Below, piece by piece: positions 1 through 64,000 of a stretch of DNA of 64,000 nt. Positions within the stretch are counted from its first letter, which is position 1, and every line of letters begins with the position of its first letter. The notes beneath the pieces were generated by a model. It did not search any database. It saw nothing but the letters and a program-made list of their open reading frames with translations, and had not been told where the DNA came from. The position numbers were made by a program, and so were the translations under genes. This stretch comes from a virus, in the IMG/VR virus record IMGVR_UViG_3300009597_000014, positions 10,835 through 74,834 of that record. One strand, written 5' to 3'.

Positions 1-2
1 AA

Positions 3-1793
3 CGACTCAATGGTCTTCGTGAGAGTTTTTATGCTTCTGCTCAACAAGCTCGAACAGAAGAAAAAAATGCTTATGATACTAATCGAGAAAAACGTAGACG
101 AGGTGGAACAGCACGAGAAGAAGATATAAAACTTGAAACAGATATTATAACAGCAGAACAAGGGTTAGAAACAGCTGAATCAGATGCTGTTACTAAAGCT
201 CTTGAACGTGCAGGTAAAGCAGAGAGCAACGAAGCTGCAGCATTTGTTTTAGAAAATAAGGAAAAAATCCTTAAGGGTTACCCAACTCCTCGAGAAATGT
301 TGTTGGCCGTTGATGCCCTTCCTGGTTCTACGCTAGGTAAAGCTGCATTAAAAGATGCCATAAAACAGGCAGAAACATCTATTCCCAATATGACTCCAGA
401 AGAGCTGGAGATTTTTAATTATGAAAGAAATCCCAATGCTCCTAGAGGACAACGTACTCGAACAGATGCAACTACTTTTGCGGGTGGATTTACTGATTTA
501 ATAACTGCTACGGAAAGTGGTCGTGGTGGTTATCGAGCTATGTACGGGCAAGCTCAGGATGACCCTAATAGTGAATATAATGGTCTTGATATTAGAACGA
601 TGTCAATTGCTCAGCTTGATAATCTAGCCAATGATGGTGGTTATAAAGCTTGGGTTGCTGCTCGTAATAACGGTGTTGAAGCCAGTCCATTTGGAAAATA
701 CCAAATCGTTAATAATACATTACAGGAAGCAGCTCGTGAATTAGGCTTGGATCCAAACACCAAGTTCGATGAAGCCACTCAGGATATGATCTTTAAACAT
801 CTCCTGGATAAACGGCTTGGTAGTGGACGAGGTGATATAAATGCTACATTAAAAGGTGTCCGTCAAGAATGGGAAGGTCTTAAGCGTGTCGATGACCAGA
901 CTCTGCTTAAAGCTATCCAGGATTACCAATCAGGTGCTGTTGCCCGAGACAGGATTGGTCCTCAAGGCAACCAGGCTCTTGATGCAGGTTTGAGTCTGGC
1001 CCTACAAGGCATTGGTGCTGGTAAGACTTATCCAATTGATGAGACTCGTGGTGAGGCAGCTACGAAATTTATTCAGGAAATCGTTGCCGATCCAGGACCC
1101 ATCGATCCTCAAAAGTGGGATATCGTAACTGATATCGTAGCTGAAGCAGATAATAGAGCAACTGCCCAAAATCAGAAATTGATGGCCGATAATATATTTG
1201 GTGGTAATATCCCTGGTTTGATGGCTGCTATTCAAGATCCTGCAAATCAAAACTTACTTTCATCTGCTGTAGCTAAACAATTAAAGGCTGCATACCCTGA
1301 TATGGATGAAGGAAATCTGACAACTGATCTTAATACTCTTTCTAAAGAATCTGGTCTTCAGCCTGGTATAGTAGCAGCCTTTATGTTGGCAGCTCCACAG
1401 GAAAATATGTGGCTTTTGTCAGATGCTGCTGGTATTCAGGATCCACGTAAAGTTAATATGGATGCAGTTAGAGATTTAATGAAAGAATTTGTTACACCCG
1501 GAGCAAGTTCTGGTGAAAATACAGCTGGAATAATGGCTCAGCTTGAACAGATCCGTGCCAAGACTGCGGCCAGTGGTGAACTTGCAGCTGTTCAACAAAG
1601 AGTCAGACAAGCTACTGCAGATCTGGCTCAGGCATCTTATCGTATAGCTCAGGGTGAAACACAACTCTCTGATAAAGCAGCAAAAATAAGACTTGAACAG
1701 GCTCTTGCAGCACAAGATGAATTAATTAAACGTATTGATGCTTCTTCAATATATAGTGCTCAGGGAGCTGGAGTAGGCGCCCAAGCACAATAA
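3..1793 (+). CDS. Virion (ejected) protein with lambda-R/GH24-like lysozyme/transglycosylase domain; 5'-truncated by window edge
   Basis: Frame is open from nt 3, so the true start is upstream. Motifs ES..GY...YG, GKYQI...TL, FD..TQD, QEWEGL are lysozyme-like. No Cys seen. Immediately upstream of vRNAP as in N4-like phages. Confidence 0.75.
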   Translation, partial: RLNGLRESFYASAQQARTEEKNAYDTNREKRRRGGTAREEDIKLETDIITAEQGLETAESDAVTKALERAGKAESNEAAAFVLENKEKILKGYPTPREMLLAVDALPGSTLGKAALKDAIKQAETSIPNMTPEELEIFNYERNPNAPRGQRTRTDATTFAGGFTDLITATESGRGGYRAMYGQAQDDPNSEYNGLDIRTMSIAQLDNLANDGGYKAWVAARNNGVEASPFGKYQIVNNTLQEAARELGLDPNTKFDEATQDMIFKHLLDKRLGSGRGDINATLKGVRQEWEGLKRVDDQTLLKAIQDYQSGAVARDRIGPQGNQALDAGLSLALQGIGAGKTYPIDETRGEAATKFIQEIVADPGPIDPQKWDIVTDIVAEADNRATAQNQKLMADNIFGGNIPGLMAAIQDPANQNLLSSAVAKQLKAAYPDMDEGNLTTDLNTLSKESGLQPGIVAAFMLAAPQENMWLLSDAAGIQDPRKVNMDAVRDLMKEFVTPGASSGENTAGIMAQLEQIRAKTAASGELAAVQQRVRQATADLAQASYRIAQGETQLSDKAAKIRLEQALAAQDELIKRIDASSIYSAQGAGVGAQAQ

Positions 1794-1822
1794 TTAATAT
1801 TACCAAAACATATTAGAGTGTA

Positions 1823-4800
1823 ATGGCTGCTACCTCGAATACCCTTCAGAGACTTCTGGATCCAATCTCTGCAAGAGACCTGGATTTCACTGCTCGTGAC
1901 GAAGCTTACAAGCGTCAGACTATGGAATTGGTGACTACGCCCCCACCTGCACCACTCGCACGAGTGCTTGAACCAGTACCTACACCCGTATCTGAAGTTC
2001 CCAGACGGGTTACCCCGGCAGACCTTCAGGCTCTGGATCCATGGAGTGTCCCTCTGGGAGCTACTGAAGCTCCCAAGCCTCAGTTTGGTGCTCCTACTCC
2101 AGAAGACAATCCGTTCGATGTGCCTTTTCAGGCACCTGAACGTATTCTCCATCCAAGGCTGAAGCTGGAATCAGATCTACAAGAGATTCGTGATTATAGT
2201 GCTACCCCTGAAACGATAGCTCTATATACTCTTGCCAAACACAAGGGTAATGATTTCATTAAAAATAATGCTGTCATACAGGATTACGATAATCTAACTT
2301 CCGATCAATTTCGGGTAAAATACGGTACTGATGTCTATCGTAATTTGGTAGCTCTTCAGATTGCTGGTCGACCCATCACTGGTATGGCTCAGACCACTAG
2401 TGGTCTCGGTGAGACCGTGCAGGATCTGGCTGTCCATGGAGCATCCACTGTTGTCAGTGGAACTGCTGACCTGGCTGCCATGGTTCAGGCTAATAATCCA
2501 TTAAGCAAACCAGTTACCGACATGGTCGGTAAATTATTTGGTGTTGATAATCTTAATGATAAAATAGCCTTTGAGGTTTCTCAGCTGGGACATGCTGTTT
2601 CCGATGCGATGGTTTCCCATGGACAGTCGTCTACTTCTGAACAGCAGACGATCGTAGCCCATTTCCAGAATGTGGCTGATCACATCGATCAGGCTGCCAA
2701 ATACAAAAAGGATCTCCGCACCGAAGGTGAGATGGTCGCTAACCTGCGCTATGGCGGTGCTCAGGTCGTAGACGGAGCTTTGCAGCTTTATAATAATCCC
2801 AAGCACCTCGAGAACCTGACCTCTCAAGCCATTGGCTCACTCGTTACCCTTGGTCCTATGACCAAAGGCCTATCCTATGTGGGCAAAGGTCTGGCAGCTA
2901 CCAAATACGGCGCCAAGTTGGCTCCTTATGCCGAAGGAGCAGCCTTCAATACAGCCGTAGGTCTGCAAGAAGCAGGTGGTGCCTATGGTGAAGTGATCCA
3001 GCGTGTCATGGCTCTGGATCATCCGACCCTGATGAGACAGTCCGAAGGTTACCGGGATCTGATCAACCAGGGATACAGTGAAAGAGACGCCAAGGTCCAG
3101 CTGGCAATGGATGCTGCTCAGATAGCAGCACCAACTGCTTTCGGTACAGGATTTGTCACCAGCAAGCTGGCTCCAAGGGAATTCGAGCTTGGCATCCTTG
3201 GGCAGGGAGCCAAGAAGACACTGGCTCAATCGCTTAGGGCTCTACCCGGAACCGCAGCAAGAGAGTTCATCGAAGAGACTCCTCAGAGTGCAGCTGGGCA
3301 ATTCGCTGCCAACCTTGCTCTGCAACAGACCGTGGATCCGTTCCAACCTCTTGGTGAAAATGTTGCCGAGGTTGGTATCCAAGGTGGTATTGCAAGTCTT
3401 GGTGTTGGTCCGATCCTTAAGGGTCCTGGCATTATTGCCAAAACCCTCGCAGCACCAGTCAAACTTGGTTATGAGCAGCTCGCCAAGAGAGCTGGCAGGG
3501 TCAAAGCTGCAAACGAATCAAGCTCGAATGTTTCGACCGAAAACATATCAGAAGATATTCAATCAGTTGCCAAAAACTCAGGCAGTCTGGCAGAGGGTCT
3601 GCGATCGCTAGTCGAAGAAAGCGAGACAGCCAGACAGGTAGCAGAGCAAGCCAAGGACCAGACAGACCAGGTCCAGGGTGCTCTGGATCAGGTTCAGAGG
3701 AGCCAGGAACAAGACACAGGAGCGAACCCGCCAGCACCTCTGACTGACGTGGCTGCTGTTATTGATGTGAGTGAGACTGCACCTGTAATAACCACTCCTG
3801 AAGCTCGAGCTCAGGAAGCCGAGGAATTTATCCAGAAAGTTGAAACTTCAGCCACTCTTCGAAAGGAAGATATAGAAACTCTTCCCAGTCAGCTTACTAA
3901 AAAATTAACAGATCTTCAATCCAAACTGGATCAGACACTCACCCGTTTTGATGCCATGATTGAAATGGCCAAAATAGTGGAAGATCCAAATGCATCTGTG
4001 AGTGATCAGGCTTCTGCAGCTGTATTTATTGCAGATATTATTAATCAAAATAGAGACCTATTTAGTGGGGAGTTACCTGCATTTTTGCAGAATACCCCCC
4101 ATGATAATCCACATTTTAAAGCACTCATAGATACATTTAGAAATCTTCAGCGCATGGAAAAAAATCCCATGATCGCTGATGCCATACGCTTTGCTCAGGA
4201 TGAACTGAACATCCCCGATGTGGATCTAGACACGGTTGGATCTACCTCTCCAGAAGGTCTGCAGACCATCAGGAACGTGATCGGTGCAGCGACCCATGCA
4301 CCAGCCAGATTGAACGAAAACGTAGCCAACCAAGTTCTACGACAGGCTGACGAAGGCAAAGCCAAGATCAGTCCTGAAGAGCTTGCAACCATCCGAAATG
4401 CTTTGGCCTTGCAGGTTGAGGCAGCCAAGGCTCAGCCCAAGGTCGAACAGGTCGAGGTCAAACCAGGACCAGCTGCAGAGGCTTTGTCAACTCAGGCACC
4501 AACTCCTGCTGCTGCACCCAAGCCCAGAGCCAAGACGACCACACAGGATTTCGTTGCAAAGCAGATCGAGACCGAAGGAGGAGACGAGAAGCATCAGCTC
4601 TCGTTGAGGCAGCATGTCTCGGAAATCAATCGGGCTATTAAAAATAAAAAACCAAGATTAATAAAAGAGAAGATTCAAAATCTTGTTGATTTTGCCAAAT
4701 CTCAAACCAATAAAGTAATAGCCCTCAATGAATCAATTGCCAAAGGCGATGGCTCAAATGCGCCTTATCAGGCAATTAATTCCAAGGGTAAATTTTATAC

Positions 4801-7800
4801 CAACAAAACAGGTGTTGGAGTTAAATTAGGAAATCCTGGTTCCGAGAACTTTGCCCGTCAGGTTCACAAGGAAGCGACCAGCCTTGTCGATCTAGCCAAT
4901 CAGATCATCAACCAGCATCCAGAGGCCAAGATTGAACCTCTGCCGACCCCGCCTGCTTTGAATTTACCGGAGGAAGGCTCGACAACCACCCAGCAAGAGA
5001 CACCACCTTCGGCTACCACGTCGAAGACAGCAGCTACTGAACAATTGGAGCCTCCCTCCGTCCCGGCAACTGGTGGGGTACCGGGAGCCATTGATACCAC
5101 AGCTCCCACAACCCAGACCAGTGCCCCTGCCGAGCTGACTCCTGAAGAAAAAGCCGAGCAGAAAAAGCTTCAAGATCCAAAACAAACGTCTGATGACGAA
5201 TTAATTAATCGTGTAAAGTTTTTTGATAGACAGGAAAAACAAAGCAAAACAAAAACATTAAGTCCTAATGCTACCAAAAGCCTGAAAGCTATTCACGAGG
5301 AAATAGCTCGTCGTAAGGCACTCAAAATTGAACCAGTGAAGGAAGAGACTCCTCCGTCTGTCACAGAGCCCGCAACATCCGCAACAGGCCAATCCAGATT
5401 CACCCCCGAAGAGCTCAGAAGCGATCCGGAATGGGAACAGGATGAAAGCCTGAGCGATGAGATGGATCGGATTGAGAAAAAAGAAAAACTCACTCCGGAT
5501 GATGAAGCCACTATCGAGGCTCTCCAGAAAGAAATGGATCGTCGTTATGACGAAGCCATAATCCAGGAAGAGCAGGAACAAACACCACCTGTTGAACAAA
5601 TAGTTGAACAGACACCCACCAAAAAAGTAATCAAATCTAAACGTAAACCCAAAACAGTAGCTAAATCCCTCCAGGATCTAAGCATTGTCCTTGAGACAAA
5701 GCCAACCGAACCAGAAACCAAACCCAAACTTGAACCAGTCGAAGAGGCAGTCGAGGAACCTGTAGGGGCTGAACCAGAATCCATTCCTCTGGATCAGGCC
5801 TATGAGAACCTGGCCGAGAGCAGCGAAGGCAATTATTTCCTGAAGGCTTATAAGCGAGGTAAGAAAATAGGCTCCCGTCTGATGACGGTAAAAAGTCCGT
5901 TGGCTGCTATGCGGAAAGCGCTGTCAGGACAGACAGCCTTGGCTCAGTTTGCTGGTGGAGATGCCCGTCTGCCAAGGCGTCTGCCTATATGGCAGGAATT
6001 TTTAACTGATACGGCAAATAAGATTACTACTAATTTTAAAACTCGTATGTATGGCATTATCAATTCTAAAGTGGATGAGAATGGTAATCCTAAAACTTCT
6101 TTCCTGGATCTTATGGATCAAGGTAGTCCATATAATCGATATATGAATTATAAAACCATGAATCTTCTGGAGAAGGTTGATGGTGTCTATGGGCTTAACA
6201 AGCAGCTTCTAGAGTCGGGTGTCCTGGCAGCCATGGACTGGCTGCTCAATGTTCAAGACCGTACTGTCAACCACAGTGCAGAGCGACTGGCTGCTGTGCT
6301 GGGCGTAGACGAGAACCTGATTGAACAGAGAACTCTCGACGAATGGAACCGTGGCATTGGCTTGAGTGAGGCCAAGCGATCCCTGGCTCAACAGCTGAAA
6401 AAGTTCTGGGACGTACAGGACAACAAAGACGTATCCGAGACCTACGTACAGGGCGTAGCCGAGGCTATGGCTCTTGAGCTCTTGGTCGCCATGGAGCAGA
6501 CAGGCCTTCTTAAAAATGGTGAGTTTGCAGAGCCTACACTCACTGAAAAAACATATAATATGGTTTATTTTGACAGGCGGTCAGACGATGACAAAGCCCT
6601 ATTAAACAAGCTTGGTGAAGAACGTAATACGATTTCTGATTTAGCTCTGGTAGATAAGCTTCGTAGTGGGCGCAGTGTCGGTGAACCAATCACTGAGGTT
6701 CCCCAGCACCTACTGTACAATCCCAACGTCAGCACAACGAACCAGCAGAAAAAAGCAGCCGGAAACGTACAAGCCACCAGGCATATGACCAATATGCCGA
6801 TGGTCAACTTCATGCGAGCATTGGGTCTTCAGAATTATATTAATGCACTGGGAGGCAGGCTTACCGATCCCAGAGTGACTGATCCAGAGAAGACCAATAT
6901 TAATGATGCTAGGTCCAAAGCAGGTGCTAATTTACAATTAACCAACAGTTATAATGGTATGCTGGCTCAGGTTGCTGAAGTTGAAGCCTATTCTGAAAGA
7001 ACAGGTATCCCGGTCAGTGAGGTACCCACCTTCTTCGAGTATGCGGTGCTCAGTATTGGACGCCTGCAGATGCGTGGCTTATTCAATGGTCAGGCCGACA
7101 AGCTGGCACGTAATATAGTGACTCCTGTCCGGGCCAAGATCGATCTTTCTCAGCCTGGTTCCCGTAAATTTTCTGACTTCATGCAGGCCATAGGCCAGGG
7201 CCTTGGAGCCAAGCCTGAAAGCAAATCACGTAGAGCTGTAACTGCTGCAGCCTTTGAAAAACTTAAATTCTATCGACCGATAATCGATGGAATTAAGGTC
7301 CATCTTCGGGATGAAAAGAAAGGATCTCTATCTCAGGATACGATCGATGCCCTTGTCAATCTGGCTCCTGAAGACAAGCTCACAGATCATGGTCTTCAGT
7401 CCCTGCTGGATTATGCCCGCTACGAGGTTTTACGTGAATCGAACCATGGGGATCTAACCCGGTTCGAGTCATGGAATTTCCTCGAGGCCGATGGCAAGAC
7501 CAATGGCCCGATCAATGCTCTCATGCTGTGGGCAGCAGGTGCGATCACTCCCAGGTTCCTGGATCTCGTCAACAAAGGTGGCATGTTCTTTGGGGCCAAT
7601 GACAAGACCCTCGATCAGCACGGAGACACAGTTGATCTCTATAAAGCCTCCGGTAATAAAGCCTCTGAGAAAGTCGGTCAGCTTCATGCTGCCATTAGGG
7701 ATGATAACAATCCCAAGGTCCTGGCTCAATTCAATGCCTTCAGACGGATTATGACAGCCCTTAATACCAATATCGTTCTTAAGGGCGACCAGATTGAAAT

Positions 7801-10800
7801 CTCTCGCGGCTTTGTCAAGAACCCATTAACCATTACGGTTTATGGTTCTGGGGCTAATGGTATAGCTATTAAGGCCACCAAAGAATTGACTGAATTTATT
7901 TATCAGAAGCTCAGTGAATCACTTCAGACAGGTGTAGTACCAGGAGATTTAATCTATAAGGATTATCCTGATAATTCTTTCCATGATGATCTGAGTTTGC
8001 TGTTAAGCAGGACACCTGACATATCCAAAGATAAAAAATTTGGTACTTATTATTTTACCCGTCCTGTCAAGCATGTTGCATTTGACAGAAAAGGCAAACC
8101 AGGCAGTGATGAATTCCTGAAAAACTTCACATTCAGCAAGACTGAATTTGATGCCCTGCGTGACAACGTACAGTTCTTTCTGACTGACCCCATGGTCAGT
8201 GCAATCACTGATGAAGTGATGAAAGAAATTGCTCCTGTCATCGAAGCCATCCAGCAAGCGACCCAGATCCAGTCGATCGTGGTTCGTAATATGTTCAGGA
8301 ATAAAGTTTTTGCCAAACTAGCTGATAAGCAGATTAATCCAAATAAATATCCTAATTATCATAAGGGAGATTTTCTTTCTCAGAATGAACTTAATGAGAT
8401 CTTTAATTCTCTTAAACAGTTCATGGCTGTCATCGATACAGGAACCCAGCGCTATCAGATTAACTCCCATGAAAGCGCTGACGTATTTGCCAAAGCAACC
8501 ATAACATATAACGGGCAGTCATATAATATCACCATGCCGGAATCGTTTGCTCGATCCCTGTCAGGTGACATGAAGGCTCCCATCTTTATGAACACACCCA
8601 ACCTGGCTGGTGTGAAGGCTATTCCCTATCTGAACATTGGTTCAGGTGATGGCCAGATGATGCTCCATGGCATGAGCATTGATATCCACAGGAGTGATAT
8701 CTCGAGGCGTACCCTGCCTGTGTTCGACGGTCTCAATATGCCGATCGATATGATCCTGGAATACTCCCGACTCATCAATGAGTCGGTATTCAAGACCTGG
8801 ACACAAAATTCTCCAATGCGGGCAATTGCCGAGTCATTCAGGACATTTGCCGAGAACCGCCCGATCCAGCAGGTACTCGATCCTGATAATGGTTTGAACC
8901 AGACAATAGATGACACCATCCTGGAAATGTCCAAGATCGAGGGGGGTTTCAAGCCTGAAAAGCTTATCGATCAGACCAGCATGGAAATGATGATTAATGA
9001 CCTGGTCCGCAAGCTTGAGGATTTCGCAGGTGATTTGGAAGACCGCCAGCAGGTGTACCGTGAAACCACCCAATCCATAGACCAGATGTCTTCAGGCAAA
9101 GGCCCTCATAACGTCAAGGGAACTGGTGCTCTTATTCTGGTTCCAGGCATGTCAAACCAGGAGATCGCCCATGCGATGGAAGCTCGACGTATCGAGTTGT
9201 CAAACATCAGGGCTGGTCACCGCAAGACAGCGCAGACAGCACCGGCAGTTGCACTGATCCCTGCAAGCACGCCTGTAGCGCAACTCACGCCTGCCATGCA
9301 GAAGGTTCTTGCCCTTGGCACCGAGGATGTATCCGGTACCCGTGTGATCCAGGCAGACCAGCTTCCTGATGTTATTAGGGCTCTTGGTTCCACGGTTGAT
9401 TCACAATTTGCCAGACAGCTGGTTAAAGCCATTGCCAAGGAATACCGGCTGGTTTTTGGTACACCTACCCAGTTGGATAACTGGGAGCGATCCAATAATG
9501 TTGATCGTTTCCAACCTGGTTCCAACGACAATGCTATGGGTAAAATCGACCCTGTAGCAAAAGTTATTCTTATCTCGAATTTGGTCCCAGAAACCATTAT
9601 CCATGAGCTGATCCATGCAGCTACGATCGACAAGGTAAGAGCCTATTATTCAAACCCAAGATCGCTTTCTCAAGAAGACCGTGATGCCATTCGACGTATC
9701 GAAGGCTTGATGAATGAATGGTTGACACTTGATTTCACCAATAATGACGAAATCATAGTTAACGCTCATCAGATGGCACAGTCATCCATTCTGGGTTGGA
9801 TGCGTAAAGGCGTAGCCGAAAACGAACCAAATAAATATATGGCTGAAGCTATTAATGAGTTTATGGCCTGGACATTATCGAACCAGGAGCTTCGTAATAA
9901 AGCCAGGACCCTTAAAAACTCAGCCTTCAGGATTCTCAAGGACACCCTTGAGGCTCTTAAAGCCTGGTTTGGCAAGAGTCTGAGAGTACCTAACAACCTC
10001 CTGGCTCAGCTGCAGTTCAACACCCGGATCCTGATTTCAACACCAACCGATCTGGACAATCTTAAGACCGATGCCAACTCGGTGACCCTATTTCAGTCGC
10101 CTACTTTTGGTAACAGCGATCGGCTGACCTATTTCAGAGAACGATTTAAGGAAAAAATCCTTACCTATATAAACGAAGGTGATCCTAATACCCTCGAAGG
10201 CTATCGCCAACGCTACCAGCGTTCCAACGAGATCCGGGCTGCCAGACAGGCAAGCCGGGATCTGACGATAGGCTTTGTCAGACAATTTGGTGATCTGAGA
10301 ACCATGCAGGCATGGGCCACCTTTTATGAGATGCAGGTAGGCCTGATGACCGAGCTGCAGCTTAATCCCAATTCACTGGCTCGCATGCAGGAACTCTATG
10401 ACCACGTCATCTCCAAGCTGGAAGTGACAGATTTCCGAATCAACAACGATCCTAATGATCAGGCCGACGAGGCACAGGCCCAAGGCAAATACGATGCAAT
10501 TCATGGTCTGCTGGTCAAGAAGACCGATCCCTATGGACGTAGTTCCCTGTTGAGCTCCTTCGTTTCATTGGCCATGAGCTCTGACATTTTCAGGGGAGTC
10601 CTTGCCAAGATCGACAAGCCCCCGACTGACAAAAGCACCACGACCAACACCATGGATCGGATCCTCGAGGACGCAGGCAACGCTTCCATTGATTGGCTTT
10701 CCCTGATGGCATCGGGTGAGAAATCCAAGGCCCATAATGTCCAGGAAGCGATGGACAATCTGGCGTCTGCAATGATCGAGAACGTAGGCGATCAACGCTC

Positions 10801-13477
10801 TGCCATCGAACAGCAGACCCATGGTTTCTTCAGTGGAGCCGATCGATATTTTTATGATAATATGCAGGCATTAACTCAAAGTGCCATTCAGAAATCAAAC
10901 CAGGTTCTGGCAACCAGCAACAGCAAAGTAGCCCGTGCTGGAGCAAAACTTCTTAAAATTACTTCTCGAATAATTAATGAGAAATCCTCAACAGCTATAG
11001 CTCAGGGATTTGTTAATAACCTGGCCAAGCTAGATGGCCAATATGAGATCATGGCAATCGCCAATGACATCGTTCTTCGCACTGACGAGAACGCACCCAT
11101 CTACGACATGATTGCCGAAACCAAGGCCACTGCCGAACAGACCCGTCAACGTTATCGTGACGAGCTCCCCGAGGAACTGGCCTCTGAGTTCTCCCGTCCT
11201 CTGACCCAGGAGGAATGGACAGCCCAGCACAAAGTAGCCCAAACCGATATCGCTTCCCTGAAGGCCACCTACGGGGCCGCTGGAGCGGTTCGGATGATTT
11301 TCGATGCTGCATACAGGTCAGCGGAGATTCGTGCCAAGGAGGCCTTTATACGCGCCCAGGAAGGCACTCGGGCAGCGAAGATCCTTGAGAAGGCAAAGCA
11401 GCTTGCTGGCTATCTCAACACTGGGGAGCTTGGTCTCAACCTGTTGCCCAATACCTATGCGATTTCCAAGTTGAATGGTGAGGTTGGATTCAACCGATCG
11501 ACGCCTGATCCCCAGACCGAGAATGCTGTCGACGAGTTGGTAACCCTTTATGCCATCAGGGGCCTGAGCCAGGAAACCAAAGATACAATTATAAATCTTG
11601 GAAATGAGAACCAGAAGAATAAAGAAGGTCTTGAATTTGTATTTCATTATCTGGTTGGGCAGAGAAAAGACGAACTAGATAAGGCAAAAGCAACCCAGCT
11701 GGGTAAAAACAATTATTATAAAGGTGGTGGACTTCCCTCCGAGCAAGTAGGCAACGATTCCCTGGTCATCGAAAGTGATCGTGAGCACGCCAACATGCTC
11801 AAGAAGGGCTACGTCCATCAGGGTGCTTACACTGGTTCCTCTGCAGACCAAAATCTGACCCCGAGATCCTATTATTATTCACCCACTGCTGGATTAGCCC
11901 CCTATCGACAAGGCGTCATGCAGACGGTTCATGTGACAGCCTCTGGGATAGATCCCCAGACAGGCTACACGGTCGGTAGACTGATGGCTGGACGTATCGT
12001 CAATGGGCGAGAGATAGCCCAGGTCCAGCAACAGCTTAGGAACCAGGCAGGAACCAACGAGAACTTACGTCTGGTCTATGAAGACGATGGCTCTGTCATT
12101 GCCATGGAACGCATGGCGGATGTGAACAAGACCAACACGATCGAACGTAATACCAACCTATCCGAGATGATCGGCGCCTGGAGAGGTCGCCAAGTCGAAG
12201 AGATATTCGCCACCGAGATCAACCGAGCCCTGGTGAACGAACTTTATACGATCTGGGAGAAAGCCAGACAGGAAGGTCGAACCAATGAGTTCGTGAATAT
12301 ATTTACGTCAACCGATCCAGTGATCCAGAACACTGCCAAGTTGGTTCCCAACTTGATGCGGGATCATATCAAGCAGAAATTTGGCAGAGATACTTTCATG
12401 GTTCATCGATCCATGGCCTTGAATGCTCTCGGTGATCGGCAGGCCTCAGTGAGCGATATGTTCACCGGGGAGACACGTTGGAACCCTGCAGTGCAGAAGC
12501 GCTTCGAGACCATAGCCATTGGTTTGTTTGGAAACAGCGCCTATAATGGACTGGTTAATACAGAGAGAACTGTACAAAATATCATAACAAATGTGAAATA
12601 TAATATCATTGTAAAGTCAGTGATTATTCCTGCAGGAAACATTATGTCCAACTTCGGACAACTTCTCAACCGGGATGTTCCCTTGCGGGATATCCTGACA
12701 GGAGTCCCCAAAAAGATCATTGAAATCAACAGCTACATTAAGTCCAGGAACCAGGAGATAAAACTCGAGGCCCAACTGCGAGCAGCCGAAGGCAAGGGTG
12801 ACCTCAATGCCATTCGCAAGCTCAAGGACCGACTCCAGGCAATGGAGGATTCTTACAAACGCCTGAGCATTTATCCTCTGATTAAGGCGGGGGAATTCTC
12901 AACTATTTCTAATGGAAATGTAACCGCCGAGGATCTTGCACTTGCTGATGGCAAGTGGTCCAATTTCATGGACAAGCTCATCGCCAAGATCCCCGACGGT
13001 CCTCTACGCACGACAGCCAGGTATGGCCTGGTGACGCGCGACACTGCACTGTTCCAAGCCCTTGCAAAAGCAGTGCAGTATGGGGATTTCGTAGGCAAAG
13101 CCATTCTTTATGACGACCTGACCAAGCGACAGAAGGTAGCCAACAAGGAAGCTATCGCCACCGTGAACCAGGCATTCGTGCCCTATAATAATCTGTCAGG
13201 TAGGGGACGACATTATCTGGAAAGCCTTGGGCTTCTCTGGTTCTACAACTACAAGCTGCGTGTCATGAAGGAGAGCGTGTACCTGCTTCGACATCATCCA
13301 TTCAGGGCATTGGTCATGATGGGTATTCCAGGTCTGAACGGCATCGATTCGCCACTGGATAGCAACTTCCTGACAAACCTGATTAATGGAAGGCTTGGTG
13401 CTTCGGTTGGACCTGAGATGGCATTCGATAGCTGGACACTTAATCCCTGGGTTAATGGATTCAGAACTGCTTTTTAA
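1823..13477 (+). CDS. Virion-encapsidated RNA polymerase (N4 gp50 homologue), 3884 aa
   Basis: Size; no Cys seen; T7-superfamily motifs SIGRLQM, EADGKTNG (A), RGFVKNPLTITVYGSG (B), VFDG (C); C-terminal HELIH zincin-like motif. Confidence 0.97.
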   Translation: MAATSNTLQRLLDPISARDLDFTARDEAYKRQTMELVTTPPPAPLARVLEPVPTPVSEVPRRVTPADLQALDPWSVPLGATEAPKPQFGAPTPEDNPFDVPFQAPERILHPRLKLESDLQEIRDYSATPETIALYTLAKHKGNDFIKNNAVIQDYDNLTSDQFRVKYGTDVYRNLVALQIAGRPITGMAQTTSGLGETVQDLAVHGASTVVSGTADLAAMVQANNPLSKPVTDMVGKLFGVDNLNDKIAFEVSQLGHAVSDAMVSHGQSSTSEQQTIVAHFQNVADHIDQAAKYKKDLRTEGEMVANLRYGGAQVVDGALQLYNNPKHLENLTSQAIGSLVTLGPMTKGLSYVGKGLAATKYGAKLAPYAEGAAFNTAVGLQEAGGAYGEVIQRVMALDHPTLMRQSEGYRDLINQGYSERDAKVQLAMDAAQIAAPTAFGTGFVTSKLAPREFELGILGQGAKKTLAQSLRALPGTAAREFIEETPQSAAGQFAANLALQQTVDPFQPLGENVAEVGIQGGIASLGVGPILKGPGIIAKTLAAPVKLGYEQLAKRAGRVKAANESSSNVSTENISEDIQSVAKNSGSLAEGLRSLVEESETARQVAEQAKDQTDQVQGALDQVQRSQEQDTGANPPAPLTDVAAVIDVSETAPVITTPEARAQEAEEFIQKVETSATLRKEDIETLPSQLTKKLTDLQSKLDQTLTRFDAMIEMAKIVEDPNASVSDQASAAVFIADIINQNRDLFSGELPAFLQNTPHDNPHFKALIDTFRNLQRMEKNPMIADAIRFAQDELNIPDVDLDTVGSTSPEGLQTIRNVIGAATHAPARLNENVANQVLRQADEGKAKISPEELATIRNALALQVEAAKAQPKVEQVEVKPGPAAEALSTQAPTPAAAPKPRAKTTTQDFVAKQIETEGGDEKHQLSLRQHVSEINRAIKNKKPRLIKEKIQNLVDFAKSQTNKVIALNESIAKGDGSNAPYQAINSKGKFYTNKTGVGVKLGNPGSENFARQVHKEATSLVDLANQIINQHPEAKIEPLPTPPALNLPEEGSTTTQQETPPSATTSKTAATEQLEPPSVPATGGVPGAIDTTAPTTQTSAPAELTPEEKAEQKKLQDPKQTSDDELINRVKFFDRQEKQSKTKTLSPNATKSLKAIHEEIARRKALKIEPVKEETPPSVTEPATSATGQSRFTPEELRSDPEWEQDESLSDEMDRIEKKEKLTPDDEATIEALQKEMDRRYDEAIIQEEQEQTPPVEQIVEQTPTKKVIKSKRKPKTVAKSLQDLSIVLETKPTEPETKPKLEPVEEAVEEPVGAEPESIPLDQAYENLAESSEGNYFLKAYKRGKKIGSRLMTVKSPLAAMRKALSGQTALAQFAGGDARLPRRLPIWQEFLTDTANKITTNFKTRMYGIINSKVDENGNPKTSFLDLMDQGSPYNRYMNYKTMNLLEKVDGVYGLNKQLLESGVLAAMDWLLNVQDRTVNHSAERLAAVLGVDENLIEQRTLDEWNRGIGLSEAKRSLAQQLKKFWDVQDNKDVSETYVQGVAEAMALELLVAMEQTGLLKNGEFAEPTLTEKTYNMVYFDRRSDDDKALLNKLGEERNTISDLALVDKLRSGRSVGEPITEVPQHLLYNPNVSTTNQQKKAAGNVQATRHMTNMPMVNFMRALGLQNYINALGGRLTDPRVTDPEKTNINDARSKAGANLQLTNSYNGMLAQVAEVEAYSERTGIPVSEVPTFFEYAVLSIGRLQMRGLFNGQADKLARNIVTPVRAKIDLSQPGSRKFSDFMQAIGQGLGAKPESKSRRAVTAAAFEKLKFYRPIIDGIKVHLRDEKKGSLSQDTIDALVNLAPEDKLTDHGLQSLLDYARYEVLRESNHGDLTRFESWNFLEADGKTNGPINALMLWAAGAITPRFLDLVNKGGMFFGANDKTLDQHGDTVDLYKASGNKASEKVGQLHAAIRDDNNPKVLAQFNAFRRIMTALNTNIVLKGDQIEISRGFVKNPLTITVYGSGANGIAIKATKELTEFIYQKLSESLQTGVVPGDLIYKDYPDNSFHDDLSLLLSRTPDISKDKKFGTYYFTRPVKHVAFDRKGKPGSDEFLKNFTFSKTEFDALRDNVQFFLTDPMVSAITDEVMKEIAPVIEAIQQATQIQSIVVRNMFRNKVFAKLADKQINPNKYPNYHKGDFLSQNELNEIFNSLKQFMAVIDTGTQRYQINSHESADVFAKATITYNGQSYNITMPESFARSLSGDMKAPIFMNTPNLAGVKAIPYLNIGSGDGQMMLHGMSIDIHRSDISRRTLPVFDGLNMPIDMILEYSRLINESVFKTWTQNSPMRAIAESFRTFAENRPIQQVLDPDNGLNQTIDDTILEMSKIEGGFKPEKLIDQTSMEMMINDLVRKLEDFAGDLEDRQQVYRETTQSIDQMSSGKGPHNVKGTGALILVPGMSNQEIAHAMEARRIELSNIRAGHRKTAQTAPAVALIPASTPVAQLTPAMQKVLALGTEDVSGTRVIQADQLPDVIRALGSTVDSQFARQLVKAIAKEYRLVFGTPTQLDNWERSNNVDRFQPGSNDNAMGKIDPVAKVILISNLVPETIIHELIHAATIDKVRAYYSNPRSLSQEDRDAIRRIEGLMNEWLTLDFTNNDEIIVNAHQMAQSSILGWMRKGVAENEPNKYMAEAINEFMAWTLSNQELRNKARTLKNSAFRILKDTLEALKAWFGKSLRVPNNLLAQLQFNTRILISTPTDLDNLKTDANSVTLFQSPTFGNSDRLTYFRERFKEKILTYINEGDPNTLEGYRQRYQRSNEIRAARQASRDLTIGFVRQFGDLRTMQAWATFYEMQVGLMTELQLNPNSLARMQELYDHVISKLEVTDFRINNDPNDQADEAQAQGKYDAIHGLLVKKTDPYGRSSLLSSFVSLAMSSDIFRGVLAKIDKPPTDKSTTTNTMDRILEDAGNASIDWLSLMASGEKSKAHNVQEAMDNLASAMIENVGDQRSAIEQQTHGFFSGADRYFYDNMQALTQSAIQKSNQVLATSNSKVARAGAKLLKITSRIINEKSSTAIAQGFVNNLAKLDGQYEIMAIANDIVLRTDENAPIYDMIAETKATAEQTRQRYRDELPEELASEFSRPLTQEEWTAQHKVAQTDIASLKATYGAAGAVRMIFDAAYRSAEIRAKEAFIRAQEGTRAAKILEKAKQLAGYLNTGELGLNLLPNTYAISKLNGEVGFNRSTPDPQTENAVDELVTLYAIRGLSQETKDTIINLGNENQKNKEGLEFVFHYLVGQRKDELDKAKATQLGKNNYYKGGGLPSEQVGNDSLVIESDREHANMLKKGYVHQGAYTGSSADQNLTPRSYYYSPTAGLAPYRQGVMQTVHVTASGIDPQTGYTVGRLMAGRIVNGREIAQVQQQLRNQAGTNENLRLVYEDDGSVIAMERMADVNKTNTIERNTNLSEMIGAWRGRQVEEIFATEINRALVNELYTIWEKARQEGRTNEFVNIFTSTDPVIQNTAKLVPNLMRDHIKQKFGRDTFMVHRSMALNALGDRQASVSDMFTGETRWNPAVQKRFETIAIGLFGNSAYNGLVNTERTVQNIITNVKYNIIVKSVIIPAGNIMSNFGQLLNRDVPLRDILTGVPKKIIEINSYIKSRNQEIKLEAQLRAAEGKGDLNAIRKLKDRLQAMEDSYKRLSIYPLIKAGEFSTISNGNVTAEDLALADGKWSNFMDKLIAKIPDGPLRTTARYGLVTRDTALFQALAKAVQYGDFVGKAILYDDLTKRQKVANKEAIATVNQAFVPYNNLSGRGRHYLESLGLLWFYNYKLRVMKESVYLLRHHPFRALVMMGIPGLNGIDSPLDSNFLTNLINGRLGASVGPEMAFDSWTLNPWVNGFRTAF

Positions 13478-13775
13478 CCAGCTGTACTTTTAGACCCAAT
13501 GTAACCAATAAGGGAAACAATGTCGTCGGTCGAGGCCATCTGGTCTTGCCTCTGGCCAGGTTCTGGATCATTGATGGATTGACACCTGTAGCTATGGCTA
13601 TGTCCTTGTAGGTACCCTTGAACTTGAAGATCTGTTGGCGGACTTCCTCGATCATTTTTTCAGCTGATGTGAAGGCTCGCGGTCTGTCCTTAGTTATAGG
13701 ATGAATTCTAGTCATATTACTGGCTCCATAGCTGGGTATTAGAGCGCCGTTTGATGTGACGACCCAGCTGGTCAT
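13461..13775 (-). CDS. Small HTH (XRE-like) DNA-binding protein
   Basis: YKDIAIATGVNPSMIQNLARGKTRWPR HTH pattern; last middle gene, convergent with vRNAP; start may be the internal M of MTRIHP. Confidence 0.65.
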   Translation of the reverse strand: MTSWVVTSNGALIPSYGASNMTRIHPITKDRPRAFTSAEKMIEEVRQQIFKFKGTYKDIAIATGVNPSMIQNLARGKTRWPRPTTLFPLLVTLGLKVQLVKKQF

Positions 13776-14137
13776 GCTTCCCTGAGTGTCCTTAATTTAT
13801 TAATCAGTTTTTCGAGTGCCTCAAGCTTGGTATTATGCAGCTGCTCGAGACCCCGTAGCTGCTCATCAGCTTCGATCTTGAGGCGTTCCATTCGGACACG
13901 ATAGCTGTCAATCAGCTCAATACGTTGGAGCTCGTAGACACTGACCTCCTTCATATGCTCGTCCATCTTCTGCTTAAGCAGACGCTCTCCAATCGACATG
14001 AGCTTGTCGAAATCGAGCACCTGTGTAGATGGCTCGTTCCGACGCATCTGGATTGGTTTGCCGACCTCCCGACCAAGCTCTTCCATCTTCTGGTTCAGGG
14101 CTTCTTCGATGCCTTTTTCCAAGTGATCCTCAGTCAT
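13772..14137 (-). CDS. Hypothetical coiled-coil protein
   Basis: E/K/L-rich helical ORF, ATGA-coupled to neighbours. Confidence 0.6.
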   Translation of the reverse strand: MTEDHLEKGIEEALNQKMEELGREVGKPIQMRRNEPSTQVLDFDKLMSIGERLLKQKMDEHMKEVSVYELQRIELIDSYRVRMERLKIEADEQLRGLEQLHNTKLEALEKLINKLRTLREA

Positions 14138-14304
14138 TGTTGAGGTGGTCCTTTTTGTTCGTTCTCGTGGATGATTGCATAGGTTATTAATGCAATTGCC
14201 CCAAAGACTATTAAGAAAGTCATTAACGGGACAAACCAGATAACAATCAGGAATAATGCCCCGGTAATGATAGCGGCTATCACCACAGCTTTGATGGCAG
14301 CCAT
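14134..14304 (-). CDS. Small two-TM membrane protein (56 aa; not in ORF track)
   Basis: Hand translation MAAIKAVVIAAIITGALFLIVIWFVPLMTFLIVFGAIALITYAIIHENEQKGPPQQ; fills the gap exactly with an ATGA overlap. Confidence 0.7.
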   Translation of the reverse strand: MAAIKAVVIAAIITGALFLIVIWFVPLMTFLIVFGAIALITYAIIHENEQKGPPQQ

Positions 14305-14310
14305 GAGACT

Positions 14311-15201
14311 TTATTCAGGCTTCTGATCGTGAACCGGCTTTGTCAGGTTGGAGAACAGAGACTTTGATGCAGTTGCTACCGGTCCAGTTTGCACAGGGGC
14401 AGAGGTGTTAATATCGGGGAAAATCCTTGGAACAGCTGCAGCTACCTGAGTTGCAGGATCTCCAGGTTGTGCAAAGATTGGATGTGTCAGCGATCCCATT
14501 TCTTCGGGGACAGTGTGAGCCTTGGCTGGTTCAGGAATGGATTCCTCTACCTGGATCGGCTTCTTGGTTCGCATCTTTTTAGGAATGGTCACCTCGTCCT
14601 CAGCCTTCCGAATCACCACACTGACAGTGAGGTTACCGTCCTTGACGCCCTCGAAATGGACACCGATTTCCTGGTCTTCTCGAAGGGTGATCTGTTGTAG
14701 TACGGCGTCTCGGATGGCATCCTCGACTTCCCGCTGATTGAGTATGATCTGCATTGGTTCCTCGATTGTTTGAATGTTGGAGAGGGTGACTTCTATCCTT
14801 GGGTCGTGGGTATCTACCCCACCCCATTGGTAGGTCACATTGGATATGACATCCATATTATCATCGATTAATTTCTTCTGATTAACCAGGGTGTCACAGA
14901 AGAATTTATCAACGATACAACAGATATTTGAGATATCGATCCATCGCTTTGAACCAAAGAAAAGTCTATAGGTCAGATCGGTTTTAACCATTAAAGGTAA
15001 ATGTCCGATTCGTTTAGACACTATTTTTTCAAATAGATCCTTGGCTTTATTCAGCGTATGGAAATGGGCGTTACGATAGGTATTCAGATTAAGACTGAAT
15101 CTATCGCTCGTCCGCTTGCCTAATCTGACATAGATTGGCAGATTCACAGACAGGATGGTTCCCCGGTGTGAAGAAGGAACCAGTCCTGCCTGGTTCAACA
15201 T
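14311..15201 (-). CDS. RusA-like Holliday junction resolvase domain fused to a second domain (possible internal start 14754)
   Basis: LNLNTYRNAH...DISN...DKFFCDTL...DDN...DPRIEV pattern; follows SSB as in N4-like phages. Confidence 0.7.
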   Translation of the reverse strand: MLNQAGLVPSSHRGTILSVNLPIYVRLGKRTSDRFSLNLNTYRNAHFHTLNKAKDLFEKIVSKRIGHLPLMVKTDLTYRLFFGSKRWIDISNICCIVDKFFCDTLVNQKKLIDDNMDVISNVTYQWGGVDTHDPRIEVTLSNIQTIEEPMQIILNQREVEDAIRDAVLQQITLREDQEIGVHFEGVKDGNLTVSVVIRKAEDEVTIPKKMRTKKPIQVEESIPEPAKAHTVPEEMGSLTHPIFAQPGDPATQVAAAVPRIFPDINTSAPVQTGPVATASKSLFSNLTKPVHDQKPE

Positions 15202-15213
15202 GAGCCTTCACAC

Positions 15214-15981
15214 TCAGCTGTTGAACAGTGATGGTGTCTTCGGAGTAGTCTCTCCTGCCTTGGGAGGAGTGTTCGGACGACCTGGCTTGCCAGATTGCCC
15301 TCCTCCATTGCCACCGGCTCCACTCTTGTTGGTCCTACGATCTCTGGTGACACCCTTGTTCTTCTCGACCCAGGCGTTGAAGAATGTGGCCACTGTGGTG
15401 CCCTGGCGGGCCTCTACGACCGTAAGATTGGATGGATAATGAAATACCTTATCCGTGACGTTTTCCTCTCTGGACTCGGCTGTGTCCTCGTACTCGCCCG
15501 TCGAGGAGTTCTTCACCTGCTTGTTCTTTAGCTCCTTGAGGATGCCGAAGGTGACCTTCTTGCCAAGCAGCTCGACCAGCATGGGGACCGACTTAGGAAT
15601 CTCCTTCTTGGCTTCTGGGTCATAAACGTTCATGACCTTGTCCTCGGTGGTCTGCTCCGAGAGTGGCTTATTGGAGGTCACAAGGCAGAGATCCTCGACG
15701 ATCACGAATCCAGGCAAGGGTACCTTCTTGGTGTTGTCCTGCTTGTTACGGAAGAAATTCTGATCTTCTCGATTAGTGATCCAGAAAGTTTCCCGATATT
15801 CGCCACCTTCAGTGTCTAGAATAACACTGATTGATCGAGCCTTGGAGTGAGGAGACTTACCTGCGTAAGCTGCTTTAATGGTGCCTGTATAGGCGCCTGA
15901 CTCAAGCACACGGAAACCACCCAGGCGGTCCTGAGACTGCTCGAGGCCTTCCGTGGTGAGGTTTCCAAAGATATTTGTCAT
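15214..15981 (-). CDS. ssb: Single-stranded DNA-binding protein (N4 gp45-like)
   Basis: D.LGG..VLESGAY..TIK.AY, LPGF...EDLC, Gly-rich tail ending SLF; synteny. Confidence 0.85.
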   Translation of the reverse strand: MTNIFGNLTTEGLEQSQDRLGGFRVLESGAYTGTIKAAYAGKSPHSKARSISVILDTEGGEYRETFWITNREDQNFFRNKQDNTKKVPLPGFVIVEDLCLVTSNKPLSEQTTEDKVMNVYDPEAKKEIPKSVPMLVELLGKKVTFGILKELKNKQVKNSSTGEYEDTAESREENVTDKVFHYPSNLTVVEARQGTTVATFFNAWVEKNKGVTRDRRTNKSGAGGNGGGQSGKPGRPNTPPKAGETTPKTPSLFNS

Positions 15982-16013
15982 TGGATTTTCATTCCTTGTT
16001 TCTGAGTTGATAA

Positions 16014-16745
16014 TTAACCGTGGTAAAACTTATCCAAATGATCCAGCAAGAGCTGAGCATCATTATCCATATAAGTTTGTTCCCGAGAAAACAAACCCAT
16101 AGGTGAGCGGATACGTTCGGCTACGGTTTCCTTGGTTGGACGAGTCTGGAACACATGCTTATATCCAAGCTCCCTGTCCTGGTCAGTGATAACCAGGAGA
16201 TCGGATCCATATTTTTCCAGTTCCAGCATGGTTATTTTCTTAGCTGATACTACTGTAGAAAAATATGATTCGATACCATTATTTTTAAGTGATCCCTTGA
16301 TGGGCACCGAGACTTTCATCTCATGCCTGACTTCATCCAGTGTATCCAGGAGATGGGCTGTAACGATGGTTGGCTTACCCCATCTGACGACCTTGTCTTG
16401 CATTAGCACCTTGAAGAATTGGGCAAACTGACCCCATGCCTTCTGGGTATTGGGATTATCTATGATGTACATGCTTTCATACATATCCATCATGAATGTG
16501 GCAGAATCTATGATTATGCCATCCCATTTATCCTGGTTCAGGATGGCATGATCAAAGCCTTCGTATATCTGATATGGGTCAGAGACTCTAAATGTTTTGA
16601 ATGTATTTTGAAAAGGGAGTCTCTTCCCAGCTTCGGTATTGAGATACATCCATCTATCCTGGTTCCGGATACTCCTCAGAGCTGCACTCTTACCGGTGCC
16701 TGAGTAGCCACCGATAAGAACTAATTGATCATTAATATCGCTCAT
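16014..16745 (-). CDS. AAA ATPase (N4 gp44 / Sak4-like)
   Basis: Walker A GYSGTGKS, Walker B IIIDS; synteny. Confidence 0.85.
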   Translation of the reverse strand: MSDINDQLVLIGGYSGTGKSAALRSIRNQDRWMYLNTEAGKRLPFQNTFKTFRVSDPYQIYEGFDHAILNQDKWDGIIIDSATFMMDMYESMYIIDNPNTQKAWGQFAQFFKVLMQDKVVRWGKPTIVTAHLLDTLDEVRHEMKVSVPIKGSLKNNGIESYFSTVVSAKKITMLELEKYGSDLLVITDQDRELGYKHVFQTRPTKETVAERIRSPMGLFSREQTYMDNDAQLLLDHLDKFYHG

Positions 16746-16764
16746 GATTTTTCCTTAATTGAAC

Positions 16765-16804
16765 CAGAAAAAGCACTAAGGCTTACCGTCTACATCGCCT
16801 TAGT
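16765..16804 (-). terminator. Rho-independent terminator after primase
   Basis: Stem ACTAAGGC/GCCTTAGT followed on the - strand by TTTTT. Confidence 0.55.
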
Positions 16805-16838
16805 AATCCCTCATTTATGTCGACGAGAGGGGGTAATA

Positions 16839-18995
16839 TCAGGGTTTCTGGCTCTGATACTTCTTAGCGACAGTCACCATGATTGTGCTATCGATTTCCT
16901 GGGCAGTCATGGGATTGGATAATTTCCCATTAAAACCATGCACCTGGTTTCTGACATCGAGCAATTTCCAGCCAGCATCTACGAGACATAGTGCATATTT
17001 GATCAGCTGGTTATTGCGATTGCCTATATCCATCCGTGAAGCAAACCAGCGCTCAAGATTATCCAGATTTCCCAGTGCCTGGTTCCTTTCCTGGTGCTGT
17101 TCATTTCTGGAAGTTTTCGGGATGAAATCTAATACGTCGAGAGCTTTGGCTTCGAGATTATAAGTTACCTGACATCCTTCATGACTCTGCCATTTCTTGG
17201 ATCTCTGGTTAGCTGACTCATCGCTCTGGAATGGCAGCCATGCCATGACGCTATTCATGAAGCCTTTATATTCGTCATGATCGAGTTCGAGATGATAATT
17301 GGTTGGCAGAATCATTCTGAACCTGTTGTGATCAGGTGTGGATCGCTTGGTTGTATAGGTCAGGAATTTATAATCCTTCATTAGTTCATGAGCTGCCACC
17401 AGACTAATACCAGAATCCACATCGATGACGATCATATTGAAGCCGGGGATTACATTTTCATCGGCTCGATGGTCCTGTTTAAAATGATGATTGGCCCAAT
17501 TCATATCAGATGCCTGAGCCAGAAGATAAAGCTTCTCGAATGGGACCTCTTCCTTGAGATAATTATAAGCCCAATGAGTTGAATATGAGATTACCATTTT
17601 CTGGAAGTTAGTTTCCTGGAGTTTCTCTCCTTTGAAAAACTCGATCCCATCAACAAATGATTTTTTGATAATAATATGTTTCTTATAACCCCAGGCTGTT
17701 GCCAGGATCATTTGCTCTTCACGTTGAGCCTTGGCTGTCTTATAGAATGGCAAAGCCTCATTGAGATCGGCATGAGTTACTTCGGTATTAACCCCAGCTA
17801 TATATTTAGCCAATTTCACATAAGATTTTTCACGGTTCAGGATTGTCTGAAATGCAGCTCCTGATTCCTCGACCAGTTTGATGGCCGAATGCAGATGCTC
17901 CATCAGCACCTCGGTGGAACCATCGATAAAGGCATAGGCACCAGCTAGCTTCAGGGTTTTGAAGTAGCGATGAGCCATCTCTGATTTCTTGATCTCCTCG
18001 TGCTCAGGCATGGCCTCTGCGAGGCGTTCACAGTCGATTCGGTAGCTGAGCAGCTCGATCGATACTTCCTCGCTGACTTCCATCCTCCAGCCGAAGAGAG
18101 CCGGGTCTGCCAGCGTATAGAAGTGATGTGCCCACTTGGTCAGGATGGCATCATTCTCTGGTGCTATCAGCAGTTTGAATATCTCGGCTGGCGACAGTGA
18201 CTGTGACGCCCTGACAGGTTGGCCAAAACCAAAGATGCATCGTCTGGCATAGCCGGTCTCGAGGAAGCTGTAGAACTGATCCTCGGTGGTGGATCCATCC
18301 AGCAGCTTGGCTGGTGTTCCAAATAGCAGCATGTTGGTTGGCGTTTTGCCATCCAGTTCCTGGCTTCTCTGGTTCTCGGCTGTGTTCTTAACCAGTTTTT
18401 GTTTAACAATACCTAGATCATATAACTCCAGGAATGTATTCAAAATATCGGTCTGGCCAATCAGATTGGAACCGATCTCGTCGATCTGCAGATTGATTGA
18501 ACCAGCGGATGATAACAGTAACTTCTGCCGTAGCTGCTTGACAGCTGGTGTGGTGCCTGAGTCGAAGGTGAAGGGGAATACCCCTGCCTGCTTGAATTCG
18601 GTTGAGGCCTTATCGTATTCAACCTGTTGATCGTTTCCATTTCTAGCTGCTCGTCCATTGGCGATGACCCAGAGATTACCTTCTGAGATTACCGGAAAGG
18701 TGTCCTCTATGAAGCGGCTCTTAAATTTACCCAGAATATCATTTTCAGCCATATAGACTGAATGACCTTTATTGGAACCAGAAGGTGCCAATGCCAGGGC
18801 ATACATATTAACCGGAATTTCGCCTCGATCCTTGGTCAGGATGGTAGCCCGCATGGACGAGGCCATCTTGGCGAAGAAATATACCAATTGAGTTCGGAAA
18901 AAACTTCGATCCAGGTTCTGGGTTTTATTACAAAATACGTCGACGATTTCTTCCAATGCCGGGTGGTGCTTAACAGCAGTTAAGTCAAGCGACAT
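16839..18995 (-). CDS. DNA primase / DUF3987-type ATPase (N4 gp43-like)
   Basis: APSGSNKG, DEIGSNL, DVD catalytic motif and C-terminal GNRNNQL (PriCT-like); start reassigned to MSLDL. Confidence 0.85.
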   Translation of the reverse strand: MSLDLTAVKHHPALEEIVDVFCNKTQNLDRSFFRTQLVYFFAKMASSMRATILTKDRGEIPVNMYALALAPSGSNKGHSVYMAENDILGKFKSRFIEDTFPVISEGNLWVIANGRAARNGNDQQVEYDKASTEFKQAGVFPFTFDSGTTPAVKQLRQKLLLSSAGSINLQIDEIGSNLIGQTDILNTFLELYDLGIVKQKLVKNTAENQRSQELDGKTPTNMLLFGTPAKLLDGSTTEDQFYSFLETGYARRCIFGFGQPVRASQSLSPAEIFKLLIAPENDAILTKWAHHFYTLADPALFGWRMEVSEEVSIELLSYRIDCERLAEAMPEHEEIKKSEMAHRYFKTLKLAGAYAFIDGSTEVLMEHLHSAIKLVEESGAAFQTILNREKSYVKLAKYIAGVNTEVTHADLNEALPFYKTAKAQREEQMILATAWGYKKHIIIKKSFVDGIEFFKGEKLQETNFQKMVISYSTHWAYNYLKEEVPFEKLYLLAQASDMNWANHHFKQDHRADENVIPGFNMIVIDVDSGISLVAAHELMKDYKFLTYTTKRSTPDHNRFRMILPTNYHLELDHDEYKGFMNSVMAWLPFQSDESANQRSKKWQSHEGCQVTYNLEAKALDVLDFIPKTSRNEQHQERNQALGNLDNLERWFASRMDIGNRNNQLIKYALCLVDAGWKLLDVRNQVHGFNGKLSNPMTAQEIDSTIMVTVAKKYQSQKP

Positions 18996-19953
18996 AATAA
19001 TTGTCCTTTTGTTTACATATTGGAAATGCCGGGCAGTAATCACAGGCTTTTACCTCTCCCGGAACCGCCAAAACAATTCCTTTTCCACCCTTGCTGGCTT
19101 GGTAGGCATGTGCTTCGGCCTTATCGTCGAAATTCTTGGTGGCCCTGACTGTCTTCTGGGGATCGGCATAATATTTATACGTGGTCTCGCTTCGCCAGAG
19201 TTCTTTATCAGTGCAATAGGGAATCTCCTCATCGGGGGATTTCTTATATCTGTCGAGCTGTGCCAGCTTGAAGCTGATGAACTCTTCGACCTCATTAATC
19301 GACGGCAGCTTGACTGGATATTCTAATGCCCTGGTCTGCGGATAGCCGGGGTCTCTCTTCGCCTGGCTCCGTTGCCAGTCGGTAAAAATGAACTGGATAT
19401 AGATGTGATTATCAGTGATCAATTCAGGATTGAGCCAGCGATAAATGCCGCCCTGCATGGCATAATCGGCATCTTTCCTACCTAGCAGGTAGCTGTAAAC
19501 CGAAGTGGTTTTAACATCGAATAGACGACCGTCCATTACCATGTCGAACTTGCCACCAATTTTATAGCCTTTGAATTCTTTAATAGCTCGTCTTTCTATC
19601 CAGACAGGAATAAGATTATTATTTTCAATCATGGTTCCTGGATCAGGATTAACAATAATATTATTAGCTATTGATGCCGGATAGCCTAGCTTCTTCATGG
19701 ATGCCCTGCCTGATACCTTCCATGCTTTTTCGATAGAATCATGGATAGCATTGCCAAAGCGAGCTGCAATAAAAAAGGAGACATCCATCTCCTTGTCGCT
19801 GTCGAGCACACGCTGGCTCAAGACCAGTTGTCTTGTGCTTTTCAGGAGATTAGTGGCTGAGATATAATTGGGCTCATTAATGAAATCATAGTCATCATGC
19901 AGGAGCCACACTGCCAAAGGCAAACTGATGCTATGTTCGTTCGTCAATCGCAT
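18985..19953 (-). CDS. PD-(D/E)XK / Cas4-like exonuclease (N4 gp42-like)
   Basis: GKFD..MDG...DVKTTS, Q..IY, terminal CDYCPAFPIC; start reassigned to MRLTNEH. Confidence 0.85.
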   Translation of the reverse strand: MRLTNEHSISLPLAVWLLHDDYDFINEPNYISATNLLKSTRQLVLSQRVLDSDKEMDVSFFIAARFGNAIHDSIEKAWKVSGRASMKKLGYPASIANNIIVNPDPGTMIENNNLIPVWIERRAIKEFKGYKIGGKFDMVMDGRLFDVKTTSVYSYLLGRKDADYAMQGGIYRWLNPELITDNHIYIQFIFTDWQRSQAKRDPGYPQTRALEYPVKLPSINEVEEFISFKLAQLDRYKKSPDEEIPYCTDKELWRSETTYKYYADPQKTVRATKNFDDKAEAHAYQASKGGKGIVLAVPGEVKACDYCPAFPICKQKDNYYVA

Positions 19954-20089
19954 GATAGACCTCAGCGTGGTGCGAACTAGGGAAATCACCCTAGCTTGAT
20001 TCTTCTGGTTTGGGAAGATATTTTTATAATATTTTTTAGGGTATATATGGTAGCCAAAGAACAATTAACCCACTAAATGTAGTAGGTAG

Positions 20090-22660
20090 CTAATCCTTTG
20101 ATTTCATTACGTATTCTGTGAATGTAGATGCTATCTCACGCGCAGTGGCATAATTGGGTAGTTTCAGTTCCTGGCTCCAATTCGGATAGTAGATTGCGAA
20201 GACTCCACCGAGTTTCACTTCATCGTGTTGAATATCAGGATGATTTTGCCATTCGCATGCTTTGACAATAAAATTATTAGCATACGTAATGGCTTGTATG
20301 TCATCCTTCACGAGGAAGTACTGTGCATCATGGATTTGGGCACATGGCTTGATCGCATGGCGATGCTCGCTCGCCTTGACCCCTGCCATGAATTCGGAAC
20401 CGGCCCGTGAGTTGAGCAGGCACCAGGATTGACCCAGTGCATTGCCGGCTGTCCGACCTTCTGCATCGGCTTCATAGGGGGTTTTGGAGGTCCCTCTAAC
20501 GACCTGATGCAGAAGGGGAGTCCTCAGTCTTAGACCGAAGGCGACGGTAACATAGCCGTCTAAGCAAGCCTGGTCCAGCTTTGCCTTCACCCAATCGTCG
20601 CTGACCTTGTAGAGCTCGTGGTAGCGTTGTTCAATCTGCCTGGCTTTCTCTTCTGGGAAGCCGCAGTTGACCATCAGGGTTCGCCAGGTGCCCTGATATG
20701 TGAGGGCAAAGGTTGGCGCCTTGGAGTCCTGACGGAGCTTGGGATATTTCACCTGGGTCGAATTGACTGAGGCTGGATTATCTGGATTAATGTCTGGCAT
20801 CTGATCCCCAAAATACGCCTGAGCTCTCAACGAATGGCCATCGTAACCATCGAGGTAGACTTTGAGTTTGTTGGGGTCCTTGGTCGTAAGGGCGGAGATC
20901 CTGTCCTCGAGGGAATTGAAATCAATCCCACAGAAAAACCAACCTGCAGGTGCTTTGAAACAGCTCTTGATGAGCTTGGCATATCTGGTTCCGGTGGCTG
21001 GGAGATTTTGTAGGTTCGGATCGCTGGAACTCAACCTCCCACTGACAGTACCTCCGAGATTAAAATTACCGAATAAATAATGCCAATTATCTGGTCCTTG
21101 AACTGCTGTTTCTAATGCAGGAATAGTACTGGTTAAGATTTTATTAACTGCACGATATTTAATTAATGCCTCAAGAAAATCTTTAATATCTTGTTTATCT
21201 GTGTGATGAACCAATGAGGAAAGTGTATCACCATCCACTGAAGGTAGCTTGGTTTCGGTTCTGGCGATGACGGGAAGTCCCAGGTTTGTATATAGGAGCC
21301 TGATGAGTTGTGGACCTGAATTCGCATTAAATTCCTCGTTGGCGTCGGCAAAGGTAACGACTTTCTTCTTAAGATTTTGGTTCTTCTCATCTACCCACTC
21401 CTCATTAAGTTGGTAAACAAATTCCCTGACTAACATACTGTTTTCCATGGTCGTTACGGCATCATCATTGTCCTTCTGCAGAATTTCCTTGACGACCTGA
21501 ACCCTATCCATGTCGACCGGCATACCAGTCAGTTGCATTTGTATGATATCTACCATTGCTGGTTTAAAAATATATTCATAAATATCCAACTGTTTATCAT
21601 TAATAAGCGTCTGCCAATGCTTCTCATAGACGAACCAAGTGGCCAGACAATCAACAAGATTATACTGGAGTAGCTGAGGTAGAGGAATGGAGCGGATATT
21701 TTTAATAGACTCAACGGCATAATTCCCAGCATATTCCTGGGCTTGCTCCTTAAGACCAAGTCTATTTCCAGAGCATGAATTGGTAGCCAGATAACTAATT
21801 AGCCTGGTGCAATCCCAGTTTCTGAGCATGACGTTCAAGCCATGCAAGAGACCCTCATTATCGAGAATATCTTTCATGAATAGCTGGTAGATTAGGACTG
21901 TCACGTCATAATCGATTTTATGGAAGATAATCTTATTTTTGAAATCCAGGAAAAAGTCTCGCAGGAGTTCTCTGACTTGCATTGCTTCTTCTGGTTCCAG
22001 AAGATCCACTGGAAATGCTATGCCTTCAGTTGTTGACCAGGCAAAAGCTATTGTACCGATACCAGCTGAATAATGCTTGAGTGAAAATCCTTCAATATCC
22101 ACAGTTAATGGATAGTTCGAAGCTATCATGGTATCCAGCCAATGAGCTATCTCATGGACTGTCTGGGGATAATCAGCATGTTTGATAATTTCCACACCTG
22201 GATCCTTATAAGTTCCATTGATCCAGGCTTTGAGAGCATGGATCCCTGTGGCGATACGATTGGTGACTTTGACTGGATCATAAAAAATGGTCCTGAAATT
22301 GGGTACATAGACCACTTTCCATGGACCATATTCACTGTTCATTATATAACCGAGGACTTTATCAACCTTAATAGTTTTGGTTAATGTTTTAAAATATTCT
22401 CCATCCCCAACTATTAAATATTGGATCTGAAGATCCTCTAATAGAGGAACCAGTTCCTCAGTAATGTACGCCTTTTGTTCCTTGACTGGCGTTTTTTTCT
22501 TACCCACCGCTTGATGGAGATCGATAACGATAATGTCCTCTTCGTTAAGACCATAGGGTCTAATGTAGGCCCTGCGTATCTCGTCCTTTCGGATATTATT
22601 GACCAGGATGCATATTTTATATGTGCGATTTTCTTCCGTACCGAAAGTTAAATATCGCAT
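20090..22660 (-). CDS. Family A DNA polymerase (N4 gp39-like)
   Basis: Exo DIE motif; TVSGRLSSSDPNLQN; DFNSLEDR (A); RQDSKAPTFALTYQG (B); QIHD (C). Confidence 0.95.
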   Translation of the reverse strand: MRYLTFGTEENRTYKICILVNNIRKDEIRRAYIRPYGLNEEDIIVIDLHQAVGKKKTPVKEQKAYITEELVPLLEDLQIQYLIVGDGEYFKTLTKTIKVDKVLGYIMNSEYGPWKVVYVPNFRTIFYDPVKVTNRIATGIHALKAWINGTYKDPGVEIIKHADYPQTVHEIAHWLDTMIASNYPLTVDIEGFSLKHYSAGIGTIAFAWSTTEGIAFPVDLLEPEEAMQVRELLRDFFLDFKNKIIFHKIDYDVTVLIYQLFMKDILDNEGLLHGLNVMLRNWDCTRLISYLATNSCSGNRLGLKEQAQEYAGNYAVESIKNIRSIPLPQLLQYNLVDCLATWFVYEKHWQTLINDKQLDIYEYIFKPAMVDIIQMQLTGMPVDMDRVQVVKEILQKDNDDAVTTMENSMLVREFVYQLNEEWVDEKNQNLKKKVVTFADANEEFNANSGPQLIRLLYTNLGLPVIARTETKLPSVDGDTLSSLVHHTDKQDIKDFLEALIKYRAVNKILTSTIPALETAVQGPDNWHYLFGNFNLGGTVSGRLSSSDPNLQNLPATGTRYAKLIKSCFKAPAGWFFCGIDFNSLEDRISALTTKDPNKLKVYLDGYDGHSLRAQAYFGDQMPDINPDNPASVNSTQVKYPKLRQDSKAPTFALTYQGTWRTLMVNCGFPEEKARQIEQRYHELYKVSDDWVKAKLDQACLDGYVTVAFGLRLRTPLLHQVVRGTSKTPYEADAEGRTAGNALGQSWCLLNSRAGSEFMAGVKASEHRHAIKPCAQIHDAQYFLVKDDIQAITYANNFIVKACEWQNHPDIQHDEVKLGGVFAIYYPNWSQELKLPNYATAREIASTFTEYVMKSKD

Positions 22661-22675
22661 CGATTATCCCACAGG

Positions 22676-23179
22676 TTAATAGAGCAAACGAGCAGCTATA
22701 TAAAACTCGATTTTTTCACGTAGTTTTACATACTGGACATGAGCTCTTGGATTATCCTTGAGCGTATAGGCTTCCGGTCTGGTTCTCTCCAGGCGATTGG
22801 AACCAGGGATGAAGTCCTTGAGAGCATTAGGAAGCGCATCACGCATATCCTGAAATGATCTACAATCCCGTAGGACAAGCGTCAAAGCCTGTCGTATGCG
22901 TTCCTTATCGGCCTGCATAGTTGCCCTCTCAGACAACACCTGGTCCATCTCGGGAATCATTTCAACAGGTAAGCACGTATAAGTCCCCCTGGCTCGATCG
23001 CCACCCTCCAGAAGCGAGTAGATCACGCCCATGTGACGAAATCCGTCCGGTGTACCACCAGACTGGGTGAACTTCTCGATGAGGGATTTTTCCCGCTTGA
23101 GGAGGAAGACTTCCTCTCGTTCAAATAGAACTTTTAGTAGGATATTAACATTATTGAATACCAGGTTTTTCTCAACCAT
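22676..23179 (-). CDS. Conserved N4-like protein between helicase and polymerase (gp38-like)
   Basis: Synteny; QDMRDALP motif and C-terminal IEFY.AARLL. Confidence 0.7.
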   Translation of the reverse strand: MVEKNLVFNNVNILLKVLFEREEVFLLKREKSLIEKFTQSGGTPDGFRHMGVIYSLLEGGDRARGTYTCLPVEMIPEMDQVLSERATMQADKERIRQALTLVLRDCRSFQDMRDALPNALKDFIPGSNRLERTRPEAYTLKDNPRAHVQYVKLREKIEFYIAARLLY

Positions 23180-23193
23180 GGATCACCCTTTGC

Positions 23194-24516
23194 TCAGGGG
23201 AGGATTAATCCTCCGTATTTGCTGGCGAGGTTACCGTACAGGAACACCCTGCTACGTGCCCGAGAAAACGCCACATAGAGCATCCGGGCTACCTGGTTCT
23301 GAATGTTGCAGGTGCTGATGTTTGAGAGATCCACAAAGACCGTGTCATAGGTGGATCCCTGAGCCTTGTGGACTGTCGCAGCATCTCTGGGTCGTAGATC
23401 GGCTATATTATTTTTGAGATTGAAATATGCCTGCCAGTTTTTATCCTTGGCATAATATTTCAATAGCTGATCCAAGTGATTACGATCAGTGGCAAATGGC
23501 ACATTGGGAACCAGTTCCCCAAGTGAGGTTCTCAGATCCAGGCGATTGATATCGAGATGAATCTGGTGCTTCTCATCGACCAGCATCTGGCTTGGTCCTT
23601 TGTTACGCAGGACCTCAACCTCTGCCTCGACTGACAGCATGCCACTGGCATGATGGTAGGCAGTGTTGCTGATCAGCAGCTCACCTTTCTGGAATTCAGT
23701 TGGGAGAGTCCGCATGGCTCGAATGTGGTCATTGTACTGGATCACCCTTCTGTTGGTGTAGGCGAGGATTCGTGCATCCAGGGTCTGATTGTGGAAATGA
23801 TTGGCCATCTCGGTTTTCATGCCTGGATCATCCAGGAGATCGATGACTCCAGGAACGACCTTGATGGGCTTGAAATCACCAGTTGCCACAGTCTCCCGTA
23901 GCTGTTCGCATACTTCCATCAGGGCTGGCTGACCGGCATTTCTGACGGGCGTGAGCAGCTCGACCATCGGTGAATTGTGTTTATAGACAGGGCTCATGGA
24001 TTCCATGATCGGAGCCAGTTGATGACGATCCCCGACATAGACAAGCTTGCAATCCATGGTTCCCTCATGGAGCAGCTTCCAGAGCTCAGTATCGATCATC
24101 GAGCTTTCATCGATAAAGATGATTATGTTTCGATGGATCACCCATTTGGGAGTTCGTTTCAGGATGGTTTGACCAGTTGTAAAATCATCCTTGACCGTCA
24201 GATTGAAAAACGAATGCACGGTTGACGTAGGTCGATTAACAGCTGCCGAGAGAACCTCTGCAGCCTTGTTGGTAGTGGCTGTCATAGTGACTGAATTGAA
24301 TTCTGGTTGGATGCCCACGAGTTTGCACATCTCGTGATATCTAGGCATTGTATTATCAATAATATAATTCATTAAATAGGTCTTACCGACACCGGCAGGA
24401 CCACTGATAATAAATTCTTTGTCTTCACTAAATAGAAATTCAAAGAACGCATTAGCTGCGTCTTTCTGTCCCTGGTTTAGATTGTAATTATTACTGATCT
24501 GGGTCACGATATTCAT
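23194..24516 (-). CDS. SF1B (Dda/RecD-like) DNA helicase (N4 gp37-like)
   Basis: GPAGVGKT, IDESSM, GD..QL, TVHKAQGST, YVAFSRAR. Confidence 0.95.
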   Translation of the reverse strand: MNIVTQISNNYNLNQGQKDAANAFFEFLFSEDKEFIISGPAGVGKTYLMNYIIDNTMPRYHEMCKLVGIQPEFNSVTMTATTNKAAEVLSAAVNRPTSTVHSFFNLTVKDDFTTGQTILKRTPKWVIHRNIIIFIDESSMIDTELWKLLHEGTMDCKLVYVGDRHQLAPIMESMSPVYKHNSPMVELLTPVRNAGQPALMEVCEQLRETVATGDFKPIKVVPGVIDLLDDPGMKTEMANHFHNQTLDARILAYTNRRVIQYNDHIRAMRTLPTEFQKGELLISNTAYHHASGMLSVEAEVEVLRNKGPSQMLVDEKHQIHLDINRLDLRTSLGELVPNVPFATDRNHLDQLLKYYAKDKNWQAYFNLKNNIADLRPRDAATVHKAQGSTYDTVFVDLSNISTCNIQNQVARMLYVAFSRARSRVFLYGNLASKYGGLILP

Positions 24517-24543
24517 GAATCCCCTCTATGTTGGAACCAGACA

Positions 24544-24572
24544 AAGAAAAACCCCGGACAAGCCGGGGTTCT
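24544..24572 (-). terminator. Rho-independent terminator after hns-like gene
   Basis: AACCCCGG-acaag-CCGGGGTT with T-run on the - strand. Confidence 0.7.
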
Positions 24573-24601
24573 CACTAACCGATCCGGTGGTCGGTAAGCT
24601 A

Positions 24602-25192
24602 TCAGATTTCGAATGGAGTGCGGTCAGCTGCACCCTTGATCCAGGAAGGCTCCTTGCCCCTGCCAGACCAGGTAACACCCGATGCGGGATCCCGGTACTT
24701 GGCTTTGGCCTTCGAACCCTTACGCCTGTTTTTGGTTCCACCGAGAGCCTCGACGAGCTCTTCGACCGGAATGTTGTACTCGGTCACGACGCTGACGATC
24801 TGATCGATGACAGCCTGCTTTTCAGCCGACTGCTTTTCCTTGATACGCCGATCGATTTCCTCCTGCTGCTTGCGCAGCTGGTCGATCGTCATTTCGGCTG
24901 CCAGATCGGAAAAGCTCTTGGGAACTCCCAGCTTCGCCGGTTTTGCCTGCTTGTTAACTACCTGATCCATTTCTTCATTCTCCATTGATTCACTCGATGA
25001 ATCGCCCTCAGAAATAGGATCAGTGGCTTCTGTTTCCAAGTCGTCGGGATTATTTTCTTCTTCTTCTGGTTCAACCTTCTTAGGCTGTCCCTTCTTTAGG
25101 AACTGTGGGATGTCGTTGTCTGAATTTTCGCTGTCGAATGCCAGCCGTTTGGTGGCAGCCTTTTTCTCATCAGCCGTTTCGGGCTCAGCCAT
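24602..25192 (-). CDS. hns: H-NS family nucleoid-associated protein with long acidic N-terminal extension
   Basis: C-terminal KAKYRDPASGVTWSGRGKEPSWI is the H-NS DNA-binding signature (TWxGxGR/KxP), preceded by a coiled-coil oligomerisation segment; RBS GAGGAG. Confidence 0.9.
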   Translation of the reverse strand: MAEPETADEKKAATKRLAFDSENSDNDIPQFLKKGQPKKVEPEEEENNPDDLETEATDPISEGDSSSESMENEEMDQVVNKQAKPAKLGVPKSFSDLAAEMTIDQLRKQQEEIDRRIKEKQSAEKQAVIDQIVSVVTEYNIPVEELVEALGGTKNRRKGSKAKAKYRDPASGVTWSGRGKEPSWIKGAADRTPFEI

Positions 25193-25246
25193 AATAAACT
25201 CCTCGTCTGATTCGTCGTTATCGACGAACTCTAACTTCGTATTTTT

Positions 25247-25576
25247 TTAGGATTTTGTCAAATCAAAAATGGATGGTTTTGGTGGCCTATCCATAAATTC
25301 CCGGATCAATAGTGACCGCACGTATTCCTTGACTGAATAACCAGGACTGAGTTGATCCATCAACCAGGCTCTTTGCATCGGAGAAAGACTTTCATAAATA
25401 TCCTCCATGAAAGCCCGTCTGGTATCCACAGGTTGAATGCCTAATTGTTTTAGGCGATAGGTAATAGTGGTATGATGAAGCTTTAGTCTTTCAGCTATTC
25501 CACATAATGATATACCAACATTATTAAGATTTACTATGTCGTTATCATTAGCTTTTTTCTGATAGGTAGAAGCCAT
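25247..25576 (-). CDS. HTH protein conserved in N4-like phages (gp32-like)
   Basis: LN.VGISL..IAERL..H.TTIT.RLK.LGI.P.DTRR.FMEDI pattern. Confidence 0.75.
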   Translation of the reverse strand: MASTYQKKANDNDIVNLNNVGISLCGIAERLKLHHTTITYRLKQLGIQPVDTRRAFMEDIYESLSPMQRAWLMDQLSPGYSVKEYVRSLLIREFMDRPPKPSIFDLTKS

Positions 25577-25618
25577 CGTGGGAGACCTCGGTTTCCAGGA
25601 TCCTAATGATTAGATCAC

Positions 25619-25660
25619 CAAAAGAAAATCCCCCACCTGTGGCCAAACAGGCAGGGGATT
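25619..25660 (-). terminator. Rho-independent terminator
   Basis: - strand AATCCCCTGCCTGT-ttggcc-ACAGGTGGGGGATT-TTCTTTT. Confidence 0.65.
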
Positions 25661-25840
25661 GATGGTCTGTCCAGATGTTCGTGTGCCGTGATCTATTCGA
25701 TCTACGCCGCAAACCGTTCAGAATCAATGTCCTATCCTGGTTCGCTCTGACTCGTCATCCGAATCATGCAAACTACATCAACACTTTTCAGGAAAAATCA
25801 AGCCCCTATACGAACATTTTTTTGAAACTCATTCGTCGGC

Positions 25841-26140
25841 TTAATCGTATCCCTCGCCGTCCTCGTCCTTGAATCTGGTGGGTTTCAGGAGCAGGCTCTT
25901 AGGTAATGGTTTTCGTTGCGGTACTGGTCTGCTCGAGTCTCCGACCTTCAGGATGACGATCTTGAAGACACCCTGATCGGTATGGATCACTGGATTATGC
26001 GGATCGCTGACATCGACGAATTTGATGTAAGCTTTCTCTTCTCCATAGGGATCTTCCCTGCTGGCTGGATCACTTTCGATCTCCCTGTCCTCGAGAAAGT
26101 CTCTAATGGCAATGCCAATGCGAGCAGTGGATAGAGTCAT
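25841..26140 (-). CDS. Hypothetical protein
   Basis: ATGA-coupled ORF with RBS. Confidence 0.6.
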   Translation of the reverse strand: MTLSTARIGIAIRDFLEDREIESDPASREDPYGEEKAYIKFVDVSDPHNPVIHTDQGVFKIVILKVGDSSRPVPQRKPLPKSLLLKPTRFKDEDGEGYD

Positions 26141-26370
26141 TCCTTTGGATCCTCCTCATCCTCTGGTTCATCTTCCTCATCGTCATCATCGTCATGGATC
26201 TCTTTGGCACCGATCACTTCAAATTCCTTGACCTCGTCGCCATCGGACCAGTCCCAGTCGTCATTTTCATCAGCTTCAGCTATAGCTTCATCAGCATTAT
26301 TGGCTTCAATTTCTCTCTCACCAATTTCTTCGACAAACTGTTTAGCAGTTACCAGAAATCTGGGCATCAA
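26137..26370 (-). CDS. Small acidic protein, paralogue of adjacent ORF
   Basis: MPRFLVT...IEANNADEAI aligns with MPKFKVT...VEADNADAAI. Confidence 0.65.
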   Translation of the reverse strand: MMPRFLVTAKQFVEEIGEREIEANNADEAIAEADENDDWDWSDGDEVKEFEVIGAKEIHDDDDDEEDEPEDEEDPKE

Positions 26371-26557
26371 TTATCTCCTCTGGTTCAATGTTATCCCAAC
26401 TTGCATTATCATAGTAAGTCAGATCTTCTTCATTCCAAAGAAGAATATCATTTTCGATTTTAGCTATAGCAATTGCCGCATCAGCATTATCAGCTTCAAC
26501 AACAGTTGTAAAATGTGCATAGGCATCAACACATTTAGTTACTTTGAACTTAGGCAT
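26342..26557 (-). CDS. Small acidic protein, paralogue of adjacent ORF
   Basis: As above; start reassigned to MPKF with RBS GGGGAAG. Confidence 0.65.
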   Translation of the reverse strand: MPKFKVTKCVDAYAHFTTVVEADNADAAIAIAKIENDILLWNEEDLTYYDNASWDNIEPEEIIDAQISGNC

Positions 26558-26981
26558 CTGATTCTTCCCCTTGGCCACACCCTTTTTCCATGAGCTTACC
26601 CATTAAGCGTTGAGCTTTTGGACCTGGATTATCTAGATCTCTGGTTCCATGGGCTTTTGCTTCTGAACCAGAAGAAAAGACTGGAATATCAGTCTGGTAA
26701 TCCCATACTGCTGGATCAATATTTTCCCTACGAATTTTTGCCATTCTAAAGGCTAGAAGGTTCTCTGGTTTATGTGCTGCTACCCATCCAGCACAGAGAT
26801 GGCCATCTTTCTGATGGCACATAAATATAGCCAAAGCACCTTTCATAACCTGTTCGCCCATTTCACCATCATAGTTTGGCAATTTGTCATATTCGTGCTG
26901 CTGCCAGATCCCGGAAGGCACGTCTTTCCTATATGGACATGACGCACAGGGTCGTGGAGCACAGGTAAGTACCTCGCTCAT
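26550..26981 (-). CDS. DUF6283-like Cys-rich protein
   Basis: PRPCASCPYRKDVPSGIW..HEY.KL..YD, FMCH...CAGW; start at MSEVL (ATGA overlap). Confidence 0.7.
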   Translation of the reverse strand: MSEVLTCAPRPCASCPYRKDVPSGIWQQHEYDKLPNYDGEMGEQVMKGALAIFMCHQKDGHLCAGWVAAHKPENLLAFRMAKIRRENIDPAVWDYQTDIPVFSSGSEAKAHGTRDLDNPGPKAQRLMGKLMEKGCGQGEESDA

Positions 26982-28009
26982 TTGGTGACTCCATATTCCT
27001 TGGTTACTGAACCAAGAGAAATATCTCCCCGGTTGTGATTCTTCTTCCACCAACGCTTGGCCCAGCAGCCTGGTACAGCGCATTCGTAGTGATCCTTGTC
27101 TATTGGCTGCCAGTCATGCTCGCAGTGCTTGCGGACCTTTCTAGTCTGGCACCAGTGACCCTTGACTGAGTGATAGCGATGACGCTGTCCAGTCTGCAGA
27201 TGCTGCTTGATCAGCTTCAGGCCTGGTCCCTGAGCCAGGTGCATGGTCACCTTGTGATGAGGTGCCAGAACACGCTGCTTGCCCTTGATGATGCTGTGTC
27301 TTCTCTCCTGGTTCGACAGGGAGATCACTCCTGAGCCAGGACGAGTGAGCAAGAGCAGCAAGGCTATCCCTTGCTTGAGAGAGCCAGCTCCAGATTCCAG
27401 CATGAGTTGTTTTTCGTAGGGGCTCCAATCCTCTTTATAAGCAAATTCAAGTGTATGGCTTCTGCAGAAATTGGTAGCTTCAGGTGTTTTGAACCAGTCA
27501 GGAGTAAGACCTTGGTCACCTAAAATAGCTTGTCTTAGGCCAAGCCTGGATAGACCTATATCTTGGGCCATAGTAAGTTCTTCTTCAAAGCTGATTGGTC
27601 GATGCAGTTTGAAGAAATAAGGCATCATATCTGGAACAGATGTTTGTGTTTCCGATGAAAAGAACATCGTATTTTCAAAATTAATAAAATAACCAACACG
27701 AGAATCGCTATTCTTATCGGTATCTCTTCCATCGAGACCTTTTAGATAACCAGCGAAATCTATTTCGATCCAGGTATTAGGATATGGAGCTCTAGCAAAC
27801 TCATGTTCCTGAAGAATCAACGAGCATATATCCCGGATCATGGTTCCAAGGAAAAAACTAGCTTCCCAATCCAGGACATATCGCTGAGCTTCTTTAAGGG
27901 GTTTGATTATTTTTTCAGTTACTTCACTAACTCGAGGAACTCGATGTAAACTTTTATTTACATGAATCATTGTATTATCATAGAGGGTAGGCGCATTTTT
28001 ACTATGCAT
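26978..28009 (-). CDS. Hypothetical protein with C-terminal H..KGHW / Cys motif
   Basis: 343-aa ORF with RBS; RYHSVKGHW...CEH...C..PGC. Confidence 0.65.
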   Translation of the reverse strand: MHSKNAPTLYDNTMIHVNKSLHRVPRVSEVTEKIIKPLKEAQRYVLDWEASFFLGTMIRDICSLILQEHEFARAPYPNTWIEIDFAGYLKGLDGRDTDKNSDSRVGYFINFENTMFFSSETQTSVPDMMPYFFKLHRPISFEEELTMAQDIGLSRLGLRQAILGDQGLTPDWFKTPEATNFCRSHTLEFAYKEDWSPYEKQLMLESGAGSLKQGIALLLLLTRPGSGVISLSNQERRHSIIKGKQRVLAPHHKVTMHLAQGPGLKLIKQHLQTGQRHRYHSVKGHWCQTRKVRKHCEHDWQPIDKDHYECAVPGCWAKRWWKKNHNRGDISLGSVTKEYGVTK

Positions 28010-28032
28010 TTTCTACCCTCCTATGTTAATGA

Positions 28033-28227
28033 TTATTTTTTCCTACCATGCTTACTGAAACCTTTGAGGGTCTGAGCAAATCTGGCTCTCTGGCCTATTT
28101 TGCCACCCTTCTTGGCAGCAGCAGCTAATTTTTTAGCTGGAATTTTTTCCCCTTGGGGAACACCTAAATCTCTATGAAGCTGCCCTGGTTTCTTAATTGC
28201 CTTTTTGATATTCAAACGCTTGGCCAT
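28033..28227 (-). CDS. Small highly basic protein
   Basis: IKKAIKKPGQLH.DLGVPQGEKIPAKKL...GQRARFAQTL; RBS AAGGAG. Confidence 0.7.
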   Translation of the reverse strand: MAKRLNIKKAIKKPGQLHRDLGVPQGEKIPAKKLAAAAKKGGKIGQRARFAQTLKGFSKHGRKK

Positions 28228-28267
28228 AGTTTGCTCCTTTTTTAAAGAGATAAACTTTCTAAGCATT

Positions 28268-28528
28268 TTATTTATTTTTAATTTCCATATTAATTACAAC
28301 ACACACGACCTTTGGTAGTTTCCATCCATGCGGTTCACGTTGCAAATCTGGGCGATTGCGGATGTAACCATACCGTTCATTGTTGAAACGTCTAGCTTCT
28401 TCTCTGGTGTAGAATAACCTTGTCCTACAAGGATGGCTGGCATCTCCATCCAGATATTCACGTTTGCCATCTAAATGATTTTCACTTTGCTGCAGGATAC
28501 CCCAGGTTAGAATAGATCGTTTATTCAT
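28268..28528 (-). CDS. Hypothetical protein
   Basis: ATGA-coupled; YIRNRPDLQREPHGWKLP. Confidence 0.6.
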   Translation of the reverse strand: MNKRSILTWGILQQSENHLDGKREYLDGDASHPCRTRLFYTREEARRFNNERYGYIRNRPDLQREPHGWKLPKVVCVVINMEIKNK

Positions 28529-28758
28529 CCCCTTGGTTCCTTTGTCAATGCAGTGTGAATAACAGCACGTAATTCATTAACCGACTTCATCAGCTGTTTC
28601 TGTCGATTTATATCACCACCTTCACGCTCTTCCATGCCTGCACTGAATGCTTTGTTTAAAATAATGGGAACGGTTGCTAGCATATCTAGTAGCTGGTCTC
28701 GTTCCTCCCGTAGTCGCCCATTCGCAAGCAGCGCGTCAGTGTACCGTTGGTTGCTCAT
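28525..28758 (-). CDS. Hypothetical protein (last of coupled array)
   Basis: ATGA overlaps at both ends; RLREERDQL segment. Confidence 0.6.
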   Translation of the reverse strand: MSNQRYTDALLANGRLREERDQLLDMLATVPIILNKAFSAGMEEREGGDINRQKQLMKSVNELRAVIHTALTKEPRG

Positions 28759-28904
28759 TTTATTTCATAGCGGGCAAAGCCAATAAACAGCCTCCCGTCC
28801 CTATTGTCGCGCCCACGCACCAGCCACCAGCGGCTTGGCCACAAGCGGACAAGTTTGCGAATACCGAGCAGCGTCGTTGCGTAGCCTGTGCGATGCAGCG
28901 GCAT
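28755..28904 (-). CDS. 49-aa array protein (not in ORF track)
   Basis: Hand translation MPLHRTGYATTLLGIRKLVRLWPSRWWLVRGRDNRDGRLFIGFARYEIK; TAATG and ATGA overlaps fit exactly. Confidence 0.5.
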   Translation of the reverse strand: MPLHRTGYATTLLGIRKLVRLWPSRWWLVRGRDNRDGRLFIGFARYEIK

Positions 28905-29104
28905 TAGCCCCCCTTCGCCAGCGCGGCGCGGGCCAAGTCACCGATGCTTCGCTCTTGGCTTCCCAGCTTCCAGCTTTCGTCATAGGTGTTGGCGATCTTC
29001 GTCAGCGCCTCGCGCAGCCGGTCGTTCTCGGCCCGAAGGTGTTGAAGATCGGCTTCCGAGCGTTCGACATAGTCGGCGAATTGTTGTTCCGTCAGGTCGC
29101 TCAT
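28904..29104 (-). CDS. Array protein (Ead/Ea22-like coiled coil)
   Basis: MSDLTEQ...LRAENDRLREALTKIA...ARAALAKGG. Confidence 0.65.
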   Translation of the reverse strand: MSDLTEQQFADYVERSEADLQHLRAENDRLREALTKIANTYDESWKLGSQERSIGDLARAALAKGG

Positions 29105-29271
29105 TTCCTTGCCTCCTTCGCCAGCGTGACATCGACGAACCGCACCGGCCACATCACGATGCGGCCATACACGGCAAGCGCCCGTTCGACCCAGTCCCGG
29201 CGATGGCTGGAGTAGATAGGTATCCACTGGCCCTCGATGAGAGCTTCCACGCGGTAAGTCAGCGGTCTCAT
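29101..29271 (-). CDS. 56-aa array protein (not in ORF track)
   Basis: Hand translation MRPLTYRVEALIEGQWIPIY...VDVTLAKEARK; ATGA overlaps at both ends. Confidence 0.6.
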   Translation of the reverse strand: MRPLTYRVEALIEGQWIPIYSSHRRDWVERALAVYGRIVMWPVRFVDVTLAKEARK

Positions 29272-29465
29272 TTCCCCGCCTCCTTCGCACGAAAAGGCGC
29301 CTTACAACTGAAACAATTCCAGCCGTTCTTTTTTGCAAGGCCAGCACTCGTTCGATGCTGGCAGGCTGTGTAGCGATAGCGGGGTTTGTCTTTACCCATT
29401 CCAGTTCTCAAGCTGTCACGATGTGCTGCGTCAGCCCACGATCTCCAACCTGGCATGTCGGTCAT
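29268..29465 (-). CDS. Array protein with Cys/His motif
   Basis: MTDMPGW...ACQH...CFSC...AKEAGK; start at ATGA overlap. Confidence 0.6.
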   Translation of the reverse strand: MTDMPGWRSWADAAHRDSLRTGMGKDKPRYRYTACQHRTSAGLAKKNGWNCFSCKAPFRAKEAGK

Positions 29466-29716
29466 GAGGAGGCTCCTGCTAGAGCGTCGAGGGCAATGCG
29501 CTCCATGCGCTCGATGATGCTGCCGGGCTTGATGTACTGCTTGCTTGGGCGCATATACGCGATGCTTGTCAGGGCCTCGCGCAGCCGGTTGCGCTCGGCG
29601 TGAATATCCCTCAAATATGCTTCGAGGATCGTCTCCGCGCCTTTGATTTCTATGGTGTGATCGGTTCTGAGCAGCAAATGCCCGCCGCATATTGTGCATG
29701 GCTTCAGGTCGCTCAT
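29462..29716 (-). CDS. Array protein with Lar-like LKPCxxCGG N-terminus
   Basis: MSDLKPCTICGG...AERNRLREALTSIA. Confidence 0.6.
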   Translation of the reverse strand: MSDLKPCTICGGHLLLRTDHTIEIKGAETILEAYLRDIHAERNRLREALTSIAYMRPSKQYIKPGSIIERMERIALDALAGASS

Positions 29717-29940
29717 TTCCCAGCCTCGAACTCAAGGTGTTTGATGAGGACAGCTTCAAGACGCCCGACGTTATTACGAATGTCCCTAAAATCGTTAGCT
29801 ATTTCGATCAGGTCGTGGCGTATTTCCTTCAATCGCAGACGAGCTTCGAGGATGTTAGTATTAATCGTTGACAAACAGTAATAAAGCAGACCAGTCGCCA
29901 TAACGATTACTACCAAAATGATAAGCGCGACTTCGGTCAT
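29713..29940 (-). CDS. Array membrane-anchored coiled-coil protein
   Basis: MTEVALIILVVIVMATGLLYY...FEAGK. Confidence 0.6.
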   Translation of the reverse strand: MTEVALIILVVIVMATGLLYYCLSTINTNILEARLRLKEIRHDLIEIANDFRDIRNNVGRLEAVLIKHLEFEAGK

Positions 29941-30239
29941 TGCCCTGCCTCCTTCGCCAGCGCTAGCCCGAGAGTGGCAATCCGCTTGACCCACTCCGGC
30001 GCACGCCGATGCTCGCTGATGATGGTCAGTGCTTCGCGCAGCCGGTCCCGCTCATCGCTTACCTCGGCCCAAAGCTGTTCAAAGCTGGCGTTCTTATCCA
30101 GCGCATCCTTGTATCTCTGAGTTTCATATTCGGCTTTCTCCAGTGCCTCACACAGCCGCTCGATCTTGGCTTCAAGTTCAGCGATCCGGTCGCGATATTC
30201 CTTGGTTTCCCATTGTTCGTCAGCGTTGTGTTGCGTCAT
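29937..30239 (-). CDS. Array coiled-coil protein
   Basis: RIAELEAKIERL...ERDRLREALT...ALAKEAGQ. Confidence 0.65.
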   Translation of the reverse strand: MTQHNADEQWETKEYRDRIAELEAKIERLCEALEKAEYETQRYKDALDKNASFEQLWAEVSDERDRLREALTIISEHRRAPEWVKRIATLGLALAKEAGQ

Positions 30240-30463
30240 TCCCCCGCCTCCTTCGCCAGCGCGGCACGAGCGATTTCGTTAGCGAACGCCCCGGCGCTGT
30301 ATGTTCCTACCCAGCCGTATGTCCCCTGCATTTTTGCGATGCGTGTCAGCGCATCACGCAGCTGCCTGATTTCAGCAAGCGACGCTGCTGGTTCGTGATA
30401 GGCTTCATCGTCCGTCATGGCCGAAGCGTCTTCTCGCCGTGGCATCACGCTTTCAACCCCCAT
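30236..30463 (-). CDS. Array protein (start uncertain)
   Basis: EIRQLRDALTRIA...IARAALAKEAGE. Confidence 0.55.
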   Translation of the reverse strand: MGVESVMPRREDASAMTDDEAYHEPAASLAEIRQLRDALTRIAKMQGTYGWVGTYSAGAFANEIARAALAKEAGE

Positions 30464-30519
30464 GGCTGGCGATCATCCGGGCGGTAGGCCGGGTTCGGAA
30501 GAAGTTCATGTTGGGCTCC

Positions 30520-30846
30520 TCAGAAAGGGATTTCGTCGTCGGCGACGCGCCGTCTACGCGGCGCCGCTTTGATCGTCTTCGTCCGTTCTGCCGCCTCCTC
30601 TGAGGTTCCTGATTTGAGAGCGGCCTGCAAAACAAGCCGCGCATTGTGTCCCGGCATCCTCGCTGGACTGCCGTAAGTGCGCTCAAGAAGCAGGTCTACT
30701 GCTTCCGTCATCGCACCCCGTAGCCGGTCGCGTTCGGCCTCTGCTTCAAGGACACGCTTCCACGCATTTTGCGCATCGTCCAGGGCACGTTCCAGATCGG
30801 ACAGTCGCACCCATACCTCACCATCTTCCTCGATGGTTCGTTTCAT
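30520..30846 (-). CDS. Array protein ending in SSB-like tail DDEIPF
   Basis: Start MKRTIEE at ATGA overlap; AERDRLRGA segment. Confidence 0.6.
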   Translation of the reverse strand: MKRTIEEDGEVWVRLSDLERALDDAQNAWKRVLEAEAERDRLRGAMTEAVDLLLERTYGSPARMPGHNARLVLQAALKSGTSEEAAERTKTIKAAPRRRRVADDEIPF

Positions 30847-31166
30847 TTCCTCACCTCCTTCGCCAGTGCCACGCGGGCGATTACGCCAATTCCACCCAGT
30901 ATATGCGGGTGTGCTTCCGACCATCCGTTGATCTTCTCAAGCGCCTCACGTAGTTGCTCGTTCTCGGCCTTAGCTTCGTCACGCTGGCGCAGAGCCATGT
31001 CGGTCATCTTCTTCCAGACGCGCCTAACATTGCTATCGGTCTTACTTTCGAAGGCGACTTTCCAGTCGTCCCGTTCCTTCACCAACCGGTCGTTCTCGGC
31101 TCGGAGGGCTTTGCAATCAGCCTCGGCTGCGTCGTAAGCAGCTTCGTAAATGTTGATGTCGTTCAT
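30843..31166 (-). CDS. Array coiled-coil protein
   Basis: LRAENDRL...AENEQLREALEKI...IARVALAKEVRK. Confidence 0.65.
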   Translation of the reverse strand: MNDINIYEAAYDAAEADCKALRAENDRLVKERDDWKVAFESKTDSNVRRVWKKMTDMALRQRDEAKAENEQLREALEKINGWSEAHPHILGGIGVIARVALAKEVRK

Positions 31167-31399
31167 TTCCCCGCCTCCTTTACCGTCGCGACCTTGGCAA
31201 TACGTCTTGCTTCATGCGGATCGTCCAGCCAATTCAGTTCTGCGATTTTTTCCAGTGCTTTGCGCAATTGGTCGTTCTCAGCCTCAAGTTTGGCAATACG
31301 ATTTCGAGCGGTCCAGATGGCAGTGGCAAGTGTTTTCATTGTCTTGTCCCGCTTAATCTTTTGACCGTAATTATATGCTGTATCCTCTAATTTATTCAT
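31163..31399 (-). CDS. First array protein (start uncertain)
   Basis: LEAENDQLRKALEKIA...VKEAGK. Confidence 0.6.
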   Translation of the reverse strand: MNKLEDTAYNYGQKIKRDKTMKTLATAIWTARNRIAKLEAENDQLRKALEKIAELNWLDDPHEARRIAKVATVKEAGK

Positions 31400-32654
31400 T
31401 GAGGTGAACAATCTGGCCTTGAGCCACTTTAGCATCTCGATTATTAAGAGCGACCCAGATAATAGGTATATTTAATCCCGGTGGTAATGGTTCCATTGGA
31501 TCACATTCCAGATCCGAGAATATCACCACAGCTGTTGGTTCGTTCTTGACGATCCATTCCCTGACACAGACGAGAGACGTACCTCCTCGGCCTGTGATCT
31601 TGATCTCATCGAAGGGATCGTCCTTAAGGAACACATCTTCCTGTTGGATCTGGGTGTCAAACTGCACCATAGTCAGCTTCTCGGGCTGATAGGTGTCTTT
31701 GACGTATTTGAACTCCGAGTTGAAACGGATGCTATCGCCATCACTAATGGAACCAGAGACATCCTGGAAATTCACAATGTGGTCCAACCCCTGACGATCA
31801 TCGACCAAGCCGGGAAGGTAGATGTCCTGGTAGCGCCTATTGGGCCGCATCCAGCTGTAATCCAGGTTGGCCAGCTCATTGAAGAACTGGTGGAGGATCC
31901 TGTCCCAAGGTAATTTTGGTGACAGGAAGCGCTTGAGAGTGATCTGTACCTCTCCAGGCATATCTCCCGCACCACCAGAGATCGCAGCGGTATGGGCTGC
32001 AGAGACAACATTGTTGATGACTGTATGTTCGATCGACTTCTGGTCATCGATGCTCTCGGCCTCTATGATATCACCCGAATCACCCTCTCCAGTTTCCTCG
32101 TCAGTGTGACCCCACATAAACTTGGGAAAGGTAGTTTTTAGTTCCTCTAGCTCTTCGTCGCGTCTGCGAACCAGGTCGTCATAAACAGCCTCAGTGACCC
32201 ACCCGTCATACCGGTGATCGAGCCATGGTTTGAGACCCTCGAACGAATGGCCCTCGAGATCGAGCATATTATTGATGACGATATCGCCAGCCAGATTCCA
32301 AAGGTAGGGTTCCCTGGTTCCTCTTCTGAGCATATGCAGCAGACCAGGATGCCAGAGCTCGTGCAACAGGACGGTGCCTCTGGACTTGGGTTTGGTCTTC
32401 AAGAAGAACCGCGGATTCCACAGGAGTCTGATTCCGTTGGTGCAGGCAGTAGCGATGTCGACTGTCCATGAAAAATTCATGGAGCACATCAATGGACCCA
32501 GGAAGGCTGCGTTCTTACCCAAAAAAACCTTCGATTTGACCCGATCCAGTTCCCGATCCAGAAGCCGATAATTGAGCTCCGGTAATGGTTTCTTCTTTTT
32601 CTGGTTCGCTTTGATCAGTTCCGGTGTCATTACCGTCATCGACAATGTCGTCAT
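31392..32654 (-). CDS. Metallopeptidase-like + vWA domain protein (N4 gp25-like)
   Basis: TACTNG, HELWH, WNLAGD.VIN; MIDAS DVSGS, GGTS, FSD. Confidence 0.85.
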   Translation of the reverse strand: MTTLSMTVMTPELIKANQKKKKPLPELNYRLLDRELDRVKSKVFLGKNAAFLGPLMCSMNFSWTVDIATACTNGIRLLWNPRFFLKTKPKSRGTVLLHELWHPGLLHMLRRGTREPYLWNLAGDIVINNMLDLEGHSFEGLKPWLDHRYDGWVTEAVYDDLVRRRDEELEELKTTFPKFMWGHTDEETGEGDSGDIIEAESIDDQKSIEHTVINNVVSAAHTAAISGGAGDMPGEVQITLKRFLSPKLPWDRILHQFFNELANLDYSWMRPNRRYQDIYLPGLVDDRQGLDHIVNFQDVSGSISDGDSIRFNSEFKYVKDTYQPEKLTMVQFDTQIQQEDVFLKDDPFDEIKITGRGGTSLVCVREWIVKNEPTAVVIFSDLECDPMEPLPPGLNIPIIWVALNNRDAKVAQGQIVHLNE

Positions 32655-33723
32655 GGAGATACCTCGAGAGTTCAACCATCGCTGCTCTGAAAGCAGGATG
32701 ACGTTTCATTTGTGGTTTCTGAACCATCAGAGCCCGGAAAAACAGGATTCTAAACTCAGATCCAAGCCTGTTGATGTAAATAGAAATATCAGCCAAATTA
32801 TCATTAGCTACATTTTCTATCAAATAGGTAACAGTTGCCCATTTGGTGGAGCTATCAGCAGGAAGCCTGGTTCCAATTGGATCCTTGATGATTTCTTTTA
32901 GCTTAGGCAATGATTCATAAACTTTAGTAAAATTGATAAAATCAGTAGCTACTCCAGAGGTAATAGCACCTGCATAAAGAGCAGCCTCTTCCTCCATCTC
33001 ATAGAAGGAGGATCCATCAGCCCTGGTTCGGGTTTTGAATTCCTTGCCTTTAATAAGCTTGTTCATGAATTCCCAGGTTCTGGGAGCACAGAAAGTCTTA
33101 TCATTATGGTCAGGTCTAAAATCATGCAATAATGCTTTCTTCATATTCAAGAAAGCCACAATTCGACCATCCCAGGCAAACCTAAGAGCCACGTCTTCCA
33201 TGAACTCATCAAAATTGAGCTCCATGGTCAGATGGATCAATCTTGACTGCATGGCAGTGGAGAGGGGATTAACAATCGATCGGTCGGTCGTAAGGTTACC
33301 CGCACAAACGATAACGACATTGGAGTGGAGCTTACGGAGCCCAACCATTTTGTCGAGGACAAGTTTGTAGGCTGCAGCCTGAACCATCTTTGAGGCTGCA
33401 TTGAACTCGTCCAGGAATAACATCCATCCTTGGTAACCATCGGGAATAGGAGTCCCCTCAACTGGGAAATTTTCGAATGGAATGAAGCTGGCACTTCTTT
33501 CTGTTAGCTTAGGCAGGCCAGACAGATCTTCCGGGGCTGATGTGCTCAGCCTATGGTCTATCATCTTCAGGTTAAATTCCTTGGCAATCTCAGCCACGAT
33601 GGCACTCTTGCCCATGGCAGGAGAGGATTGCACAAAGGGAACCAGGCCTGAGAACATGCACCTGATGATGTATTTTTTGACCTGTCTGGGGGTACAGGTG
33701 TAGGCACTCAAGCCTGCAGCCAT
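32515..33723 (-). CDS. MoxR-like AAA ATPase (N4 gp24-like)
   Basis: SSPAMGKS, LFLDEFN, AGN, PRTW; paired with vWA protein. Confidence 0.85.
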   Translation of the reverse strand: MAAGLSAYTCTPRQVKKYIIRCMFSGLVPFVQSSPAMGKSAIVAEIAKEFNLKMIDHRLSTSAPEDLSGLPKLTERSASFIPFENFPVEGTPIPDGYQGWMLFLDEFNAASKMVQAAAYKLVLDKMVGLRKLHSNVVIVCAGNLTTDRSIVNPLSTAMQSRLIHLTMELNFDEFMEDVALRFAWDGRIVAFLNMKKALLHDFRPDHNDKTFCAPRTWEFMNKLIKGKEFKTRTRADGSSFYEMEEEAALYAGAITSGVATDFINFTKVYESLPKLKEIIKDPIGTRLPADSSTKWATVTYLIENVANDNLADISIYINRLGSEFRILFFRALMVQKPQMKRHPAFRAAMVELSRYLHDDIVDDGNDTGTDQSEPEKEETITGAQLSASGSGTGSGQIEGFFG

Positions 33724-33755
33724 GAGACTTTCCTCACTAAGTTGATAATACAGAA

Positions 33756-33959
33756 TTAATTGGAGATGGCAACCATGCCATCGGTGTCATTCCACCGATA
33801 ATTGGCAGGCTGGTCGGACGGTACGACACGGTAGTCGTCACATTGCGTCCAATTAAACATTTTATTGTAACCAGCTTTACTGGCTTCACCTTCAGTTTCA
33901 AAAAAAGCTTGATTGTCGTACCATTTTCCTTGAACGTTAACTTCATAACGATAAGACAT
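33756..33959 (-). CDS. Hypothetical protein
   Basis: RBS AAGGAG; W.DN...F.TE.EA...W....DYRVV.S..P.NYRW. Confidence 0.65.
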   Translation of the reverse strand: MSYRYEVNVQGKWYDNQAFFETEGEASKAGYNKMFNWTQCDDYRVVPSDQPANYRWNDTDGMVAISN

Positions 33960-33992
33960 TGGTTTCTCCTTTCTGGAACCAGAAAAAAGAAA

Positions 33993-34244
33993 TTAGACTT
34001 TTGAAATATCAATGTCTAATTCGGCAGTCTGGATCTGATAGGATTCATCATCCTTGGCTTCGAAGTAGTGCTCAATCATTTCATCTGGATCCTCTGGCTT
34101 GACATGCTCTGGATCCATTTCGTCTCCCCACCAGCTATCGACATAATTCTTAACGATTTTATTGGCAGCTTCTGCAGAAGGACTGGCATAGAGATCGTCG
34201 CCATGCTTGTGACTGATATGAGTAATCCAGACTGTGATTTTCAT
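33993..34244 (-). CDS. Hypothetical acidic protein
   Basis: ATGA-coupled ORF. Confidence 0.6.
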   Translation of the reverse strand: MKITVWITHISHKHGDDLYASPSAEAANKIVKNYVDSWWGDEMDPEHVKPEDPDEMIEHYFEAKDDESYQIQTAELDIDISKV

Positions 34245-34708
34245 GCTGCCCTCTTTCTAGCAGGTTTAACAAATGGTACATTAACGCAGAGTTTATGATG
34301 TTTGTCACAATAGACACTATTAGGTAATTTAGCTTCACCACAAAATAGTCCTTTATCGCCAGGCTGTTCATGATGTTCCCACATAGGGAATTTACAATGA
34401 AATTCCTTAAGTCTGACTAAGGTTATTCCTTCCATTTCTGGTTCCTCCTCTATAATGACTGGTGCATATTTGAGGACAGGTTTAGGTTTAACTTCAGTTT
34501 CAGATTTTTTAGCATTCATGCCTTTGACAGGTAAATGAGGCAAACCAATTTGTTTTAGTCTAGGTGTTCTCCAGATAATACCCATTACTGAATTACGAGT
34601 ACGACTCACAGCCTCAGCAATCTGTTTGCTCGTGAAATTCTTAGTGAGCATCATTTCTGCTATCTTATTAATTTCCTCTTCGGTTGGTGATCCAGTCCTA
34701 GCAATCAT
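34241..34708 (-). CDS. gcrA: GcrA family cell-cycle regulator
   Basis: N-terminal HTH (TSKQIAE..SRTRNSVMGIIWR) and C-terminal CKFP.W...FCG.......YCDKH. Confidence 0.85.
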   Translation of the reverse strand: MIARTGSPTEEEINKIAEMMLTKNFTSKQIAEAVSRTRNSVMGIIWRTPRLKQIGLPHLPVKGMNAKKSETEVKPKPVLKYAPVIIEEEPEMEGITLVRLKEFHCKFPMWEHHEQPGDKGLFCGEAKLPNSVYCDKHHKLCVNVPFVKPARKRAA

Positions 34709-34965
34709 GCAAGCCTCTTATCCGTTGCCAACCAGGTCGGCATAGTTATGTCTAATTCTTTACGTTCTGATATAATATTACCAGTTTCAACTATAGTAAT
34801 TCTTATTAATGGTAAGAATACTATATCTTCGTTAATAGCTATTGAGACAGCTATTGACATTCCACCTTTATGATAAAAGCGTTCCAAACACCTAATGGTA
34901 ATTGGAGTCCAATCTCTACCGTCTTCGTCAATATAGCTCATGATTATTTTCTCATCCATACCCAC
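34705..34965 (-). CDS. Hypothetical protein
   Basis: ORF ending ITMPTWLATDKRL; start may be internal. Confidence 0.55.
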   Translation of the reverse strand: MGMDEKIIMSYIDEDGRDWTPITIRCLERFYHKGGMSIAVSIAINEDIVFLPLIRITIVETGNIISERKELDITMPTWLATDKRLA

Positions 34966-35025
34966 ATAATGAAGGCTATCACAAGCAGTGATATTATAAC
35001 TGTGTACATACTAGGATTTCCATAA

Positions 35026-35229
35026 TCAAACATTAGGACCACCTTGAGCCAGTTTGATATGTAATTCCTCAATTTTTTTATGTAATATAATACGATCGTT
35101 CCTGAGTCCTATGAGTGTCTTGATGACCAGGTCTATTGCCTTGGGTCCTATGGCTGGTTTTTGACCCAGCCATTCAATGAACACATCGATGTCTTCGTCA
35201 GCAAGTGTTGGCACAGGATAATCGTTCAT
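35026..35229 (-). CDS. Hypothetical protein
   Basis: RBS GGGAG. Confidence 0.55.
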   Translation of the reverse strand: MNDYPVPTLADEDIDVFIEWLGQKPAIGPKAIDLVIKTLIGLRNDRIILHKKIEELHIKLAQGGPNV

Positions 35230-35240
35230 GGTAACTCCCT

Positions 35241-35274
35241 AAAAAAATAAACCCCCGCCAATATGGCGAGGGTT
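35241..35274 (-). terminator. Rho-independent terminator after Ig-domain gene
   Basis: AACCC.CGCCA/TGGCG.GGGTT stem plus T-run on the - strand. Confidence 0.65.
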
Positions 35275-35297
35275 CATAGTTTCTAGTAATTAAGAAA

Positions 35298-36152
35298 TCA
35301 TTTTTTTGATTTCTTTCTATAATCATCATCATCGTCATCTTTGCCTTTGACGAGCTTGGCTAAACGGGCATCACCTTTAGATTTCTCCTCGGCTTCTTCC
35401 TCTTCAGCTTCAGCCTTTGCCTTGGCATCCGCTGCAGTCTTGGCCTTCTTGGAAGCTTTGGTATCTTCTTCCTCGTCGTCAGCCATGAGTAGAAGAGCAG
35501 CTGTCACAGTGACACCAGCCTCAGTTATATGGCCCACGTATTTATGGGCAATCCTGATGACGGTAGTGCCTGGAGCAACGCCTGTGACGACTCCAGCGGC
35601 ACTTACGGTGGCAATAGACGTATTGGCACTGACGAAGTCATTGTCTGCCACAGCAGACGCTACATCGCCTGGCTGAAGCTTTACAGCAAGGGTAGCTGTC
35701 GCAGCGACCACCATAGCTACGGGAGCACAGGTGATACCCGTTGAAAGCATGATTGGGCCATGGCGCTTGATTCGAATATTGGCCATGTCATGGATGCCAT
35801 GAGGAAACATGGATCCAGGCGTTGGGCCGCTATAAGCAGGGAGACCGTTTAGAGCTACAGGCGGTGCCACCCATCCAGTGGTGGGTGGTGTCGTAGTAGC
35901 TGGTGTTGCGAACAGACGTTTGGCGACAACCTCTCTGACGTGATGAAAAGCTGTGTGGTTGAGTCCATATTTGTGAAGCGGATCGGTTCCAGCAGCGTGG
36001 TCAACCGTGCCAAGGCTGGTGCCTGTACCCGGTAGCGTATCTGCACCAACAGCGACAAAGACATCAAATCCTGGCCTGATGGGAATTGGTTGACCACTGG
36101 GCAGCAGAGTAGTGGTGTCCATAGGACCAAGTTCCAGTTTATAAGTAGCCAT
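35298..36152 (-). CDS. Ig-like (Big_2) domain capsid decoration protein (N4 gp17-like) with charged tail
   Basis: FVSANTSIATVSAAGVVTGVAPGTTVI; RBS CAGGAG before ATG at 36152; follows RNAP II. Confidence 0.75.
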   Translation of the reverse strand: MATYKLELGPMDTTTLLPSGQPIPIRPGFDVFVAVGADTLPGTGTSLGTVDHAAGTDPLHKYGLNHTAFHHVREVVAKRLFATPATTTPPTTGWVAPPVALNGLPAYSGPTPGSMFPHGIHDMANIRIKRHGPIMLSTGITCAPVAMVVAATATLAVKLQPGDVASAVADNDFVSANTSIATVSAAGVVTGVAPGTTVIRIAHKYVGHITEAGVTVTAALLLMADDEEEDTKASKKAKTAADAKAKAEAEEEEAEEKSKGDARLAKLVKGKDDDDDDYRKKSKK

Positions 36153-36164
36153 TTGCAATCTCCT

Positions 36165-36207
36165 GAAAAAATAAGGGCGCCGCTCCCTAAGAGTCAGGAG
36201 CGACGCC
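36165..36207 (-). terminator. Terminator after RNAP II subunit 2
   Basis: GGCG.CGCTCC/GGAGCG.CGCC stem then TTATTTTTT on the - strand. Confidence 0.65.
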
Positions 36208-36213
36208 ATGTTA

Positions 36214-37009
36214 TCAGGAAAGTGCGTAGTTGGTAACTCGAATATCAGCAGGTAGTGTCGGATCGATCTTGCCAGCTGTGATATGTTTTCCGGTGATCTG
36301 ACCAACGATCGAACCAAGGATCTTGGATTCAGCTATTTCAGCCAGCAGATTATTATATTGCTGTCTGAGATCATTTCCATGGTTCGGAAGGCATCTGAAA
36401 CAGTCATGGATGGAGATAACCTGGAATGGTTTATCTGGTAATGACCTGAGTAATTGTCTAATAATTTCAGGATTAACCAATCCCATATTATCAATGTTCA
36501 GATACTCCAGGATCCTAGCTGATAAGAATCCTGTCATTTGGTAGTTGATCCAGAGCTGTTGAACGAGCCTGTCGTTCTCGTATCTGGATCGGTGTCCTCC
36601 TCCACCTACGAATGCTAAACCCTGCAGTTTCTTGATCTTGATTGGATCGTAGTTACACCTTCTGTTCATTTCCCTGACGATCATGCCATCAATGGAATGA
36701 ACCATGTTGGCTCCCAATGAGCGTCCTCCCTTGATGGGCATGTTCTCATTGAAGATAACGTCATATGGTTCATCCAGGAATGTGACAGGTTCTATTATCT
36801 GACCCATTACCTTAACTTTCACATGGAAATTATCAGGTAATGTCCATTGATTAATCAGGGCTGTCGGATCCCAGATACCAAGCATGGTCTCATTGATTTC
36901 CCATGCTCCTGGTGCATTCTCCTGGATTGTCTCATAGAAGGTCCTGAGCAGTTCACCCTCGCCGAATATCTGCTTGGGTGTGGCTGTGGACCCATAGAAC
37001 GCTGTCATA
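36214..37009 (-). CDS. RNA polymerase II subunit 2 (N4 gp16-like), exon 2
   Basis: MTAFYGS (end of motif B), ANMVHSIDG, SIHDCF (motif C), NYALS end. Confidence 0.92.
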
Positions 37010-37786
37010 CAATATGTTCAACAGAAGTCGTTAATTTCTGCCAGCAGCTTTACCTGCATCTCCATGTTTCCAAGGAGTTCGGACTATATCATAATCCCGA
37101 AGGATCCCGTGCGCTTCGGTCCACTTGGACCTACTCTACTAGGTTCGATTTTCATCGCCGTTCGATAGTCTCTGCACCTTCTGATATGCCAAGATATCTT
37201 CACACATACTCAGGAAAATTTCAGTTGCCATTTCACCTTTGGCTCTGTTTGCAGCCCATGAGAGCCACTGTACATTACCCTCAATATATCCTTTTCCTGG
37301 TTCAATTTGATCCAAAGATAAGGAATGCATTGAGTCTTTTTCTAGTGAAAGGCTAACTCCTGTTAGATTACATAAACCTTTTTGAGATTTATATACACTA
37401 TACAGATAGTTATCTGTTAATTCTGGTAAAGGTCGTTTAAGTTTTACACATCTACTTTTCGCATCTTTTAATTTATGACGAATAGTAGACATTAAAACTC
37501 TATCTTCTAGTGGAATTAATTTAATTCTACCAGTACCTTGATAACCAGGATTTCTTTTCCTGAATTCTTTTGCATAATCATTATTACATGATTTGCAATA
37601 AGTGTGGTGGTTTTGCCTTGTAATAGCAAAACATATGAGATCTTTGATTTCACCACAACGTATGCATAGCTTGGTTTGCATAGAAAGCTCCTAAGTTGCT
37701 TTCTACGTATCAGCTTGGCTCATGATTGTCCACAAGGGATGTTCCATGAGTTCACACGGTTTAAAGGCGACCATGACTAGTGGTTA
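37010..37786 (-). mobile_element. Group I self-splicing intron (777 nt) in RNAP II subunit 2
   Basis: Exon end AGGCGAU pairs with IGS GUCGCCU with U-G at the splice site; R element CAGAGACUA; S element GAUAUAGUCC; terminal G at 37010; splicing restores KQAI-MTAFYGS, 400 aa. Confidence 0.92.
37139..37681 (-). CDS. Intron-encoded HNH-type homing endonuclease
   Basis: N-terminal CxxC..CxxC; C..TG...SLDQI...KGY..GNV.......N.AKG; 3' end runs into the intron core. Confidence 0.8.
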   Translation of the reverse strand: MQTKLCIRCGEIKDLICFAITRQNHHTYCKSCNNDYAKEFRKRNPGYQGTGRIKLIPLEDRVLMSTIRHKLKDAKSRCVKLKRPLPELTDNYLYSVYKSQKGLCNLTGVSLSLEKDSMHSLSLDQIEPGKGYIEGNVQWLSWAANRAKGEMATEIFLSMCEDILAYQKVQRLSNGDENRT

Positions 37787-38193
37787 ATCGCCTGCTTGGT
37801 CTTTTTCCGGTCTATTTTCGCATTTGAGCCTAGTTTCTTGGCCATAGTGTTATAGATGGAGATGTATGCGTCTTCGCGGTGGCCCGTGTCGATGACATTG
37901 CAGAGACTGGCGGCTTGTCTGTCGCAGGATAGAGCCGCCAGGATCTGTATGCCGGAACAGGTGGCATCCAAACTGATTGGATACCCACACATCTTTCCTT
38001 CCTTGGCTTTTTCCCAAGCGACTATCCCAGCATAAAAAAGCGCTGGCTCTTCAGCCTTTGGAACCAGAGAATGAAGCTGTCCCTCATTCTCATCGAACCA
38101 AGAAAGACGATCATTCCAATTAGCCTTGTCGAGGCCAAAGTTACTAGCAATATCTATTTTGAGATATTGCTGACCTGTAAATGTTTGTAGCAT
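37787..38193 (-). CDS. RNA polymerase II subunit 2 (N4 gp16-like), exon 1
   Basis: FTG.QYLKIDIA.NFGLDK, LDATCSGIQ (motif A), R..TKQA (start of motif B). Confidence 0.92.
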
Positions 38194-38202
38194 GATAGCT
38201 CC

Positions 38203-38409
38203 TTAATAGCCGGGTATTTTCCGGCGGGTTAATTCTTTCTCCTCCTTGTCGAAGAGAATGAACAGTGTGTAGTCCTCTGGTTCACCAAAGTCTGATGCCC
38301 AGATTTCCATCCTTCCAGCCAGAGCCAGGAGATCTGGTTCGAATCCTGGACCCAGAGGCGGTTTAGCCACCATGGATTCATAGTTTGCACTTTGTTCCAT
38401 CAGGTACAT
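38203..38409 (-). CDS. Hypothetical protein
   Basis: Start reassigned to MYLMEQ (TAATG overlap). Confidence 0.55.
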   Translation of the reverse strand: MYLMEQSANYESMVAKPPLGPGFEPDLLALAGRMEIWASDFGEPEDYTLFILFDKEEKELTRRKIPGY

Positions 38410-38783
38410 TATCCTGCATCTCCATAGGTTTGCGTGCATGCAAGACCTACGTGTTGACCACCGGTCATTCCACAGAGGCCGCATTTGTTTTCCAGCTTGG
38501 CTGCTGCCTCGAGGAGCAGATCTCCATGGCAGGCCAATGGCTTGCAATAGCAGACCAGATGCTTGCCTTTGAGAGGCTCGAGATCCAGGTGAGGCAACAC
38601 ATGGACACGGAACATCTCGATGGATCGTTCTCTGCTTTCAGTGAAATACAGTGCCTTGCTGTTGGGATTATGTGAGTAGGGATTTCCCCAAGGAGAACCT
38701 CTGCCGACATATACGGCATCATTAGGAGCCGTGTTATGTTTCTTATTATGGACTCTTGGTTTAGGATTTCTAGGAGTTGTCAT
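38409..38783 (-). CDS. DUF4326 family protein
   Basis: VYVGRGSPWGNPY...L.GK.L.CYCKPLACHGD.L. Confidence 0.85.
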   Translation of the reverse strand: MTTPRNPKPRVHNKKHNTAPNDAVYVGRGSPWGNPYSHNPNSKALYFTESRERSIEMFRVHVLPHLDLEPLKGKHLVCYCKPLACHGDLLLEAAAKLENKCGLCGMTGGQHVGLACTQTYGDAG

Positions 38784-38968
38784 TCATCTTCTCCTAATTC
38801 TGTTTCTAGAAACTGGATCAATCCCTTAATAAAATCAGTATGTAATTGTTGATTTCTCCAGACAATATATTGCTCATCTCTGGACATGGCTTTGCCATAT
38901 AGAAGTCGGAGTTGCTGCAGTTCTTCATTGGTAAGAAGAATTTCATTAGTGGGATGATTCTCATTCAT
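38780..38968 (-). CDS. Hypothetical protein
   Basis: ATGA-coupled. Confidence 0.55.
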   Translation of the reverse strand: MNENHPTNEILLTNEELQQLRLLYGKAMSRDEQYIVWRNQQLHTDFIKGLIQFLETELGEDE

Positions 38969-39153
38969 TTTGTTACCTCTTGAAGTGCTTTTATTATGAA
39001 GAGCTCGATTAAACGGGCTGCTTCTTCGAATTTCTCCTCATCACCACGACAGACTCTGTGAAACAAGGAAGTTAATGCAGGTACAGGCTTTCCATCCACC
39101 AAGGTAGTTGGATCCTGGGTATGAAGTAGAATTTGTTGGATTTGCTCATTCAT
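38965..39153 (-). CDS. Hypothetical protein
   Basis: ATGA-coupled. Confidence 0.55.
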   Translation of the reverse strand: MNEQIQQILLHTQDPTTLVDGKPVPALTSLFHRVCRGDEEKFEEAARLIELFIIKALQEVTK

Positions 39154-39959
39154 TTTGTTATCTCCTGATTGGCAAATTCTACCACTGCTTTATTCCAGCA
39201 TGCTGCCTGATAATTAACATGATATCCTTGGCAATATGTCCTGCCTCGTTTATCATATTTATGGGTGAGCCAGAATTCACCCTCATTGGATAATCCCAGA
39301 TGATTAAGAACATCATGGGCTGTCCGGTCATATTTTTCGAAGGCTTTCACCCTCTTCTTGTATTCCTCGATGTCTTCGTCCTGCTTGGGCTTGTCGAGGT
39401 GTCTCCATTTGTTCTTGATGGTGGTAGCTACCTGCTGGTTCAACCTGAATTTGATTCTGTTTAGGCTATTTAAGTGATCCAGGCAGACATCCTCATCATG
39501 GTGATTATGTCTTAGAATCACTGAGTTATGACTCGTGTAATAACCCGTGTCATGATTAGTCCTCAATATCCTTGGTTCCACGACCATAGGCAGTGGATAT
39601 TGATACCGATCGATGTCGTCCTGCACGTCTTGACTGATGTCCCATCTAACGATGAACTGTTTCTGGATGGGGCTCCAGTTGGCCAGATCTGCCCGTACAG
39701 CAGCATCTAGGGCATTGGCTGTCCGTTGTGGGTCTCCATCAAAATGTCTCATCAGGATGCCTGCCATGGTTGGCAGAGTAGCTCTCTTGTGAAGAGCCAT
39801 CTGAACCAGGAAGTCGAATCCGAACTCCATATCGATCTTGTGCTCGATCATGTGAGCCTTGAAGTCGAATTCCTTCTCCGATTCGAAGTCGTCTCGTATG
39901 CGAGTGAACAGCTGGTTCTTGTGGAACAGCTGCTCGATAGAGATTTGAAACTCAAGCAT
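39150..39959 (-). CDS. RNA polymerase II subunit 1 (N4 gp15-like), 269 aa
   Basis: YQYPLPMVVEP, D.CLDHLN, THKYDKRGRTYCQGYHVN (DxxGR); RBS AAGGAG before 39959. Confidence 0.92.
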   Translation of the reverse strand: MLEFQISIEQLFHKNQLFTRIRDDFESEKEFDFKAHMIEHKIDMEFGFDFLVQMALHKRATLPTMAGILMRHFDGDPQRTANALDAAVRADLANWSPIQKQFIVRWDISQDVQDDIDRYQYPLPMVVEPRILRTNHDTGYYTSHNSVILRHNHHDEDVCLDHLNSLNRIKFRLNQQVATTIKNKWRHLDKPKQDEDIEEYKKRVKAFEKYDRTAHDVLNHLGLSNEGEFWLTHKYDKRGRTYCQGYHVNYQAACWNKAVVEFANQEITK

Positions 39960-40114
39960 GGATTTCTCCTTTACTGGTTCGATTGTTTTCATGGGTGGCG
40001 GTAGTAATGGGACTATCGGAGGCAATGAAAAAGGCTTCCGAGTTTCCTCTAGAAGCCTTAATTCATGAACCAGGATAATGCCGAGTTGGAGTATTTTAAT
40101 AATAGCTCCTACAT

Positions 40115-40384
40115 TCATGTGATCTCCCGATATTTCTCCAACAGTTTCCTGAGTTTATGTTCATCGAAACCAGGTGAAAGATAATCAGACCCTTCAGGTC
40201 CGAATCTGATACCTGCTGTTATTTCCTTATTACCTGGGAGGATATAGGCGTCGAGTTTGTCTCCATATTGGAACCAGCGAGAAATAGAATCTGGTCCATG
40301 TGGGTAACACTCGGCCAGCTCCTCTAGCTGGACATATGTGATTTCATCCTTCCAGGGATTATCTTCATGCCAGTGGGTAATCAT
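40115..40384 (-). CDS. Hypothetical protein
   Basis: Coupled ORF. Confidence 0.55.
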   Translation of the reverse strand: MITHWHEDNPWKDEITYVQLEELAECYPHGPDSISRWFQYGDKLDAYILPGNKEITAGIRFGPEGSDYLSPGFDEHKLRKLLEKYREIT

Positions 40385-40749
40385 CCGAATTCCTCCAGAA
40401 AATCATGTGCTTTCTTTTTCCATTCGTCCTCATTGTTGAGGGCAGCTCTTAGCAGCTTACGTAGCTCACTCTCACGATCCTCTTTCATGAGGTTCTGGAT
40501 ATCCATGACCTGACCGATGAATGAGCTCCCTAGACCCATTCTAATTTCACTCTCTGGAGTGGATTCGAATTCGGCTAGAGATGTCCTGACTTTTCTGACT
40601 GAAATAGCCAGATTAGGCCATTCAATTCTGGCATAATCATTTATATCCTTATTCCAATCACTAAAGGGTCCGAACCAATCTGGATCTTTATCCTGCATGG
40701 CGTGAATGTCTGAGAGTAAGCTCTTTAGATTTTCTAGTAATTCTCTCAT
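40381..40749 (-). CDS. Hypothetical protein
   Basis: Coupled ORF. Confidence 0.55.
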   Translation of the reverse strand: MRELLENLKSLLSDIHAMQDKDPDWFGPFSDWNKDINDYARIEWPNLAISVRKVRTSLAEFESTPESEIRMGLGSSFIGQVMDIQNLMKEDRESELRKLLRAALNNEDEWKKKAHDFLEEFG

Positions 40750-41057
40750 TGTGAGTTCTGCCTTCTGGCTTCGAGGTAAACATGACCATGTTCTATGCCT
40801 TTGGCATAATAGAATCTAATGGCATCAGTGAAATCCGCAGGTGGATTACATTCTGCAGTTAGAAATCCAACAACATAAGTTTGAACCAGGATAAGGAATA
40901 ATGATTTATCTCTATCTCCTGTTGGTTCACTTGATGTGCCTTTAAGTAATGCATGATCCATATCTTCATGGATTTTTGCCATTAGCTGAGTGATAAGCCC
41001 TCGATTATCATCAATGGCTTGAACCATAGGAGTAATGTCTTCCATTATCTTCGCCAT
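40746..41057 (-). CDS. Hypothetical protein
   Basis: Coupled ORF. Confidence 0.55.
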   Translation of the reverse strand: MAKIMEDITPMVQAIDDNRGLITQLMAKIHEDMDHALLKGTSSEPTGDRDKSLFLILVQTYVVGFLTAECNPPADFTDAIRFYYAKGIEHGHVYLEARRQNSQ

Positions 41058-41227
41058 ATCCTGAGAAAATTAAATCTATTAGAATGAATTTTCCTTTTAG
41101 CATTATTCTTGCTGTTCCAGGTACGAGCTATCATACGGTTTTTAAAAACCTTCCCTGGTTGTGGGTTTCCCCACAGCCAAGGTTGGATAGATCTTAGAAA
41201 TCGATTGGGATTCCAGAGCGATTTCAT
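41045..41227 (-). CDS. Small basic hypothetical protein
   Basis: ATGA-coupled. Confidence 0.45.
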   Translation of the reverse strand: MKSLWNPNRFLRSIQPWLWGNPQPGKVFKNRMIARTWNSKNNAKRKIHSNRFNFLRIWRR

Positions 41228-41496
41228 ACCCAGATTCCATCATAGACACCTGGATGTTCTTCACCTCTGGTTCGAGGTTGATCCAGTTTGCCTGAATCCC
41301 AGAGTTCCAGGGCTATTTCTACACCCTTCTTGGGATTCTTTTTCCAATAAACAGGAGCATAATTTGTCTTTATAGCTTCCTCGAATATGTCCCTTTTGGG
41401 CATATTGGTTCCAGCGATTATTTTCTCTACATCCTTAAGATCCACTTCTCCATTGAGGATGTCCTTGACGCAGAAGCTGAGACTCATTCCGATCAT
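41224..41496 (-). CDS. Hypothetical protein
   Basis: IG.SLSFCVKDIL.G.V....V..II.GT...GKL.QPR. Confidence 0.6.
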   Translation of the reverse strand: MIGMSLSFCVKDILNGEVDLKDVEKIIAGTNMPKRDIFEEAIKTNYAPVYWKKNPKKGVEIALELWDSGKLDQPRTRGEEHPGVYDGIWV

Positions 41497-42071
41497 GCTC
41501 GTATCCTCCCCTGGATGTTGTCGATCTCAAGAAGCTGTGCCTCGAGCTCTTTGGGACTGGTAGCTGACCCAAAGTTAATGATGGGGATCTGATAGTGCTT
41601 GGCGATCCTCAATGCCTGGCCTGTCCCACCTGTGACAGCACCCTTGATGGTCCAGCATATGATGAACCTGGATGGCTGCACGATCGCTCCATGGATCTGC
41701 TCGCAGCCTATGACGATCCTCGTATTACGTTGATGCAGAAGCTTTGCTGAAGGTGAACAGGCACTCCATCTTGGATGATAGTGTGCAGTGAAATCCTGTT
41801 CCTGTTGAGTGAATGGATACTTCTTGGGATTGAGCTCACTTGGATGGTTATTGTATCCGGCCCATGGAAGATAGATTTCCTTGGCCTCGTCGTGGATCCC
41901 CTCCTCGAAGGCCGAGTCAGCTCCTGTGGCAGCACCTGACCGCAGGATCCATCCTTCACTCTCCAGATAACGCGCAACCTGGTTCATGATGGTCTGGATG
42001 TGCGTCGGTGTCTCCCTGGATCCTATTCCAGCGTAAAAAAGTTGAACTTTAGGTGCCGTTTCGATGGCCAT
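41493..42071 (-). CDS. SLOG / DprA-like Rossmann-fold protein
   Basis: YAGIGSRETP, LRSGAATGADSAFE, GGTGQALRIA. Confidence 0.85.
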   Translation of the reverse strand: MAIETAPKVQLFYAGIGSRETPTHIQTIMNQVARYLESEGWILRSGAATGADSAFEEGIHDEAKEIYLPWAGYNNHPSELNPKKYPFTQQEQDFTAHYHPRWSACSPSAKLLHQRNTRIVIGCEQIHGAIVQPSRFIICWTIKGAVTGGTGQALRIAKHYQIPIINFGSATSPKELEAQLLEIDNIQGRIRA

Positions 42072-42219
42072 TTTTGCCCTCCTTTTAAAACGGTTTAGTT
42101 TTCAGGCATTTACTCGACAAATTCCTCATTTTCGAGATAGTTGGTTACTCGATACCCACAATAAGTAGAAATTTCGAGTTGAAAAAGTCCAACTTAGTTC
42201 GACTTTCGTTCCTATCTAT

Positions 42220-42654
42220 TTAGGTAGTCTTTTGGTCTCTGATAGCCATCAGGATCTTGCCCAGATGATTATCTCCCTGGCCTGCACAGACACCCCAGTA
42301 GGTGTCTCCCCAATGATTTTCTTCGATGATTTCCCTGGATCCAGTGGCTTTTAATTTAGCCATTAATTCTGGATGTTGGTTGAATTTAAGGGTGACAATT
42401 TCTGTCATGATCCCTAATTTGATTTCATTCCAATTGGATCTTAATTTCACTTTAGATCCATGTCTTTTAGCCTGTCCAGGAGTTAATGTAGCTATCCTTA
42501 TCCAGTCGCTTGCATCTTCACTCTTGGTAGCCTGATAGGCATTCTCGGCAGTCGGAAAGAACCATCTTTCTGTACCCATGGGTATCTGTACCGTGGCTGG
42601 GTAGAAGTTGCTGAGCCAGGCATAATCATCCCTGAAACTACGTATTGCATCCAT
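42220..42654 (-). CDS. NADAR (YbiA-like) family protein
   Basis: WLSNFY...T.E.AYQA.K...KF.QH..L...L..TG...E...WGD.YWG...G.N.LG.ILM.IR. Confidence 0.9.
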   Translation of the reverse strand: MDAIRSFRDDYAWLSNFYPATVQIPMGTERWFFPTAENAYQATKSEDASDWIRIATLTPGQAKRHGSKVKLRSNWNEIKLGIMTEIVTLKFNQHPELMAKLKATGSREIIEENHWGDTYWGVCAGQGDNHLGKILMAIRDQKTT

Positions 42655-42680
42655 GATTACCTCCTGTTGACTTCTATATT

Positions 42681-42724
42681 AAAAAAGGAGATATGCTATA
42701 TCGCATGGATAAGCATACCTCCTT
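42681..42724 (-). terminator. Terminator of early unit 3
   Basis: AAGGAG.TATGCT/AGCATA.CTCCTT stem with T-run on the - strand. Confidence 0.6.
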
Positions 42725-42753
42725 GGCTCCAAGGGACGGAACCAGAAAAAGAA

Positions 42754-43224
42754 CTATCGGGTAGTAAGAGATCCTGAAGCATAGTTTTCAACGACATTCT
42801 TGGCCGTTACCAAATCAATCCAAGGAAATAGAGGCTGGTAGAAAGCTCTGAACTCCTTGATTGCATTGATCTTTTGATTAGGGGCATACTGCTGCCAGAC
42901 ATGGGGTGAAGGCAAATTGGGTATATGGTAATCATGAGATTCACAATATTCGGTTACTCTTTCTATGGCTCTCCAGGCGTCTACGAATAATGTTTCTTTA
43001 TAAGATTTAACAGCTTCGCTGAAATATCCTTCCTGGGCCAGGTCTCTCCAGGTTGGAGGTGTCTTTTCCTCTTCCTGGTTCGACTCGTTGAAGAGGTCGT
43101 GGAATAGGATGGGATTTTTCAATGCTGCCTTGGCGATATCTTCCTGCATTTCATTCATGGTCGAATTTAGGATTCGAATCAGAATGATGGAAGCCTTCTC
43201 ATGTATTTTATCAATCTCACGCAT
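42754..43224 (-). CDS. Early protein with ribosomal L7/L12 CTD-like motif
   Basis: QKINAIKEFRA.......LVTAKNVVE; RBS AGGAGG. Confidence 0.55.
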   Translation of the reverse strand: MREIDKIHEKASIILIRILNSTMNEMQEDIAKAALKNPILFHDLFNESNQEEEKTPPTWRDLAQEGYFSEAVKSYKETLFVDAWRAIERVTEYCESHDYHIPNLPSPHVWQQYAPNQKINAIKEFRAFYQPLFPWIDLVTAKNVVENYASGSLTTR

Positions 43225-43242
43225 TAATACCTCCTAAATGCA

Positions 43243-43261
43243 CCAATCGAAGGCGCAGCCT
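43243..43261 (-). promoter_or_regulatory. vRNAP hairpin promoter P3 (predicted +1 at 43244)
   Basis: Template (+) strand CCAATCGA-AGGC-GCA-GCCT. Confidence 0.75.
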
Positions 43262-43289
43262 CTCTGTTGTCGATAGGACTATCGGATTC

Positions 43290-43333
43290 AAAGGGGAACA
43301 CCTGGCTCCATCTCTGGAACCAGGTATCCCCCT
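43290..43333 (-). terminator. Terminator after gp2-like gene
   Basis: AGGGGA.ACCTGG.TCCA/TGGA.CCAGGT.TCCCCT stem followed by TTT. Confidence 0.6.
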
Positions 43334-43342
43334 CCCCCCGCT

Positions 43343-43858
43343 TTATGCGACGGTCTTAAGCGCCCTCTGCAACGTCCTGATCTGGGCCTGGATCTCGGCC
43401 TTGGTCGGGCCAGACTCAGCCTCAGCCTGCACCTGCGGTGTCACCTGTGCAGCCTTGCCGGTGGTGAGCATGCCCATCAGATCGCCAACGCTAAACTCGT
43501 TGTCGGCACGAACGATGGAGAGCTCCTCGTTGACCCTCCGGAGCCTCACGACGAGGTTGGAGAGCTCTTTCTCCTCTCCGGGCTGCATCGAGTCGCCGAT
43601 CACCTGAAGGGCACTCAGCAGCTCGTTCTTGGCCGTGTTACGCTTCACCGCTTCCGGGTTGGTGCCGGTGACGGAGCTAGGCTCCATCGTGTCGATCGGG
43701 GATCCAAGCGGCAACGGTACGAAGTTCCCATTGACCACATAGCCGATATTGGCCCAGACCTTCGCTCGCGGACGATCGAAGCTCAGACCACCAAAAGGCC
43801 TGCGTGCATTGCTCTGTGCCGTCTGGGTAGGGACGGTGACCTGTTCGAGAATAGCCAT
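43343..43858 (-). CDS. N4 gp2-like ssDNA-binding activator of RNAP II
   Basis: KVWANIGY...FVPLPLG.PIDT.EP...N.LL..L......MQPGEE; start MAILE with RBS AAGGAG. Confidence 0.8.
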   Translation of the reverse strand: MAILEQVTVPTQTAQSNARRPFGGLSFDRPRAKVWANIGYVVNGNFVPLPLGSPIDTMEPSSVTGTNPEAVKRNTAKNELLSALQVIGDSMQPGEEKELSNLVVRLRRVNEELSIVRADNEFSVGDLMGMLTTGKAAQVTPQVQAEAESGPTKAEIQAQIRTLQRALKTVA

Positions 43859-43920
43859 AGCGTGGTAGCTCCTTTGCTCATGGCGGTTAAGATCGGGTGC
43901 CTGCGACCATCGCAAAACAC

Positions 43921-43940
43921 CCATTCGAGGGCGCAGCCCT
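43921..43940 (-). promoter_or_regulatory. vRNAP hairpin promoter P2 (predicted +1 at 43922)
   Basis: Template (+) strand CCATTCG-AGGGC-GCA-GCCCT. Confidence 0.8.
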
Positions 43941-44049
43941 TGTGTGCCACGCCTATCAGGAGAGCACCGGCCTTGCGGCAGTGCTCTTTGAACCAGAAAA
44001 AGGAATGGAGCCCCACCTCTCGGCAGGACTCTTAATGTGTGGGATTAGC

Positions 44050-44142
44050 TCAGCGGTCGTCTCCGCACATGACCATCAGGATGGACATTGCGAAGGCCAG
44101 AGGCACGCAGATGGCGAGCCAGGCGACGATGAAGCTTAGCAT
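44050..44142 (-). CDS. 30-aa membrane micro-protein (not in ORF track)
   Basis: MLSFIVAWLAICVPLAFAMSILMVMCGDDR; TGATG overlap. Confidence 0.45.
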   Translation of the reverse strand: MLSFIVAWLAICVPLAFAMSILMVMCGDDR

Positions 44143-44330
44143 CACATCACCGCCATAGCGGTGGTGCAGATGGTGATCACCGAGGTGAATGCCATGATCA
44201 GGCTGAGGATCGGTTTACGATCGAACCAGCATGTCAGGGCAGCCACTGCAAGCATGAATGAGAGGATGACGAATATGCTGACGGCCCATGTCGGGTCATT
44301 GCCGTTGAAGATGTAGGATTCGATGTTCAT
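44142..44330 (-). CDS. Small two-TM membrane protein
   Basis: Start MNIESY with RBS AAGGAG. Confidence 0.6.
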   Translation of the reverse strand: MNIESYIFNGNDPTWAVSIFVILSFMLAVAALTCWFDRKPILSLIMAFTSVITICTTAMAVM

Positions 44331-44370
44331 GGTGGTAGCTCCTTGAAATCGTAGGGTTTCTAGTTTTGGA

Positions 44371-44658
44371 TCAGGCCGAGACATTCATCTCGGCGTCGAT
44401 CATCTCCTTGGTCGGGAACACCAGTCCCTCCCCATATTTCCATTCCATAGCGGTGCAGTCACAGCCGTCTGTGATCAGCACCTGCTTGATGAATCCCAGC
44501 CTCTGGGCTGGGATCGTGGGTGAGGTGTAGTGGCGAAAGGCCTCTACGGCCTCTTCGACACTGACCCATCCCCTGACGTATTCCTGTTCCTCGCTGACGA
44601 AGAACACACAGACGGAGAACTCTCCATCGGTCGAACCAATATGTCTGGGCATTTCCAT
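44371..44658 (-). CDS. Hypothetical early protein
   Basis: GEFSVC.FF....EYVR...ITDG.DC...EWK.GEG.VFP; RBS AAGGAG. Confidence 0.7.
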   Translation of the reverse strand: MEMPRHIGSTDGEFSVCVFFVSEEQEYVRGWVSVEEAVEAFRHYTSPTIPAQRLGFIKQVLITDGCDCTAMEWKYGEGLVFPTKEMIDAEMNVSA

Positions 44659-44728
44659 AGCTCCTTGTTTTTACTATCGGTTGTAGGTTTGGAACCAAGG
44701 AGGAATGACATCCTCCCTGGGTCAAAGC

Positions 44729-44956
44729 CTATGAGTTCATAGCGGTATCGTAGGCATCCATAGCAGCCTCATAGGCAGCGTCAGCCTCGTCCTGGTAGCT
44801 CAGGTCATCAAGGCCGTACTTGTGAGCCAACTGGTCCTCAAGCTCGTCCTTGCAGTCCTTGGCGTACTGCAGCGAGTCGAACTTGCCCATCACTCTACCG
44901 GTTTGCATATCGGTGACTTCGTAGCCGGTGTTGGTGGAGATTATCTGGATACGCAT
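44729..44956 (-). CDS. Hypothetical acidic early protein
   Basis: RBS AAGGAG. Confidence 0.65.
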   Translation of the reverse strand: MRIQIISTNTGYEVTDMQTGRVMGKFDSLQYAKDCKDELEDQLAHKYGLDDLSYQDEADAAYEAAMDAYDTAMNS

Positions 44957-45106
44957 GGCGATTAACTCCTTGGATTAGTCGAGACCGATAGTCTCTTTAG
45001 TCTCTATAGGGGTTGAAGCGAATGTAAGTTTGATAGTAACGGTACTATCAAGCTACAGAGCACAGTCCCGCCAGGTTCTTACCTGGCAGGACTTAGCTCC
45101 CGGTGG

Positions 45107-45451
45107 TTAATCGAAGAGAGCCGACAGCTCCGCGAAGTTGGCGTCGAAGAGCAACTTTGTTTGCGGGTTGGAGTGCATTTCTGAAGCCAGAGCGAGTTGA
45201 GATCTGGTCCGTTCGGAAGCAGCCTGCTCCAGCAGGTAGAGTCTCCGTGTCTTGGCACGGACGATGGAGTTGTCAGCCTGGTTTAACTCGGCGTCTGCCG
45301 CCCAGTTATCCAGCATGTTGATGCCTCGATCCAGTACCTTGATGCTGGTCGATGCAGTGTTGATGAGGCGAGAGCCTGCGTTAGCTGCAGTCTCTACTCC
45401 TCCGAGGATGGCGCCCACTGCTCCAGTGGTACGCGCTACTATGCCAGTCAT
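45107..45451 (-). CDS. N4 gp1-like early protein
   Basis: First gene after P1; AR.T.GA.LG.V..AA pattern, similar size. Confidence 0.7.
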   Translation of the reverse strand: MTGIVARTTGAVGAILGGVETAANAGSRLINTASTSIKVLDRGINMLDNWAADAELNQADNSIVRAKTRRLYLLEQAASERTRSQLALASEMHSNPQTKLLFDANFAELSALFD

Positions 45452-45476
45452 GGTATATACTCCGGGGCAGGATCGC

Positions 45477-45496
45477 CCACTTGGGGGCGCAGCCCC
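45477..45496 (-). promoter_or_regulatory. vRNAP hairpin promoter P1 (predicted +1 at 45478)
   Basis: Template (+) strand CCACTTG-GGGGC-GCA-GCCCC. Confidence 0.8.
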
Positions 45497-45499
45497 AGT

Positions 45500-45700
45500 G
45501 TGAGTGTGTAACCGGGGGGGTAGGTTTACCGGAGGGGTGGCTACGTAGCGGGAGGAATGGACGTAGAAGTCTTTACAAAAAATCCATAACCTGAATTAAT
45601 ATGCCGTGGAACATCTGCATGAAAATATGCAGTTCCAAAAATATAATAAAAATAATTTCTATAATAAAAATTAGCTATATTTATAATACTAGTATATCTT
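45500..45700. other. Probable join of the two physical genome ends (collapsed terminal-repeat boundary)
   Basis: Non-coding, G-run then very AT-rich; lies between P1/gp1 (left end in N4) and post-terminase small genes (right end). Confidence 0.5.
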
Positions 45701-45733
45701 ATGTCTTACGACGAGCGTTCTCTATAGAACGGC

Positions 45734-45820
45734 CTAGACTCCTATGACGAGCAGGAGAAGAGCTACGAATATGACTGTCCAGATGAGGATCCAGACACCG
45801 TAGGTAGGGGTTTTTCTCAA
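45734..45820 (-). CDS. 28-aa membrane micro-protein (not in ORF track)
   Basis: TTG start; MRKTPTYGVWILIWTVIFVALLLLVIGV. Confidence 0.4.
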   Translation of the reverse strand: MRKTPTYGVWILIWTVIFVALLLLVIGV

Positions 45821-45924
45821 GGGAATATTACCCACCAGAGGATGAACCAGAAAATGGATGCAAGGATGCTGCCGTAGATGACACCCAGCCAGAATTCAGA
45901 ATGATGGGGAGGACGGCGATTCAT
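45817..45924 (-). CDS. 35-aa membrane micro-protein (not in ORF track)
   Basis: MNRRPPHHSEFWLGVIYGSILASIFWFILWWVIFP; ATGA overlap. Confidence 0.5.
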   Translation of the reverse strand: MNRRPPHHSEFWLGVIYGSILASIFWFILWWVIFP

Positions 45925-46145
45925 AGTTTTAGTTTGGTTTTTTTCTCAGCCATAGCTCGTTCGTATTTGGCTTTCTGGGTTTCCAGTCTGTAACGTTCTT
46001 GAGGGTCTATATTGGGATTGTAGACCTGGCCTGAGCCGTAGCACTCCGGACATTGAATGGTGTAGCGCTCAACGCCGTAAGTATCGATGATGGGGTAGGT
46101 ACCTTCACCATTGCAGACAGAACAGCCTAGTTGGAATCCACTCAT
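45921..46145 (-). CDS. DnaJ-type CxxCxGxG zinc-finger protein
   Basis: CSVCNGEG...CPECYGSG. Confidence 0.65.
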   Translation of the reverse strand: MSGFQLGCSVCNGEGTYPIIDTYGVERYTIQCPECYGSGQVYNPNIDPQERYRLETQKAKYERAMAEKKTKLKL

Positions 46146-46147
46146 GG

Positions 46148-46360
46148 TTAGGGTTCCTTGAGGGAGTTTATTGCACGGCGTACTTCATCGGCTAAGGTGA
46201 TTGTTTGTTTTGATATGAGACCGCCGTTACCGCCTTGGAATTTACCCCCAATCATTGTTCCATGTTCGTCATGGGAGAGTGAATCGACCAATGCGGTAGC
46301 AGCATCGACCAGGCGTTTGATGTTAATAGTATTATCTTCTATGGAAGTACTATTGGACAT
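46148..46360 (-). CDS. Hypothetical protein
   Basis: Start MSNSTS with RBS GGAG. Confidence 0.55.
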   Translation of the reverse strand: MSNSTSIEDNTINIKRLVDAATALVDSLSHDEHGTMIGGKFQGGNGGLISKQTITLADEVRRAINSLKEP

Positions 46361-46377
46361 TACGTTTCTCCCATTGA

Positions 46378-46677
46378 TCAAAATGGATCTGTAGATGGTG
46401 CGTATTTTCCTGTCCATGGATACTCACCGAGAGCTTTGAGACGGAGACTCTCTCTTCCTACGGCCTTGGGGTCTGAGGTGTCTATGTCCTTGTTGGGATC
46501 GTACCACACCAGGAAGCAGGGCAGGCATATCATCTGAGGCTCATGCCAGAAGGATGTGCGGAGATGGTCTGTACCTCCGCAGGCCGAACAGGTTTTATTT
46601 TCCAACTGGTTCATAATGTTTGACCTTGCCGCATCGACTGCAGCGCCAACCGATGCAGAGAATTTTACCTCTACCAC
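46378..46677 (-). CDS. Hypothetical CxxC protein
   Basis: CSACGG...CLPC. Confidence 0.55.
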   Translation of the reverse strand: MVEVKFSASVGAAVDAARSNIMNQLENKTCSACGGTDHLRTSFWHEPQMICLPCFLVWYDPNKDIDTSDPKAVGRESLRLKALGEYPWTGKYAPSTDPF

Positions 46678-46733
46678 CTCTCCAGCCTGAGACGACAGTA
46701 CCAGGGCACCATCCCATCCAACAATAGAACCAT

Positions 46734-46940
46734 CTAATCGACATTGATGCGAACCAGGAGAAGGATGCCCCCTACGTCGAAGTCCCAGGATATTTTCTGG
46801 ACGGTATATATTTTGCCGTTAAGGACCATTATGCCCCCGACCGATGGATGGGAGGGTATGCTGATGCTAATTAGGAAGCCTGAGTCGGTATAGAAGTCGG
46901 TTGGGATGGTGGTAAGAGATTCGCTCATCAGAGGCCTCAA
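46734..46940 (-). CDS. Hypothetical protein
   Basis: ORF in co-oriented run. Confidence 0.45.
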   Translation of the reverse strand: MRPLMSESLTTIPTDFYTDSGFLISISIPSHPSVGGIMVLNGKIYTVQKISWDFDVGGILLLVRINVD

Positions 46941-46997
46941 AGGGGCTGGATTTACGGCTCATTATCGGCGGTTTTAAAATAATGGCATTTACGCCGA

Positions 46998-47180
46998 TTA
47001 TCTATTGGCATGCTTCACGAGGCGTATCAAACGAGGGCTGATGAAGCGGTTTCGCTTACGGGATCTCTCGATGGTTTGAAGCTGGATCTCGAGTTCTCTG
47101 ATGCGTAGATCCTTCTCCTGGATCTGAGCCAGTAGCTCGTTGTGGGTCTTCATGGTAGGGCGGAATCTGTTTTGGCTCAT
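46998..47180 (-). CDS. Hypothetical coiled-coil protein
   Basis: Start MSQNRF with RBS AAGGAG. Confidence 0.55.
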   Translation of the reverse strand: MSQNRFRPTMKTHNELLAQIQEKDLRIRELEIQLQTIERSRKRNRFISPRLIRLVKHANR

Positions 47181-47185
47181 CTGGA

Positions 47186-47410
47186 TCACTCCTTGGGGGT
47201 TTTGGTGGCTGCTTTCACAGCCCACATGGCTCCATCTTCGATCGCTGTCATGGCCAGTGCCTTGAGACGTTTGATCTCGCCTTCTCCCTTGTCGTCAGTC
47301 TTTTCGATAAGATCGATGAGCTTAGCAGCCTGGGATTTGATCTCATCTACCTCTGGGTTCTGGGATGGATTGAACGAGATGCCGACTCGGTATTCGCCTG
47401 TGGTTGTCAT
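47186..47410 (-). CDS. Acb2/Tad1-like helical hairpin protein (candidate nucleotide-signal sponge)
   Basis: GEYRVGI.FNPS...VD.IK...A.LID...R.KALA.T.IE...MWAVKAAT. Confidence 0.55.
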   Translation of the reverse strand: MTTTGEYRVGISFNPSQNPEVDEIKSQAAKLIDLIEKTDDKGEGEIKRLKALAMTAIEDGAMWAVKAATKTPKE

Positions 47411-47966
47411 TGGGGATTCCCTCTCGGTGACTGCGGCGGTAGCCGCAGGAACCCATGATCCCTAGACTGATTTGTCTATAGGGACAAGGGTTTAGCTCTT
47501 ACCAGGGTGGGTCTCCACAATAGCTTACGCGCTTCTCTCTCTTATAGTAGGGGGGAGGGAAAAGTCAGGGTAGGCTCAAGGTGGGAAAAAACATATATAA
47601 CGGTTTTTAAGGGGGGTCTAGAGTCGGAGTCGCCAGCAGGCACTGCTACAATCTGGGGGAGCTACCACCCACTTACGATTGGAGTGCCTGCTGACGAAAC
47701 TTTGAAAGGGAAAGAGAATTTGGGGTATGAAGCCGGGAGATTCTTCAGAGGAGGGAGGAGAGGGTATCCTGGATCTCCCGGCTTCACTTCCTCTCACGGT
47801 ACCTAGGGAGATACTCTAAATACCGTGAGAGATTTCCTCGCTAATACCCGATTATGAACGTCTGCAAGGGTGCGAGTCCTTTATAAAAATAATCGGATTT
47901 TAGATTTTTAGGTAATATTTATGCATTAGTGGTATCAGAAATCTTTCAGGAGACAAGGGAAAAATT

Positions 47967-48707
47967 ATGTCTCTCTTCGACGATCCCGAAGTACAAAACC
48001 CAAAAAAAGACTTAAGTCTCCAAGGGTTAGCTCCAGTTCCACTGACTGTGGAGGAGGTGCAGAATGCTCTGCCGAATCACCTCCGGTCGAGTGTCACTCA
48101 GGGGATGGTAGACAACCTCAATACGATTGCAGCCGATCCTATTATGGCTGAAAATATTAAAGCTAATTTTGTTGGATATTCAGCTATTTTAAAGGATGGT
48201 AAATTCAAGACTGAGGAATATATTAATGCAGTTACATATGTCAGTTTCAAGCTTATGGGATTTACAAACATTGAATCCTATACTCGAACATTTCCCCAGA
48301 GGTATGCCAATCTGGTGGCCAAGGGGACCTCAGCGAAGGACATCTCCGGGTATGTAAGCGCGTATAACAGGGGTAAGTTACCTAATCTCATTATGGAGCA
48401 ATCCCTGGTTCCAACTTGGGTGTTGAACCAGGATCTGTTCCAGAAGGCTCTCAACGTTCAGGCAGACCTGATGTTGAACTCAAACAGCGACAAGGTCAGG
48501 ACTGATGCTGCTAATTCCCTCCTGGTTCACCTGAAGAAGCCTGAGACCAAGGAGTTCCAGATCTCGATGGAGACCAATGAGTCTGCAGGCATCAAGGAGA
48601 TGCGGAATATGCTGGGTGAACTCGCAAAACAGCAGCAGGACATGATCAAGGACGGAGCTAAAACGATCGACATAGCGGCAACCAGGCTGGTGGTGACGGA
48701 ACAATGA
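47967..48707 (+). CDS. N4 gp69-like protein (putative terminase small subunit)
   Basis: Upstream of TerL; AV.YVS.KLMG..N..SY..TFP.RY, VR.DAANSLL.HLK.PE. Confidence 0.8.
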   Translation: MSLFDDPEVQNPKKDLSLQGLAPVPLTVEEVQNALPNHLRSSVTQGMVDNLNTIAADPIMAENIKANFVGYSAILKDGKFKTEEYINAVTYVSFKLMGFTNIESYTRTFPQRYANLVAKGTSAKDISGYVSAYNRGKLPNLIMEQSLVPTWVLNQDLFQKALNVQADLMLNSNSDKVRTDAANSLLVHLKKPETKEFQISMETNESAGIKEMRNMLGELAKQQQDMIKDGAKTIDIAATRLVVTEQ

Positions 48708-48958
48708 GTGACTATGATATGAACATCCATACTAATCCTGATGCTGTGGCATGGGCAAAGTTTTATGTCGAAACGAAAGCCAAATATACCGGTCCTGAAC
48801 CATTCGATACCGAAGATAATATGATCGGTTGGTTTGCAAATGCGATGATGGCTATGCATGATTATCTGAAAGGTGGACCAACCATATTACCTGATGGTTC
48901 AGCATTTTTTGTTGATACTATTTATAAGCCGATGATGTTGGAAAATAAAGATGCTTAA
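48704..48958 (+). CDS. Hypothetical protein inserted between terminase genes
   Basis: DA..WA..., MIGWFANAMMA; overlaps both neighbours. Confidence 0.6.
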   Translation: MSDYDMNIHTNPDAVAWAKFYVETKAKYTGPEPFDTEDNMIGWFANAMMAMHDYLKGGPTILPDGSAFFVDTIYKPMMLENKDA

Positions 48959-50588
48959 TGTCGACGATGCTAGTGGTTACCCCAATGAGTGGGTTAAAGA
49001 ACGAATCGTCGTCAAGAAATCCCTCGACGAATGGCTCGACGAGGTGGATTACCATGATATTAATTCTGGTTCCTATGTTCCGAGTCAGTTTGCCCTTATT
49101 TTTATGAACTTCGTTAAACTCGTAAATGGTGCTGAAGGAGAAACTCATAAGACACCTCCTGTGCATCTTAAGATGCTTGATAAAATGCTTTCTAAAAAGG
49201 AATTAATTGCTAATCTATGTTTTCGTGGAGCTGCTAAAACTACTTTGTTTTTTGAATATCTGGTATTATTTATTGCTACTTTTGGTTATTTACCTGAATT
49301 TGGTGATATTACTGGTATGATTTATGTTTCTGACTCCATGGAAAATGGCGTCAAGGCTGCAAGAAAAAATGTCCAGTTCCGATATGATCATAGTGACTTC
49401 CTTAAGGAATGGATACCCGAAGCATATTTCACAGACAGTTATCTCGAGTTTACGAACCGGGACGGACATAAGCTTGGATGCCGTATGTTTGGAGCTCAGA
49501 CAGGTCTCCGGGGGACCAAGATCTTCGGAAAACGACCGGTGCTGGCAGTGCTGGATGATCTGGTTTCTGACGATGACGCCAAATCCCGAGTGTCCATGGA
49601 TGCCATCAAGGACAACATCTATAAGGGGGTGAATTACGCTCTGGATCCAACGAGAAGGAAGATTGTCTTCAATGGTACGCCCTTCAACAAGGACGATATC
49701 ATGATCGAGGCGGTCGAATCAGGTGCCTGGGATGTGAATGTCTGGCCTGTTTGTGAGAAATTTCCTTGTTCGAGGGAAGAATTCGTTGGTGCTTGGGAGG
49801 ATCGGTTCTCTTATGATTTCGTGATCGAGCAATATGAGAATGCAGTTCTGACTGGGAAGACCGAAGGTTTTATGCAGGAGCTAATGCTTCGGATTTCGAG
49901 TGATGAAGAGCGTTTGATCCAGGAAGGGGAGATCCGAGAATACTCCAGGGTGCAATTATTAGAGAGAAAATCAGTCTTTAACTTTTATATCACCACTGAT
50001 TTTGCCACTTCAGACAAACAGACTGCAGATTTCAGTGTTATTTCTGTGTGGGCATACAATTCTCAAGGGGATTGGTTCTGGGTAGATGGTGTCTGCGAGC
50101 GCCAGACGATGGACAGGACGATCGGGGATCTCTTTCGCCTGGTTCAAATCTATAAACCTCAGTCTGTCGGTATCGAAGTCAGTGGCCAGCAACTTGCTTT
50201 CATCAAGTGGTTGCAGTCTGAGATGATGACTCGTAATATCTGGTTCAATTTCGCTTCGTCGGAGAAGACTGGAAAGCCAGGAATACGGCCAATTGTTAAT
50301 AAATTAACCAGATTTAACTTAATAGTACCTCTTTTTAAAGCAGGGAAAATGTATTTTCCCACAGAATTGAAAACTTCCAAGATAATGGCTCATTTTTATG
50401 GGCAAATCAGGCTGGCAACTAAGAACGGTCTGAAAGGAAAAGATGATTGTCTTGATACAATTTCCCAGCTAATGTATCTAAACGCCTGGAAGCCCAGCGA
50501 AGAGATCGCGGTCCCTGATTCCAGCAGTGGCATGTGGAAGGATTCCTTCCCAGACGAGCCCAGCGCCATTTCATCGTATATAGTTTGA
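48951..50588 (+). CDS. terL: Terminase large subunit (N4 gp68-like)
   Basis: FRGAAKTT (Walker A variant), VLDDL, GTP, TTDFA, DDCLD nuclease motifs. Confidence 0.93.
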   Translation: MLNVDDASGYPNEWVKERIVVKKSLDEWLDEVDYHDINSGSYVPSQFALIFMNFVKLVNGAEGETHKTPPVHLKMLDKMLSKKELIANLCFRGAAKTTLFFEYLVLFIATFGYLPEFGDITGMIYVSDSMENGVKAARKNVQFRYDHSDFLKEWIPEAYFTDSYLEFTNRDGHKLGCRMFGAQTGLRGTKIFGKRPVLAVLDDLVSDDDAKSRVSMDAIKDNIYKGVNYALDPTRRKIVFNGTPFNKDDIMIEAVESGAWDVNVWPVCEKFPCSREEFVGAWEDRFSYDFVIEQYENAVLTGKTEGFMQELMLRISSDEERLIQEGEIREYSRVQLLERKSVFNFYITTDFATSDKQTADFSVISVWAYNSQGDWFWVDGVCERQTMDRTIGDLFRLVQIYKPQSVGIEVSGQQLAFIKWLQSEMMTRNIWFNFASSEKTGKPGIRPIVNKLTRFNLIVPLFKAGKMYFPTELKTSKIMAHFYGQIRLATKNGLKGKDDCLDTISQLMYLNAWKPSEEIAVPDSSSGMWKDSFPDEPSAISSYIV

Positions 50589-50628
50589 TATTTTTAGACT
50601 ACTTTTAAACTATTTAGGTGATTTTATA

Positions 50629-51330
50629 ATGAAAATTGAGGAGCTGTTTAGCAGACTCGCCTATGGTGAGCTGTCAAATCTTGCCATCAACAATGGCGAT
50701 GGAACAATCATCGAAGAAAAGCAGCCTCAAATCGTTCAATATATAAATGAAGGCCTATTAGCTCTCTGTTCGAGATTCCGGCTCATAGAGCACGAAGTTT
50801 TGATCGAGCAGGTTGAGCATATCACGCATTATCACCTTAAACCTGCCTTTGCCGAGAGCTCTGGCTCTGATGTCGAGTTCCCATACATCAAGGATCTGCC
50901 GGATGAACCTTTCACGGGCGATGTGATCAGGATTCTTGAAGTCCATGACGAGGTTGGTGCTGTTACCCTGAATGATCAGGCCAATCCGTTGTCAATGTTT
51001 ACGCCACAGCCTGATATTCTCTTTGTTCCTACACCTAATCCGTATCATCCATTAACAATATATTATCAGGCTAGGCATTCCGTACTAGATACGAGACCTG
51101 GCCACATTATTAACCAAGAAATTGAAATTCCATTTTTTCTGGAAACTGCTTTGCAGAATTTTGTGGCTTATAAGACATATAGCCATATGAATGGTCAGGA
51201 AAATATCGTTAAAGGTCAGGAATATCTGGCAGTCTATGAAACATCGTGTCTCGAAGCTGAGATGCGCGATTCAGCGAACCAGTCTTTCCACACCTCACAT
51301 GAAAAACTCGAGATGAGAGGCTTCGTCTGA
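50629..51330 (+). CDS. Virion adaptor/structural protein (N4 gp67-like)
   Basis: L.YGELSNL, INEGL..L..RF, terminal RGFV; synteny. Confidence 0.8.
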   Translation: MKIEELFSRLAYGELSNLAINNGDGTIIEEKQPQIVQYINEGLLALCSRFRLIEHEVLIEQVEHITHYHLKPAFAESSGSDVEFPYIKDLPDEPFTGDVIRILEVHDEVGAVTLNDQANPLSMFTPQPDILFVPTPNPYHPLTIYYQARHSVLDTRPGHIINQEIEIPFFLETALQNFVAYKTYSHMNGQENIVKGQEYLAVYETSCLEAEMRDSANQSFHTSHEKLEMRGFV

Positions 51331-54116
51331 TGGGTTACCGTTCGGATATGGATAGCGCTACTGGTTTGGTCGATACGATGATTGGCTCGGCCTACCCGGT
51401 TGTCAGGGAAGTCGCCACTAATATCGAATATGTGAAGCATGTCAGTGCTCACCTTGAGTATATAGTAGGTATTGAAGATAATATTGAAGAAATTAATAAA
51501 GTTGGGGCTAATATTGAAGAAATTATAATAGTATCTAATAATATGGATGCTATTACTAGTGTTAATGAAAATATGGATTCTATCATTACCATTAATAATG
51601 ATATTGAAGAAGTAAAAGAAGTAGCTGATAATATTCCAGAAATTTATACAGCTGTTGATACCATTATTACTAAAACTGAAGAAGCAGATGCTCTTCTTGA
51701 TGAAGCAGAAGAATTAGCTAATGCGATTAGTGGAATAGCCAGCCCCCTTATTATTGCTGATAATCTTTTTGGTACTAAGGGATCTGTTGAATTATGGAAC
51801 CCTGCAACACCGCCTGATTATATCAGGATTGCCGGACATCTTGTTGCTGGAGATGGTGGTGCAGCACTTTATAAGAAAGTGGCATCACAACCTGCGCATG
51901 CGGGCAAAATCCAATCCATGAATGGTACATGGTGGGAGCTTTCTGAAGAACGTATTACTCCTTATATGTTTGGCGCTAAAGGTGATAATGTTACTGATGA
52001 TGTGGTAGCATTACAAGCATTTTTTGATTATGCGACTGCTTATAAGAAAGTCGAACTGCATTGCATTGGTTCATTTAAAATTGGAGCTAAGTTATTTATT
52101 GGGCAAGCTGGGGTTAATTCTCTTAGTGTATCAATGTATTTCGACTGTATCATAACCAGTCTTGCTACTTTTATTTCAACTGAAGAATTAGTACGTTTTC
52201 GCTATATCGGTTATGCGAATTGTAGTGGTGAATTCAGGGTATATGGCGGCTCTGCTGGAACTGCCTATGTAGATCGCAGGCAGTGGGATGGTATCGTTAT
52301 CGAGCAATGCCCTCGCACACGTTTCCCCGGTTTGTCATCGCAATCCGTCAAGCGTAATGGCATTACCATACATAGTTCAGGTAACAGTAATGGTGCTCGT
52401 TTTCCCAAACTGGCAGCCGATCGTTCTGGTGGCGAACTACCAGGGACAATGTTGTCTGGATGGACGACTATATGGGCCACTGCGACCGATTACCCGCTAA
52501 ATGCCACAGTGAAGAATAGCGCTGGTCGGATGTACACCTGTACCACAGATCCTGGTGTGGTGAATTCGACCGTTGAACCTGTTCATACCACTGGTGCAGT
52601 CACTGATGTTGACGGGTACGGTTGGACATATACTGGTATGAATAGCGGTTCCGTTAATTCAGCTAATCAACGCACGACATTGTTGGTTACCGACATACCA
52701 GAAGCTTTAGCGCTTGGTGATTTTATTACTTATGGCGGTCGCCCATATCATGTGATGACTGTTAATATTCCAGCAGGAACCATTGACGTATTTCCGTGGG
52801 TAATTAATCCTGTTGCTGGCCCCATTATGTATCTTGTTGGTGCTGGTGCTTACTTTGTCGGTAGTGACAGCAATATTTGTCAAATTGGATTTGTAGATAC
52901 TGGCTTCAATGGTACTGGGGCTAAACTTCGTAGCCTTTATGCACCGACAATCGAGCAAATGCATACTAGTCAGGATGGTATTGGTGTTGCAATTGGTTCT
53001 GCAACATCTGGTGCATGGATTGGTGGATTTATTACTAATTTTTATGTTGAAAATCCAACATCGAGGATTAATTTTGTAGAATGTTCTGATCCTAATGGAG
53101 CAGCATTTTCAATAGGTACATTGGGTCCAGGATCATTATCACAAATATTTAAACCAACTGCGAATACTGGTACAGCACATGCTTTTCGTAATTTGAGAAC
53201 TAGTATTTTAAATACTAGTGGTAAAGCATATTTAGCAACTAATGGTACTGGGGGTAATATTTCGGCATCCAGCATATCACCATCAAATATACCATCAACT
53301 CCATCATTTTTTACCAGATATGCTGATGCTCAAACTGTAGATATTATATGGGATGAGCATTCTAATCGTTTGTTCGGTATGGATGTTACATATTTATATG
53401 CATTTGGATCAGGTGTCAGGAAGAATCCCACAGGTACATGGACCTTTAACCCGCCCGCTGGATGGACCATTGTTGGGCAGTCTGTGTTTATGGGTCTACC
53501 AACACCGACATTATTTGCTATACATTATATGGTCACAGCGCAGACAGTTACAGTTACAAAAGTCTCGCAAGCCTATAATGCTGTATCTGCAGATATGGGT
53601 GATGCTACTGTAACAGTTTTTCAACATTTGCATGAACCAACATTATATTATAATACGCCACTTACCAGTACCCGTAATGTGACATTGTCATCTACTGGTG
53701 CGAGCAATGGTGCCAAATTCCGTGTTGTCAGGACAGCAGCAGCCACTGGATCGTCTAATCTGAATGTTGGATCTGGTCCACTGAAAGGGCTGACACCAGG
53801 CACATGGTGTGATGTCGAGCATAATGGTACGGCCTGGTTCCTGTCTGCTTATGGTTCCCTCGTCGATTTTACCTCAACAGTCGTATATAATCCGCCTTCA
53901 TTAGCAGCTGGTGCATATGATGCGGTTCAGACATTGGCTCTTATGGGAGCTGTGCTTGGAGATATTGTAAGAGCGTCTTTTACGGTAAATCTGAATGGTG
54001 CCAATTTGGATTGTTGGGTAAGTGCGGCAGATGTTGTTAGTTTTAGATTTAGTAATCCAACTACTGGTGTTCTTGATTTAGCATCGGGAACGGTAAAAGT
54101 AAGAATTGTAAAGTAA
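51330..54116 (+). CDS. Tail fibre/spike with N4-type anchor and beta-helix
   Basis: N-terminal VD.MIG.AY.VV..VA.N anchor, coiled repeats, GDGG and FGAKGD.VTDD motifs. Confidence 0.8.
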   Translation: MGYRSDMDSATGLVDTMIGSAYPVVREVATNIEYVKHVSAHLEYIVGIEDNIEEINKVGANIEEIIIVSNNMDAITSVNENMDSIITINNDIEEVKEVADNIPEIYTAVDTIITKTEEADALLDEAEELANAISGIASPLIIADNLFGTKGSVELWNPATPPDYIRIAGHLVAGDGGAALYKKVASQPAHAGKIQSMNGTWWELSEERITPYMFGAKGDNVTDDVVALQAFFDYATAYKKVELHCIGSFKIGAKLFIGQAGVNSLSVSMYFDCIITSLATFISTEELVRFRYIGYANCSGEFRVYGGSAGTAYVDRRQWDGIVIEQCPRTRFPGLSSQSVKRNGITIHSSGNSNGARFPKLAADRSGGELPGTMLSGWTTIWATATDYPLNATVKNSAGRMYTCTTDPGVVNSTVEPVHTTGAVTDVDGYGWTYTGMNSGSVNSANQRTTLLVTDIPEALALGDFITYGGRPYHVMTVNIPAGTIDVFPWVINPVAGPIMYLVGAGAYFVGSDSNICQIGFVDTGFNGTGAKLRSLYAPTIEQMHTSQDGIGVAIGSATSGAWIGGFITNFYVENPTSRINFVECSDPNGAAFSIGTLGPGSLSQIFKPTANTGTAHAFRNLRTSILNTSGKAYLATNGTGGNISASSISPSNIPSTPSFFTRYADAQTVDIIWDEHSNRLFGMDVTYLYAFGSGVRKNPTGTWTFNPPAGWTIVGQSVFMGLPTPTLFAIHYMVTAQTVTVTKVSQAYNAVSADMGDATVTVFQHLHEPTLYYNTPLTSTRNVTLSSTGASNGAKFRVVRTAAATGSSNLNVGSGPLKGLTPGTWCDVEHNGTAWFLSAYGSLVDFTSTVVYNPPSLAAGAYDAVQTLALMGAVLGDIVRASFTVNLNGANLDCWVSAADVVSFRFSNPTTGVLDLASGTVKVRIVK

Positions 54117-54144
54117 ATTAATATTCTTATTTTGGATTTTTAAT

Positions 54145-57100
54145 ATGGCATATCAACCATTAGAAGATTTTATTACAACTGATGCTGATCGTTCCAGTCG
54201 TCGTATTCGAGATATGCCCTATGGTATGAAGCGGTTCTCTCTCAGAATTGAACCAGCAGAATTAATATTCCCAAAAACTAAAAAAGGTATGGCATCTGGT
54301 GCCCAGATTGTTGTGCTTTATAATATTGGTTATGATTCTCTGACAATTAATGGTGCTACTGTAACTGGAGATTTTCGTCTCCTGGCTCCTTTGGATGCTT
54401 ATCCAACTGAGATTCTTCCTGGAGAAAGTTATTCGATTCAGGTCACATATTGCCCTCAGACTACTGCTCCTGCACCTCATACTGGTGGTCTTTATATTCA
54501 GGTTCCTGAAACTGCTGAGGGGGAAGAGTTTGTTCCCCTTTCTGGTTCTAGTGATTTTAACCCTGCTGGTTCTTTTACTACTGATTTTATCATAGCTACT
54601 AATCAAGGGACAGGTACTCCAAATTATATTCAGGCTACAACTGAATATCCAGTACCATTTGCTAATGGTGATGTTTTAATTGGTGTTAATCTTCTAGCAG
54701 ATAATACTTCAAAAACTGTACAAATTGCTTTTAATAAAGATGCTCCTTTATTCGTAAAAAATAATTTAGGTGAAGATTTCGATATAGGAGATCTAGCTAA
54801 AGATAGCATGATTATCGGATATAAACTCGATAATACTTTTAGAGTATTTTTTGATAAAGAAACTGCTAGTATGTATGGTTTGTTAATGGCTCAGTATGAA
54901 GCCATTTCAAACATGATGATAACTAAAACACTTATTGGAGATATTGCTCCTATACCAACTTCGCATGGTCAATTTTGGTGGGAATCTGATAGTGGCAGTC
55001 TTTATATTTGTTACCAAGATGGGGATAGTTTGCAATGGGTAGAAATTTTTGGCCCTGCATTTATTACATCAATTAATGATAGTGTAGCTCGTGCTGAAGC
55101 TGCCGCTGCAGATGCTAAACTTTCTAGTGAAAAAGCTGCTGGATATGTTTCTGATGTTGTTGTTCAAGGTGAAGTACCAATTTTTTCAACTATTATTGGT
55201 ATGCCAGCAATTTTAGTTCCAGAAGATATGAGTTATATTTATATTGGTGGTTATTACGCTGTTGGTGATGGTGGGGGAGGTTATTATAAAAGAGTTACTA
55301 GTATGCCCGCACATAGGGGCAGGATCCAGACAGCTGGTGGAATATGGTGGGAATTGACTGGAGATTATGTCAAACCAGAAATGTTTGGTGCTATAGGTGA
55401 TGGCATTAGTGATGATACGACATCGCTCATTTCTGCCAGTGATGCTGGTGTTGGTATTAAAGCTGAATTGTTATTTACTCAAAAATATCTTGCAATTACA
55501 GATATAGCAATAACTCCTAGAATTCATTTTTCAGAGCACGGTGGACTGAAGGCGGCGTCCGGGATTGAGGTGTTGCTGAATGGTGGTTTCGAGGCCCCGC
55601 TGGAAGCCCACATCTTCGACATATCGGCTGGCGGTTTCATCTGGCCAATCAAGGCCAGCACGCTCACGCAATACCATTATGGCGCGATCAACGACATTGC
55701 GATCGACAGCACGGCAGCCTTGCAAGCGCTCATCGATGCCAATCTCTATAAAATGCAGTCGGATGCGATACGCTTCTTGCATGGCAGGCACCGTACTACC
55801 AAGCCGCTGATCATGAACTATTACTCGATCGGCTTTAGGGGCATCGATCTGGTGGGTGCCGGGACTGTATATGACAGCTCCACGCAAAATAACATTGGTA
55901 CATCAATCATTTCAGACCATTGGGAGTGCGCTCTTGAGATACAGGGCACGCGTTATATGGTCATTAAAAGCATGACGTTCTTCGGGCCATTTCAGCAGCA
56001 TATCGTCTATCAGAGGTTTGGTGGATACGGTTATCCTCTCCCGCCGCGCAGCGACCCGTATCCGCTTGAGAACTGGCTGCCGAAAACCAGCCAGACACCG
56101 GACAACCCGTTTTTCATAAACGCCGGGACGGACGCGCCAACAAGCGCACTCAGCCGGTTTGCGATGTGCGCCGCCGTCCATGTCGACCCGCGCAGCGGAC
56201 CTAAGCCGGTAGCCAACATCCTGCCGACGCCCGTGCGGTTCATGGCGTGGTCGGGCGATCTGGCGACAGCGTTCGAGAATGGCGACATCTATGACGGGCT
56301 GACCTTGGCGACCGGTGATAGGTTCCTCTACGTCGCGCCGTTGGACACTTTAGGCAATACCGGTCATCCCGGCAACGGCGTCTATGTCGTGCAGGCGACA
56401 GGTGCCGCCGTGCGCGCTACCGATCTGGATGCGACAGCCGAGTTCGTCAATGTGGTCGTATCGGTCACGGCGGGCACCCACGCTGGGACGCAATGGATAT
56501 GCGACACGGCGGCAGTTACGCTTGGCCCTATCTCGCCCATCCAGTTCCGCAAATATGACGGCAAGGTGGCCTACGACGACTACGCCTACCCGTCATGGGT
56601 GACCACGACACAATACAACAAGCCGTTTTCACAGAGCGTCGTTCTACAGGACTGTTTTATTTCCGGGTTCGGTGCAGCATTTGCCGTGCAGGGCTGTGAC
56701 GCGGACGGCAATGGCGACAATATGAAGATGCTGAACTGCGGAGCTTTCCGCAATGTGTATGGCTTCGTATGGGGGAACACACAGGCACGAGACACTGTCG
56801 CACGAGACGGTAATTTTGCATTTAATCGGGTAGCTTTTTCGACTGGTGTCGTAGGCAGGCAGAACGGAAAAACAACCTTAGCCATTGATAACTGCGCCAT
56901 AAATTTTGGCATGGATATTATCGACATCCTGAACGCCAATGTCGGGGGAGGTGTTGCACTGGTTAATTGCTACAGTGAAGGTATTAATCGGATTGGAAAT
57001 TGTTTTGCCAGTGGAACTACTAATGCGTCCCTTCTTATAAATGGCGGTATGTATGAGTTTGGTCATGCTTCTGCTTGGGGACGTAGGCCCGGCTATATCA

Positions 57101-58071
57101 TCAATGCAGGAAACTGCGGCATCAGCATAATTGGAGGCGTAACTTTTATGCATATGTACACGCCGCTGATTATCGCGGCGGATCCTCGGAACTGCCATGT
57201 CGAGATTACAATAGCACTTCCACTGTGGTTTACTGGAGTAGCTCTTCCTGCATCGATCCCGATACATGATGCAATCATGATACATTCAACGATGGACGTG
57301 ATGTTCCTCGACCCCAATCAGGGGCCATGGACGGGCAAGGGTTACAACGGTTCCAGTATATACAGCGTCACGACCGGCGGTACGCGTTCCGCCAAGCAAT
57401 TTGGTGCGCACGCGCTCTCCAGCGTCACCAACCCGATCCCGTTCTGCGCACGCACCGCAGGGGGAGACAGCAATAAAAGCAGTCACGGCATTCCGGTGGC
57501 GCTCGGTACTTACGCCTATCAGCGCACGTCTGGCGATGCCGTGCTTGTGTCGCACTCGCCGCAGACCGACGACACGTTGGTCATTACACTGAACGCAGCC
57601 GTATCGGCTGGCGACGCCATGCAGCGTGGGTGGGTTCCCGGCTCCATCGTCTATAATGCCCATGCCAAGAACCTTTATGTCGTGACCAGTCTCGTTGGCA
57701 CGACGATGACGCTTAGGCAGCTGAATAACATCGATCTGGCGACCAACACGACGACCAGCCCTTATGTGAATGGGCAGACGATATATTTCATACCGACCGG
57801 GCACTACACTCCCAATAGCGGCCTTGAACTGACCTACACGTCCGGCAGCCCAAATATGACATTCCAGCGATCTGACGGCGTCACGACTGACAATGCGCAG
57901 CTGCCTGTAGGAGCGGCCCGTGTAGCATGGGCGGCTGGTGATGCGATGACGCCGGTTACACAGGCCGGATCGATGATCACCGCGTCTGCCGCAGGGGCGA
58001 TCACCTTTTCAGGCAATGCCCGGCGTACCACGGTCGAGCGCGCCGAACTCTTCTACATCCCGAGGCCATAA
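54145..58071 (+). CDS. Large tailspike / depolymerase (Ig-like N-terminus, beta-helix)
   Basis: Ig/ASH-like N-terminus, GDGGGG, FGAIGDG.SDD, YGAINDIAIDSTAALQA. Confidence 0.75.
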   Translation: MAYQPLEDFITTDADRSSRRIRDMPYGMKRFSLRIEPAELIFPKTKKGMASGAQIVVLYNIGYDSLTINGATVTGDFRLLAPLDAYPTEILPGESYSIQVTYCPQTTAPAPHTGGLYIQVPETAEGEEFVPLSGSSDFNPAGSFTTDFIIATNQGTGTPNYIQATTEYPVPFANGDVLIGVNLLADNTSKTVQIAFNKDAPLFVKNNLGEDFDIGDLAKDSMIIGYKLDNTFRVFFDKETASMYGLLMAQYEAISNMMITKTLIGDIAPIPTSHGQFWWESDSGSLYICYQDGDSLQWVEIFGPAFITSINDSVARAEAAAADAKLSSEKAAGYVSDVVVQGEVPIFSTIIGMPAILVPEDMSYIYIGGYYAVGDGGGGYYKRVTSMPAHRGRIQTAGGIWWELTGDYVKPEMFGAIGDGISDDTTSLISASDAGVGIKAELLFTQKYLAITDIAITPRIHFSEHGGLKAASGIEVLLNGGFEAPLEAHIFDISAGGFIWPIKASTLTQYHYGAINDIAIDSTAALQALIDANLYKMQSDAIRFLHGRHRTTKPLIMNYYSIGFRGIDLVGAGTVYDSSTQNNIGTSIISDHWECALEIQGTRYMVIKSMTFFGPFQQHIVYQRFGGYGYPLPPRSDPYPLENWLPKTSQTPDNPFFINAGTDAPTSALSRFAMCAAVHVDPRSGPKPVANILPTPVRFMAWSGDLATAFENGDIYDGLTLATGDRFLYVAPLDTLGNTGHPGNGVYVVQATGAAVRATDLDATAEFVNVVVSVTAGTHAGTQWICDTAAVTLGPISPIQFRKYDGKVAYDDYAYPSWVTTTQYNKPFSQSVVLQDCFISGFGAAFAVQGCDADGNGDNMKMLNCGAFRNVYGFVWGNTQARDTVARDGNFAFNRVAFSTGVVGRQNGKTTLAIDNCAINFGMDIIDILNANVGGGVALVNCYSEGINRIGNCFASGTTNASLLINGGMYEFGHASAWGRRPGYIINAGNCGISIIGGVTFMHMYTPLIIAADPRNCHVEITIALPLWFTGVALPASIPIHDAIMIHSTMDVMFLDPNQGPWTGKGYNGSSIYSVTTGGTRSAKQFGAHALSSVTNPIPFCARTAGGDSNKSSHGIPVALGTYAYQRTSGDAVLVSHSPQTDDTLVITLNAAVSAGDAMQRGWVPGSIVYNAHAKNLYVVTSLVGTTMTLRQLNNIDLATNTTTSPYVNGQTIYFIPTGHYTPNSGLELTYTSGSPNMTFQRSDGVTTDNAQLPVGAARVAWAAGDAMTPVTQAGSMITASAAGAITFSGNARRTTVERAELFYIPRP

Positions 58072-58072
58072 A

Positions 58073-58795
58073 ATGGGTTATAATTTCCCCAATAATCCAG
58101 AAATTGGACAATTTTTTAAACCTGGTCCCGTATCGTATATATGGGATGGTTTTGTATGGAGATTATCTTCTACAGATGATTTAACAACCATCTTTATAGC
58201 TATTGATCCGCCTGGAAATGCATTTCATGGTAATATGTGGTGGAATAATGAAGATGCTGAACTTTATGTTTATTATGATGATGGCACATCTTCTCAATGG
58301 GTTCAGATATCTGGCGTTTATGTAACTGAAGGGCCTATTGGGCCTGTTGGTCCTACTGGACCTATTGGGCCTGTTTCAACAGTGCCCGGTCCAACTGGTC
58401 CAACTGGGCCGATTGGTATCTCCGGTGAAGGTTATTTACGCTGGGCATTAAGTGACGAGACTACCCCGATCGTCGTGGGAAATGCCAAGGTCACCGACCG
58501 GATGCCGAAGGCTTACACCGTGTCGGGCATCAGGGCGTCGCTGAACGTCGCGCAGGCGTCTGGCGCGCTGTTCACGGTCGATATGAAGTGGTGGAACGGC
58601 AGTACTTTTGTCACCTGTCTCTCGACGCTCATCACCTTCGATAATACCGAGACAACCTCTGTCTCCGCTGCGGCGCAGCCGGTGCTGTCGAAGACCAGCT
58701 TCGCCTCTGATGATCTGATCCGCTTCGATGTCACGCAGATTGGCAGCGGCAGCGCGACCGGCCTGAAGGTGACCCTGTTCGCGGTGCCGACATGA
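58073..58795 (+). CDS. Tail protein with short collagen-like repeat
   Basis: GPIGPVGPTGPIGP...GPTGPTGPIG; start reassigned to MGYNFP. Confidence 0.75.
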   Translation: MGYNFPNNPEIGQFFKPGPVSYIWDGFVWRLSSTDDLTTIFIAIDPPGNAFHGNMWWNNEDAELYVYYDDGTSSQWVQISGVYVTEGPIGPVGPTGPIGPVSTVPGPTGPTGPIGISGEGYLRWALSDETTPIVVGNAKVTDRMPKAYTVSGIRASLNVAQASGALFTVDMKWWNGSTFVTCLSTLITFDNTETTSVSAAAQPVLSKTSFASDDLIRFDVTQIGSGSATGLKVTLFAVPT

Positions 58796-60105
58796 CCATG
58801 CTCGTCCGCTCAAGCCGCTTCAGGGCGGGGGCCGACACGGCAATCGGGCTCTGGCTCGGTGACGAGCAGCGCGGGCTAGCGATCGACTTCCTGACGATGG
58901 AGGCGGTGGTCCGGGACGACGACGCGCCGGTTGGGAGCTTTTACGGCGCTCCGTCCGCGCTGCTGACCAACACCACGCCGCCGACCAAGATGCTCTTCAA
59001 CGCTGCTGGCGTGCTGACATCAGGCAGCAACATGCGCACCGACTATGACCCGATCACGCTCCAGCCGAAGGGCCTGGTGATCGAGGGTGTCGGCACTAAC
59101 ACGGCTATTCATTCGCAGAACTTCAGCGCGTGGGCACCAGCGGAGGTAACGGTTTCGTCAGACGTAGCAGTTGCGCCTGACGGGACGACAACCGCCGATA
59201 AGATAGTCGAGACAACGCTTGGTGGTTCTGTAAATCGTCTCCTTTATGGCAGCTTCACCGGGACAGCCGCTGCGTGGACGCTGTCTGTTTACGCTAAGGC
59301 TGCCGAACGGTCGTGGCTCTACCTCAGGCTGGACCTTGCCGGGCCGCTGGTCGGGGCTTTCTTCAATCTCTCGACTGGAGTTGTTGGGACTGTCGAGGCC
59401 GGGATAATCGCGACGATCCATCCAGCGGGTAATGGCTGGTACAGATGCTCAGTGACACGCACGCTGACGGCAGTTCTGTACTATTACGCCATAGCTGAAA
59501 CAACTGGCGACACTATTAAGGCGCATGTTGGTGATGGTGTATCAGGGCTATATATTTGGGGTGGACAGCTTGAGCTTGGAGGTATTCCAACTTCGTATAT
59601 TCCAACCACGACAGCTTCGGCAACCCGCGCCACGGACAACATCTTCCTGATCGGGGCATCACTGCCTGTAGTACCGGGTGTCGGCACCCTGCTTGTGGAA
59701 TTTCTGATCACTTACGGTAATCAGGCGAATTGCCCGGTCATGGAACTGACGCGTTCCGCATCAGGTGAGCAGAGCCGCGTTCACGCCTATGCCATTGCTA
59801 CTGGCAGCAACATGCAGGCTCTTATGAAAGATTCGACTGGTGCAACATCTGCAGGTATCACGTTTACTACCTTGCCCGTGGGCGTGGTCAGGCGCATCGC
59901 ACAGACATGGGCCGACAATGACTTCGCGGCTTCCGTTACTGGACGACCGCAGCAGACCGACACGTCAGGCACCGCGCCGACCACTCACGACAAGCTGTTT
60001 GTCCATGCGCACTATTTAGCCGCTGGTGGTCACAAGCATATTCGTAAAATTAAGTATCTACCTCGGCGTGTCACGAATGCCGAGTTAGAAGCGATGGTCG
60101 TTTAG
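58792..60105 (+). CDS. Fibre/spike protein with carbohydrate-binding-like domains
   Basis: GLVIEG..TN, APDGT.TAD, NGWYRCS, WG.QLE.G..PTSYIPT.....TRA.D. Confidence 0.75.
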   Translation: MTMLVRSSRFRAGADTAIGLWLGDEQRGLAIDFLTMEAVVRDDDAPVGSFYGAPSALLTNTTPPTKMLFNAAGVLTSGSNMRTDYDPITLQPKGLVIEGVGTNTAIHSQNFSAWAPAEVTVSSDVAVAPDGTTTADKIVETTLGGSVNRLLYGSFTGTAAAWTLSVYAKAAERSWLYLRLDLAGPLVGAFFNLSTGVVGTVEAGIIATIHPAGNGWYRCSVTRTLTAVLYYYAIAETTGDTIKAHVGDGVSGLYIWGGQLELGGIPTSYIPTTTASATRATDNIFLIGASLPVVPGVGTLLVEFLITYGNQANCPVMELTRSASGEQSRVHAYAIATGSNMQALMKDSTGATSAGITFTTLPVGVVRRIAQTWADNDFAASVTGRPQQTDTSGTAPTTHDKLFVHAHYLAAGGHKHIRKIKYLPRRVTNAELEAMVV

Positions 60106-60115
60106 GAGATTATTA

Positions 60116-61879
60116 ATGGCCTATAATTTTCCAGATTCTCCTTTTGCTGGTGATGTTTATTCACCATCAGCTGGACCAACTTGGGAATTTGGCGGGGGTG
60201 TATGGCGGCAGGCAGTACCATTAATACCGCCAGTAGCTGGAGCTTTCGTACTCGATGTCACAATGTATGGTGCGACTGGTGATGGTGTCACTGATGACCA
60301 GCCTGCCATTCAAGCTGCACTTGATGCTGCTGTAGGAAGATCATTGTTTTTTCCGCGTGGGGACTACTATGTCGCCCGTGCCTGTAACGTCAGATCGGGC
60401 ACAACGGTATTTGGTGAAGGCTATGGCTCTCGTATCATGTTACCGCTTGATGGCTGGGTGGTGAGCACTGGTGACACTTATGCTGCTTTGACTGTTGTCG
60501 GGACAGAATTGGAGGAGGTAGTTGGTGTCAGGATTACCAACCTGCGCTTCCGAGGACTAGAGTCGGGCGTCCCTGCTGCCCGCGCCTGTAAACCGATCTT
60601 TTGCTATTACACACGTTCTTTGAAGATCGACCATTGCTGGTTCGAGGACCACGCTTGGGAAGCTATTTGGGGAAGTGGCGGTGCAACCAATCGCGAGGTA
60701 CTGGTTGCCAACTGCTATTTCACACGCTGTGGTAAAAACCCTGAAGCTTTTGTCGGTCTGACCTGTATCCAGCCGAATGGGCGCGACGGCCTGATTATCG
60801 GCAACACGATGATAGATGTTGGCTGTGGCATCGGCAATGTCGGCTGGAATATGACCACGGTTGGTAATCTGATCGACGGCTGCACGCTTATCGGCATCAT
60901 GGTCGGCGATGGGCACGATCATTATAATCATATCATCAGTGGTAATTCCGTCCGTATCAGTGGTCTTAATCAGCCCGGTCTAGTACAAGGCATATTAATT
61001 AATGGTGGCAACCTTGCTTATGGTGGGCACGGGCAAGTGAATGTTACCGGAAACACGGTAAGGGTCGATGGCACGACCTACAGTAATGGAATTGGCATTA
61101 GGATGGATGGTGGGAGACATGCAAATATCGGTAATAATACCGTGGAAGTTATAGGACGTGGTACGGGCATTCTTGTTGATGGTATCCCCTCTGGAGCGAA
61201 AGCAGTTGTCCGGAATAATACCGTGCAGGGTATAAATCAAAGCGGCTTATCTTTTGGGATTACCGCAGTTGTGAGTACCGCTACTACGCTTACTATTCAT
61301 TCGATGGGTAATTATGTTTATGGCTTTACCCGTGCTCACAACTCTTACGCTTATGATTTTAGGACAGTTGGTACTGGGATAATGAAAGCCACCTCCAGCG
61401 GCGATCTTATGGAAGATGGCTACTATCGCATGAAGACCCTGCAATATTCGGGTGGAGAGCTGGATAACGTACCGATAACACTCAACAGCGACATGCTCAC
61501 CACGCATGACAGCTTCGACCTGGTGGCAAAAGTCGGGCTGCTGAGCTTCGGCCCGCGAGCGCCGCTCATCTACATTGCGGGTGGCGTGGTAGCGATAAAC
61601 ATAACTACGGCTAACCTGACGCTGCGGCGAACCCGCCTGCTTCTCGATACCGAGGGCACTGGTCCAACCGATGATCTCGACACGATCAACGGAACGCAGG
61701 ATGGCGATATCCTGATCATTGCGCCGAACGCCGACACACGCACGATTGTCGCCAAGGACGGCACGGGCAATCTCAGGCTGGCCGGCGACTTCGCGATGGA
61801 TCATACCAGCGACCGGTTGTTGTTGATCAGTGATGGTACATTACTTTATGAGCTTTCTCGTTCCGATAATGGAACATAA
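60116..61879 (+). CDS. Pectate-lyase-like beta-helix tailspike
   Basis: YGATGDGVTDD.PAIQAALDA..LFFPRG.Y, repeated I.GN.V; C-terminal DTEG..TDDLDTING module. Confidence 0.8.
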   Translation: MAYNFPDSPFAGDVYSPSAGPTWEFGGGVWRQAVPLIPPVAGAFVLDVTMYGATGDGVTDDQPAIQAALDAAVGRSLFFPRGDYYVARACNVRSGTTVFGEGYGSRIMLPLDGWVVSTGDTYAALTVVGTELEEVVGVRITNLRFRGLESGVPAARACKPIFCYYTRSLKIDHCWFEDHAWEAIWGSGGATNREVLVANCYFTRCGKNPEAFVGLTCIQPNGRDGLIIGNTMIDVGCGIGNVGWNMTTVGNLIDGCTLIGIMVGDGHDHYNHIISGNSVRISGLNQPGLVQGILINGGNLAYGGHGQVNVTGNTVRVDGTTYSNGIGIRMDGGRHANIGNNTVEVIGRGTGILVDGIPSGAKAVVRNNTVQGINQSGLSFGITAVVSTATTLTIHSMGNYVYGFTRAHNSYAYDFRTVGTGIMKATSSGDLMEDGYYRMKTLQYSGGELDNVPITLNSDMLTTHDSFDLVAKVGLLSFGPRAPLIYIAGGVVAINITTANLTLRRTRLLLDTEGTGPTDDLDTINGTQDGDILIIAPNADTRTIVAKDGTGNLRLAGDFAMDHTSDRLLLISDGTLLYELSRSDNGT

Positions 61880-61881
61880 AA

Positions 61882-62505
61882 ATGCCATTTAGTGGTTTCT
61901 CGGATCTTAATCCAAATTTCAGTGAAGCTCTGCAAGCAATGATGGCAGTGCGTCCTGGGATCATGATTGGATCCGGTTATCGTGATCCACAACGACAAGC
62001 TCAATTATTCGCGAATGCTATTAAAAAATATGGTTCAGTTGAAGCAGCACGACATTGGGTAGCACCACCTGGACACAGTCGTCATAATATGGGTTTAGCA
62101 GCAGATCTTCAGTTTGCCAGTGATGAGGATCGTGCATGGGCACATGCAAATGCTGAACAATATGGTCTGAATTTCAGATTGGGTCATGAACCTTGGCATA
62201 TTGAATTGGCAGGTGAAGGAAATCAAACTTTAGTTGCTAAAAATGATCAAACAGGTGCAACTATTCCTGTTTCTGATGGCCGGTCCCTTATATCTCCTCA
62301 ATTAACAACAGAAGATACACGATATCCTAGAACGCATGATACACCATTTACTATTAGTGGTGTTTCGCTTAATAATGCAGCTGCACAACAAGTAGGGGCT
62401 ATTGATCGCTATGCACCAATTGATTGGAATAGCCTTGCAACTTTAATGTCACCAAATCGTGCAGCAGCATCAGAACTTGTAAAGAAAATAAGAAGTTATG
62501 CATAA
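61882..62505 (+). CDS. M15 (VanY-like) peptidoglycan peptidase
   Basis: SGYR...Q, APPGHSRH..GLAAD, EPWH. Confidence 0.85.
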   Translation: MPFSGFSDLNPNFSEALQAMMAVRPGIMIGSGYRDPQRQAQLFANAIKKYGSVEAARHWVAPPGHSRHNMGLAADLQFASDEDRAWAHANAEQYGLNFRLGHEPWHIELAGEGNQTLVAKNDQTGATIPVSDGRSLISPQLTTEDTRYPRTHDTPFTISGVSLNNAAAQQVGAIDRYAPIDWNSLATLMSPNRAAASELVKKIRSYA

Positions 62506-62522
62506 TCGAAGTGGAATATTAG

Positions 62523-62954
62523 GTGAGCGATTGGCTCAATTATTTGAAGGGCCTGACTCTTCGTAATGTCGTGGTAATCCTTGCTCTTATGGCAGTGATT
62601 ATCCCTGGTTATTTCGTTTACAGGATTACGACCGATAAGGAATTTGCTAGTATGTTCTTCAGTACCTATTCGGAAGCCTCAATACCGGCAACCGACTGCT
62701 TCATGCGCATTGCCAGCGTGAGCGGGGGTACGGAAGATTTTCGTATTAGCAGGCCATTTGCTTATAGTGGGCGTGACCGCTGGGTCATTAGTATCGAAAC
62801 GCCCGATCAGCCGGATGCCAATCAGGCCGTTGCACTTTGCAACATGCTGGGAGCAATCATTGCCTATGCACGCGATCCGGATAATCATCCCAGTCCGGTT
62901 TTTCCTGGTGGTGACACAAAGATTTTTCCTCCGTCTACGATTCCGATCCGATAA
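62523..62954 (+). CDS. Membrane-anchored hypothetical protein
   Basis: N-terminal TM helix, GTG start. Confidence 0.6.
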   Translation: MSDWLNYLKGLTLRNVVVILALMAVIIPGYFVYRITTDKEFASMFFSTYSEASIPATDCFMRIASVSGGTEDFRISRPFAYSGRDRWVISIETPDQPDANQAVALCNMLGAIIAYARDPDNHPSPVFPGGDTKIFPPSTIPIR

Positions 62955-62957
62955 GGA

Positions 62958-63698
62958 GTGAATGTTATGCGAACAGCAGAACTTCAGTCACGCTTACGAG
63001 CACTTGGTTTGGACCCAGGACCATCAGATGGAATTTATGGACCACTCACAGAAGAAGCTGTTTTTGATTCCCTGGATCTGTGGGCACCCGACGTGCCTGA
63101 ACCGATTATTCCTGATGGAATCGTTCCGGATGAGTGGATGCCGGATTGTTCAATGGACAGAATAATCGTCCATTGGACAGCAGGTGCCTGGAAAGCCAAC
63201 AGTGACGATGTGGCTCATTACCATATTCTCGTTGAGGATGATGGCAGGCTAGTTCGTGGCAGCTATTCCATCAAGGATAATGTCAACACCAGTGATGGTC
63301 GTTATGCTGCCCACACTAAGAACTGCAACACTGGTTCAATCGGTATCTCCTGCTGCTCGATGGCAGGTGCGGTTGAGAACCCGTTCAATGCTGGCCAATA
63401 TCCCACGACTAAGACCCAGTGGGACACGATGTGTCAGGTAGCAGCTGAACTTTGCTCTCGTTATGCAATTTCTGTTAGTGATGAAACCGTTCTTTCTCAT
63501 GGAGAAGTACAAGTTAATTTGGGTATCGCACAATCAGGTAAATGGGATTATACCCGTCTTGCTTTTGACGCATCTGTTAAAGGCGCTAAGGCCTGTGGCG
63601 ATCGGTTGCGTGCAGATGTCAAGGAAAAACAGCAAGCTGTTATGAGTGTGATGTCTGTGGAAACAACTTCATCACCTGAACCAAATATTATACCTTAA
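62958..63698 (+). CDS. Endolysin: PG-binding domain + N-acetylmuramoyl-L-alanine amidase
   Basis: LQ.RL..LG.DPG..DG.YGP.T; IIVHWTAG, YH, AHT..CN.GSIGI, SH.E...GKWD. Confidence 0.88.
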   Translation: MNVMRTAELQSRLRALGLDPGPSDGIYGPLTEEAVFDSLDLWAPDVPEPIIPDGIVPDEWMPDCSMDRIIVHWTAGAWKANSDDVAHYHILVEDDGRLVRGSYSIKDNVNTSDGRYAAHTKNCNTGSIGISCCSMAGAVENPFNAGQYPTTKTQWDTMCQVAAELCSRYAISVSDETVLSHGEVQVNLGIAQSGKWDYTRLAFDASVKGAKACGDRLRADVKEKQQAVMSVMSVETTSSPEPNIIP

Positions 63699-63715
63699 TT
63701 ATAAGGAGTATAATA

Positions 63716-63889
63716 ATGTCCTTACAATTACTATTTTGGATTTTAATGTTGATCTGGCTAATTTTTGGATTAGCTTATAATGGTGGATATCTTGTAGGAC
63801 CGTATGGACCTTGGGGCAATACTATTTTGTTATTTATCTTGTTCCTGATTCTTGGCTGGCAGGTATTTGGTCAACCTATTCAGGGATGA
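63716..63889 (+). CDS. 57-aa two-TM membrane protein, holin candidate (not in ORF track)
   Basis: MSLQLLFWILMLIWLIFGL...LLFILFLILGWQVFGQPIQG; RBS AAGGAG; follows endolysin. Confidence 0.7.
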   Translation: MSLQLLFWILMLIWLIFGLAYNGGYLVGPYGPWGNTILLFILFLILGWQVFGQPIQG

Positions 63890-63895
63890 TAAGTA

Positions 63896-64000
63896 ATGTC
63901 TCTTACCACTATTCTCATTATTATATTGATTCTAATTCTGTTAGGTGGTCTTGGCCCATGGGCACCTGGAGGATATGGTTATGGATATGGGCATGGTAGC
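63896..64000 (+). CDS. DUF3309-like small membrane protein, 3'-truncated
   Basis: MSLTTILIIILILILLGGLGPW..GGYGYG. Confidence 0.6.
   Translation, partial: MSLTTILIIILILILLGGLGPWAPGGYGYGYGHGS

Follow-up and report, generated by a model that had tools for sequence, protein, structure and literature searches.

A phage with an N4-like backbone from freshwater sediment carries a GC-rich array of about 2.9 kb, in which ATGA or TAATG overlaps link 12 ORFs on the minus strand (28525-31399). We consider it probable that this array is a translationally coupled accessory operon, in which two conserved islands of 30-47 nt, one at the gene junctions and one inside the genes, act as short-homology crossover points. 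All positions refer to the analysed stretch of 64,000 nt (the window) and the features are compiled in Table 1. A coupled array of about 12 genes had been recognised in the initial annotation and proved to be real.

Table 1. Features of the array and its surroundings in the window (amino acid tails are followed directly by the stop codon; D1 and D2, repeat families of box and junction)
Feature	Position	Strand	Remarks
AAA_24 ATPase, candidate enzyme for short-homology exchange	16014..16745	-	Pfam PF13479, E 5e-8, above curated cut-off
Resident backbone gene after the array	28268..28528	-	homologue directly follows gp25 in closest relative
ATGAATAAA, downstream copy; start of resident post-array gene	28520..28528	-	
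Last array gene, chimera; degenerate tail TKEPRG	28525..28758	-	
49-aa Trp/Arg-rich mini-gene cassette	28755..28904	-	84-85% nucleotide identity to other phage lineages
Array gene 10, family member, best profile fit; tail ALAKGG, TAATG overlap	28904..29104	-	
56-aa protein, non-family; full junction, tail TLAKEARK	29101..29271	-	
Cys/His-rich 65-aa protein, non-family; full junction core, tail RAKEAGK	29268..29465	-	
Array gene 7, family member; N-terminal CxxC; degenerate tail ALAGASS	29462..29716	-	
Small transmembrane (TM) protein, non-family; partial junction FEAGK	29713..29940	-	
Array gene 5, family member; tail LALAKEAGQ	29937..30239	-	
Array gene 4, family member; tail AALAKEAGE	30236..30463	-	
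Array gene 3, family member; 30-aa C-terminal extension, without junction	30520..30846	-	56-nt gap after
Array gene 2, family member; tail ALAKEVRK	30843..31166	-	
Array gene 1, family member; AT-rich N-module; tail VKEAGK	31163..31399	-	box ~31247-31276
ATGAATAAA, upstream copy; gp25 stop overlap and gene 1 start	31391..31399	-	
gp25-like metallopeptidase/VWA gene, N4-like backbone	31392..32675	-	Pfam DUF2201_N and DUF2201
Junction copy, end of 56-aa gene	29101..29127	-	D2, exact core, 27-mer search
Junction copy, end of Cys/His gene	29268..29293	-	D2, exact core
Junction copy	29937..29963	-	D2, exact core, 27-mer search
Junction copy	30236..30265	-	D2, exact core, 27-mer search
Junction copy	30843..30868	-	D2, exact core, 27-mer search
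Junction copy	31163..31188	-	D2, exact core
Internal box, reference copy AENDRLREALTKIA	28992..29037	-	D1
Further boxes	29559-29604, 30016-30061, 30130-30175, 30336-30381	-	D1
Further boxes	30698-30743, 30928-30973, 31242-31287, ~28678-28707	-	

Insertion of the array into an N4-like backbone

The whole array is an insertion and presumably represents a horizontally acquired accessory operon. The inserted block (28529-31390) lies between the next backbone gene and a gp25-like gene, whose product shares 47-49% identity with gp25 of N4 and Rhizobium phages and whose final codons run into the beginning of array gene 1. In the closest relative (L018, 79% gp25 identity), gp25 itself overlaps the homologue (ORF 9211-9660) of window gene 28268-28528. 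The 9-bp direct repeat ATGAATAAA flanks a block of 2871 bp, L018 holds a single equivalent of it (ATGAGTAAG), and the array borders fall at an ATGA overlap. Apart from one weak match, the main protein family of the array was not found in five complete related N4-like phages. As already annotated, the block is more GC-rich than its flanks: most array genes reach 0.54-0.61, with lower values for the TM gene and two edge modules, compared with 0.47 across the window and 0.40 in the pair of genes that directly follow the array, and both GC and GC3 rise inside the block. The last array gene has its GC-rich N-module and its box in common with the array of L023, whereas its C-module is AT-rich, with a resident-like GC3 of 0.33 compared with 0.55 in the N-module.

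From gene 1 to the post-array gene, ATGA overlaps account for 10 of the 12 joints, next to one TAATG overlap (28904) and one 56-nt gap (30464-30519). In line with the dual use proposed initially, the tail codons AAG GAG GCG GGG (A/C)AA TGA are at the same time the Shine-Dalgarno (SD) sequence, the spacer and the overlapping ATG of the next cistron, and AAGGAGG is found 7 nt ahead of the ATG at six joints. Stop/start overlaps with an SD sequence inside the upstream ORF, a hallmark of operon coupling, are present at the array joints. A scan for sigma70-like promoters and intrinsic terminators, which left N4-type middle promoters aside, returned none on the minus strand within the array, and all 12 ORFs are co-oriented. 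Since the tail codons double as the next SD, spacer and ATG, the array is most likely translated as one coupled chain, which would be read without internal promoters or terminators.

The junction, the internal box and their carriers

The junction core AAGGAGGnnnGGnAATGA ends six array genes, compared with 0.04 expected by chance in shuffles. Searched on the plus strand (TCATTNCCNNNCCTCCTT), it has six exact matches (29101, 29268, 29937, 30236, 30843 and 31163), all of them gene ends within the array. The 27-mer of the initial annotation, with up to 3 mismatches, gave four matches against none expected, a repeat search collected seven copies, and the consensus reads GCGAAGGAGGCGGGGMAATGA. Eight genes had been credited with the junction; six of the copies are strong and the remainder consists of two to three degenerate ones (FEAGK at 29713, TKEPRG at 28525 and ALAKGG at 28904).

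Codon choice points to a constraint on the junction at synonymous sites, so that conservation goes beyond the protein level alone. The Gly codon in the tail is GGG in 16 of 18 cases, compared with 21% in gene bodies, and the final codon at family-type junctions is AAA, CAA or GAA, A-ending at every ATGA overlap, with AAG and CAG as the usual codons (~80%) in GC-rich arrays; these counts are not independent, since the junction copies are related by descent. The sole CAG final codon is that of the terminal gene in the L009 array, where no start overlaps.

Eight of the 12 array genes belong to one unnamed paralogous family (8 matches in a profile search, all within the array). These two thirds of the array encode hyper-mosaic helix-loop-helix proteins of 60-110 aa (AF2 model of array gene 10, pLDDT 85), laid out as a variable N-terminus, an AE(N/R)DRLREAL box, ~15 residues and the tail ARAALAKEAG(K/Q), and the junction is the C-terminal tail of this family itself. 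Some 70 or more metagenomic relatives exist, and the family has no name in Pfam, PHROGs or PADLOC. As to function, our guess is an accessory or host-interaction role.

The earlier statement that the repeat is not just paralogy has to be qualified by this family origin, but it holds insofar as the junction is found on family and non-family genes, always ahead of an ATG. Among the three non-family carriers named at the time, the Cys/His and 56-aa genes bear the full core and the TM gene only a part of it (GAGGCTGGGAAATGA). A homologue of the Cys/His gene product (P0080, 58% identity) ends in RAHQEFQR without the junction tail, a variant of the 56-aa protein (P0081, 96% identity) has all four differences within the last 10 residues, and a TM protein homologue (P0085, 40% identity) also ends in LEAGQ. 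Array genes 3 and 7 sit in the array without a consensus junction, which counts against our preferred explanation. A variant of gene 3 (P0023) carries a junction-like tail at its end instead of the extension, and in gene 7 AGGAG precedes the ATGA despite the degenerate tail. For the 49-aa mini-gene, a depth peak was seen in metagenome contigs.

Besides the junction, a second repeat, an internal box of 46 nt (8 copies), is at least as prominent. It is 89-93% identical over 41-47 nt to the boxes of two other phages (L007 and L009), and the junction at 30236..30265 is 87-92% identical over 38-47 nt to the junctions of the same two phages.

Shared tracts and the origin of the mosaicism

This junction and box are not confined to the N4-like phage: arrays in at least four further lineages of unrelated phages (L009/L005, L007, L023-L026 and L029) contain them too, and L007 among these has an integrase. 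These arrays differ in gene content and order and have the junction in common at the nucleotide level, so the expectation that it recurs across phages was borne out. In every array comparison the shared tracts end at a junction or a box, a pattern drawn from about five independent tracts and in part a detection bias, since alignments of diverged relatives always start and stop at conserved islands. The match of window positions 28907-28691 to L023 begins at the ATG that opens the 49-aa gene and stops at the box, positions 28914-28765 match L007 from junction to junction, and L007 and L009 share two tracts from junction to box (6765-6944 with 587-787 and 5907-6039 with 1578-1710); outside these tracts, matches between arrays are junction or box islands only. 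Neither a fixed gene content nor breakpoints unrelated to the repeat were encountered. Among 97 family proteins, 78 pairs are alike in the N-module only, 136 in the C-module only and 24 in both. Logan contigs, which are short and of low depth, lend weak support: their joints and loose ends concentrate at boxes and junctions. The shorter side measures 80 nt for one joint (31181 to 29101), and for most joints the sides measure only 20-30 nt.

Junction and box are kept near-identical in DNA (30-47 nt, 87-100%) between genes and between phages that have no other DNA in common. According to our proposal, they would serve as the points at which relaxed homologous recombination crosses over when phages co-infect a cell or infect lysogens. 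Cassettes would be exchanged from junction to junction and half-genes from junction to box or from box to box, and unrelated small genes may be captured and then inherit the tail. The box may be used as a crossover point as much as or more than the junction. The exchange is possibly performed by the AAA_24 ATPase of the phage, a Pfam family (PF13479) which we take to contain the Sak4-type recombinases. The junction had been described initially as a portable handle for expression and recombination; its position at tract ends and its presence in other lineages agree with this description, and we infer the causal part, namely that homology at junction and box would bring about crossovers rather than merely survive recombination. 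In a more far-reaching version, which appears possible but rather doubtful to us, junction and box would be maintained as two fixed joints in a combinatorial scheme (order of parts: constant, variable, constant, variable, constant). With its help, phages from different lineages but with a common pool of hosts would assemble new small coiled-coil effectors and cassette orders, and each product of short-homology recombination would be pre-equipped for coupled translation, as a recombinase-independent analogue of integrons or antigenic-variation loci at the level of protein modules and operons.

The proposed role of the islands as crossover points has to be weighed against an account that we regard as unlikely, in which there is only paralogue expansion with translational coupling, recombination is not caused by the repeat, the junction is kept as a family C-terminus and a good ribosome-binding site, and random illegitimate recombination is joined by selection that retains only exchanges at gene borders. 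Such recombination, with selection for intact genes, would likewise place tract ends at gene borders, and mosaic borders in phage genomes generally lie at gene boundaries. The paralogy of eight genes fits as well, and what the downstream start requires fully accounts for both AAGGAG and a last codon ending in A. However, selection for intact genes does not predict intragenic tract ends precisely in the box, and the massive module incongruence, the 56-aa gene variants differing in the tail only, and a G-rich spacer (GGG) that is frozen in non-family genes too and is unneeded for rRNA pairing or coupling all speak against this account.

Compatible with crossovers at the islands rather than exclusive of them, though improbable in our view, is a junction bound by a protein or RNA factor, of phage or host origin, that controls how the entire set is translated. 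Across unrelated genes and phages, conservation of the spacer CGGGG(A/C)A and of the AGCGA(C) after it goes past the needs of SD and start, and the start-associated sequences (SAS) of mycobacteriophages follow the same logic, such a factor being proposed in excerpts of the report on them (PMC3203893). No candidate factor was found, however, and since the phages between which the array moved have unrelated backbones, only a host factor or one encoded in the array would qualify; the box and the tract ends are left unexplained. An integron-like site-specific system with an unrecognised recombinase acting at the junction is highly improbable: small, apparently promoterless cassettes in a single orientation, with a repeated site between them, recall it, but the complete 74.8-kb genome holds no tyrosine integrase (PF00589: 0 matches, controls positive), an inverted-repeat scan of 28500-31450 gave five unrelated pairs with no inverted repeat or hairpin at a junction, which by reading is non-palindromic, the site lies within coding sequence, exchange also at the box, a different motif, fits homology better than site specificity, and the flanking repeat ATGAATAAA is resident sequence and not a junction copy. 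The initial annotation was thus right that no integrase is adjacent, but its comparison with an integron array falls with the missing integrase and attC-type inverted repeats.

Relation to known systems and implications

The closest precedents are SAS and the PeSL (promoter-early stem-loop) cassettes that T4-type phages carry in hyperplastic regions (Arbiol et al., 2010, PMC2839356; PMC4122927). In both PeSLs and the array, a short repeated expression signal lies between small, mostly ORFan accessory genes and supplies a captured gene with its expression signal. Recombination between PeSL copies accounts for what related phages have inserted, deleted or replaced relative to one another, and the PeSL hallmark of genome differences bounded by repeats is also seen in the array. 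In contrast, a PeSL is an intergenic transcription signal (strong sigma70 early promoter plus stem-loop terminator), whereas the array repeat is a translation signal in the last codons of the upstream gene; between array genes no PeSL-type promoter with stem-loop was found, the repeat consisting of SD, spacer and ATGA. Mini-circles have been shown for PeSLs, whereas the array is known from assembled sequence alone, and only the array has a second, intragenic box that apparently also recombines.

The SAS/ESAS of Cluster K mycobacteriophages (Pope et al., 2011, PMC3203893) are, in the excerpts of that report, conserved asymmetric motifs with an SD core a few bases before the ATG. Like the junction, they accompany genes of different families and are conserved past rRNA pairing, and they lie in the non-structural part of the genome. 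This likeness, pointed out at the outset, does not extend to sequence: the SAS given in these excerpts, a 13-mer (GGGATAGGAGCCC) that precedes the start by 3-7 bp, has only the GGAG core in common with the junction. Within the same excerpts, SAS are mostly intergenic and are not reported as recombination end-points, and they lack the link with one paralogous family and with ATGA overlaps that the junction has.

For phage annealing proteins (Rad52-like, Sak, Sak4), short diverged homologies suffice for recombination between unrelated phages and of lytic with temperate ones, according to excerpts of PMC5499656, PMC5928155 and PMC8093625, and mosaicism is the outcome in those of PMC5499656 and PMC8093625. 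The N4-like phage resembles such systems in its Sak4-type AAA_24 ATPase. They constitute a general mechanism, however, and not a defined array, and this enzyme would be a candidate for acting on the array repeats. Lambdoid Ead/Ea22-like proteins (PF13935) are likewise small mosaic coiled-coil accessory proteins of an early or non-essential region. Membership, which the initial precedent could suggest, was rejected: PF13935 matched neither 10 array proteins (E <=0.1) nor 22 family members (E <=1), and the family is therefore not part of Ead/Ea22. A cluster bearing Ead_Ea22 came up in a protein atlas as a distant lead (score 0.82).

If our reading is true, the array would be a clean natural example of phages that trade and rebuild very small accessory genes. 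A single island of 30-47 nt would be protein tail, ribosome-binding site and next start codon in one, and it would maintain the expression of captured genes and provide homology for a subsequent exchange, while the second island inside the genes would allow half-gene swaps. This would extend the PeSL idea from transcription to translation signals and add intragenic joints, in a case where cassettes pass between phages of the temperate type and an N4-like phage that is strictly lytic. The family is a candidate for a fast-diversifying host-interaction or counter-defence function, which is directly screenable.

Anatomy of the array and its protein family

The array consists of 12 ORFs lying head to tail. 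Of its 12 joints, ten are overlaps of the ATGA type and one of the TAATG type; the remaining joint, after gene 3, is a 56-nt gap (genes are numbered in the direction of transcription). The junction core AAGGAGGnnnGGnAATGA occurs in six exact copies in 64 kb, each at an array gene end, against an expectation of 0.04; a longer 27-mer of the junction gave four matches where none is expected, and degenerate copies are found at another two to three gene ends. The block is mostly at a GC content of 0.54-0.61, above that of the window as a whole (0.47) and of the next two genes downstream (0.40). We found no integrase in the phage genome and no promoter-like or terminator-like site within the array. 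These results uphold the initial annotation of a GC-rich array of coupled mini-genes with a repeated junction and without an integrase.

The strongest repeat is an internal box of 46 nt, present in eight copies and stronger than the junction. Eight of the 12 products align as one family with a variable N-terminus, the box AE(N/R)DRLREAL.KIA, about 15 residues and the tail I-A-R-A-A-L-A-K-E-A-G-(K/Q)-stop, and all eight matches of the family profile in the genome lie within the array. The junction is therefore primarily the C-terminal end of the family itself: the earlier statement that it is not just paralogy holds for the non-family genes that carry it too, but gave paralogy too little weight. 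Among metagenome proteins the family has about 78 matches, a handful of them from this phage itself and nearly all with the same tail, and identical or near-identical copies of array proteins are present on 13-17 contigs per protein. Scans of metagenome and genome contigs with the family profile gave two and one loci only, as coiled-coil pattern matches swamped the output. Pfam, PHROGs and PADLOC hold no real model for the family and returned coiled-coil noise only. The AlphaFold model of one member is a confident helix-loop-helix (pLDDT 85), a generic helical hairpin, for which Foldseek found nothing below E 0.98 in the PDB and no informative structural neighbour. Membership in Ead/Ea22, named in the initial annotation as a partial precedent, was tested for the family and rejected.

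Two metagenome proteins deserve mention. P0033 (140 aa) seems to join, in one frame, a start of the gene 1 type (MSRLEDTAYNYGAKIK) to a full-length protein of the gene 2 type that begins at its own MSD, and the junction between them appears to be read through or deleted. P0023 is a variant of gene 3 and ends at a junction-like tail, ALKAEEVGK, where the window copy carries a 30-aa basic extension (…KAAPRRRRVADDEIPF); the latter seems to have lost or bypassed its junction. The gap behind gene 3, the sole one in the array, has GAGGAG after the gene 3 stop and a possible 18-codon micro-ORF (MNFFRTRPTARMIASHGG) whose stop overlaps the region of the gene 4 start, and one groundwater contig differs around it.

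Features of the window and of the arrays compared (window positions unless a contig is named)
Feature	Position	Strand	Remark
Array	31399 to 28525	-	
Gene 3	30520-30846	-	
Gap after gene 3	30451-30519	-	
Variant segment, groundwater contig	30424-30518		replaced by 25 other letters
Trp/Arg-rich mini-gene (…RLWPSRWWLVRGRDNR…)	28755-28904	-	48-51 aa; also L007 6625-6771, L023 3001-3156
gp25-like metallopeptidase/VWA gene	31392-32675	-	47-49% identity to N4 gp25 and Rhizobium phage homologues
AAA_24 (PF13479) ATPase	16014-16745	-	score above Pfam cut-off
Site ATGAATAAA	31391-31399 and 28520-28528		2871 bp apart
Resident gene beyond the array	28268-28528		homologue follows gp25 in L018
Match, window to L023	28907-28691		84%; start ATG of 49-aa gene to inside next gene's box
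Match, window to L007	28914-28765		85%; junction to junction
Matches, L007 to L009	6765-6944 to 587-787; 5907-6039 to 1578-1710		83-87%; junction to box
Logan joints and loose ends at boxes	29001-29033; 30034-30061		short, low-depth contigs
Logan joints and loose ends at junctions	28904; 30236-30270; 29101/31181		short, low-depth contigs
Non-family gene with fused box	L023 2660-3001		…WVSASTM…GWRLETN…
Counterpart of the fused gene	L007 6344-6625		plain MSDNYEVRV start
Junction-like gene end	L004 901-923		…RLAKEAG* and overlapping start

An insertion in an N4-like phage

The virus record is 74.8 kb long with direct terminal repeats, and the window covers 64 kb of it. A 3884-aa ORF of the size of a virion RNA polymerase and the gp25-like gene identify it as an N4-like phage. 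The same DNA is contained in 24 sequencing runs from freshwater sediment and groundwater, and nucleotide searches of the phage collection, in near and distant modes, gave no match. Five complete N4-like relatives (gp25 56-79% identical) hold no family member apart from one weak match. In L018, the closest of them, the gp25 end ...AATGAGTAA overlaps the start of the homologue of the resident gene that in the window lies beyond the array, and in the window the same site, ATGAATAAA, is found twice, once on each side. We conclude that the array has been inserted; if a donor molecule, circular or linear, recombined at the resident ATGA-type overlap, a repeat of just this kind would be expected on both flanks.

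By composition, the array seems to have two layers. In the last gene, the C-module (the part after the box) resembles the resident genes with a GC3 of 0.33, and in gene 1 the N-module (the part before the box) is resident-like as well, with a GC of 0.40; everything between the two boxes is GC-rich. More speculatively, a GC-rich segment may have inserted later into the box of an older family gene that was already resident, splitting it in two.

The junction at the DNA level

The non-family carriers vary in how they hold the tail. The Cys/His gene ends in RAKEAGK, and its sole homologue (58% identity, same length class) in RAHQEFQR. The 56-aa gene has a variant of 96% identity in which all four residue differences fall in the last ten (DAPLAKEAGE vs DVTLAKEARK in the window), as if one junction had been swapped for another. 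A second variant is called in a shifted frame; its alternative-frame peptide suggests an upstream neighbour ending in xALAKEAGK instead of the Cys/His gene. The TM gene ends in EAG(K/Q), and so does its homologue, which has 40% identity. On L004, another viral contig, a junction-like sequence ends a non-family gene, and the gene that follows is DNA-methyltransferase-like by eye.

Conservation of the junction goes beyond the protein level, and the free synonymous change that would have spoken against the initial annotation was not what we saw in codon counts from 24 array genes of three phages. For the tail glycine, 16 of 18 codons are GGG, whereas GGG accounts for 21% of the glycine codons in these genes' bodies, and the lysine of KE is always AAG. 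Where the following ATG overlaps, the final codon always has A in third position (AAA, CAA or GAA at family-type junctions), whereas AAG and CAG otherwise make up about 80% in the GC-rich arrays; the sole final CAG belongs to the gene that closes the L009 array, with no start overlapping it. AAGGAG and xxA-TGA are accounted for by translation starting at the following cistron. The G-rich spacer has no complementarity to the 3' end of 16S rRNA and is common to the non-family genes too; we take it to reflect a junction that has been homogenised, or inherited from a common source, as one piece of DNA.

Exchange between arrays and its possible mechanism

Junction and box recur in four further phage lineages: L009/L005, a GC-rich contig on which seven coupled genes precede a lysozyme-like gene and a terminase; L007, a 44.7-kb contig with an integrase; L023-L026, which include an 82-kb contig and where the array follows a 494-aa gene that by eye is SNF2-type-helicase-like; and L029 (52% GC), with the exact 22-nt junction between two non-family genes. 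Gene content and order differ among these arrays. The longer tracts of similarity begin and end at junctions, at a start ATG or within boxes (table), and outside them the arrays match one another only in isolated islands of 30-47 nt, each a junction or a box, with 86-100% identity. The main competing explanation, that the repeats merely mark places where selection tolerates junctions, is in our view rather improbable, as both the end-points in intragenic boxes and the frozen spacer argue against it. Splitting 97 family proteins at the box gave 78 pairs similar in the N-module only, 136 in the C-module only and 24 in both, and this incongruence requires repeated recombination at the box. Besides, in L023 a box (ERDRLREA) is fused in frame to the N-terminus of a non-family gene whose L007 counterpart has a plain start, so the box can be grafted onto unrelated bodies.

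In the metagenomes, the joints and loose ends of short, low-depth Logan contigs pile up at boxes and junctions, which we count as weak support. Many of the joints with a short side are no more than other members of the family; those with sides of 20-22 nt, and uncovered parts, were left out of the evidence. A joint from 31181 to 29101, with a shorter side of 80 nt, would put the 56-aa gene before gene 2. Assembly chimeras at the repeats are unlikely because these are shorter than the 31-letter Logan index word.

At least three phage lineages, unrelated to each other, share the 49-aa mini-gene at 84-85% nucleotide identity; a stretch of 38 nt is the same in the window and in L007. The mini-gene is preceded by a family gene in the window and by a different, non-family gene in L007 and L023, and followed by the MS(N/D)QRYTDALLANG gene (window, L023) or the MSDINTGRTG gene (L007), which in L009 has yet another neighbour; in every context its start and stop overlaps are coupled. 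A 3-5-fold peak in metagenome contig depth over it suggests the most promiscuous cassette of the array set. The viral-contig scan did not return an exact 37-mer of this element that is visibly present in L007, so negatives from that scan do not mean absence. A non-coding RNA was rejected: in the frame of the ORF, substitutions fall preferentially at third codon positions, the overlaps are kept, folding z-scores are +1.2 and -0.4, and an Rfam search of 28000-32000 returned nothing.

In this context, the junction might be a site for a regulatory factor, as proposed for the mycobacteriophage SAS; we give this little credence, and it is compatible with the recombination reading. The SAS account describes a conserved SD-containing motif before the ATG of unrelated genes, a likeness to the junction, but sequence, setting and evidence for exchange all differ from it (PMC3203893). 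The integron-like reading of the initial annotation, as a site-specific system, is rejected, given no integrase, no hairpin sites and two different joints. The closest mechanistic counterpart is the PeSL cassette of T4-type phages, in which repeated promoter-terminator units recombine with one another, so that ORFans are shuffled and mini-circles produced (PMC2839356; PMC4122927); in contrast, the unit of the array is translational and embedded in coding sequence, and its second joint lies inside genes.

Taken together, we consider it probable that the array combines a coupled polycistron, a tail acting as initiation signal and repeats acting as preferred points of short-homology crossover. 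The AAA_24 ATPase, with which the earlier mention of a Sak4-like recombinase agrees, would be a plausible catalyst of the Sak4 type; phage annealing proteins such as Sak4 are described as recombining short, diverged homologies and generating mosaics (PMC5499656, PMC8093625). The family tail would thereby supply the initiation signal for each next gene, and the near-identical junction and box would offer preferred crossovers with the arrays of co-infecting phages or prophages.

Follow-up and report, generated by a model that had tools for sequence, protein, structure and literature searches.

A probable group I intron of subgroup IA type with a putative homing-type reading frame inside motif B of an N4-type phage RNA polymerase gene

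The closest described counterpart of the locus analysed here is found in the G7C-like N4 coliphages N4G2 and Sz33, where an insertion of ~800 bp in gene 16 is an intron spliced in vivo, as documented by RT-PCR, junction sequencing, protein expression and the junction peptide QAVMTAFYGSEAK (Babenko et al., 2019, bioRxiv 10.1101/542787). Besides this preprint, the papers that our search for introns in T7-, phiKMV- and N4-type RNA polymerase (RNAP) genes returned note an interruption, and none of them says intron; Wittmann et al. (2014, PMC3915230) asked only whether the interrupted gene still functions. When a phage infecting alongside PhiPA3 lacks the intron, the PhiPA3 protein gp210 nicks its allele, which confers a competitive advantage (Birkholz et al., 2024, PMC11620839). 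In the restriction enzyme PacI, a tyrosine replaces histidine alongside Asp/Asn (PMC5714182, PMC4081073).

We analysed a 64,000-nucleotide stretch of metagenomic viral DNA (hereafter the window; IMG/VR record IMGVR_UViG_3300009597_000014, positions 10,835 to 74,834) from a groundwater/sediment phage whose RNAP2 is <60% identical to that of isolates. Read base by base, its gene for the RNAP2 catalytic subunit (N4 gp16-type) is split by a 777-nt insert (37010-37786, minus strand), which breaks the Ile codon of R-K-K-T-K-Q-A-I/M-T-A-F-Y-G, in motif B, after its second base. Exon 1 ends in ...AAG CAG GCG AU at 37787 and exon 2 starts at 37009 with U AUG ACA GCG UUC UAU GGG, so that the split, its codon phase and the exon ends lie exactly where the original prediction, made from the letters of the window, had placed them. 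The gene parts and their partner are:

37787..38193, minus strand: RNAP2 exon 1, 407 nt, ending in the U of AU/U (PF00940, 2.2e-16; phrog_2051, positions 2-137)
36214..37009, minus strand: RNAP2 exon 2, 796 nt with stop (phrog_2051, positions 138-401, E 1e-91; alignment with L009)
39150..40118, minus strand: RNAP1, the N4 gp15-type small subunit and partner of the split gene, upstream of it (phrog_2166 'N4-like RNA polymerase', 1.2e-92)

When joined, the exons (407 + 796 nt, stop counted) encode the 400-aa protein that had been foreseen, in which RKKTKQAIMTAFYG makes up residues 129-142 and R-x3-K-x7-YG is intact, and which aligns without gaps to the uninterrupted RNAP2 of locus L009, with 301 of 400 residues identical and an identical junction region. 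The two exon ORFs adjoin on a single PHROG profile (phrog_2051, 2-137 and 138-401), and homology to the catalytic domain of T7-like RNAPs is detected by PF00940 on exon 1 and by phrog_2051 on both exons.

The insert itself is, judged by its predicted fold, a group I intron of subgroup IA type in which the P2 hairpin of IA2-like introns is missing. In the classification of Michel and Westhof, it is the P7.1/P7.2 insertion that defines subgroup IA. Element by element, the fold reads as follows:

37010..37786, minus strand: predicted group I intron, 777 nt, subgroup IA type, starting with UAACCAC and ending in ...AUAUUG (RF00028, helices, covariation, same-site homologues)
37765..37793, minus strand: P1, exon AGGCGAU (37793-37787) with guide GUCGCCU (37771-37765); 3 of 7 pairs compensatory
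37772..37777, minus strand: P10 guide GUCAUG, pairing with exon-2 UAUGAC (37009-37004); conserved, with G.U changed to A-U in JWAlpha and no double changes
37753..37759, minus strand: P3 5' strand CCGUGUG, pairing with 37113-37107 (CGCACGG) in the P3/P7 pseudoknot; compensatory changes in 3 of 7 pairs, and every cell paired in the 7 sequences
37719..37750, minus strand: P4-P5 domain, P4 CUCAUGG/UCAUGAG around P5 UCC/GGA (RNAalifold and pair counts)
37708..37718, minus strand: 5' strands of P6 (CC) and P6a (CUGAUA), pairing with 37186-37177 (UAUCAG AA GG) across the ORF; 6 of 8 pairs compensatory
37166..37174, minus strand: R element CAGAGACUA and P7 5' strand (G[A]GACUA), also coding for the ...VQRL of the ORF; invariant in all homologues
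37118..37159, minus strand: P7.1 (GG CGAU GAAA AUCG AA CC) and P7.2 (GGUCC AAGU GGACC); compensatory in 5 of 6 and 2 of 5 pairs, respectively
37081..37113, minus strand: P3 3' strand (37113-37107), P8 (37106-37093), and S element GAUAUAGUCC with P7 3' strand (37090-37081), from helix mapping
37022..37077, minus strand: P9 (37077-37060), P9.1 (37057-37044) and P9.2 (37040-37022, with the conserved loop AUUAACGA); compensatory in 6 of 7, 2 of 4 and 4 of 5 pairs, respectively

The P1, P10, R, S and terminal G named in the original prediction are thus each in place. In P1, the pair next to the 5' splice site is a U.G wobble, kept in the 5 close homologues. The last intron nucleotide is the omega-G at 37010, and all seven homologues (7/7) end in G; with any other boundaries, the exon-1 U, the omega-G or the reading frame would be lost. 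With its bulged A, P7 (G[A]GACUA:UAGUCC) has the form expected for G-binding, and since it is invariant in all sequences, covariation is neutral on it; the S element is invariant like R. P7.1 (37159-37142) and P7.2 (37131-37118) follow the P7 5' strand and precede the P3 3' strand, and P8 is a perfect hairpin that differs in each homologue. The window and the four relatives nearest to it have UUAAA alone between P1 and P3, where the Vibrio copies, L074 and XC38 have a P2 hairpin.

We counted base pairs on ORF-trimmed mini-introns, with shifted and shuffled controls, because MAFFT on full-length inserts placed the ORF-less copy L011 wrongly, and that alignment was not used for counts. In the seven-sequence alignment, drawn from N4-like phages, compensatory changes are seen in 34 of the 71 modelled pairs, against 6-9 in the shifted controls and a mean of 17.6 (maximum 25) in the shuffles, and 90.5% of the cells are paired (96.9% in a five-sequence clade), against 30-38% in the shifted controls. 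The strands of P6 and P6a are ~520 nt apart, yet 6/8 of their pairs are compensatory, and the guide co-varies with the exon (GGCGAU:GUCGCC versus GGCCGU:GCGGCC and GGCCAU:GUGGCC).

The search with group I models gave a divided answer. At the curated gathering threshold of RF00028 (50 bits), Rfam returned nothing within the window, and the intron surfaced in permissive (E-value) mode only, where RF00028 is the sole Rfam hit in the 64 kb (32.1 bits, E 2.3e-4 window-wide). The same model scores 49.8 bits (E 1e-9) in the ORF-less L011, 42.6 in L074, 38 in L089 and 36 in L002, and the shortfall fits the 543-nt ORF in P6a together with the P7.1/P7.2 insertion; the gathering score is a detection threshold and no structural criterion. 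Since the exons adjoin on one profile, Rfam has no other hit in the window and the covariation is strong, the insert is beyond chance, and the central proposal that a group I intron with a nuclease-like ORF sits inside motif B and makes middle transcription dependent on splicing gains support, strengthened by the covariation, at the level of sequence comparison.

Homologous introns in the identical codon phase occur in Burkholderia phage HN02, Achromobacter phage JWAlpha, the Vibrio phages pVco-5 and phi 1, and the IMG/VR loci L011 and L032; the suggested survey of gp16 homologues for this insertion site was thus productive, with the motif-B site occupied in 4 of 80 IMG/VR loci in addition to the isolates. 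L011 is a natural ORF-less copy that keeps the whole 325-nt structure. Related introns were also observed at the homologous site in the RNAP genes of T7-like phages (Autographiviridae), as was a second insertion site 7 nt downstream of the motif-B site, where the guide follows the exon as well. Megablast of the locus against phage records gave no match, and Shigella phage B2, considered as a carrier of a G7C-type g16 intron, was rejected when its intron turned out to interrupt a DNA polymerase gene.

Looped out of P6a is an open reading frame, preceded by AGGAG at 37692-37688:

37139..37681, minus strand: intron ORF, 180 aa, with an N-terminal Cys4 zinc ribbon and a putative PacI-like His-Me (HNH-fold) domain (phrog_1035, 2.5e-27; AF2; fold matches; conservation)

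Its 3' end overlaps the 3' strands of P6a and P6, the P7 5' strand and P7.1, so that its translation should compete with ribozyme folding. Its product has no match in Pfam, NCBIfam or PDB sequences. The AF2 model (pLDDT 92) finds its top Foldseek/VIA-align matches in HNH domains, namely those of PacI (Z 7.5), the restriction enzyme 4l0k (Z 7.4) and Cas9 (HNH, Z 5-6), and because all Z values are <8, the support for a beta-beta-alpha-metal fold is moderate. The family comprises >100 clusters with a mean column identity of 49% and is under strong purifying selection, and D124, G131-Y132, N136, N145, R146 and K148 are invariant in 42 homologues. In the same 42 homologues, the catalytic general-base histidine (the D-H of HNH, at the end of beta-1) is absent throughout and replaced by Gln (36; Gln also in the product encoded in the window), Lys (4) or Cys (2), so that the ORF product is no canonical HNH enzyme. 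PacI residues 85-119 align with the ORF profile over D..GY..N..NRxK, at a marginal E of 0.054, and the invariant tyrosine falls in the loop between two beta-strands, as in active PacI, of whose catalytic Tyr it may be the counterpart. Of the proposed 'homing endonuclease', the HNH fold is borne out by the AF2 model and the structural matches and the canonical histidine is not (0/42), which leaves activity as a plausible analogy with PacI.

We consider it highly probable that the insert is a mobile phage group I intron of IA type in RNAP2, splicing to a 400-aa polymerase and carrying a homing-type ORF. The analysis shows its anatomy, boundaries, conservation and covariation, how the ORF product folds, and that the element is present in the DNA of several samples; self-splicing, nuclease activity, homing and a competitive effect are inferred, along the following lines. 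The pre-mRNA would fold into P1-P10 around the P3/P7 pseudoknot, and an external guanosine would attack 3' of the U in the U.G pair of P1 (37787/37786); P10 would then line up exon 2, and the exons would join under release of the terminal G (37010), restoring the Ile codon and the R-x3-K-x7-YG of motif B. In the unspliced message, exon-1 translation would end three codons into the intron, at an in-frame UAG in the P1 loop (37779-37777; an in-frame stop is found at intron nt 8-10 in 7/7 introns), and no complete polymerase would be made, so that middle transcription would depend on the ribozyme. The zinc-ribbon and HNH-fold protein, with a PacI-type site (Asp/Asn metal ligands, a loop Tyr and no His), would most likely act on co-infecting phages whose RNAP allele has no intron, nicking or cutting that allele close to the insertion site, and its repair would copy the intron in (homing). 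A bolder version, which we put forward tentatively and hold to be somewhat doubtful, is that the ORF product is the first PacI-type homing endonuclease (with a loop tyrosine and no histidine), and that the intron family, aimed at the universally conserved motif B, moves between the RNAP2 of Schitoviridae and the single-subunit RNAP of Autographiviridae and re-tunes its guide for the second site 7 nt downstream.

An unlikely alternative is that the intron splices and is immobile, its ORF product being a dead HNH relic or a re-used maturase or DNA-binding factor that performs neither homing nor the cutting of competitors. The canonical histidine missing in all 42 homologues would agree with this, as would the lack of Pfam, NCBIfam and PDB sequence matches and the existence of the ORF-less L011, a form expected late in the homing cycle; His-Me groups in which no other residue stands in for a missing His are regarded as inactive (PMC5714182). 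Against a relic speak the selection on the ORF family with its invariant residues and the loop Tyr, placed as in PacI within a motif common to both. Against immobility speaks the patchy spread at one precise site in Schitoviridae and Autographiviridae, together with the site 7 nt away, which, as a pattern in sequences, indicates recent mobility.

That the gene is instead truly in pieces, with a free-standing nuclease gene sitting in RNAP2, nothing spliced, and 138-aa and 264-aa fragments forming a three-piece polymerase with RNAP1, we regard as very improbable. Database annotations do list three separate genes, exon 2 happens to start with ATG, and the T7-like enzyme is split in N4 RNAP II to begin with. 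Precedents for such an arrangement are NrdA of Aeromonas phage Aeh1, which is split, and the gene 39 DNA polymerase of phage 10Gb, where just this outcome of a non-spliced insertion is on record (Babenko et al., 10.1101/542787). However, a protein-only element has no need for the ~230 nt of non-coding flank with compensatory changes, nor for the entire 325-nt structure that L011 retains in the absence of an ORF; the exon-2 ATG is the conserved motif-B Met and no new start, with no Shine-Dalgarno before it; the break falls inside the R-x3-K-x7-YG helix; and the guide follows exon changes, those at the +7 site included.

An assembly chimera, or a defective genome with an insert outside any viable phage, might be suspected in metagenomic DNA, but its probability is negligible, since four independent metagenome studies each have contigs that run across the two intron-exon boundaries, at 100% identity and without alternative joints, so that the insert is not an assembly artefact, and the isolated plaque-forming phages JWAlpha, phi 1, pVco-5, HN02 and XC38 share the arrangement. 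Runs with a word share of 60-68% yielded only fragmentary contigs identical to the window, without joints, and are uninformative on intron-less or ORF-less alleles. The sequencing runs listed as containing the stretch include no RNA run. Two further readings, an intein and a group II intron, were rejected: every frame continued from the exons meets stops, and the core elements are those of group I.

For the mobile, spliced intron that we favour, the practical consequence lies in annotation. Pipelines and several phage papers treat the locus as a polymerase that is broken or in three pieces, since the default Rfam threshold misses the intron, and the covariation-backed structure with exact splice sites allows it to be annotated as one 400-aa protein. 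Middle transcription would rely on a ribozyme, and intron-less competitors may be the target of the nuclease, as in PhiPA3, neither idea being new in kind. What is perhaps worth further work is the His-less, PacI-like active site and the apparent spread of the intron family, at one catalytic motif, through the polymerase genes of both N4-like and T7-like phages.

Compared with known systems, the expectation that an intron in an N4-type RNAP II would be novel fails, as splicing at the same peptide was described in N4G2 and Sz33 (10.1101/542787) and the JWAlpha layout has been in GenBank since 2014; a motif-B intron in N4-type RNAP2 is known already, and the window adds another example. Like the window's, the N4G2/Sz33 g16 intron carries an internal nuclease-like ORF, interrupts the RNAP II large-subunit gene at the same motif-B peptide and finds no match in Rfam (10.1101/542787), the shared location being established at the level of the peptide. 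It belongs to an Enterobacteria phage lineage, in contrast to the groundwater/sediment phage of the window, and its description comes without a covariation model and without a classification of the ORF (10.1101/542787).

Related by sequence are JWAlpha/JWDelta, vB_BpP_HN02/04/05 and the Vibrio phages phi 1, pVco-5 and pVco-7, which have a homologous ribozyme, an ORF with 44-53% identity and the identical insertion phase, and whose RNAP2 loci are annotated as three genes; in the Vibrio copies, unlike in the window, a P2 hairpin is added, P1 is shorter and the Asp is followed by Lys rather than Gln. The DNA polymerase introns of the T7-like Yersinia phages Berlin and Yepe2 and of T4-like Aeromonas phages, which we take to be of subgroup IA2, share 70-77% nucleotide identity with the window over the 3' core (P7 to P9.2) and are similar in architecture and life style, but differ in host gene, which in the window encodes an RNA polymerase. 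T7-like DNA polymerase introns carry canonical HNH endonucleases, whereas the ORF in the window is PacI-like.

The PhiPA3 gp210 intron, in turn, resembles the window's in combining a group I intron with an HNH-type nuclease and in interrupting an essential RNAP gene of a phage, and differs from it in that the gene encodes a multisubunit beta'-like virion RNAP of a nucleus-forming jumbo phage, gp210 has the canonical histidine (H82) and there is no sequence relation; by analogy, it may serve as a functional model for the element in the window. The best structural match of the ORF product remains PacI (PDB 3ldy/3m7k; His-Me finger group 20, PMC5714182), which aligns with ORF residues 51-164 (Z 7.5, 110 aligned) and shares D-[Q/R]...G-Y...N...N-R-x-K with the family, and which, unlike the intron ORF product, stands free as a homodimeric restriction enzyme and has a pair of Cys4 zinc sites.

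The genes in the RNA polymerase part of the window, all encoded on the minus strand, are those of an N4-like (Schitoviridae) phage. Among them, the gene for RNAP2, the catalytic subunit of the N4-type RNA polymerase II, is found in two pieces:

39150-40118, minus strand, RNAP1 ORF (small subunit; N4 RNAP1 family phrog_2166, 1.2e-92)
37777-38193, minus strand, N-terminal RNAP2 ORF (phrog_2051 profile positions 2-137)
37139-37681, minus strand, intron ORF, 180 aa (PHROG family 'endonuclease VII', 2.5e-27)
36214-37008, minus strand, C-terminal RNAP2 ORF (phrog_2051 profile positions 138-401)

The two RNAP2 ORFs thus abut exactly on the profile. Exon 1 ends with ...AAG CAG GCG AU at 37787 and exon 2 begins with U AUG ACA GCG UUC UAU GGG at 37009, leaving an insert of 777 nt (37786->37010). 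One T can be assigned to either junction, and only the boundary of the original prediction, whose quoted junction text is found in the window as stated, combines an exon ending in U with an intron ending in G. When joined, the exons (407 and 796 nt) encode the predicted 400-aa product, in which residues 129-142 read RKKTKQAIMTAFYG; this product aligns without gaps to the uninterrupted 400-aa RNAP2 of IMG/VR locus L009 (301/400 identical, including an identical junction). The small ORFs between RNAP1 and RNAP2 include one for a DUF4326 protein (PF14216, 9e-17; 38409-38783, minus strand). Directly downstream of RNAP2 lies a 339-aa ORF (35298-36317, minus strand) whose middle is rich in Thr, Pro and Ala and whose tail is highly charged (Lys/Asp/Glu), in the position occupied in relatives by Ig-domain structural or decoration proteins.

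The insert is very probably a group I intron, as originally proposed. Rfam gave no match in the window at gathering thresholds; in E-value mode, the group I model RF00028 gave the window's sole match (32.1 bits, E 2.3e-4 window-wide), which falls short of the gathering threshold of 50. At the level of sequence, it is the comparative evidence that we consider decisive. By distant blastn, the 3' half of the insert resembles the corresponding region of other N4-like phages, and the three-gene layout of RNAP2 N-terminal piece, 'endonuclease' and RNAP2 C-terminal piece recurs in Burkholderia vB_BpP_HN02, Vibrio pVco-5, Vibrio phi 1 and Achromobacter JWAlpha. In the survey of RNAP2 homologues, an exon-2 profile search of IMG/VR collected 80 N4-like loci, of which four are interrupted in this part of the gene (L011, L032, L074 and L058, the last being JWAlpha). 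Every interrupted copy compared has U as the final base of exon 1 and G as the final base of the intron, with the codon preceding the motif-B Met split after its second base. A separate observation in L032 is an Rfam tRNA match (5594-5707, 42.9 bits) about 2 kb downstream of RNAP2, which, at 114 nt against a 71-position model, could represent a tRNA that carries a long insert.

For the structure, we aligned seven mini-introns, with ORF interiors cut out and 9-nt exon flanks kept. RNAalifold, unaided, recovered P1, P3, P4, P5, P6/P6a, P7.2, P8, P9 and P9.2; P7, being in a pseudoknot with P3, cannot appear in its output. In an explicit model of 71 pairs (P1, P10, P3, P4, P5, P6, P6a, P7, P7.1, P7.2, P9, P9.1 and P9.2), standard pairs form in 90.5% of cells overall and in 96.9% of those of the five closest sequences, and compensatory double changes occur in 34 of the pairs. 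With the 3' partners moved by 1-3 columns, 30-38% of cells were paired and 6-9 pairs looked compensatory. After shuffling of the 3' letters, 77.6% of cells were paired, and compensatory pairs averaged 17.6 and reached 25 at most. Most of the unpaired cells belong to the two divergent Vibrio sequences, which are locally in a different register. The guide tracks the exon, reading GGCGAU:GUCGCC in the window, GGCCGU:GCGGCC in HN02 and JWAlpha, and GGCCAU:GUGGCC in L011 and L032; P3 occurs in five different sequences, every one paired, and P6 and P6a, whose strands lie ~520 nt apart and enclose the ORF, have 6 of 8 pairs compensatory. In the established classification, subgroup IA is recognised by two hairpins, P7.1 and P7.2, placed after the 5' strand of P7 and before the 3' strand of P3, and both are present in the window intron; as P2 is absent in the window's clade but present in the Vibrio, L074 and Acinetobacter XC38 relatives, the assignment stops at this hallmark, with no finer subgroup.

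Two further features are compatible, on sequence grounds, with a functional phage intron. In 7/7 sequences, intron nt 8-10 are a stop codon in frame with exon 1 (UAG, UAA or UGA), so that ribosomes on exon 1 would exit before reaching the intron core. The final 14 codons of the ORF share their nucleotides with P6a', P6', P7.1 and the R element/P7 5' strand (dual coding, 37139-37186), the conserved ending ...KVQRLS being encoded by the invariant R sequence/P7 strand, and ORF translation and ribozyme folding should therefore be mutually exclusive. In L011 (3175-3499), the same intron occupies the same site with just 325 nt and no ORF, scoring 49.8 bits against RF00028 (threshold 50; E 1e-9). It retains the ORF's ribosome-binding site, ATG and three codons before a stop, followed by the ORF 3' end, which marks it as a natural ORF-less derivative; it looks like a deletion product, as expected late in a homing cycle. 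The stretch is present in 24 groundwater and freshwater-sediment metagenome runs and in no RNA run. Contigs from four separate studies span the 5' or 3' intron boundary; they are 100% identical to the window there and show no alternative joints.

The ORF product has no sequence match in Pfam, NCBIfam or PDB, although its family comprises >100 cluster representatives, many on 72-76 kb contigs. Its AlphaFold model is confident (pLDDT 92). Residues 50-164 match almost only HNH domains by Foldseek and VIA-align (PacI, Z 7.5; another HNH restriction enzyme, 7.4; Cas9 HNH, 5-6; T4 endonuclease VII, 4.0), values all below 8 that support the fold and nothing further, and residues 1-38 match the Hpy99I zinc ribbon by structure comparison. 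Across 42 aligned homologues, C6, C9, C29, C32, D124, G131, Y132, N136, N145 and K148, among others, are invariant. No histidine is, the HNH general-base position holding Gln in 36, Lys in 4, Cys in 2 and His in none, and an inactive protein is a live alternative. PacI is itself an active His-Me enzyme without the histidine, its base being a loop tyrosine and its metal ligands Asp and Asn (PMC5714182, PMC3384342, PMC4081073). The family profile aligns to PacI residues 85-119 at a marginal E of 0.054, over the motif D-[Q/R]...G-Y...N...N-R-x-K common to both. From the shared lack of the catalytic His, the fold match and this motif, we infer a putative PacI-like nuclease.

By tblastn, close relatives of the ORF product occur only in N4-like phages (Burkholderia, Achromobacter, Vibrio and Acinetobacter XC38); podoviruses of ~43 kb have more distant ones. 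In three phages, a related intron with a related ORF interrupts the Autographiviridae single-subunit RNAP, and a second motif-B site, 7 nt downstream of the window's, is occupied in two loci (all coordinates approximate):

L090:2380-3090, Pectobacterium PPWS1, single-subunit RNAP
L091:2420-3153, Pseudomonas Drael01, single-subunit RNAP
L092:2400-3200, Klebsiella HF0522, single-subunit RNAP
L074:2625-3505, IMG/VR locus, second motif-B site
L089:1640-2480, Acinetobacter XC38, second motif-B site

In PPWS1 and Drael01 the insertion falls at the homologous motif-B position (R-x3-K-x2-V / M-T-Y-V-Y-G), with the UAAC 5' end of the window intron, a re-tuned guide and a related 3' end. The layout is the same in HF0522, where the insertion may be displaced by one base. 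At the second site, the exon ends ...AUG ACC U before UAAC..., the guide is altered to fit (UGACCU:GGGUCA), and the intron carries a homologous ORF and a P2 hairpin. Together, these sequences suggest a single intron family that exploits the conserved motif B in two families of phages. The PPWS1, Drael01 and HF0522 records annotate the RNAP as separate fragments, with exon 2 starting from a downstream ATG in PPWS1 and HF0522. The main value of the finding is annotation correction, with the His-less nuclease and the cross-family spread as side leads.

The introns in the DNA polymerase genes of T7-like Yersinia and T4-like Aeromonas phages have cores 70-77% identical to that of the window intron. 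Within RNAP2 itself, Wittmann et al. (2014; PMC3915230) described the interruption in JWAlpha and JWDelta and raised the question of whether the enzyme is still functional, and Amgarten et al. (2017; PMC5418858) noted that RNAP2 of Pseudomonas phage ZC08 contains a homing endonuclease; neither names the interruption an intron. The original prediction that no such intron was known in an N4-type RNAP II is refuted by Babenko et al. (2019; bioRxiv 10.1101/542787), who showed by RT-PCR and a sequenced junction that the ~800-bp gene 16 insertion of the G7C-like N4 coliphages N4G2 and Sz33 is spliced in infected cells, obtained full-length protein from the interrupted gene and detected the junction peptide QAVMTAFYGSEAK, which is motif B, by mass spectrometry. 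By this peptide, their intron lies in the same gene and the same motif as that of the window. The window intron is a well-formed instance of a well-known kind of mobile element, and the preprint had already established splicing for this gene and site.
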